This document shows positions 1 to 25,071 of a DNA stretch of 25,071 nucleotides, piece after piece. The stretch is from Thermoproteota archaeon (GTDB taxonomy: Archaea > Thermoproteota > EX4484-205 > JAAOZP01). The position numbers and the translations under genes are program-made. Every line of letters starts with the position of its first letter. Position 1 is the stretch's first letter. The notes beneath the pieces were generated by a model. It worked only from the letters and a program-made list of their open reading frames with translations. It was not told the origin of the DNA and ran no database searches. The stretch is from NCBI GenBank assembly GCA_025059435.1, contig JANXDK010000001.1:1-25071 (forward strand), written 5' to 3'.

Positions 1-105
1 TTCGGGCATTTAGAATTATGATATCCATCATCAGGGTAAATAAACCTTTATTCTTCAGATGGGTAAAAGGATTAAAAACGCTCACCATTCTTAATTCTTA
101 AAACG

Positions 106-1587
106 TTGGGTCAAGAGGAGGGGGCTGTCAAGAGAAGGATATTGGCTGAGGCTACACGCTTGGGCGTGCTTTTGAATCCCGAAGCGCTTTCAATTCTAAT
201 TGAAAACTATGATGAGAAATCTCTGCAAATGGTTTTAAGTAAACTGGCTGAAGAAGCTAAAAAGGGAAGTGGTATAGTAGTTTCTAAGGAGACAGTCGAA
301 AACGTTATCGGGAAATCTAGGGAGGCCAATATATCAATAGGGGTTCATACTCAACCTTTAGCTAAAGATATTGAAGAGAAGATTGAGATTTTAAAGTCCT
401 ATGATGCTAAACAGGTTTCTGATGATCTTGAAGCCAGGAAACAATATTTTGCCGACAGATGTTCTAAGATCTCTTCGATGCTCCGTAGTCGGGCAGACAT
501 GTCTCCATATTACCCTTTGAGGAAAGCATGCAGTCTACCAGACCGATCAGAGGGTAAAACCATAGTCATGGTATACGAGAAACGTGAAAACTATATCGTA
601 GTAGAGGATATGGATTTCATGACTAAGATACTGATTCCGAAGGATTGTGATAAATATTTAAGGGAGAAGATCGGTAGGCTTTTACCCGATTCTGTAGTAG
701 GAGTATCCTTCTACGTTTCCAACTCCCGGCTTTTCTGCAAGTCTATAATCTTTCCGGATGTGCCCATAAGAAGTTTTAATACTGCCGAAGAGGATGTCTC
801 TGTCATCTTAACTTCAGATATTCATTATGGTAGCCAGAAGTTCTCTGAAAAAGCATTCCTGAAAATGGTAAAATGGTTGAGAGAAGGAGGTGTAACTGAG
901 AGAGAACAGGAGATGTCTTCTAGGATAAAATACATAATAATAGCGGGAGACCTAGTAGATGGTATTGGGATTTACCCTCAACAGGAGAAAGAATTGAATG
1001 TAAGGGATTTGAAGAAACAATATACTGGTCTTTCAAATCTTCTAAGTCAAATACCTGAGCACATAAAGATCATAGTAATACCTGGTAATCACGACGCGGC
1101 TCTTCGTGCTATTCCGCAACCTCCAATATTCGACGAGTATGCGGAAATACTCGAAGACAATGGGAACATTATTTCTCTGAGTAATCCTTGCATGGTCTCG
1201 CTGCATGGTGTAAAGTTCCTCGTTTATCATGGTACAAGTATGGAAGACATTGCAACGTTCGCTAAAAACGCTAGTTACGATAGACCTGAGAACGCTATGG
1301 AGATAATGCTTCAACTCAGACACTTGGCACCGGTATACGGTTCTAGAACTCCGATAATCACTAATGGTGAAGACAAGCTTGTAATAGAAGAGGTTCCGGA
1401 CGTTTTCCACACCGGTCATGTGCATGTTTTTAGAAGCGGAGTCTACAGGGAGATCAAACTGATTAACAGTGGAACATGGCAGGAGAGAACTAAGTATCAG
1501 GAGCAGCTTGGTATAATGCCTACTCCAAACATTGCTGCGATACTTTCGCTTAAGAACGGCTCCGTTTCACAAGTAAGATTCGAATAA
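106..1587 (+). CDS. polD1: DNA polymerase D small (proofreading exonuclease) subunit DP1
   Basis: Calcineurin-like phosphoesterase motifs in order: TSDIHYGS, IAGDLVDGIGIYP, PGNHDA, YHG, HTGHVH, NSGTWQ..T..Q; TTG start. Confidence 0.95.
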   Translation: MGQEEGAVKRRILAEATRLGVLLNPEALSILIENYDEKSLQMVLSKLAEEAKKGSGIVVSKETVENVIGKSREANISIGVHTQPLAKDIEEKIEILKSYDAKQVSDDLEARKQYFADRCSKISSMLRSRADMSPYYPLRKACSLPDRSEGKTIVMVYEKRENYIVVEDMDFMTKILIPKDCDKYLREKIGRLLPDSVVGVSFYVSNSRLFCKSIIFPDVPIRSFNTAEEDVSVILTSDIHYGSQKFSEKAFLKMVKWLREGGVTEREQEMSSRIKYIIIAGDLVDGIGIYPQQEKELNVRDLKKQYTGLSNLLSQIPEHIKIIVIPGNHDAALRAIPQPPIFDEYAEILEDNGNIISLSNPCMVSLHGVKFLVYHGTSMEDIATFAKNASYDRPENAMEIMLQLRHLAPVYGSRTPIITNGEDKLVIEEVPDVFHTGHVHVFRSGVYREIKLINSGTWQERTKYQEQLGIMPTPNIAAILSLKNGSVSQVRFE

Positions 1588-1589
1588 TC

Positions 1590-2324
1590 CTACTCTAATC
1601 CAAAGAAGACCTTAAGGCAAATAATGACCAATACGAGCATTACTGAAATCAAACAGAGAAAGTAATCTCCCCTCCCAAATTTCAGGGACTTATAGCTTGT
1701 TCTCTTAGGCGAAGCGCCGAAAGCCCTGACCTCCATTGCATCAGCTACCTCATAAGTCCTCCTTATGGTCCCGACGAGTAGGGGTATGAGTATTGGCATG
1801 AGGTTTCTTATCCTTGTTCTAAAACCTCCTTTCTCAAGTTCTAAACCTCGTGAACGTTGTGCATCATATATGGATTGAAACTCGTCATGAATAACAGGTA
1901 TGAAGCGGATGGCCATTACGAAGGAAAATGTTAACTCTATAGGTAGTCTTGCTGAACTCATTGCTCTACCAATGTCCTCAGGGGTTGACGATAGGAAGAA
2001 CCAAGACATGGATGATGATAATACTATAAGCCTTATTGAAAGAACAATGCCTATTAAGAAAGTTCCGCCAAAAAGCAATTGCGTAAAGAATATTATTATG
2101 AAGAAGAATACGAGACCCCTTAACGAATAAACCCATTCCTTAAGGGCCTTAGCCGACCATAATAGGAAAATTTGCAAGACTAGGACTGCAAGGAGTACTC
2201 GAATATCTATGAATACTATGGAGAAGACCATTAGTACTATGGAGAGCAGAAACTTCGACCTAGGATCTAGCCTGTGTATTGGAGAATCCTTCTTCCTGTA
2301 TTGGAATGCTCTTAGGAATGACAT
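1590..2324 (-). CDS. ecfT: ECF transporter transmembrane component T (CbiQ/EcfT family)
   Basis: HRLDPRSK N-terminus, several TM segments, AIRFIP, AQRSRG and AMEVRAF coupling-helix motifs; overlaps ecfA2. Confidence 0.93.
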   Translation of the reverse strand: MSFLRAFQYRKKDSPIHRLDPRSKFLLSIVLMVFSIVFIDIRVLLAVLVLQIFLLWSAKALKEWVYSLRGLVFFFIIIFFTQLLFGGTFLIGIVLSIRLIVLSSSMSWFFLSSTPEDIGRAMSSARLPIELTFSFVMAIRFIPVIHDEFQSIYDAQRSRGLELEKGGFRTRIRNLMPILIPLLVGTIRRTYEVADAMEVRAFGASPKRTSYKSLKFGRGDYFLCLISVMLVLVIICLKVFFGLE

Positions 2325-3136
2325 TTATGGAACACCTTTATTAGATATTCGCTTATACTGTCAAAATCTTCATCGATTCCTGAAAAACCGGTTTCCTCTT
2401 CAAGCTCGATGATAAAGGGTTTTCTCAAAGAGGCTCTATTAACCACCTCCGGGTCTGAAAGAAGCTTTCGTAAACAACCATCTCCAACAACCTCTCCTCC
2501 GCTTAATACTATGGCCCTATTACATATGTTTGCAGCAAAATCCACGTCATGAGTTATGACGATGATGCTCTTTCCTTCTGAAACCAGATTTTTAAGTACG
2601 TTCTGAATATTCAACCTTTGAGCATAATCCATTCCTATCGTAGGCTCATCTAAAATCAATAGTTCCGGACGCCAAACGATTATCGACGCTATAGCCAACC
2701 TTTTCTTCTCGCCGCCGCTCAGTTGGAAAGGGCTTCTATGCCTATACTCCTCCAGCCCAAATGTTTTCAAAACCTCCGAGAGGCTTTTCTCAATTTCGTT
2801 CTCTTGAAAACCAAAGTTCTTCAAGCCGAATTTAATCTCTTCCTCTACAGTCTCTGCAAAGAATTGGTGGTCAGGGTTGTGGCATACGAAACCTATTTTT
2901 CTTGCTATCTTTGCGACGGAGAGGCTTCTAGTATCTACGCCATCTATTTTAACACTGCCTTTGGTTGGCTTAAGTAAGCCGTTGAGATTCTTAGCTAGCG
3001 TAGTCTTCCCGGCACCGTTCTCCCCGAGTATGGCTATGCTCTCCCCCCCTCTGATAGAGAAGTTGATGTTTTTCAAAGCATATTTCTCGGCATCAGGATA
3101 CTTGAAGAAGAGGTTTTCAACAATTATTTCAACCAT
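2312..3136 (-). CDS. ecfA2: ECF transporter ATPase A2
   Basis: Walker A GENGAGKTT, signature LSGGEKK, Walker B LILDEPT, H-loop ITHD; Q-loop reads VCHNP instead of the usual xFQNP. Confidence 0.9.
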   Translation of the reverse strand: MVEIIVENLFFKYPDAEKYALKNINFSIRGGESIAILGENGAGKTTLAKNLNGLLKPTKGSVKIDGVDTRSLSVAKIARKIGFVCHNPDHQFFAETVEEEIKFGLKNFGFQENEIEKSLSEVLKTFGLEEYRHRSPFQLSGGEKKRLAIASIIVWRPELLILDEPTIGMDYAQRLNIQNVLKNLVSEGKSIIVITHDVDFAANICNRAIVLSGGEVVGDGCLRKLLSDPEVVNRASLRKPFIIELEEETGFSGIDEDFDSISEYLIKVFHKCHS

Positions 3137-4004
3137 GTTTAACCTCCTCTCTCAAGTAAGAGAAAAGCTCCTTGAGGTTTTTCGGAGGCTTTTCCAAACC
3201 GCATTTATCTTTAATTCTGAAATATATCTGAAGGACTGGGGGTATGTTTATTGGAATTCTTTTCTTAAAACTCTCGTAAAGAACCGTCATCGGTTCACCG
3301 TCGAGAACTATCCTTCCGTCTGATATGACAACGATTCTCGAAACATGGTCTAGAAGCAGACTAATCCTATGCTCTATTATTATTAATGTTATTTTGCTTC
3401 CTTTTTCCTCCAGGTTTTCCTTTAACCTGAAAATGCTCTGAATTAGACTTATTGACGAAGATGGGTCGAGCATTGAAGTAGGTTCGTCGAAAACTATTAT
3501 AGAAGGGTGCATAGAGAGTATGGACGCGATAGCTGCCTTCTGCTGTTCTCCTCCTGAGAGGCTGTTTGGAGAAGAATATCTAAGGTGTTCTATTCCAACG
3601 AGCCTAATAGATTCATCAACTCTTCTACGTATATCTTCTGGAGGCAAAGCTAGGTTCTCAGGACCAAATGCTACATCGTCCTCTACGCTAAACGTGAAAA
3701 GCTGGTTGGCTGGATTTTGGAAAACTATACCACATCTCGTAGCAATTCTACTTACGGGGTTTTCTAATATGTTCATACCGAATACGTAGGCTTCGCCTCT
3801 TAGATCGCCAGAGTAACTATGCGGTATTAATCCCATTATTATCCTGGCTATCGTAGACTTACCGCAACCCGAGGGACCCGTTATCAATACGCTTTCCCCC
3901 TCTTCAATCTTAAGACTAATATTAGACAAGACTTCTTTCTCAGATCCTGTATACCGGAAGCTTACATTCCTAAGGTCTACTACATTCATTCCCAGTTTTG
4001 CCAA
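3129..4004 (-). CDS. ecfA1: ECF transporter ATPase A1 (start may be ATG at 3989)
   Basis: Walker A GPSGCGKST, Q-loop VFQNP, signature LSGGEQQ, Walker B IIVFDEPT, IEHR. Confidence 0.9.
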   Translation of the reverse strand: MAKLGMNVVDLRNVSFRYTGSEKEVLSNISLKIEEGESVLITGPSGCGKSTIARIIMGLIPHSYSGDLRGEAYVFGMNILENPVSRIATRCGIVFQNPANQLFTFSVEDDVAFGPENLALPPEDIRRRVDESIRLVGIEHLRYSSPNSLSGGEQQKAAIASILSMHPSIIVFDEPTSMLDPSSSISLIQSIFRLKENLEEKGSKITLIIIEHRISLLLDHVSRIVVISDGRIVLDGEPMTVLYESFKKRIPINIPPVLQIYFRIKDKCGLEKPPKNLKELFSYLREEVKHG

Positions 4005-4052
4005 AGGATGAGAACCGGTTTTAAAAAGTCTTTATGACATTGCACAAAATTT

Positions 4053-4418
4053 TCAAGCGGGAATATTACCCTTGACCGTTGACAATGCTGCTTTCAACTC
4101 GTTTTCAAGCTCACTAGCCCTCTCCCTAATCTTACTTTCCTGCCTTTCTATCGCGCTTATCTTGACTTTAATAAGCTCTTTCTGCTCATTCAATTCATTT
4201 ATTAGATCTGCCTTGTTTTTCCTGATTAGGATTCTGCCCGTTATCCTATATACCGGGGTGTTTTCGTCGACGGATGATAATTCCTGTAAGGCGGATTCAA
4301 GCTCCCTTGCTTCCATCTTAGCCTGCTCTTTCTGAATGTAGAGAGACTCTAGGGTCTGCTGAAGTTGTTGAAGTCTAGACAGTTTCTCCTGTACCTGGAG
4401 GGGAAGCTCCTGGGACAT
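4053..4418 (-). CDS. pfdB: Prefoldin beta subunit
   Basis: Two coiled-coil helices around the hairpin motif VYRITGRILI; GGAGGT RBS; usual position at the end of the exosome superoperon. Confidence 0.93.
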   Translation of the reverse strand: MSQELPLQVQEKLSRLQQLQQTLESLYIQKEQAKMEARELESALQELSSVDENTPVYRITGRILIRKNKADLINELNEQKELIKVKISAIERQESKIRERASELENELKAALSTVKGNIPA

Positions 4419-4473
4419 CGTTTCTAACCTCCCATAGGATGCTTAAAAACCTATATCTTGAAAAAGCTGGTGA

Positions 4474-4713
4474 TCAAGCCTCTAATACACCGATTACCTG
4501 TTCTACCATGTGGATAAGACTAAGTATGTTCCTAAGCCTCTCCGCCACCTTAGAAGGTTTACTGCCCTTAATGAGCAATAGAAGCCTACTGTTAACAACC
4601 TTTGCTCTTATCATGCTCTTTGGCTCTTTAACTGCTTCCTGCAAACAGGACTCGTAGATAGCCTTAGGCCTCCACTCGTCTTCATACTTTAAAACAAGTT
4701 TAACCCTTATCAA
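4474..4713 (-). CDS. pcc1: KEOPS subunit Pcc1-like protein (about 79 aa)
   Basis: Size, beta-alpha-beta pattern and position between rpl37ae and pfdB. Start moved from the track's 4758 to the TTG at 4713, directly after the rpl37ae stop (TAG-G-TTG). Confidence 0.65.
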   Translation of the reverse strand: MIRVKLVLKYEDEWRPKAIYESCLQEAVKEPKSMIRAKVVNSRLLLLIKGSKPSKVAERLRNILSLIHMVEQVIGVLEA

Positions 4714-4714
4714 C

Positions 4715-4972
4715 CTACTGCCCAGACTTAACCCCAGCTGCTCTTGCAGCAGCCTCACCTACCTTAGTAAAAGGTTCATAGGCTCCTCCGGCAAAAGTGT
4801 ATTCGCATTTCCTACAGCTCCATACCCCTACACTTATCCTTTTGAGAAAACCGGTTCCACACCTGGGACAGTTATAAATAGCCCTCCTTTTCTTTAAAAC
4901 CTGCATATACCTCTCTCTTAACGAGAAGCCGTATTTTACGCCCAATGCCCCGGAAAGCTTCCTCCTAGCCAT
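4715..4972 (-). CDS. rpl37ae: Ribosomal protein L37Ae (eL43)
   Basis: KYG..LR, CPRC and CRKC zinc ligands, GVW.C, FAGGAY.P. Confidence 0.96.
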   Translation of the reverse strand: MARRKLSGALGVKYGFSLRERYMQVLKKRRAIYNCPRCGTGFLKRISVGVWSCRKCEYTFAGGAYEPFTKVGEAAARAAGVKSGQ

Positions 4973-5789
4973 TTACGGCGATCTTGCTATACGCGACTCT
5001 TCTTAACTCTTTCCCCAGTGTTATTGACTTGTCTAAAAGCTCTAAGAAGCCCCTTGGCGAAATCATGCCTCCTCCGTTCTTCTGTATTGCGCAAAACCTG
5101 TCATCTGACTTAACCGTCATTGAGATTGTAAAGTCGGAAGCGTATTCCTCGTTTAAACACGGGTCTACTAAATACTTGTCGCCGAAGAACGCATACGTTA
5201 TCGAGACTGGAAGATCTTTTAGCTCAAGCTTAAAATACTCATCTAGTTTCTTAATATTCTGTCCTTCGACACTATACTTTGGAAGCTTAGTTGTGCCAAG
5301 GGCGTTTACACTCGCTATTACTGAAGCGTCTATAAGATTACCATCATAGTCGAGGATGTAAAGATCTATGTACAACGAGTAAACAGATCTACCGGGGATT
5401 ATGCAGAGTGAAGAGAGGTCCACTGCCTTAGACTCCCTAATGCTCCTGTCAACGTATCGTGCCAAAGATATAGACTCCTCAGAGGGCGGGCCCGGCTCGA
5501 AGACTGGCGAAGCCAAGGGGACGAGTTCAGCATTTACAATCAAAATCCCCTCGTTAGGAGTATCTGCAAATGGTAATGCAACCCCCACTTTAACTGCGGC
5601 CAGTATCTTAGTGTTCCCAAGTTCTACTAATGCAGAACCCTCTGCCTTTTCAATATAATCTAGTTGCACATCAAGGTTTCTGTACTGAAGGAGACTTCTC
5701 CCATCAACCCTCTTCCCCTCAGCCAGTAGACGGTAAATTTCTTGTTTCTCAAGCTTCGAGACAATCGGTCTTTGCTCGGTTATGGACAT
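4965..5789 (-). CDS. rrp42: Exosome core subunit Rrp42
   Basis: RNase PH fold: RVDGR...QYR, GSALVELGNTK, PLASPVFEPGPP, DYDGNLIDA. Confidence 0.96.
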   Translation of the reverse strand: MSITEQRPIVSKLEKQEIYRLLAEGKRVDGRSLLQYRNLDVQLDYIEKAEGSALVELGNTKILAAVKVGVALPFADTPNEGILIVNAELVPLASPVFEPGPPSEESISLARYVDRSIRESKAVDLSSLCIIPGRSVYSLYIDLYILDYDGNLIDASVIASVNALGTTKLPKYSVEGQNIKKLDEYFKLELKDLPVSITYAFFGDKYLVDPCLNEEYASDFTISMTVKSDDRFCAIQKNGGGMISPRGFLELLDKSITLGKELRRVAYSKIAVNG

Positions 5790-6517
5790 TAAACCTCCCT
5801 CTTTGTAACTGAAAACCTATCCTTTAAGGCTTCAACCTGAATTTTATGTATCTTCTGAGTAGCTGTTATAGCTAGGGAAAGTGCTTGCTCAATCTCTTCT
5901 TTAGACATTATACCATCCATTTGGAGTAGAGTAATCCCGTCGAGAGTCGGATTATAAGCAATAGGCATATCTGCCTCACCATACTTGTCCTCAAGATCAT
6001 TAAGGTCTACGATTACTTTACCATCCGCCTTGCCCACGGCACAAGCTGCAGTCAAACCCCTTAGAGGTATGCCTGCATCCGCGAGCGCCAATACCGCGGC
6101 TGTCAAGCCAGCACAACGAGTACCACCATCAGCCTGCAGGACTTCTATGAAAATATCTATAACAGTCCTAGGGAAGAGAGACGTCATAACAAGCGACTCG
6201 AGGGCGTTTCTAATGATCATTGAAAGCTCTATTTCCCTCCTACTTGGTGCAGGGCTTTTCCTCTCCGGCGTTGAGAAGGGAGCCATATGATACCGGCATC
6301 TTAGTATACATCTATCTGGTAGCGAGATATGCTTGGGAAGAGCTTCCTTCGGACCGTAAACCGCTGCTAGAATCTTATTCTTGCCCTGCTCGATATAGGC
6401 AGAGCCCTGAGCATTAGATAATACGCCAACCTTAATCTTAATAGGCCTAAGCTCGTCAGGAGCCCTGTCGTCAATCCTCTTCCCGTTTTCCTTAAAAAGG
6501 CTTATTTTTTCGTTCAT
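5789..6517 (-). CDS. rrp41: Exosome catalytic subunit Rrp41
   Basis: RIDDR..DELRPI, YHMAPFS..ERK, PSRREIELS, intact ADGGTR phosphate-binding motif, EDKYGEADMP. Confidence 0.97.
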   Translation of the reverse strand: MNEKISLFKENGKRIDDRAPDELRPIKIKVGVLSNAQGSAYIEQGKNKILAAVYGPKEALPKHISLPDRCILRCRYHMAPFSTPERKSPAPSRREIELSMIIRNALESLVMTSLFPRTVIDIFIEVLQADGGTRCAGLTAAVLALADAGIPLRGLTAACAVGKADGKVIVDLNDLEDKYGEADMPIAYNPTLDGITLLQMDGIMSKEEIEQALSLAITATQKIHKIQVEALKDRFSVTKREV

Positions 6518-6520
6518 TTT

Positions 6521-7219
6521 CTACATCTTCCTTCCAACCAGTAATGCTTCAACCCTCTCGGTCAACCCGTACATATGTGATTCTCTCTCAACCATTCCTA
6601 TAACTTCCCTAATTTTAGCTACTATATTACTGTCCTCGGTATGTACTATTATACGCCCGTTCTGGCCTACCGTAAGCTTAACACCCGTCGCTCGCTCTAT
6701 GACTGATAGCATGGATCCTTTCTTGCCTATGAGGCGCGGCACTTTGGATGCGGTTATGTTTAACAATGTACCGTTTGAAACTACTCCAAGCCCCTTGCCC
6801 TTCATTGTTATTACTGGGGATGAGAATATCGACACATCCTTTATAACACCAGTTATAACAGTCTCGGTTTCCAAAATCCTACCAATACTATCCTTTGTCA
6901 ATCGGATTCTTTTTTCAGAATATTCCGACAATGGGAGGAATGCGAGGAATGGAGAGTTTATATCCACGGTCCACCCCGCTATATTGGGTTCTTTAACGAT
7001 TCCGATTACAAGATCGCCCACCTTGGGTTGATAGAAGGATTTCAAAGATATGACGTCTAGACGTTTACCCTCTACTCTTACTATTCCAACAGTTGTTGAA
7101 AACATTCTGTCTGAGATTTTTAAAATATTCATACCAGGGTGATAGAATCTGCTTTCCCCAACCGGTTCGCCTGGGACAACTATGGGCCTCTGCCTCTGTT
7201 GCTCGTTACTTTGAGACAA
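6521..7219 (-). CDS. rrp4: Exosome cap subunit Rrp4 (S1 + KH)
   Basis: VVPGE, YQPKVGDLVIGIV, WTVDINSP, KH motif VPRLIGKKGSM, VGQNGRI; TTG start with GGAGGT RBS. Confidence 0.95.
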   Translation of the reverse strand: MSQSNEQQRQRPIVVPGEPVGESRFYHPGMNILKISDRMFSTTVGIVRVEGKRLDVISLKSFYQPKVGDLVIGIVKEPNIAGWTVDINSPFLAFLPLSEYSEKRIRLTKDSIGRILETETVITGVIKDVSIFSSPVITMKGKGLGVVSNGTLLNITASKVPRLIGKKGSMLSVIERATGVKLTVGQNGRIIVHTEDSNIVAKIREVIGMVERESHMYGLTERVEALLVGRKM

Positions 7220-7257
7220 TTCTAAACCTCCTTAAACAGCTCTATTGTAGGCCGTCC

Positions 7258-7947
7258 TCACGCTCCTATATCAACTTTTACCCTCTCACCGTATTTCTCA
7301 TTGATCTTCTCTAGGAAATAAGTCATAAGTATAGAGGGAATCCTGGCGGATATTTTAACACTCTTATCTTTCTGAGCCTTGGTTTGATCCACTTCACCGA
7401 ATGAGTTTACAAAACCATATACATCGTTAGACTCCTCCTGTTGACACGTTAATGTTAATGAGATATCGTTAACTTTAAACTGGAGTATTTGTCTCAATGC
7501 CTTAACAACATTCTTAAACTGTTCTTCTGGAGGCTTAAATGGGTCTATCGAAACACCAATCTGATTAAGGGCCTGTTCAATCCTAAGCAATGGTATTGGG
7601 TTTCCTAGAGAAGGGTCGATAAGGCTCTTGGAAAGCATCGCTATTATCTGCTGCTTCTTGCTTTCAATCATTCTACGCCTTTGTTCACTAGTAAGCTGAA
7701 GCTCACCTTCCAAAAGGATTTTCTCGGCTATCTTGAAGACATCGGTCGTCCCAAAGAATTTCTTCAGTTTATCGGAAGAAACACGAAGCCCCTTCTTAGA
7801 GTCAGAATACACCTCGTCTACAAGAAGTATCTTCCTTATATCTCCCTTTCCCGTAAGTTTAAAGTTGAGAGCAGGGTCGGGTGCTACTATTATTTCAAAC
7901 TTTTCACCCTTTAGGGAGAGCCTACTTATAGTAGATGGTCTACTCAA
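7258..7947 (-). CDS. sdo1: SBDS/Sdo1 ribosome maturation factor
   Basis: GEKFEIIV, DSKKG, GELQLTSEQRRRM, IDP....P.P..RIEQAL, IDPFK; superoperon position. Confidence 0.94.
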   Translation of the reverse strand: MSRPSTISRLSLKGEKFEIIVAPDPALNFKLTGKGDIRKILLVDEVYSDSKKGLRVSSDKLKKFFGTTDVFKIAEKILLEGELQLTSEQRRRMIESKKQQIIAMLSKSLIDPSLGNPIPLLRIEQALNQIGVSIDPFKPPEEQFKNVVKALRQILQFKVNDISLTLTCQQEESNDVYGFVNSFGEVDQTKAQKDKSVKISARIPSILMTYFLEKINEKYGERVKVDIGA

Positions 7948-7948
7948 C

Positions 7949-8677
7949 TCACTTCGACCTTTCGTAATATTTCTTCACTTCTTCATAACTCAAGACCCTG
8001 AACTTCTTTTCATCAGTCCTTATTACTCCAATCCTGAGCCTATCCGGAGCCACCTCTTCTTTCAAAACATCAATGCTACCTTTAATTCCCATTATTATCG
8101 CTTCATCTAAACTCGCGTTCATAGAGTAATTATTCCTGAAATACTTCAATATGTCCTCTCTCCCTATACCTATTACCGATGCGAAATACTTGAAATATAT
8201 CCCAGTGGGATCCAACTGGTAAAGACTCGCTCCAAGCATGTCAACACCACCTATGAGCATAGAGATACCGAATGGCCTCATCCCGGCGTGCTGAGTATAT
8301 GCTTGAACTGTATTGCTTAGCCTCCTTACGAGATATTCCACATCTACTGGCTCATCGTATAGGAACCTGTTTATCTGTGCTTCGTTTCTGGCGTATTCAA
8401 CGAGAAGCCTTGCATCAGAATTAAAACCAGCAACCACAGTACCTATGTGTTCATCTATTTGGAAAAGCTTCTGACTGAAAGTCCTGTCCTGAAGCATATC
8501 TATCCTCTTTTCTACACCTGCCAGTACAATACCTTCCTCAACGTGAATCCCCCATGCCGTAGGACTATTATTTACCATAACCATTGCATAATCAACTTGA
8601 AGTATACGTCCGTCAGGCGAGAATCCATACATCCTTTCGTAACCAGGTATCATTCTGTTTAGATGAGAATTAACCAA
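7949..8677 (-). CDS. psmA: 20S proteasome alpha subunit, divergent N-terminus (start may be ATG at 8653)
   Basis: FSPDGRILQVDYA, KLFQIDEHIG, DARLLVEYAR.EAQ, YTQHAGMRPFG.S.LIGG, DPTG. Confidence 0.94.
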   Translation of the reverse strand: MVNSHLNRMIPGYERMYGFSPDGRILQVDYAMVMVNNSPTAWGIHVEEGIVLAGVEKRIDMLQDRTFSQKLFQIDEHIGTVVAGFNSDARLLVEYARNEAQINRFLYDEPVDVEYLVRRLSNTVQAYTQHAGMRPFGISMLIGGVDMLGASLYQLDPTGIYFKYFASVIGIGREDILKYFRNNYSMNASLDEAIIMGIKGSIDVLKEEVAPDRLRIGVIRTDEKKFRVLSYEEVKKYYERSK

Positions 8678-8749
8678 CTCCTTATAATCTTTGCTCTATT
8701 TCCAAAGCAATAGGGAATCAGGTAATCCTTGTAAAAAGGAAGTAATTGC

Positions 8750-8759
8750 TTTTATAAAA
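8750..8759 (-). promoter_or_regulatory. Candidate TATA box (TTTTATAAAA) for the psmA-exosome transcript
   Basis: TATA-like palindrome about 75 nt upstream of the psmA start; inferred from sequence only. Confidence 0.4.
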
Positions 8760-9015
8760 AATCATGCCTTTTCCACCTGTAATTAATCATTCTCGATGCT
8801 TGAAAATCGTTCACCATATGTCCTCACCTACATTTTAAAGAATGTTCTCTAATCGTTTTTAATTAAATACATGTGTTCTGCTCATTACTCGTCTCCCTCT
8901 AATAGGAAAATGTAAGTTATCATTATTTTTTCACAGATAGTCTACTCATTAGATTCTATATGCGACTCAATTATACTTATCAGATCTTCTAACGACCCAT
9001 CCCTTTTATACAATT

Positions 9016-9046
9016 TTCAAAAGATATAAAATTCTCTTCAAAAGAT
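9016..9046. repeat. Direct repeat TTCAAAAGAT x2, 21 bp apart
   Basis: Exact 10-mers at 9016-9025 and 9037-9046 in the pop5-psmA gap; a further AAGAT at 9051. Confidence 0.5.
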
Positions 9047-9095
9047 TCTCAAGATATCTAAATAGTTTTTAATCGAGCTATCGAGTTAAAATTAA

Positions 9096-9410
9096 TTAAG
9101 GATTATGATCTCGACATATTTTTCTGATGCAAAACTTGCTGACTGCTTTTCTTAAAGTCCCTGAAACACCTACTATTCTTAAGGATAACTGTGTTTCAGG
9201 ACTGTTTACTCTTGCCTTAAGAATTGGAACCATTTTATGCGGACATTTTACTATGATAATACCATTATAATTGCGTATTATCTTAAAAAAGAAACCCTTT
9301 TGCTCTTTGCATGATTCTCTAAGAATATTGATCAGCCCATTATAATCTCTAACTTCGAACACTACGTATCTCGTTTTATACTCTTTTACCGGCATCTCTT
9401 CTATTACCAT
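9096..9410 (-). CDS. rnp2: RNase P protein subunit Pop5/Rpp14
   Basis: RYVVFEV near the N-terminus, IVKC.H, and IVGVSGTLRKA near the C-terminus; lies upstream of psmA. Confidence 0.8.
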   Translation of the reverse strand: MVIEEMPVKEYKTRYVVFEVRDYNGLINILRESCKEQKGFFFKIIRNYNGIIIVKCPHKMVPILKARVNSPETQLSLRIVGVSGTLRKAVSKFCIRKICRDHNP

Positions 9411-9477
9411 ATTACTCTCACAGGAGATAAACCTATATATTGAGAACTAAGATCTGTGTTGAGCAAGAAAGAGGAAG

Positions 9478-11931
9478 ATGGAAGAGAGAAGGGGGCTGAT
9501 GCTGGTTTCCGCATCCTACGACGGGAGTAGTAGGAGGGTTTTGCTTAAATTGTATGATCCGGAGAAGCAAGAGATGTTGATTTTCCCGTCTACTGAAAAT
9601 CATCAGCCTTACTTATTGACTGATTTAAGCATCGAGGAGTTGATGAACAATCAGCAGTTGATTAACCACCACGGATTTGATAGGATCGAGGAGGTTAAAA
9701 AATATGATCTGCTGGAAGATAGAGAGAAGATTTTCAGAAAGGTGATTGCGAAAGACCCGCTATCGATAGGTGGGTCTGCGACATCCCTAAGAGAGATAAT
9801 TGGTAGAGTTTGGGAAGCCGATATTCACTATACTTGGTGTTACATATACGATACGGATAAGAAACCTGGGCTATACTATGATATAGTTGATGGTAATCTA
9901 GTTGAGAGACGTTTAGAAACAATAATGGAGGAAGCCGTTAAGTTCCCCGAGTCTCATTATCCTGAAATAAGAGAGTTGGTTGAAATACTTAACCAGCCGA
10001 TACCATTTATGAAACTTTCCTCACTTGACATAGAAGTTAGACCCCCTGGTCCAAACCATGTCCCAGATGCAAATAAGGCAGAAGATCCGATAATCTCAGT
10101 GGCTTTCAAATCTAATACTGAAGGAGGTAAGGTCTACGTTCTTGATAATTTCGATGGGGAGGAGTATGATGGGGTTAAGAAGATAATTCACATCTCTAGC
10201 GAGGAGAGACTTTTGAAAGAGATATTTAAGGAAATTAATAAATATCCTTTCTTAGTGACTTTCAATGGTGATAAGTTCGACCTACTATACTTGTATAATA
10301 GGGCTAAAAAACTGTCATTGGATGAAGATCCTACCCTAGAAAAAGGTAAGGATTACGTTAATATTATTAACGGTGTGCATATAGACCTCTATAGGGTTTT
10401 TTTCAACAAGTCAATACAAAACTATGCATATGGTGGAGTATATAAGGAAGCAACGCTGGATGCTATTGGAAAGGCCCTGATAGGCAAGGGTAAAATAGAT
10501 TTGACGGAGGATATCTCGCTTCTTAAGCCAAAAGAACTTGCTGAGTATTGCTTTAGGGATGCGGAGATAACTTTTGACTTAATTGCTAGCAAGGACTACC
10601 TTCTTCTCAAGCTCTTAGTGCTTTTCATGAGGATAAGTAGGCTACCCATGGAAGATGTTGTTAGACATGGTGTCTCCACATGGATTAAAAGCATGCTTCT
10701 AAGCCTACACAGGAGAAAAAACTATCTAGTACCGAGACGGGAGGATATTCTACAGCTTAAAAGCGAAAAGAAATCTGAGGCTATCATAAAAGGTAAAAAA
10801 TATAGGGGGGCAATAGTGCTCGAGCCCAAGCCGGGCTTATACTTCAACCTTGTGATCCTCGATTTCGCATCACTATACCCAAGTATAATAATGAACTTCA
10901 ACATAAGCTACGAAACAGTCAGATGTGTTCATGAGAAGTGTAAGAGTAATACTCCGATGAACTCCCCCCACTGGATTTGTGTGGAAAGGAGAGGTATAGA
11001 GAGTTCCATAATAGGTGCGTTAAGAGAGCTTCGAGTAAAATATTATCAGCCTCTTTCTAAGAAAGCAGAAACCCCTGAAAAACGCGCTTTTTACGACGTT
11101 GTACAGAGAGCGATAAAAGTCTTCATAAACGCTAGCTACGGTGTTATGGGTGCGGACACTTTCCATTTCTATGCTCCATCTGCTGCTGAGACAGTAACGT
11201 GGATAGGTAGGGGAATATTCACTGAACTAGTTGAAGCCGCAAGGAGCCTCGGAATAGAGGTTGTTTACGGCGATACCGATTCAATATTCCTCAGGAATCC
11301 CAAGCCACATGAGGTGGAGAAGCTCATTGAACTCGTGAGAGAGAAGTACAATATTGAGCTTAATATCGATAAGGTATACAGATATGGGGTTTTCAGCCAG
11401 CGTAAGAAGAACTACCTTGGAGTTACAGAAGACGGTAACGTAGATATAAAGGGTCTTGTGGGAAAGAAGAGTTCAACACCCAAGTTCGTAAAGCAGGCTT
11501 TCCACGATATGGTTAGCATACTCAGCAAGGTTAAGAATGAGGAGGAGTTTAATGCGGCTGTTGAAAGCATAAAGAACATGATAAACGAATATGTTGAGAA
11601 ACTTGTTAACAAGCAGCTTAGTCTCGAGGAGCTTGCTTTCGAAGTAATGTTAAGCAAGCCTTTAGACGATTATGATAAAAACACGCCGCAACACGTAAAG
11701 GCAGCGAAACAACTTGAGAGAGAAATGGGTGTTAAAGCTAGGGCTGGTGACATAATCTCTTACGTTAAGGTTAAAAAAGGTGTTAAACCCGTTAAATTGG
11801 CTAGAATAGAAGAGATTGACCTTGATAAGTATCTTGAAGTCATGAAGGCTACTTTCGAACAGGTTCTCGATCCATTGGGTATAGATATAGAGCCTCCTAG
11901 GAGAAGCCTAAAGCTTAAAGACTTCATGTAG
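9478..11931 (+). CDS. polB1: Family B DNA polymerase, PolB1 type
   Basis: Exo I LDIEV, Exo II FNGDKFD, Exo III YCFRDA; motif A DFASLYPS, B KVFINASYG, C YGDTDS. PolB1-like N-terminus LVSASYD...LKLYDP and CVHEKC...PHWIC motif. No intein. Confidence 0.95.
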   Translation: MEERRGLMLVSASYDGSSRRVLLKLYDPEKQEMLIFPSTENHQPYLLTDLSIEELMNNQQLINHHGFDRIEEVKKYDLLEDREKIFRKVIAKDPLSIGGSATSLREIIGRVWEADIHYTWCYIYDTDKKPGLYYDIVDGNLVERRLETIMEEAVKFPESHYPEIRELVEILNQPIPFMKLSSLDIEVRPPGPNHVPDANKAEDPIISVAFKSNTEGGKVYVLDNFDGEEYDGVKKIIHISSEERLLKEIFKEINKYPFLVTFNGDKFDLLYLYNRAKKLSLDEDPTLEKGKDYVNIINGVHIDLYRVFFNKSIQNYAYGGVYKEATLDAIGKALIGKGKIDLTEDISLLKPKELAEYCFRDAEITFDLIASKDYLLLKLLVLFMRISRLPMEDVVRHGVSTWIKSMLLSLHRRKNYLVPRREDILQLKSEKKSEAIIKGKKYRGAIVLEPKPGLYFNLVILDFASLYPSIIMNFNISYETVRCVHEKCKSNTPMNSPHWICVERRGIESSIIGALRELRVKYYQPLSKKAETPEKRAFYDVVQRAIKVFINASYGVMGADTFHFYAPSAAETVTWIGRGIFTELVEAARSLGIEVVYGDTDSIFLRNPKPHEVEKLIELVREKYNIELNIDKVYRYGVFSQRKKNYLGVTEDGNVDIKGLVGKKSSTPKFVKQAFHDMVSILSKVKNEEEFNAAVESIKNMINEYVEKLVNKQLSLEELAFEVMLSKPLDDYDKNTPQHVKAAKQLEREMGVKARAGDIISYVKVKKGVKPVKLARIEEIDLDKYLEVMKATFEQVLDPLGIDIEPPRRSLKLKDFM

Positions 11932-11951
11932 CAGCAATCATTGTTGTTAGA

Positions 11952-12899
11952 ATGGGTAAGAAACCAAGCGTTATAGTAGTTGGAGCAGGCGGTTTCGGGA
12001 AGAACCATGTAAGAGTTCTTGCAGAGCTCGGAAGCTTGGGTGGAGTATGCGACATAGATAGGGAGAAGGCCAGCACATACGGAAAATTATACAATGTACC
12101 GTATTACTTAAACGTATCTGATATTCCTGAGGGAGCCTACGATGGAGCAATAGTCTCAACGCCCACTTCAACCCATAAGGATGTTGCAATGCAAATAGCA
12201 TCGAAAGAAATAGGATATATATTCATAGAAAAGCCTTTCACTCCAACGCTGAAGGAAGCAATAGAACTCATCGAATTTCTTAAAAGGAAGAATGTTAAGA
12301 TAATGGTGGGCTTTATTGAGAGGTTCAATCCAGCCGTCAAGATGGTTAAGAAGTATGTTGATGAAGAGGCTTTAGGCGAGATAATCATGGCTTCGGCTAC
12401 TAGGGTGAGAAGATGGCCTGAGAGAATAATCGATTCAGGGGTCCTCTTAGATACTGCGATTCACGATGTGGATTTGATGAGATATCTTTTCTCAGAAGAG
12501 CCGATCAAAGTATACGCTAAAACGGGAAAGTCGATGCATAGGATCCACGAAGACTATGCAACGATACTATTAACCTTCCAGAGTGGGAAAATGGCATTAA
12601 TTAATGCGAACTGGTTGACCCCTTTTAAGATAAGAAGTATAGAGGTAATAGGTTCTGAAGGCGTGGTTGAAGCCGATTTGGTTACACAACAAGTAACTCT
12701 AAGCTCTAAGGATGATAGGATAACCCCCTTCTCAGAGTGGAGAGAACCCCTTCGCTATGAGTTGAAACATTTCCTTGACTGTATAACTAGTAATGAAAAA
12801 CCCAATCCAGATGAGAGGGATGCTTTAAAAGCACTTGAAATAATCGAGGCCAGTTTAAAATCCTCGAAGACAGGAAATTCCGTTGAGGTAAGTACGTAA
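11952..12899 (+). CDS. Gfo/Idh/MocA family NAD(P)-dependent oxidoreductase
   Basis: GAGGFGKNH Rossmann motif, IEKP, GFIERFNP, DTAIHDVD, ANWLTPFKIR, EPLRYEL; resembles nucleotide-sugar 3-dehydrogenases, substrate not established. Confidence 0.88.
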   Translation: MGKKPSVIVVGAGGFGKNHVRVLAELGSLGGVCDIDREKASTYGKLYNVPYYLNVSDIPEGAYDGAIVSTPTSTHKDVAMQIASKEIGYIFIEKPFTPTLKEAIELIEFLKRKNVKIMVGFIERFNPAVKMVKKYVDEEALGEIIMASATRVRRWPERIIDSGVLLDTAIHDVDLMRYLFSEEPIKVYAKTGKSMHRIHEDYATILLTFQSGKMALINANWLTPFKIRSIEVIGSEGVVEADLVTQQVTLSSKDDRITPFSEWREPLRYELKHFLDCITSNEKPNPDERDALKALEIIEASLKSSKTGNSVEVST

Positions 12900-12916
12900 C
12901 CTTTTTAAAAAGCTTC

Positions 12917-13327
12917 TTGAAGGGATGCGCAGTATTGAGCTCTGGGAAAGAGTCTGGGAGAACAACGTCGATCCAGAACGCTATTTTAGGGAGAAGATTA
13001 TTTAATCTGTCTCCGGGAATAATCCTTGCAGTAACATACTTTTTAGCAAGCATTACTACAAGCGAAAGAGCCTACAACTTGATTATTGCAGGAGCATTGA
13101 TAGGATTTTCCACTTGTATAAGGTTGATTTCTGAAAAAATGCTTAAGAGAATTGTGCGCTACATGTTTCTAACGGGGGTGGTGATGGGAGTTACTGGAAT
13201 TTCGCCACCATTTTATTTCACAATAGTTTACGGAATAATGTCACCTATGGATTTGGCGTTTAGTATAGTTTGTGTAGTTCTTACCGTAGTGACTATTGTC
13301 AAAATAAAGAATTTTAATATACTGTAA
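12917..13327 (+). CDS. Hypothetical membrane protein, about 4 TM segments (start uncertain)
   Basis: Fills the gap between co-oriented genes; four hydrophobic stretches; no family recognised. Confidence 0.55.
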   Translation: MKGCAVLSSGKESGRTTSIQNAILGRRLFNLSPGIILAVTYFLASITTSERAYNLIIAGALIGFSTCIRLISEKMLKRIVRYMFLTGVVMGVTGISPPFYFTIVYGIMSPMDLAFSIVCVVLTVVTIVKIKNFNIL

Positions 13328-13385
13328 AGGAAGAATCTGGAGTATAGAAAAGTTAATTACCACCTTGACTCATTGAATACGAGTA

Positions 13386-13874
13386 TTGAATAAGTCGAAT
13401 GTCTTAGCAATTGGCGTACTGCTAGTAGGGCTTGGTCTATATCTTCAGAGTAGCAAAGGAATGATTAGAGAGGAACTAATGAAATATACGGGTGGAGAAG
13501 GGAACTTCACGTCGCTCACAACAATCCTTTTCTGGGCTGGCTTAATAGTTGTGATAATTTCAATATTGATCAGGCCGAAGAAAAGGAGGATAGTAATACC
13601 TGCTGAAACCGAAGTCCCCCAGAAGAAGTTGACAGAAGTTGGATATGGAGCCGAGGAAGCCTTGGAAGCTAGCGAGACTGGAGTTGAGCAAGCATACGAA
13701 GAGGTTCCTCCGTCTCCTGAAGAGGTTGTAGAAGAGAGTATGGGGGAAGAGACTGTTGAGGAGGAAGAGAAGCCTGGGAAAGTGGGTGAAGTAATCGGTT
13801 TCTGTCCAAGATGCGGCGCCCCTGTTACTGAGGGAGTAAGATATTGTAGGAAATGCGGCCTTAAATTGAAATAA
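13386..13874 (+). CDS. Membrane-anchored protein with acidic linker and C-terminal zinc ribbon
   Basis: Two N-terminal hydrophobic segments, Glu-rich linker, C-terminal CPRC-x10-CRKC. Confidence 0.8.
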   Translation: MNKSNVLAIGVLLVGLGLYLQSSKGMIREELMKYTGGEGNFTSLTTILFWAGLIVVIISILIRPKKRRIVIPAETEVPQKKLTEVGYGAEEALEASETGVEQAYEEVPPSPEEVVEESMGEETVEEEEKPGKVGEVIGFCPRCGAPVTEGVRYCRKCGLKLK

Positions 13875-13915
13875 GCTTCAAGAGTTAATTTTATAAGGGT
13901 AAAATAATTTCCATT

Positions 13916-14989
13916 TTGAATCAGAGATTGGGTAAAATAAAAGTCGCAATAGCCGGCGTCGGAAACTGTGCGTCAGCCCTAGTGCAGGGGGTTTATTACT
14001 ACCGTAATGGTAATGATCAAACCGGTTTAGCACATCCCGATGTAGGGGGCTATAAGCCCGAAGACATAGAGTTCGTAGCCGCCTTCGACGTAGATAGTAG
14101 GAAAGTCGGTAAAGATCTGAGTGAAGCGATCTTTGAGAAGCCGAATAATACGATTAAGTTTCAAGAAGTCCCTAAAATCGGAGTTACTGTAAAGAAGGGT
14201 CCTGTTCTAGACGGGGTAGGAAGGTATTTAAGAGAAGTCATAAAGTTCTCAGAAGATAAGGATACAAATATTGTGGAAGAGTTAAAATCATCCGGTGCGG
14301 ATATTCTGATAAACTACCTTCCTGTTGGCAGTGAGAATGGGAGTCGTTTCTATGCTCAATCCGCTTTGGAAGCCAATGTCGCATTCATAAATGCTATGCC
14401 GACTTTCATAGCCTCATCTGAAGAATGGCAGAAAAAGTTTGAAGAAAAAGGGTTGCCTATTGCGGGCGACGACGTTATGAGCCAACTCGGTGCAACAGTT
14501 TTACATAAGACGCTGATAAAACTCTTAGTCGACAGGGGGGTTAAGGTGGACGAGTCGTACCAGCTTAACATAGGTGGGGATACGGATTTTCTGAATATGC
14601 TGGAGCAGCAGAGGCTTGTATCAAAGAGGGAGAGTAAGACCTCTGCAGTAAGAGCAATGTCTCCATATGAGATGCCTTTGAGAATAGGACCGAGCGATTA
14701 TATTCCGTTTCTAGAAAACGAGAAAATATGTTATATATGGATAAAAGGAAGGTATTTCGGTGGAGCACCATTGTCCATCGACCTTAAGCTTTCAGTAATA
14801 GATTCTCCAAACAGTGCTGGAGTAATAATAGATGCGTTAAGAGGAGTCAAGGTTGCTATGGACAGAGGTATTAGCGGGCCTCTAATAAGCGTGTCTGCAT
14901 ACTGTTTTAAACATCCCCCAGTTCAAATGCCATACGAGGAAGCTAAGAGGAGATTCGAAGAGTTCATAAGAGGAGAACGTGAAAGATAG
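13916..14989 (+). CDS. ino1: Myo-inositol-1-phosphate synthase (start may be TTG at 13928)
   Basis: KVAIAGVGNCAS, INYLPVGS, GDDVMSQLGAT, YQLNIGGDTDFLNM, SKRESKT, DSPNSAG. Confidence 0.96.
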   Translation: MNQRLGKIKVAIAGVGNCASALVQGVYYYRNGNDQTGLAHPDVGGYKPEDIEFVAAFDVDSRKVGKDLSEAIFEKPNNTIKFQEVPKIGVTVKKGPVLDGVGRYLREVIKFSEDKDTNIVEELKSSGADILINYLPVGSENGSRFYAQSALEANVAFINAMPTFIASSEEWQKKFEEKGLPIAGDDVMSQLGATVLHKTLIKLLVDRGVKVDESYQLNIGGDTDFLNMLEQQRLVSKRESKTSAVRAMSPYEMPLRIGPSDYIPFLENEKICYIWIKGRYFGGAPLSIDLKLSVIDSPNSAGVIIDALRGVKVAMDRGISGPLISVSAYCFKHPPVQMPYEEAKRRFEEFIRGERER

Positions 14990-15008
14990 GAAACATTATT
15001 CCTGCTCT

Positions 15009-15431
15009 TTACAAGCCGATTATAAGCTCTATAGTGGCTTCACAACCTTCCCTCAACCTTTCGACTATTCTCCTATCTATGTCTACGGCACTCTTGTTAC
15101 TTCTAATCCCAACTGTCTTGTCGCAGATGTATTTGCTTTTCCTGAAGACCATCGTAAAATCATCCCTAAAAGTTAGAGCAGGATCACCGTAGCAATAAAA
15201 CTCGTCCACGAGGTCTCCAGCAATTATTTTAACAATTATCTTAACTGGTTTTCTAGCGGCATTCTTAAAAGCGTCAGAGAGCATTCTAGGAGACTTGTCT
15301 GCAGAAACTAGTAGGAAACAATCTCCACTCTTCCTTACTTCAGCATCTCTGGTAATCGCCAGCGTAGTAGGGTGGGTTGCACTTATATTCTTATGCCCTC
15401 TGCCATGGACTTTTTCCACAATGGTACTCAT
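15009..15431 (-). CDS. DUF371 family protein
   Basis: GRGHKNISATHPTTLAITRD, GDC, VFRKSKY...KT..I.SNKSA.D motifs. Confidence 0.85.
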   Translation of the reverse strand: MSTIVEKVHGRGHKNISATHPTTLAITRDAEVRKSGDCFLLVSADKSPRMLSDAFKNAARKPVKIIVKIIAGDLVDEFYCYGDPALTFRDDFTMVFRKSKYICDKTVGIRSNKSAVDIDRRIVERLREGCEATIELIIGL

Positions 15432-15475
15432 ACCTAAGCGAAAAATGGTTTTATTCTTAGATTTAAGAAATACTG

Positions 15476-16183
15476 TTGTTAAAGTGGAAGAGGATGGATG
15501 CTTCGGACCCGTATTTTGAAGAGCGGAAGAGTCTAGTGGAGCGTCTTGTCAAAGAGGGTATTATAAAATCGGAGAAAGTGAAGAATGCTATGCTCAGGAT
15601 CCCTAGGCATGAGTTCGTATGGCCAGACCAGTTGAAACATGCTTATGAGGATACTCCCCTACCATTGGGTGAGACAAACCAGACGGTGTCGGCACCTCAC
15701 ATGGTCGCTTTGATGAACGAGCTTCTCGACATCCAAGTGGGTGAAAAAATTCTCGAAGTAGGTACTGGAGGAGGGTATCATGCTGCTACTCTAGCAGTCT
15801 TAACTTGTCCCAATCTTGATTCTCCGAAGCCCCTGGTTTTCACGATTGAAATAAACCCTAAGCTCGCTAAATTCGCAAAGAGTAACCTTTCTAGACTCGG
15901 GTTGGATAAGGTTGTTAAAGTCATAGAGGGCGATGGGTCTAAAGGCTATTTGGAAGAGGCTCCTTATGATTGTATTTCAGTAACCGCAGCAGCACCTAGG
16001 ATACCTGATCCACTTATAGAACAGTTGAAGCCAGGTGGGAGAATGGTTATCCCTGTCCAATCCGAGTTTTTCGAACAAAACCTTATCCTTGTCAAGAAGG
16101 ATGAGAAAGGTAGAGTTAGCAAGTTTAACGCGGGGCCGGTGATATTCGTCCCGCTTCGTGGAGAATACGGTTTTAGTTTTTAA
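15476..16183 (+). CDS. pcm: Protein-L-isoaspartate O-methyltransferase (start probably ATG at 15494)
   Basis: IPRHEFV, AYEDTPL, QTVSAPHMVA, LEVGTGGGYHAA, GDGSKG...APYD.I.VTAAA, QLKPGGRMVIP, FVPL.G. Confidence 0.95.
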   Translation: MLKWKRMDASDPYFEERKSLVERLVKEGIIKSEKVKNAMLRIPRHEFVWPDQLKHAYEDTPLPLGETNQTVSAPHMVALMNELLDIQVGEKILEVGTGGGYHAATLAVLTCPNLDSPKPLVFTIEINPKLAKFAKSNLSRLGLDKVVKVIEGDGSKGYLEEAPYDCISVTAAAPRIPDPLIEQLKPGGRMVIPVQSEFFEQNLILVKKDEKGRVSKFNAGPVIFVPLRGEYGFSF

Positions 16184-17205
16184 AACCACTTGGATAAGGA
16201 TCCTTCAGTAGCCTTTTTCCTCTTCTTAACTTCCTCGATGGCCTTAGTAATCCTGTCTGGGGAAAAATCATGCTCTTCGTGCAGGAATCTTACAACGCCC
16301 TCTTCGTCAATATCCTTCCACTCGAGTTCATCTAGGTCCTTGACTTCAGGATTTAGAAAAAACTCCTTCGCCTCATAATACCTTGAAATCTTAGACATGT
16401 CTTCCCCATATTTCCTGAAGATATCCTCTAAGCTCATCCCGCTCTTGACTAATTCCAACGCCCTCTTCGGACCTATGCCCTTTATACCTTCCGTATAATC
16501 GGTGCCTACTAGTAGAGCAATATCTACCAATTGTTCTCTTGTAATCGACAATGTGCTCAAAGTCTCTTCCAACGATATTTCTTCAGGATTAACTTCGACA
16601 TACGCTTTTTTACCAGGAAGCTTTCTTCTGCCAGTTATAGTAAGATTCCTCACAAGCATTTTACCTCCAAAGAGGAGGGAATCAAAATCCTGGCTTCCAA
16701 CGTAATCTGCCACGCCTGTTACAACCATATGTGCAGCTTGAGCTTCTCCTTCTGAAGGCGCGTGGACAACAGGTATTCCCATTAGGCTGATAAGCTTCTC
16801 AGCGGACTTAATGAGATACTCGTCTAAGGTTGCAGACATCTGAGCATACTTACGCGCTTCTTCAATTCTCCCTGATACTAGAGCCTCTTCGTATTTCTTA
16901 GAAGCTTCCTCACGCAACATTTTCCTCCTTTCAGCCTCCTCCCTCTTAATTTTAGGGGGTTCACCGTCGAATACGTAGATAGGCCTAAGTCCTGCAGAGA
17001 GAAAATTACATGTCCTATAGAATATCCCCGAGAGATGACTCGTTATCCTACCCCTAGAATCCATTAAAGGCCTACCATCGGGCCCTCTTATTATAGTGAG
17101 GAATTGGTAAAGCGTGTTATACGTATCTATCGCAATCCTCTTATTGGCGAGATCTTCAAGCCTTATCTCTCTAGCCGGGACTATGTCTCCCAGCTGAACT
17201 CCCAT
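16180..17205 (-). CDS. fen: Flap endonuclease 1
   Basis: IDTYNTLYQFL.IIR, SHLSGIFYR, VFDG.PP, PSEGEAQAA, SQDFDSLLFG, GTDY..GIKGIGPK.AL; C-terminal PIP-like EGSLSKWF. Confidence 0.97.
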   Translation of the reverse strand: MGVQLGDIVPAREIRLEDLANKRIAIDTYNTLYQFLTIIRGPDGRPLMDSRGRITSHLSGIFYRTCNFLSAGLRPIYVFDGEPPKIKREEAERRKMLREEASKKYEEALVSGRIEEARKYAQMSATLDEYLIKSAEKLISLMGIPVVHAPSEGEAQAAHMVVTGVADYVGSQDFDSLLFGGKMLVRNLTITGRRKLPGKKAYVEVNPEEISLEETLSTLSITREQLVDIALLVGTDYTEGIKGIGPKRALELVKSGMSLEDIFRKYGEDMSKISRYYEAKEFFLNPEVKDLDELEWKDIDEEGVVRFLHEEHDFSPDRITKAIEEVKKRKKATEGSLSKWF

Positions 17206-17254
17206 TACAAAATAAATGGTGTTCGAGAGACTATTAACGGTTTCGGAAAACTTT

Positions 17255-17500
17255 TCAAATATTGGGTTTGACTAATTCGAGTCTCTGATCCTTCTTACCT
17301 GAGGCGAATACTCTGAGAATGCCTCTTATCTCCATTGCCATTAGTTCTCTCTCCACTTCTAGAATGCTTACTTTCCCAATGTCCTTTTCCAAACTTCTTA
17401 AAAGCTCTGTTAAAGTGAGGCTCCTCTTCTTTTCCAAGATATCAAATATATAATTCCTAAGCGGGATTATCCTCCTACTCTCCTCGGGTGTCCTAACCAC
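17255..17500 (-). CDS. Small winged-helix-like protein (81 aa)
   Basis: Three helices then a wing (LMAMEIRGILRV...RLELV); GTG start overlaps the EF-1beta stop by 8 bp. Confidence 0.7.
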   Translation of the reverse strand: MVRTPEESRRIIPLRNYIFDILEKKRSLTLTELLRSLEKDIGKVSILEVERELMAMEIRGILRVFASGKKDQRLELVKPNI

Positions 17501-17783
17501 CCTCTCTCCAAACCTCCACTTTCCTGGTTACGTTTATTATCTCCATTTCAGATACTCCATCGGTATTTCTAATCTCTTCTTCAATCCTATCAGATATTCC
17601 GTCAATTTCAGGGACCTCTACATTAACTAAGAGTATTTTCATACCGAAGAAATAATCGGATACTTGATGGGCAGTTATTCTACCGCTTTTCAGATTTTTC
17701 TCTAATCTCTTCAAAAGCTCATCTAAATCATTAGTATTCTCATCTGGGAAAATTCTCAGAGTGTATACTATTTGCTTCATCAT
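17493..17783 (-). CDS. ef1b: Translation elongation factor 1-beta
   Basis: LRIFPDE..DLDEL, FFGMKIL.V, D.IEE.I....GVSE.EI..V pattern; GGAGGAG RBS. Confidence 0.88.
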   Translation of the reverse strand: MMKQIVYTLRIFPDENTNDLDELLKRLEKNLKSGRITAHQVSDYFFGMKILLVNVEVPEIDGISDRIEEEIRNTDGVSEMEIINVTRKVEVWREGG

Positions 17784-17858
17784 TCAACTCCTCCGTAGTG
17801 CATTATTGAAACAAGATCTGAATTAATACTTTTATACAACAACCCGACCGTCAGGTTT

Positions 17859-17886
17859 CTGAGAACCTATATAAAGCTTTTCTCAG
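17859..17886. promoter_or_regulatory. 7-bp inverted repeat enclosing a BRE/TATA-like element upstream of ef1b
   Basis: CTGAGAA-14 nt-TTCTCAG; the minus strand reads GAGAAAAGC-TTTATATA inside it. Confidence 0.35.
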
Positions 17887-17928
17887 GAGATGTTGGGATC
17901 GATTGGATCTAGACAAAAGTATCTTTGT

Positions 17929-18090
17929 CTATGGCATAGTATAGCCACATTTTGGACACTTGATTTCTCTGGCAAATGTTCTACATTTCTCACAGCGCCA
18001 TAAGGTTACTTCTCCACAGTTAAAACACGTAAATCTCACATACTTCTCGTAAGGATCTATCGGCCTGTTGCAGGATGTGCATACTACCAT
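17929..18090 (-). CDS. Small double zinc-finger protein, DUF1610 / HVO_2753-like (53 aa; not in ORF track)
   Basis: Translated by hand: MVVCTSCNRPIDPYEKYVRFTCFNCGEVTLWRCEKCRTFAREIKCPKCGYTMP; four CxxC pairs; upstream of ef1b. Confidence 0.9.
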   Translation of the reverse strand: MVVCTSCNRPIDPYEKYVRFTCFNCGEVTLWRCEKCRTFAREIKCPKCGYTMP

Positions 18091-18180
18091 TTTGCAGACC
18101 GTTTCAATTAAGCCTTTAATAAGCTTAGTGGTTTAGGAAATGTGGAAAAGCTTAAGCCATTCATCGGATTTCTAAAAAAG

Positions 18181-18543
18181 ATGAACTCTTTCAGGTTTAA
18201 GCAATGCATAATAGTAAGGGAGGATTTGAAAATGTCAATAGGCAAGACTTGTGCACAGGTTGCACATGCAGCCGTTTCAGCAGCGGAAGAAACCCGCCGC
18301 CTTAAGCCGGAGTGGTTTAACGAATGGCTTAAAGAAGGACAGAGGAAAATAGTCCTAAGGGTTAAATCACTAGATGAGCTTTTTAAAATAAGGGATATGG
18401 CTTTAAAAGAGGGAGTTCCTACATGCCTTATTTCCGATATGGGTCTTACGGAGATTCCTCCCGGCACAGTAACTTGCCTAGGGCTAGGCCCGGCTCCCGA
18501 GGAGTTAATGGATAAAATTACCGGGAGCTTAGCGCTTTTGTAA
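18181..18543 (+). CDS. pth2: Peptidyl-tRNA hydrolase Pth2
   Basis: KQCIIVREDLKMSIGK.CAQVAHA, WLKEGQRKIVL, DMGLTEIPPGTVT.LGLGP. Start set at ATG 18181 rather than the track's 18142. Confidence 0.95.
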   Translation: MNSFRFKQCIIVREDLKMSIGKTCAQVAHAAVSAAEETRRLKPEWFNEWLKEGQRKIVLRVKSLDELFKIRDMALKEGVPTCLISDMGLTEIPPGTVTCLGLGPAPEELMDKITGSLALL

Positions 18544-18591
18544 CATCTTAAGGTTTATTAGGTTAAATACTCATTAGCGAAAAGAAGCATC

Positions 18592-20088
18592 TTGCCGTTG
18601 ACAAAGAAAAAATCGGATATTCTAGTGGAATTGGCAAAGCGCCGTGGGATATTCTGGCCTTCATACGAGATTTATGGTGGAGTAAAAGGACTGCTGACTT
18701 TGGGCAACGTAGGCTTCGAGATAAAGAGGCGTCTGGAAAACCTTTGGATAAAGTACTTCGTATACTCCAGGAATTTTCAAATAATAGAATCGCCGGTAAT
18801 AGGGCCTAGACCGGTTTACGTAGCCTCCGGACACGAATCTCAGTTTACTGATAAGGCTTTGAAATGCGGGAAATGCGGCTCCGTCTTTCGTGCTGACCAT
18901 CTTCTAGCAGAAATTGGTGTTAATGTTCCAGAAGGTGCTTCTACCGAGCATATAGATGAGCTTGTTACACGAAATATGGTTAAGTGTCCGAATTGCGGCG
19001 AGAATCTTTCAAAAGCATTCCAATGGCTCCTAATGTTCAAAACGGAAATAGGCGTCGGAGACTTGGGCTATTTAAGACCCGAGACGGCTCAAGGGATATT
19101 TACAGAATTCAGGAGGCTTTATGTTCACGGTAGATCGAGCTTACCCCTTGGAATCGCTCAGGTAGGGAAGGTTTTCAGAAACGAGATTTCTCCGAGACAA
19201 GGCCCCATAAGGTTGAGGGAATTCACGATAATGGAGGTCGAATTCTTTTTCGATCCTGATACTAACACGGGACCTTCTGAAGAAAGATACTTAGAGGAAA
19301 CAATACCAATATTAACTGCGGAAGACCAAGAGAAAGGGATTTCAGAACCACGTAAAGTAAAGGTTGGGGAAGCAATTAAAGAAAACATATTTAGCAACAA
19401 TTGGATACCTTTCTTCCTAGTCCTTACGAAGAGCTTTCTCGAAGCTCTCTGGATACCTGACGGTGCCTACAGGTTTAGAGAGAAGCTGCCTAACGAAAGG
19501 GCCCACTACGCTAAGCAGCTTTTTGACTGCGAGGTCTTCCTTGACTCATGGGGTTGGACTGAGGTCGCAGGCTTTGCCTATAGGACGGATTACGACCTCT
19601 CCGGCCACATGAGGGTCAGCGGTGAAGATATGAGCGTCTTCGTATCTTCGACTAATAAGAAGATCGTGCCTCATGTTGTAGAGCCTAGCTTCGGCGCAGA
19701 GAGGCTTCTATACGCCCTCCTCGAGTATGGGCTTAGAATTGAGGAGGATGGACGCACATATCTTTCCATACCTCCATACCTCTCGCCGTTCGACGTTTCC
19801 GTTTTCCCATTACTCTCAAAGCCTGAATTCATAGCTAAGGCTAAGGAGGTTGCTGCCATACTCGACTGTTTCAAACTAAACTTCGACGACTCGGGTAGCA
19901 TTGGTCGTAGGTATGCAAGGGCCGATGAAATAGGTATACCTTTTGCAGTAACTATAGACCACCAGACTTTTTCAGATAATACTGTAACGCTTAGGTTTAG
20001 AGATACGAAGGAACAGAAGAGAATAAGTATAACTAGCCTGCCCCTAGAGCTTTCTAGGCTGCTTTCACCTTCTAAACCCATCGTTTAA
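18592..20088 (+). CDS. glyS: Glycyl-tRNA synthetase, eukaryote-type (alpha2)
   Basis: YLRPETAQG, FRNEISPRQG.IRLREF...E, RAHYA, EPSFGAER, GSIGRRYARADEIG.PF..TID. Confidence 0.97.
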   Translation: MPLTKKKSDILVELAKRRGIFWPSYEIYGGVKGLLTLGNVGFEIKRRLENLWIKYFVYSRNFQIIESPVIGPRPVYVASGHESQFTDKALKCGKCGSVFRADHLLAEIGVNVPEGASTEHIDELVTRNMVKCPNCGENLSKAFQWLLMFKTEIGVGDLGYLRPETAQGIFTEFRRLYVHGRSSLPLGIAQVGKVFRNEISPRQGPIRLREFTIMEVEFFFDPDTNTGPSEERYLEETIPILTAEDQEKGISEPRKVKVGEAIKENIFSNNWIPFFLVLTKSFLEALWIPDGAYRFREKLPNERAHYAKQLFDCEVFLDSWGWTEVAGFAYRTDYDLSGHMRVSGEDMSVFVSSTNKKIVPHVVEPSFGAERLLYALLEYGLRIEEDGRTYLSIPPYLSPFDVSVFPLLSKPEFIAKAKEVAAILDCFKLNFDDSGSIGRRYARADEIGIPFAVTIDHQTFSDNTVTLRFRDTKEQKRISITSLPLELSRLLSPSKPIV

Positions 20089-20165
20089 AAAATTCGATAA
20101 AATATATTTAGCTGGAAAAGCTTAAAACTTAACACTGGTTAATATTAAAATAGGATAGTTGAGAA

Positions 20166-20825
20166 ATGTACCCCACTGAAACAACTTTACGTCTTAAACG
20201 ACAACTCCTACAAACATGTCAAGAGCTTGCAAGGTATGCCGTTGACTCGGTGAGAGAAGTCAATAACCTTGTCATAGCCTGTTTTGAAGATGATACTTCT
20301 AAGCTGGACGAGGTTTTGAACAACATAATCGTCCTAAAAAACAAGTCGATAGATACAAAAAGAAATCTTTCAAGCGAGCTTGTTGAAGCGGGGGCGATAA
20401 TGGTTAGTAGAGAGGATTTTCTAAGACTAGCTTCACCACTAACCGGAATACCTGATCTCTGCGAAGGAATAGTCTATAGGTTAAGGGAGTTCTTTCTCAA
20501 AAAGAAATCGGTTGATAAGAGCTTAAAGGACCATTTTAAAGAGTTGACGGCTAAAGCCCTCGATACAGTCGTAAAAATGAGGGAGACAATATTCACATTA
20601 GGCTTTGAAACTTCAAAAATACAGGATTTTGCTAGAAATGTTGAGGCATGTGAGAAAGAAGTTGACAGTGTATTCAGAAGCTTAGAGATCAAGATAATAT
20701 TTTCGAAAGCGGATGTTCCTACGATCCTACTGCTTAAGGATGTTGCAAATCTTATCGAGGAGGTTGTGGATAGGGCTGCTGACGCTGCGGATGCTGCTAG
20801 AGTATTATCTCTAAGCGTTTTCTAA
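20166..20825 (+). CDS. DUF47 / PhoU-like helical protein
   Basis: About 220-aa helical bundle with duplicated motifs (REDFLRLA...I.D; EKEVD...R...K.I...D.A..IEEV.D.A.DAAD). Confidence 0.75.
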   Translation: MYPTETTLRLKRQLLQTCQELARYAVDSVREVNNLVIACFEDDTSKLDEVLNNIIVLKNKSIDTKRNLSSELVEAGAIMVSREDFLRLASPLTGIPDLCEGIVYRLREFFLKKKSVDKSLKDHFKELTAKALDTVVKMRETIFTLGFETSKIQDFARNVEACEKEVDSVFRSLEIKIIFSKADVPTILLLKDVANLIEEVVDRAADAADAARVLSLSVF

Positions 20826-20838
20826 TACGGTGTAGAGA

Positions 20839-21402
20839 ATGGAAGACGATAGGACCGAGATAACTGCCGAACTCGTTGGAGACCGTCTTATAATATGGAA
20901 CATTATACACTCCCAAGAAGTTTATAAGATGGGCTTCTTCGGCAAACCCGTAGGCATCCCCAAGCCTAAGGATCATAATTTCAATGCCCCCTTAACATTA
21001 GACTTATTCGAGGGTCTTTATCTCTTAGAAAAGAGAATTATTAGAGTGGTTGACAGAGAAGGTAGAGAAATAACTCCTGAGCAATTACTTAGAATCGCCT
21101 CTAGAATACATGAGGATTTCAAAAGCAAATTCATAGTTTATAGGGATCTTAGAAACAGGGGCTTTATAGTTACACCAGGAATTAAATTCGGATGCGACTT
21201 TGCGATATACGAACATGGTCCAGGGATAGATCATGCACCAGCAATACTTGAAGTTAAAAAAGTCGGAGATAAGATAGATGCACCTGATTTTATTCGTGCA
21301 GGTAGGCTTGCAACTTCTGTCAGAAAACTGTTTGTTTTCGCAATATCGGATACGAAAAACGATGACGTTAAATATCTCGTATCAAAATGGTGGAAAGCAT
21401 AA
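20839..21402 (+). CDS. endA: tRNA-splicing endonuclease, catalytic alpha subunit
   Basis: VYRDLRNRGF.V.PG.KFG.DF; catalytic Tyr (AIY), His (DHA), Lys (VRK); N-terminal loop GFFGKPVGIPKPK. Confidence 0.96.
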   Translation: MEDDRTEITAELVGDRLIIWNIIHSQEVYKMGFFGKPVGIPKPKDHNFNAPLTLDLFEGLYLLEKRIIRVVDREGREITPEQLLRIASRIHEDFKSKFIVYRDLRNRGFIVTPGIKFGCDFAIYEHGPGIDHAPAILEVKKVGDKIDAPDFIRAGRLATSVRKLFVFAISDTKNDDVKYLVSKWWKA

Positions 21403-21463
21403 AAAATAACACTAAACAAACTGAAACTCGTATCGAATATTTTACTATTCTGATTATATGATT

Positions 21464-21787
21464 TTAAACCATGCGTTCGAGTACATGTTTCTTAAGGCTA
21501 TCCATTAGATTAGTATCTAGAGAATTGATGACTTTGAATATTCTTGGGTCTGTAACTTTATAGAGTCTCTTATTTCCAACCTTGCTTTCTTCAACCATAC
21601 CGCATTCCTTCAGTATCTTCAAGTGACGTGAAACCGCTGGCTGAACAACACCGGTTCTCTTAACTATGTCGCTAACATACTTTCCGCCTTCTTTGAGTAA
21701 TTCGACGATCTCTAATCTGGCAGGATCGCTTAAAGCCTTGAATACTTTTGCCTTAAATGCTTCTGGTTTCTTTCCTACTTGCTTCAT
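21464..21787 (-). CDS. ArsR/SmtB family transcriptional regulator
   Basis: VFKALSDPARLEIVELL, QPAVSRHLKILKECG.V, GNKRLY. Confidence 0.92.
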   Translation of the reverse strand: MKQVGKKPEAFKAKVFKALSDPARLEIVELLKEGGKYVSDIVKRTGVVQPAVSRHLKILKECGMVEESKVGNKRLYKVTDPRIFKVINSLDTNLMDSLKKHVLERMV

Positions 21788-21795
21788 GGCTTTGT

Positions 21796-21820
21796 TATCT
21801 TTTTGATACGTATATTTAAG
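21796..21820 (-). promoter_or_regulatory. Candidate arsR promoter with overlapping palindromes (possible autoregulatory operator)
   Basis: TATA-like CTTAAATA (minus strand, 21813-21820) 26-33 nt before the ATG; palindrome ATACGTAT (21806-21813) and TATC-N5-GATA (21796-21808) lie between them. Confidence 0.4.
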
Positions 21821-21990
21821 TATTTACTGTTCATAAGAAAAAATAACAAAAATTAATTAAATACCTAAGATAAATGGAAGTAAGATGGGAACAATAAACA
21901 ACAAGATGATTCTACTAAAATAAGTCGAATTTAGACATAATGTTACATATTAGTCACAAATGACTTATGAAGGTAGTTCATAATATTACT

Positions 21991-22024
21991 ATAAGATTAA
22001 ATAAGATTAAAGATTTTAGATTTT
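21991..22024. repeat. Short tandem repeats ATAAGATTAA x2 followed by AGATTTT x2
   Basis: Read directly in the AT-rich arsR-tRNA spacer. Confidence 0.6.
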
Positions 22025-22092
22025 ATATGCATACCTGAATTTTGAGTTATAACTTGATTAGCTGAATCAATTAACCTCTTATAAAAATGAGT

Positions 22093-22100
22093 CAAAAAAG
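22093..22100 (-). terminator. Oligo-T terminator candidate for tRNA-Tyr
   Basis: Minus strand CTTTTTTG about 24 nt past the discriminator base. Confidence 0.45.
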
Positions 22101-22158
22101 AATATTAGGATGAATAATCATGTCCCGCGGGCTGGATTTGAACCAGCGACACTCCGGT

Positions 22159-22203
22159 TTCTGTTCGCCCGGTAGGCTGAACGCCCCCACTCGCGGTGGA
22201 GGA
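22159..22203 (-). other. 45-nt tRNA intron at canonical position 37/38
   Basis: CTGT (32-35) pairs with intron ACAG, followed by a 3-nt bulge AA^A before C39. Confidence 0.9.
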
Positions 22204-22226
22204 CTACAGCCGGAAGCTCTACCAGG

Positions 22227-22247
22227 CTTCTCTCCAAACACTTGGAT
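22227..22247 (-). other. 21-nt tRNA intron in the D loop (13/14 to 15/16; geometry favours 15/16)
   Basis: Insertion ATCCAAGTGTTTGGAGAGAAG with a TCCAA/TTGGA hairpin, and bulges AG^A and AG^C flanking GCTC/GAGA. Confidence 0.85.
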
Positions 22248-22289
22248 CTGAGCTACCGCGGGACGTTTTCTCCTTATGTAGCTGCGTCC

Positions 22290-22302
22290 TTTTTAACTTT
22301 TC
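22290..22302 (-). promoter_or_regulatory. Candidate BRE/TATA for tRNA-Tyr
   Basis: Minus strand GAAAAG-TTAAAAA ending 28 nt upstream of tRNA position 1. Confidence 0.45.
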
Positions 22303-22511
22303 TTCAGGATTTTATTTAGAACGCTGAAAATCGGTCTCAAATTTTTAACCACTTCTCCTCAGCCTTCAAGCAGGGATACGGCGATTTAAACCATTAAATT
22401 ATCTATCCTCCTCGATATTTAAAAGTAGGACCACTGTTTTCCCTAAACTCCAATAACCTTTTTAAGGGGAAACGTTTATTACCTTCTTTTCAATACCCCA
22501 CTCGACGCTGC

Positions 22512-22769
22512 TTGGTTAGTAAGAAAAACATTAGTAAAGTTAACATACTCGACCATGTTTTAGTGCCCCGTCACCGGATTTTATCTCATGAAGAGAAGGA
22601 GGCCCTGCTTAAAAAGTATAATATCAAGCCTTCTCAATTGCCCAAGATGCTCAATAGCGATCCCATTGCGGTTGCTATAGGGGCTAAAATAGGGGATATT
22701 GTTGAAATCATAAGGAAAAGTCCTGTTGCCGGAGAGACGCTGGCATACCGCGTGGTAGTGGAGGGTTGA
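22512..22769 (+). CDS. rpoH: RNA polymerase subunit H (Rpo5)
   Basis: [34 protein letters not shown]...AYRVV. Confidence 0.97.
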
Positions 22770-22774
22770 AGAGG

Positions 22775-25071
22775 TTGAGTAACGTGTCTGAGGAACTTAC
22801 CGAGGCAGACCTTTGGATGGTTGCTGAAAGTTATATTAAGAGCATCGGACTGGCGAGGCACCACATAGATTCTTTCAATGAATTTGTAGATAAGGATATG
22901 CAGAAAATAGTGGACGAGGTTAAGAGTGTAGAGGTTAATGTAGAAGATAAGATAATACGTGTGGAGTTTGGAGAGGTAAGGGTCCATGTTCCGAGAATCA
23001 TAGAGCCTAGCGGTGCTATGAGAAACATATACCCAATGGAGGCTAGGATGAGGAACTTTACATATGCTGCTCCAATTTACCTGGAGATTAAGGAGATAAG
23101 AGACGGTAGGGAAATCAGACAAGAGGTTCTGATAGGAGAACTTCCAATCATGGTTAACTCGAGGTATTGTGCACTTGCTGGCCTCAGCCCTGAGGCAAGG
23201 GTTAGGTTGGGCGAAGACCCGTACGATCCCGGTGGCTATTTCATAATAAACGGTTCCGAGAGGGTTATAGTCGGTGTCGAGGACCTTGCTCCCAATAGAA
23301 TAATATTAGAGGAGAAGAAAATAGGCCCATACTCGTTCTATATTGCACGAATATTTTCCACTACAGTAGGTTATAGAACTAGAGTTGAAGTGAGACTGAA
23401 GGGTCAGAGTAATGAGTTAAAGGTATACCTGCCCGGTGTTGGACAGGAGATTCCATTCATAATAATGCTGAAGGCTCTTGGGATGGCCTCGGATAAGGAG
23501 ATAGCAGAACGTGTTTCGCCATTTCCAGAGATACAAGAGCTCTTAGCACCTTCTTTTGATGCTGCCCAGAACATTATGAGTAAAGAGGATGCTATAATGT
23601 ACATTGGCAACAGGGTTGCATATGGGCAGTCAGATAAAGTTCGTTTAAACAAGACTCAGAACGTATTGGACAAGATCCTGTTACCACACCTTGGTATGGA
23701 TGAATCTGCCAGGTACAATAAGGCGCTCTTCTTATGTGAAATGGCTGAGAGGATACTTGCAATGAAACTCGGCTGGCGTCCACCAGACGATAAAGACCAT
23801 TATAAGAATAAGAGGATTAGGCTTGCAGGAGGACTTCTTGCAGAGCTCTTTAGAACATCCTTTAGGAGAATGGTTAGAGACTTTAGGTATCAACTCGAGA
23901 AGTTTAGCTTGAGACATAGAGCTATCTATTCGTTCTCGAATCTTATCACTACTAGTCTAATTACTGATACTATAAACCAAGCCATGGCAACTGGGAATTG
24001 GGGTAAGAGGCTCGTCGGCGTCACTCAGCTACTGGATAGGACCAATTACCTCTCCGTAATAAGTCATCTAAGGAGGATCCAGTCGCCTTTAAGCCGGAGC
24101 CAATCTAACTTTGATGCTAGAGATCTTCATCCTACTCAATGGGGCAAGCTGGATCCTAATGAGACTCCTGAAGGAGTAAACTGTGGATTGGTGAAGAATA
24201 TGAGCATAGGTGCACAGGTCTCAGTTTCTGCAGACAAGTCCGTACTTGATAAGATACTTTCAAAATTCGGCATTATTCCCATCACTAAAGCGGATCAGGA
24301 AACCCGTCTAACGGCGGCGAAGATCTTCATAGATGGAGTCCCAGTAGGATATTCTCATTCTGGCGAGGTCCTTGTTAAAGAGATTAGGAGCCTTAGGAGG
24401 AGAGGAGTAATACCGCCAGAGATAAACGTAGCATATTACGAGTTTAATTACGGCGGGAGGATCGTTAAAGAGATTTACTTTAACGCTGACCCGGGTAGGA
24501 TTAGGAGACCCCTAATAGTAATAGAAGATGGGCAGGTTAAGCTTACTAAGGATCATGTTTCTAAACTTGCTCTCGGTAAGATAAGTTTCGACGACTTGGT
24601 TAACAACGGTATTGTAGAATTCCTGGATGCCGAGGAAGAGGAGAACGCATTTATAGCGGTTTCGCTGAAAGACGTTTCAAACGAGACAACACACCTGGAA
24701 ATAAGCCCCATACTCATATTCGGCGTCGTCTCGGCAATGGTCCCGTTTGCGGAGCACAATCACTCCCCCAGGAATACTTACGAGGCGGCAATGGCTAAGC
24801 AAGCACTGGGTCTTCCCTTTGCAAACATTAACAATGCTTTCTACACTACCTTCCACGTCATGACTTATCCTCAGACCCCATTAGTGTCTTCGAGAATAGA
24901 CCCGATTATAGGCCTCGATAAAAGGCCTATTGGTCAGAACTTCTTAGTGGCAGTATTATCACACCCGTATAATATGGAGGATGCCATAGTTCTAAATGCT
25001 GCATCTATCCAACGTGGCCTCGCTAGGTCAACCACCTACAAATCATATGAGGTTGAAGCCAGGAGATATCC
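22775..25071 (+). CDS. rpoB: RNA polymerase subunit B (Rpo2), unsplit; runs off the window end, not in ORF track
   Basis: Translated by hand with no stop for 765 codons: HIDSFNEF, GGYFIINGSERV, DDKDHYKNKRIRLAG, ATGNWG, ETPEGVNCGLVKN, DAEEEEN, HNHSPRNTY, YNMEDA. Start is TTG 22775 or GTG 22784. Confidence 0.97.
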   Translation, partial: MSNVSEELTEADLWMVAESYIKSIGLARHHIDSFNEFVDKDMQKIVDEVKSVEVNVEDKIIRVEFGEVRVHVPRIIEPSGAMRNIYPMEARMRNFTYAAPIYLEIKEIRDGREIRQEVLIGELPIMVNSRYCALAGLSPEARVRLGEDPYDPGGYFIINGSERVIVGVEDLAPNRIILEEKKIGPYSFYIARIFSTTVGYRTRVEVRLKGQSNELKVYLPGVGQEIPFIIMLKALGMASDKEIAERVSPFPEIQELLAPSFDAAQNIMSKEDAIMYIGNRVAYGQSDKVRLNKTQNVLDKILLPHLGMDESARYNKALFLCEMAERILAMKLGWRPPDDKDHYKNKRIRLAGGLLAELFRTSFRRMVRDFRYQLEKFSLRHRAIYSFSNLITTSLITDTINQAMATGNWGKRLVGVTQLLDRTNYLSVISHLRRIQSPLSRSQSNFDARDLHPTQWGKLDPNETPEGVNCGLVKNMSIGAQVSVSADKSVLDKILSKFGIIPITKADQETRLTAAKIFIDGVPVGYSHSGEVLVKEIRSLRRRGVIPPEINVAYYEFNYGGRIVKEIYFNADPGRIRRPLIVIEDGQVKLTKDHVSKLALGKISFDDLVNNGIVEFLDAEEEENAFIAVSLKDVSNETTHLEISPILIFGVVSAMVPFAEHNHSPRNTYEAAMAKQALGLPFANINNAFYTTFHVMTYPQTPLVSSRIDPIIGLDKRPIGQNFLVAVLSHPYNMEDAIVLNAASIQRGLARSTTYKSYEVEARRY

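Follow-up and report, generated by a model that had tools for sequence, protein, structure and literature searches.

The EndA of Aeropyrum pernix removes the D-loop intron of pre-tRNA-Thr2(UGU) in vitro, and this tRNA matures in vivo (Hirata et al. 2011, PMC3241643). A loop in the enzyme and residue K44, which is required, give it activity on non-standard positions and on a BHL substrate, the pre-tRNA-Tyr from Cenarchaeum symbiosum (PMC3241643). Genes with several introns are also known; for the tRNA-Pro(UGG) of Pyrobaculum islandicum, reviews give introns at positions 25/26, 37/38, and 56/57 (Sugahara 2007/2008, Fujishima 2010; PMC4090602, PMC4033280). tRNAscan-SE 2.0, which has a thaumarchaeal intron model, reported 673 non-canonical introns in 217 archaeal genomes (PMC8450103). 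Non-canonical and multiple tRNA introns belong to the textbook picture of Thermoproteota; D-loop introns and multi-intron tRNAs have both been described repeatedly, and for A. pernix there is biochemical proof. The locus described here comes from a lineage on which a literature search for tRNA introns (Brockarchaeota) gave nothing relevant.

The locus lies in a 25,071-nt stretch of DNA (the window) from a metagenome-assembled genome (MAG) of 564 kb in 100 contigs, with a GC content of 41.5% and an estimated completeness of 70%. That estimate looks generous, given that congeneric assemblies measure 1.2 to 2.3 Mb and that about 21 tRNA genes are detectable. MAGs of the genus come from Chinese and Kamchatkan hot springs and are titled Candidatus Brockarchaeota or Thermoproteota archaeon, titles that agree with the host group (TACK archaea) suggested by the first-pass annotation. 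The gene of interest and its parts are as follows.

22123 to 22262, minus strand: tRNA-Tyr(GTA) gene, 140 nt; exons of 15, 23, and 36 nt give a mature tRNA of 74 nt with a C1-G72 pair and A73, CCA not being encoded
22248 to 22262, minus strand: exon 1 (tRNA positions 1 to 15), comprising the acceptor 5' strand, U8 A9, the D-stem strand GCTC, and A14 G15
22227 to 22247, minus strand: putative non-canonical D-loop intron, 21 nt, ATCCAAGTGTTTGGAGAGAAG, position 15/16
22204 to 22226, minus strand: exon 2 (16 to 37), comprising the D-loop remainder, the D-stem 3' strand, the anticodon-stem 5' strand, and CTGTAG
22159 to 22203, minus strand: canonical 37/38 intron, 45 nt, with central helix CTGT/ACAG and bulges AG^T and AA^A
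22123 to 22158, minus strand: exon 3 (tRNA positions 38 to 73)
22290 to 22296, minus strand: TTAAAAA, a putative TATA-box-like element 28 to 34 nt upstream of tRNA position 1

This locus resembles A. pernix tRNA-Thr2 in its (putative) protein-spliced D-loop intron and in an EndA of the same type, with the specificity-loop lysine kept. The A. pernix motif, however, is a canonical BHB (bulge-helix-bulge) at a non-standard position, whereas that in the window is relaxed (the central helix has three pairs and one mismatch, and an outer helix is absent). Unlike the A. pernix case, the tRNA-Tyr has a second intron at 37/38. With the multi-intron genes of Thermoproteales, it shares the combination of canonical and non-canonical introns, HBh'/hBH motifs, and fast gain and loss among close relatives; intron transposition is reported there, but we saw no sign of it in this lineage of MAGs titled Brockarchaeota. 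The BHL intron that C. symbiosum has in its pre-tRNA-Tyr, one of the thaumarchaeal non-canonical introns (PMC3241643), likewise belongs to a tRNA-Tyr from the GTDB phylum Thermoproteota and has one splice site in an open loop. Hidden D-arm inserts in Asgard archaea are also short (median of about 22 nt) and missed by annotators (bioRxiv 10.64898/2026.10.13.758758), but they belong to another phylum and reach five per gene, compared with two in the window gene.

Read 5' to 3', the gene consists of CCCGCGG, TA, GCTC, and AG; the 21-nt insert ATCCAAGTGTTTGGAGAGAAG; CCTGGTA, GAGC, T, TCCGG, and CTGTAG; the 45-nt intron (22203..22159); and A, CCGGA, GTGTC, GCTGG, TTCAAAT, CCAGC, CCGCGGG, and A. Removal of both inserts in silico (i.e., the 21-nt D-loop insert and the 45-nt 37/38 insert) yielded a clean cloverleaf of 74/75 nt that ARAGORN called tRNA-Tyr(gta). 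When the 21 nt alone were removed, ARAGORN read tRNA-Tyr(gta) with a canonical intron, and GCTC-AGCCTGGTA-GAGC was given back exactly, as the first-pass annotation had stated in describing an insertion that breaks the D loop. Its remark that such tRNAs are often missed by annotation also applies here: default ARAGORN and Rfam at the gathering threshold found no tRNA in the whole window. The Rfam tRNA model RF00005 scored the window gene at 16.5 bits. A congeneric ortholog lacking the 21 nt (G003), with the same exons and a near-identical canonical intron, serves as a natural control and scored 52.7 bits. ARAGORN with the -i option reported an Arg(ccg) gene with a 60-nt intron, a misreading in which the gene ends are right and the identity is wrong. 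The only tRNA-Tyr gene found in the assembly is invisible to default finders, and inferences on completeness or codon usage would be wrong without intron-aware calling.

The fold of the D-loop insert involves three elements.

22233 to 22246, minus strand: helix h', TCCAA/TTGGA, 5 bp with a GTGT loop, intron nucleotides 2 to 6 with 11 to 15
22250 to 22253, minus strand: 5' strand of the central helix H, GCTC (tRNA positions 10 to 13), which in the mature tRNA forms the 5' side of the D stem
22229 to 22232, minus strand: 3' strand of the central helix H, GAGA, inside the intron, its last A being mismatched with G10

Folding prediction gave pair probabilities of 0.57 to 0.86 for helix h'. In helix H, intron nucleotides 16 to 18 (GAG) pair with C13 U12 C11, and nucleotide 19 (A) faces G10. 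Two bulges of 3 nt each stand in the right register, with A14 G15^A on the 5' side and A G^C16 on the 3' side. An outer helix is absent, as U8 A9 cannot pair with C17/U. The window copy has three standard pairs plus G10.A where a strict BHB has 4 bp; all four pairs are present in five congeners. We therefore read the insert as a relaxed, HBh'/BHL-like motif in which the 5-bp h' directly abuts the 5' bulge; HBh'/BHL belongs to the relaxed motifs of the Marck and Grosjean class, according to a review (PMC4090602). The fold given in the first-pass annotation (h', the GTGT loop, two 3-nt bulges, and the G-A mismatch) was right in every detail. Its relaxed BHB also stands as the best reading.

The combination of H (at least three inner pairs) and h' (at least 5 bp) in exact register occurred in 0.054% of insert shuffles and 0.018% of random 21-mers, i.e., the relaxed motif arises by chance at about 5e-4. 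A recent census regards three out of four central pairs without an outer helix as nearly uninformative by themselves (bioRxiv 10.64898/2026.10.13.758758); the specificity of the motif here rests on h' and on comparative data.

Because AG stands at both junctions, the sequence alone allows a boundary at 13/14, 14/15, or 15/16, and the same product results from all three. The canonical intron of the same gene obeys the bulge rule, with CUGU/ACAG, A36 G37^U, and A A^A38, each cut falling after the second bulged nucleotide; the same rule places the D-loop boundary at 15/16. The predicted spliced junction is GCUCAG joined to CCUGGUAG.

Since the source is a metagenome-assembled genome, and since contigs of one sequencing run (X1) break within the tRNA, the insert might have arisen in assembly, come from a chimera, or be a variant that is rare in the population. 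This reading is already effectively refuted. Over 6.5 kb that include the gene, a 53-kb contig of another NCBI assembly (GCA_033582015.1) agrees with the window at 100% identity, and hot-spring run contigs from two studies seven years apart (X2, 2014, record 13; X3, 2021, records 22 and 23) cover positions 22227 to 22247 with zero differences. In addition, five other species have homologous introns at this site. A search for RNA runs of this organism listed DNA metagenomes only.

We compared the tRNA-Tyr genes of the genus (loci L058 to L073; congeners are designated by G numbers), a comparison that the first-pass annotation had suggested. The gene occurs in the same synteny in 15 of the 16 other species, and the mature tRNA-Tyr of all 15 orthologs is identical to that of the window. 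Gene order (EndA alpha, ArsR-family regulator, tRNA-Tyr, rpoH, rpoB) was kept in 15/15 congeners examined. Its protein-coding members in the window are the following.

20839 to 21402, plus strand: catalytic (alpha) subunit of EndA, 187 aa, of crenarchaeal type and bearing the specificity loop
21464 to 21787, minus strand: ArsR-family (ArsR-like) regulator
22512 to 22769, plus strand: rpoH
22766 to 25069, plus strand: rpoB

The position of introns beyond the canonical one varied within the genus.

D-loop 15/16, second intron: window (21 nt), G015 (49 nt), G014 (54 nt), G011 (48 nt), G006 (50 nt), and G002 (50 nt)
D-stem 22/23, second intron: G008, G016, G001, G009, and G007
Variable region (about 44)/3' anticodon stem: G013; also G007, where it is the third intron
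T-loop (about 58), second intron: G010 and G005
No intron beyond the canonical one: G003 and G004

Upstream of the tRNA-Tyr gene, G003 and G004 have an element similar to that of the window, AAGTTAAA(T/A)AAGGA.

Among the six genes interrupted at 15/16, the junction nucleotides and the bulges were invariant. In helix H, GCUC faces GAGC, GAGU, or GGGU in the relatives and GAGA in the window. At the G10 position (pair 5/62), four genes have GU, one has GC, and one (the window) has another combination, its sisters having U or C opposite G10. Cells of H and h' were paired in 97.5% of cases, compared with 22 to 49% when the partners were slid. Three H/h' pairs changed on both sides, a count reached by 21 of 500 shuffles; with only six related sequences, the power of this test is modest. 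MAFFT misplaced the short intron of the window relative to the long ones; h' was compared by hand, and only the H columns of the window were counted. Read against the outer part of the relatives' h', the window h' shows two U-A to C-G double changes. These 15/16 introns appear to be homologous, with structure, not sequence, conserved.

The same comparison bears on whether the 21 nt might be retained, leaving mature tRNA-Tyr with a larger D-loop that holds an additional hairpin. The window copy has a weak helix H (3 bp plus G.A; P of about 0.2 to 0.5), and the TCCAA/TTGGA hairpin would fold alone (P of 0.57 to 0.86), but we consider retention very unlikely. The GAGN tract is complementary to GCTC in 6/6 species, and bulge sizes and AG^ junctions are invariant while the hairpin drifts in sequence and length (21 to 54 nt), a pattern that fits a splicing motif rather than a D-loop extended for structural reasons. 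With 50 nt of hairpin inserted between G15 and C16, the G15-C48 and G18/G19-T-loop tertiary contacts would also be broken. Moreover, two close relatives have the same mature sequence without any second intron, and others have theirs at another site.

A tree of four flanking proteins grouped the window with the long-intron genomes G011 and G014 (SH-aLRT, 85; an open fork). G002 and G015 fell outside the G011/G014 group and inside the same well-supported clade, and the intron-less G003 and G004 formed a derived subclade with G013. As the nearest relatives of the window are among the five long-intron genomes, the simplest history would make the 21-nt form a shortened derivative of an intron of about 50 nt, ancestral in the clade, and would have the intron lost once. 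The last eight intron nucleotides are GAGAGUAG in G011 and GAGAGAAG in the window and differ in one U-to-A change; we propose that this single change made the G.A mismatch. G006 is nested outside this clade, in the other one, and yet has its D-loop intron family, which hints at recombination. We found no copies of the long intron family in other tRNA genes; among 26 genomes of the order, its matches were confined to the tRNA-Tyr locus.

An intact tRNA-Tyr elsewhere, which the first-pass annotation had named as evidence against a functional double-intron gene, was not found. In each genome the anticodon arm of tRNA-Tyr occurred solely at the syntenic locus when the pattern was searched with zero mismatches; matches with one mismatch were mostly coding-sequence noise and were not used. 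The window assembly (564 kb in 100 contigs, estimated to be 70% complete) may lack a second copy, and the G.A mismatch can be read as motif decay, so that the gene might be a pseudogene undergoing decay or might be superfluous beside another tRNA-Tyr gene that the assembly misses. We give this possibility only a slim chance. A pseudogene would be expected to gather exon changes, but the exons match those of 15 congeners at 100% identity, with synteny and the promoter-like element likewise intact. As for redundancy, the intron-bearing congeners G014, G002, and G006 (89 to 93% complete) have the anticodon arm at the syntenic locus only. With a single tRNA-Tyr locus in these more complete congeners, the interrupted gene would be the one source of tRNA-Tyr and has to be rendered functional.

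The candidate splicing enzyme is encoded close to its putative substrate. The EndA open reading frame of the window contains both EndA domains and lies 700 nt from the tRNA gene. Its closest matches were the catalytic subunits of heterotetrameric enzymes from A. pernix (alpha, 3P1Z_B, E value of 6e-45), S. tokodaii, and P. aerophilum. The alignment is gap-free through the crenarchaea-specific loop, with K42 falling on A. pernix K44, and the Tyr/His/Lys triad is kept; the product of 20839 to 21402 is the enzyme expected to cut the tRNA-Tyr precursor. A second EndA paralog of 197 aa, 30% identical and also with both domains, was found on contig C67 at about 12199 to 12456 (L020:1219-1812). It has Ser/Lys at the catalytic His position, as expected of a structural partner of the catalytic EndA. 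Its best PDB matches were of the alpha4 type (M. jannaschii 1A79 and M. kandleri 5X89), above known crenarchaeal beta subunits. By these sequence features, the host has an EndA pair of alpha/beta type with the specificity loop, which would be expected to accept relaxed motifs, as do (alpha-beta)2 and epsilon2 enzymes with this loop. No RtcB turned up in the 564-kb assembly, which is far smaller than those of the congeners; of the five congeners that bear the intron, four have it. As a separate observation, the EndA gene is always about 0.7 kb from the multiply interrupted tRNA-Tyr gene in the 15 congeners.

We conclude, with a probability of roughly 85%, that the 21 nt are a genuine protein-spliced intron at position 15/16 of the only tRNA-Tyr found in the assembly, which also has a 37/38 intron. 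This second-intron reading rests on the exact restoration of the tRNA upon excision, the register of the motif, the five congeners, the identical mature tRNA, the single locus, the EndA pair, RtcB in four intron-bearing congeners, and the further tRNA genes of the genome that appear to have non-canonical introns; the D-loop intron of A. pernix pre-tRNA-Thr2 is its precedent. The double-intron tRNA-Tyr put forward by the first-pass annotation is supported on these points and by the compensatory changes, with the same-site intron in five congeners and the mature tRNA identical in 15.

In the splicing pathway that we propose, C11 U12 C13 of the precursor (with G10 facing A) would pair with GAG(A) close to the insert's 3' end and form a short central helix, on one side of which the 5-bp intron hairpin would stack. 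The splice sites would then lie in the two 3-nt bulges, A14 G15^A and A G^C16, of a motif relaxed by having no exon-exon helix. An (alpha-beta)2 EndA would cut either bulge after its second nucleotide, RtcB would ligate the exons, and the D stem GCTC/GAGC would form. Energetically, this pathway appeared marginal in the window copy. For the full precursor, the predicted probability of H was about 0.47 at 37 C and about 0.2 at 70 C, and that of the mature D stem was 0.2 at 37 C; with the canonical intron removed, the values at 37 C were 0.04 and 0.71, respectively. Full precursors of the long-intron relatives gave H probabilities of 0.7 to 1.0 at 37 C. In the isolated D-arm, the mature D stem was predicted to be favoured over H. 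Given the modest predicted stability of H, the window copy is probably a minimal, less efficient EndA substrate. The earlier statement that GCTC must first pair with GAGA rather than with its mature partner follows from the BHB model, but its energetics are marginal in this copy.

The full window precursor was predicted to favour H because of a 9-bp pairing between the canonical intron and the D-loop, which involves two segments.

22167 to 22175, minus strand: CTACCGGGC, 9 nt in the canonical intron, complementary to D-loop G15 to G22
22219 to 22227 with G15 at 22248, minus strand: D-loop partner, GCCTGGTAG

In the window, the 9-nt segment lies in the loop of a GTTC/GAAC hairpin. We evaluated the pairing in a set of 13 tRNA-Tyr genes, all lacking a D-loop intron, that span at least eight families of the phylum (alignment A2; loci L023, L025, L032, L037 to L042, L045 to L047, and L049). 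Cells were paired in 96.6% of cases, compared with 18 to 49% when slid, and none of 500 shuffles reached the score. At two pairs both partners had changed in a compensatory way, from U-A to A-U in four genes and from C-G to U-A in a single gene. In the full window precursor, the nucleotides at the 3' splice site (G and C) were also predicted to be paired with the canonical intron. The 9-bp pairing could therefore assist D-loop splicing, if it took the place of an outer helix and prevented the D stem, or hamper it, by covering the G and C of the 3' splice site. An idea that we regard as speculative, and rather unlikely, is that the canonical intron is a built-in D-arm folding guide; where a gene has a D-arm intron as well, it would block the D stem, leaving the weak central helix free to form, and replace the outer helix, with the D-loop intron spliced first. 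If so, the 9-nt helix would lie directly 3' of the 3' bulge of the D-loop intron, and the order would be D-loop first and canonical second. C/D-box motifs (RUGAUGA and CUGA) were not seen beside the 9-nt segment, and a methylation-guide reading of it was set aside for lack of them. A shallow literature search found no description of a pairing between the D-loop and the canonical intron.

Other tRNA genes of the genome also appeared interrupted when read by eye. Gln(CTG) (C2:2816-2924) and Ser(CGA) (C14:188-307) seem to have a D-arm insert plus a canonical intron, and apparent inserts were noted at about 22/23 in Asn(GTT) (C76:2398-2485), near 43/44 in Ala(TGC) (C64:635-720), and in the variable/T region of Lys(TTT) (C44:3166-3263). 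A genome census by removing one segment at a time and running ARAGORN was abandoned as far too permissive, since each gene drew conflicting calls by the hundred. In a sister family, tRNA-Thr(GGT) carries an unrelated 19-nt insert in the D-loop context GCTCAG followed by CCTGGTAG.

L056:1498-1537 (G019) and L057:1501-1540 (G025): 19-nt insert of tRNA-Thr(GGT)

The central helix of that insert, GCTC/GAGC, is perfect and the inner hairpin comprises 3 bp; the gene also has a canonical intron of about 12 nt.

The understanding of tRNA splicing is unchanged by these results; their use lies in annotation, in intron turnover, and in the study of minimal EndA substrates. A single genus with an identical mature tRNA-Tyr displays five second-intron states and a long-to-short series at one site. 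The genus thus offers a clean natural series for the gain, shrinkage, and loss of archaeal tRNA introns, one that also bears on how little of a BHB motif an alpha-beta EndA needs.
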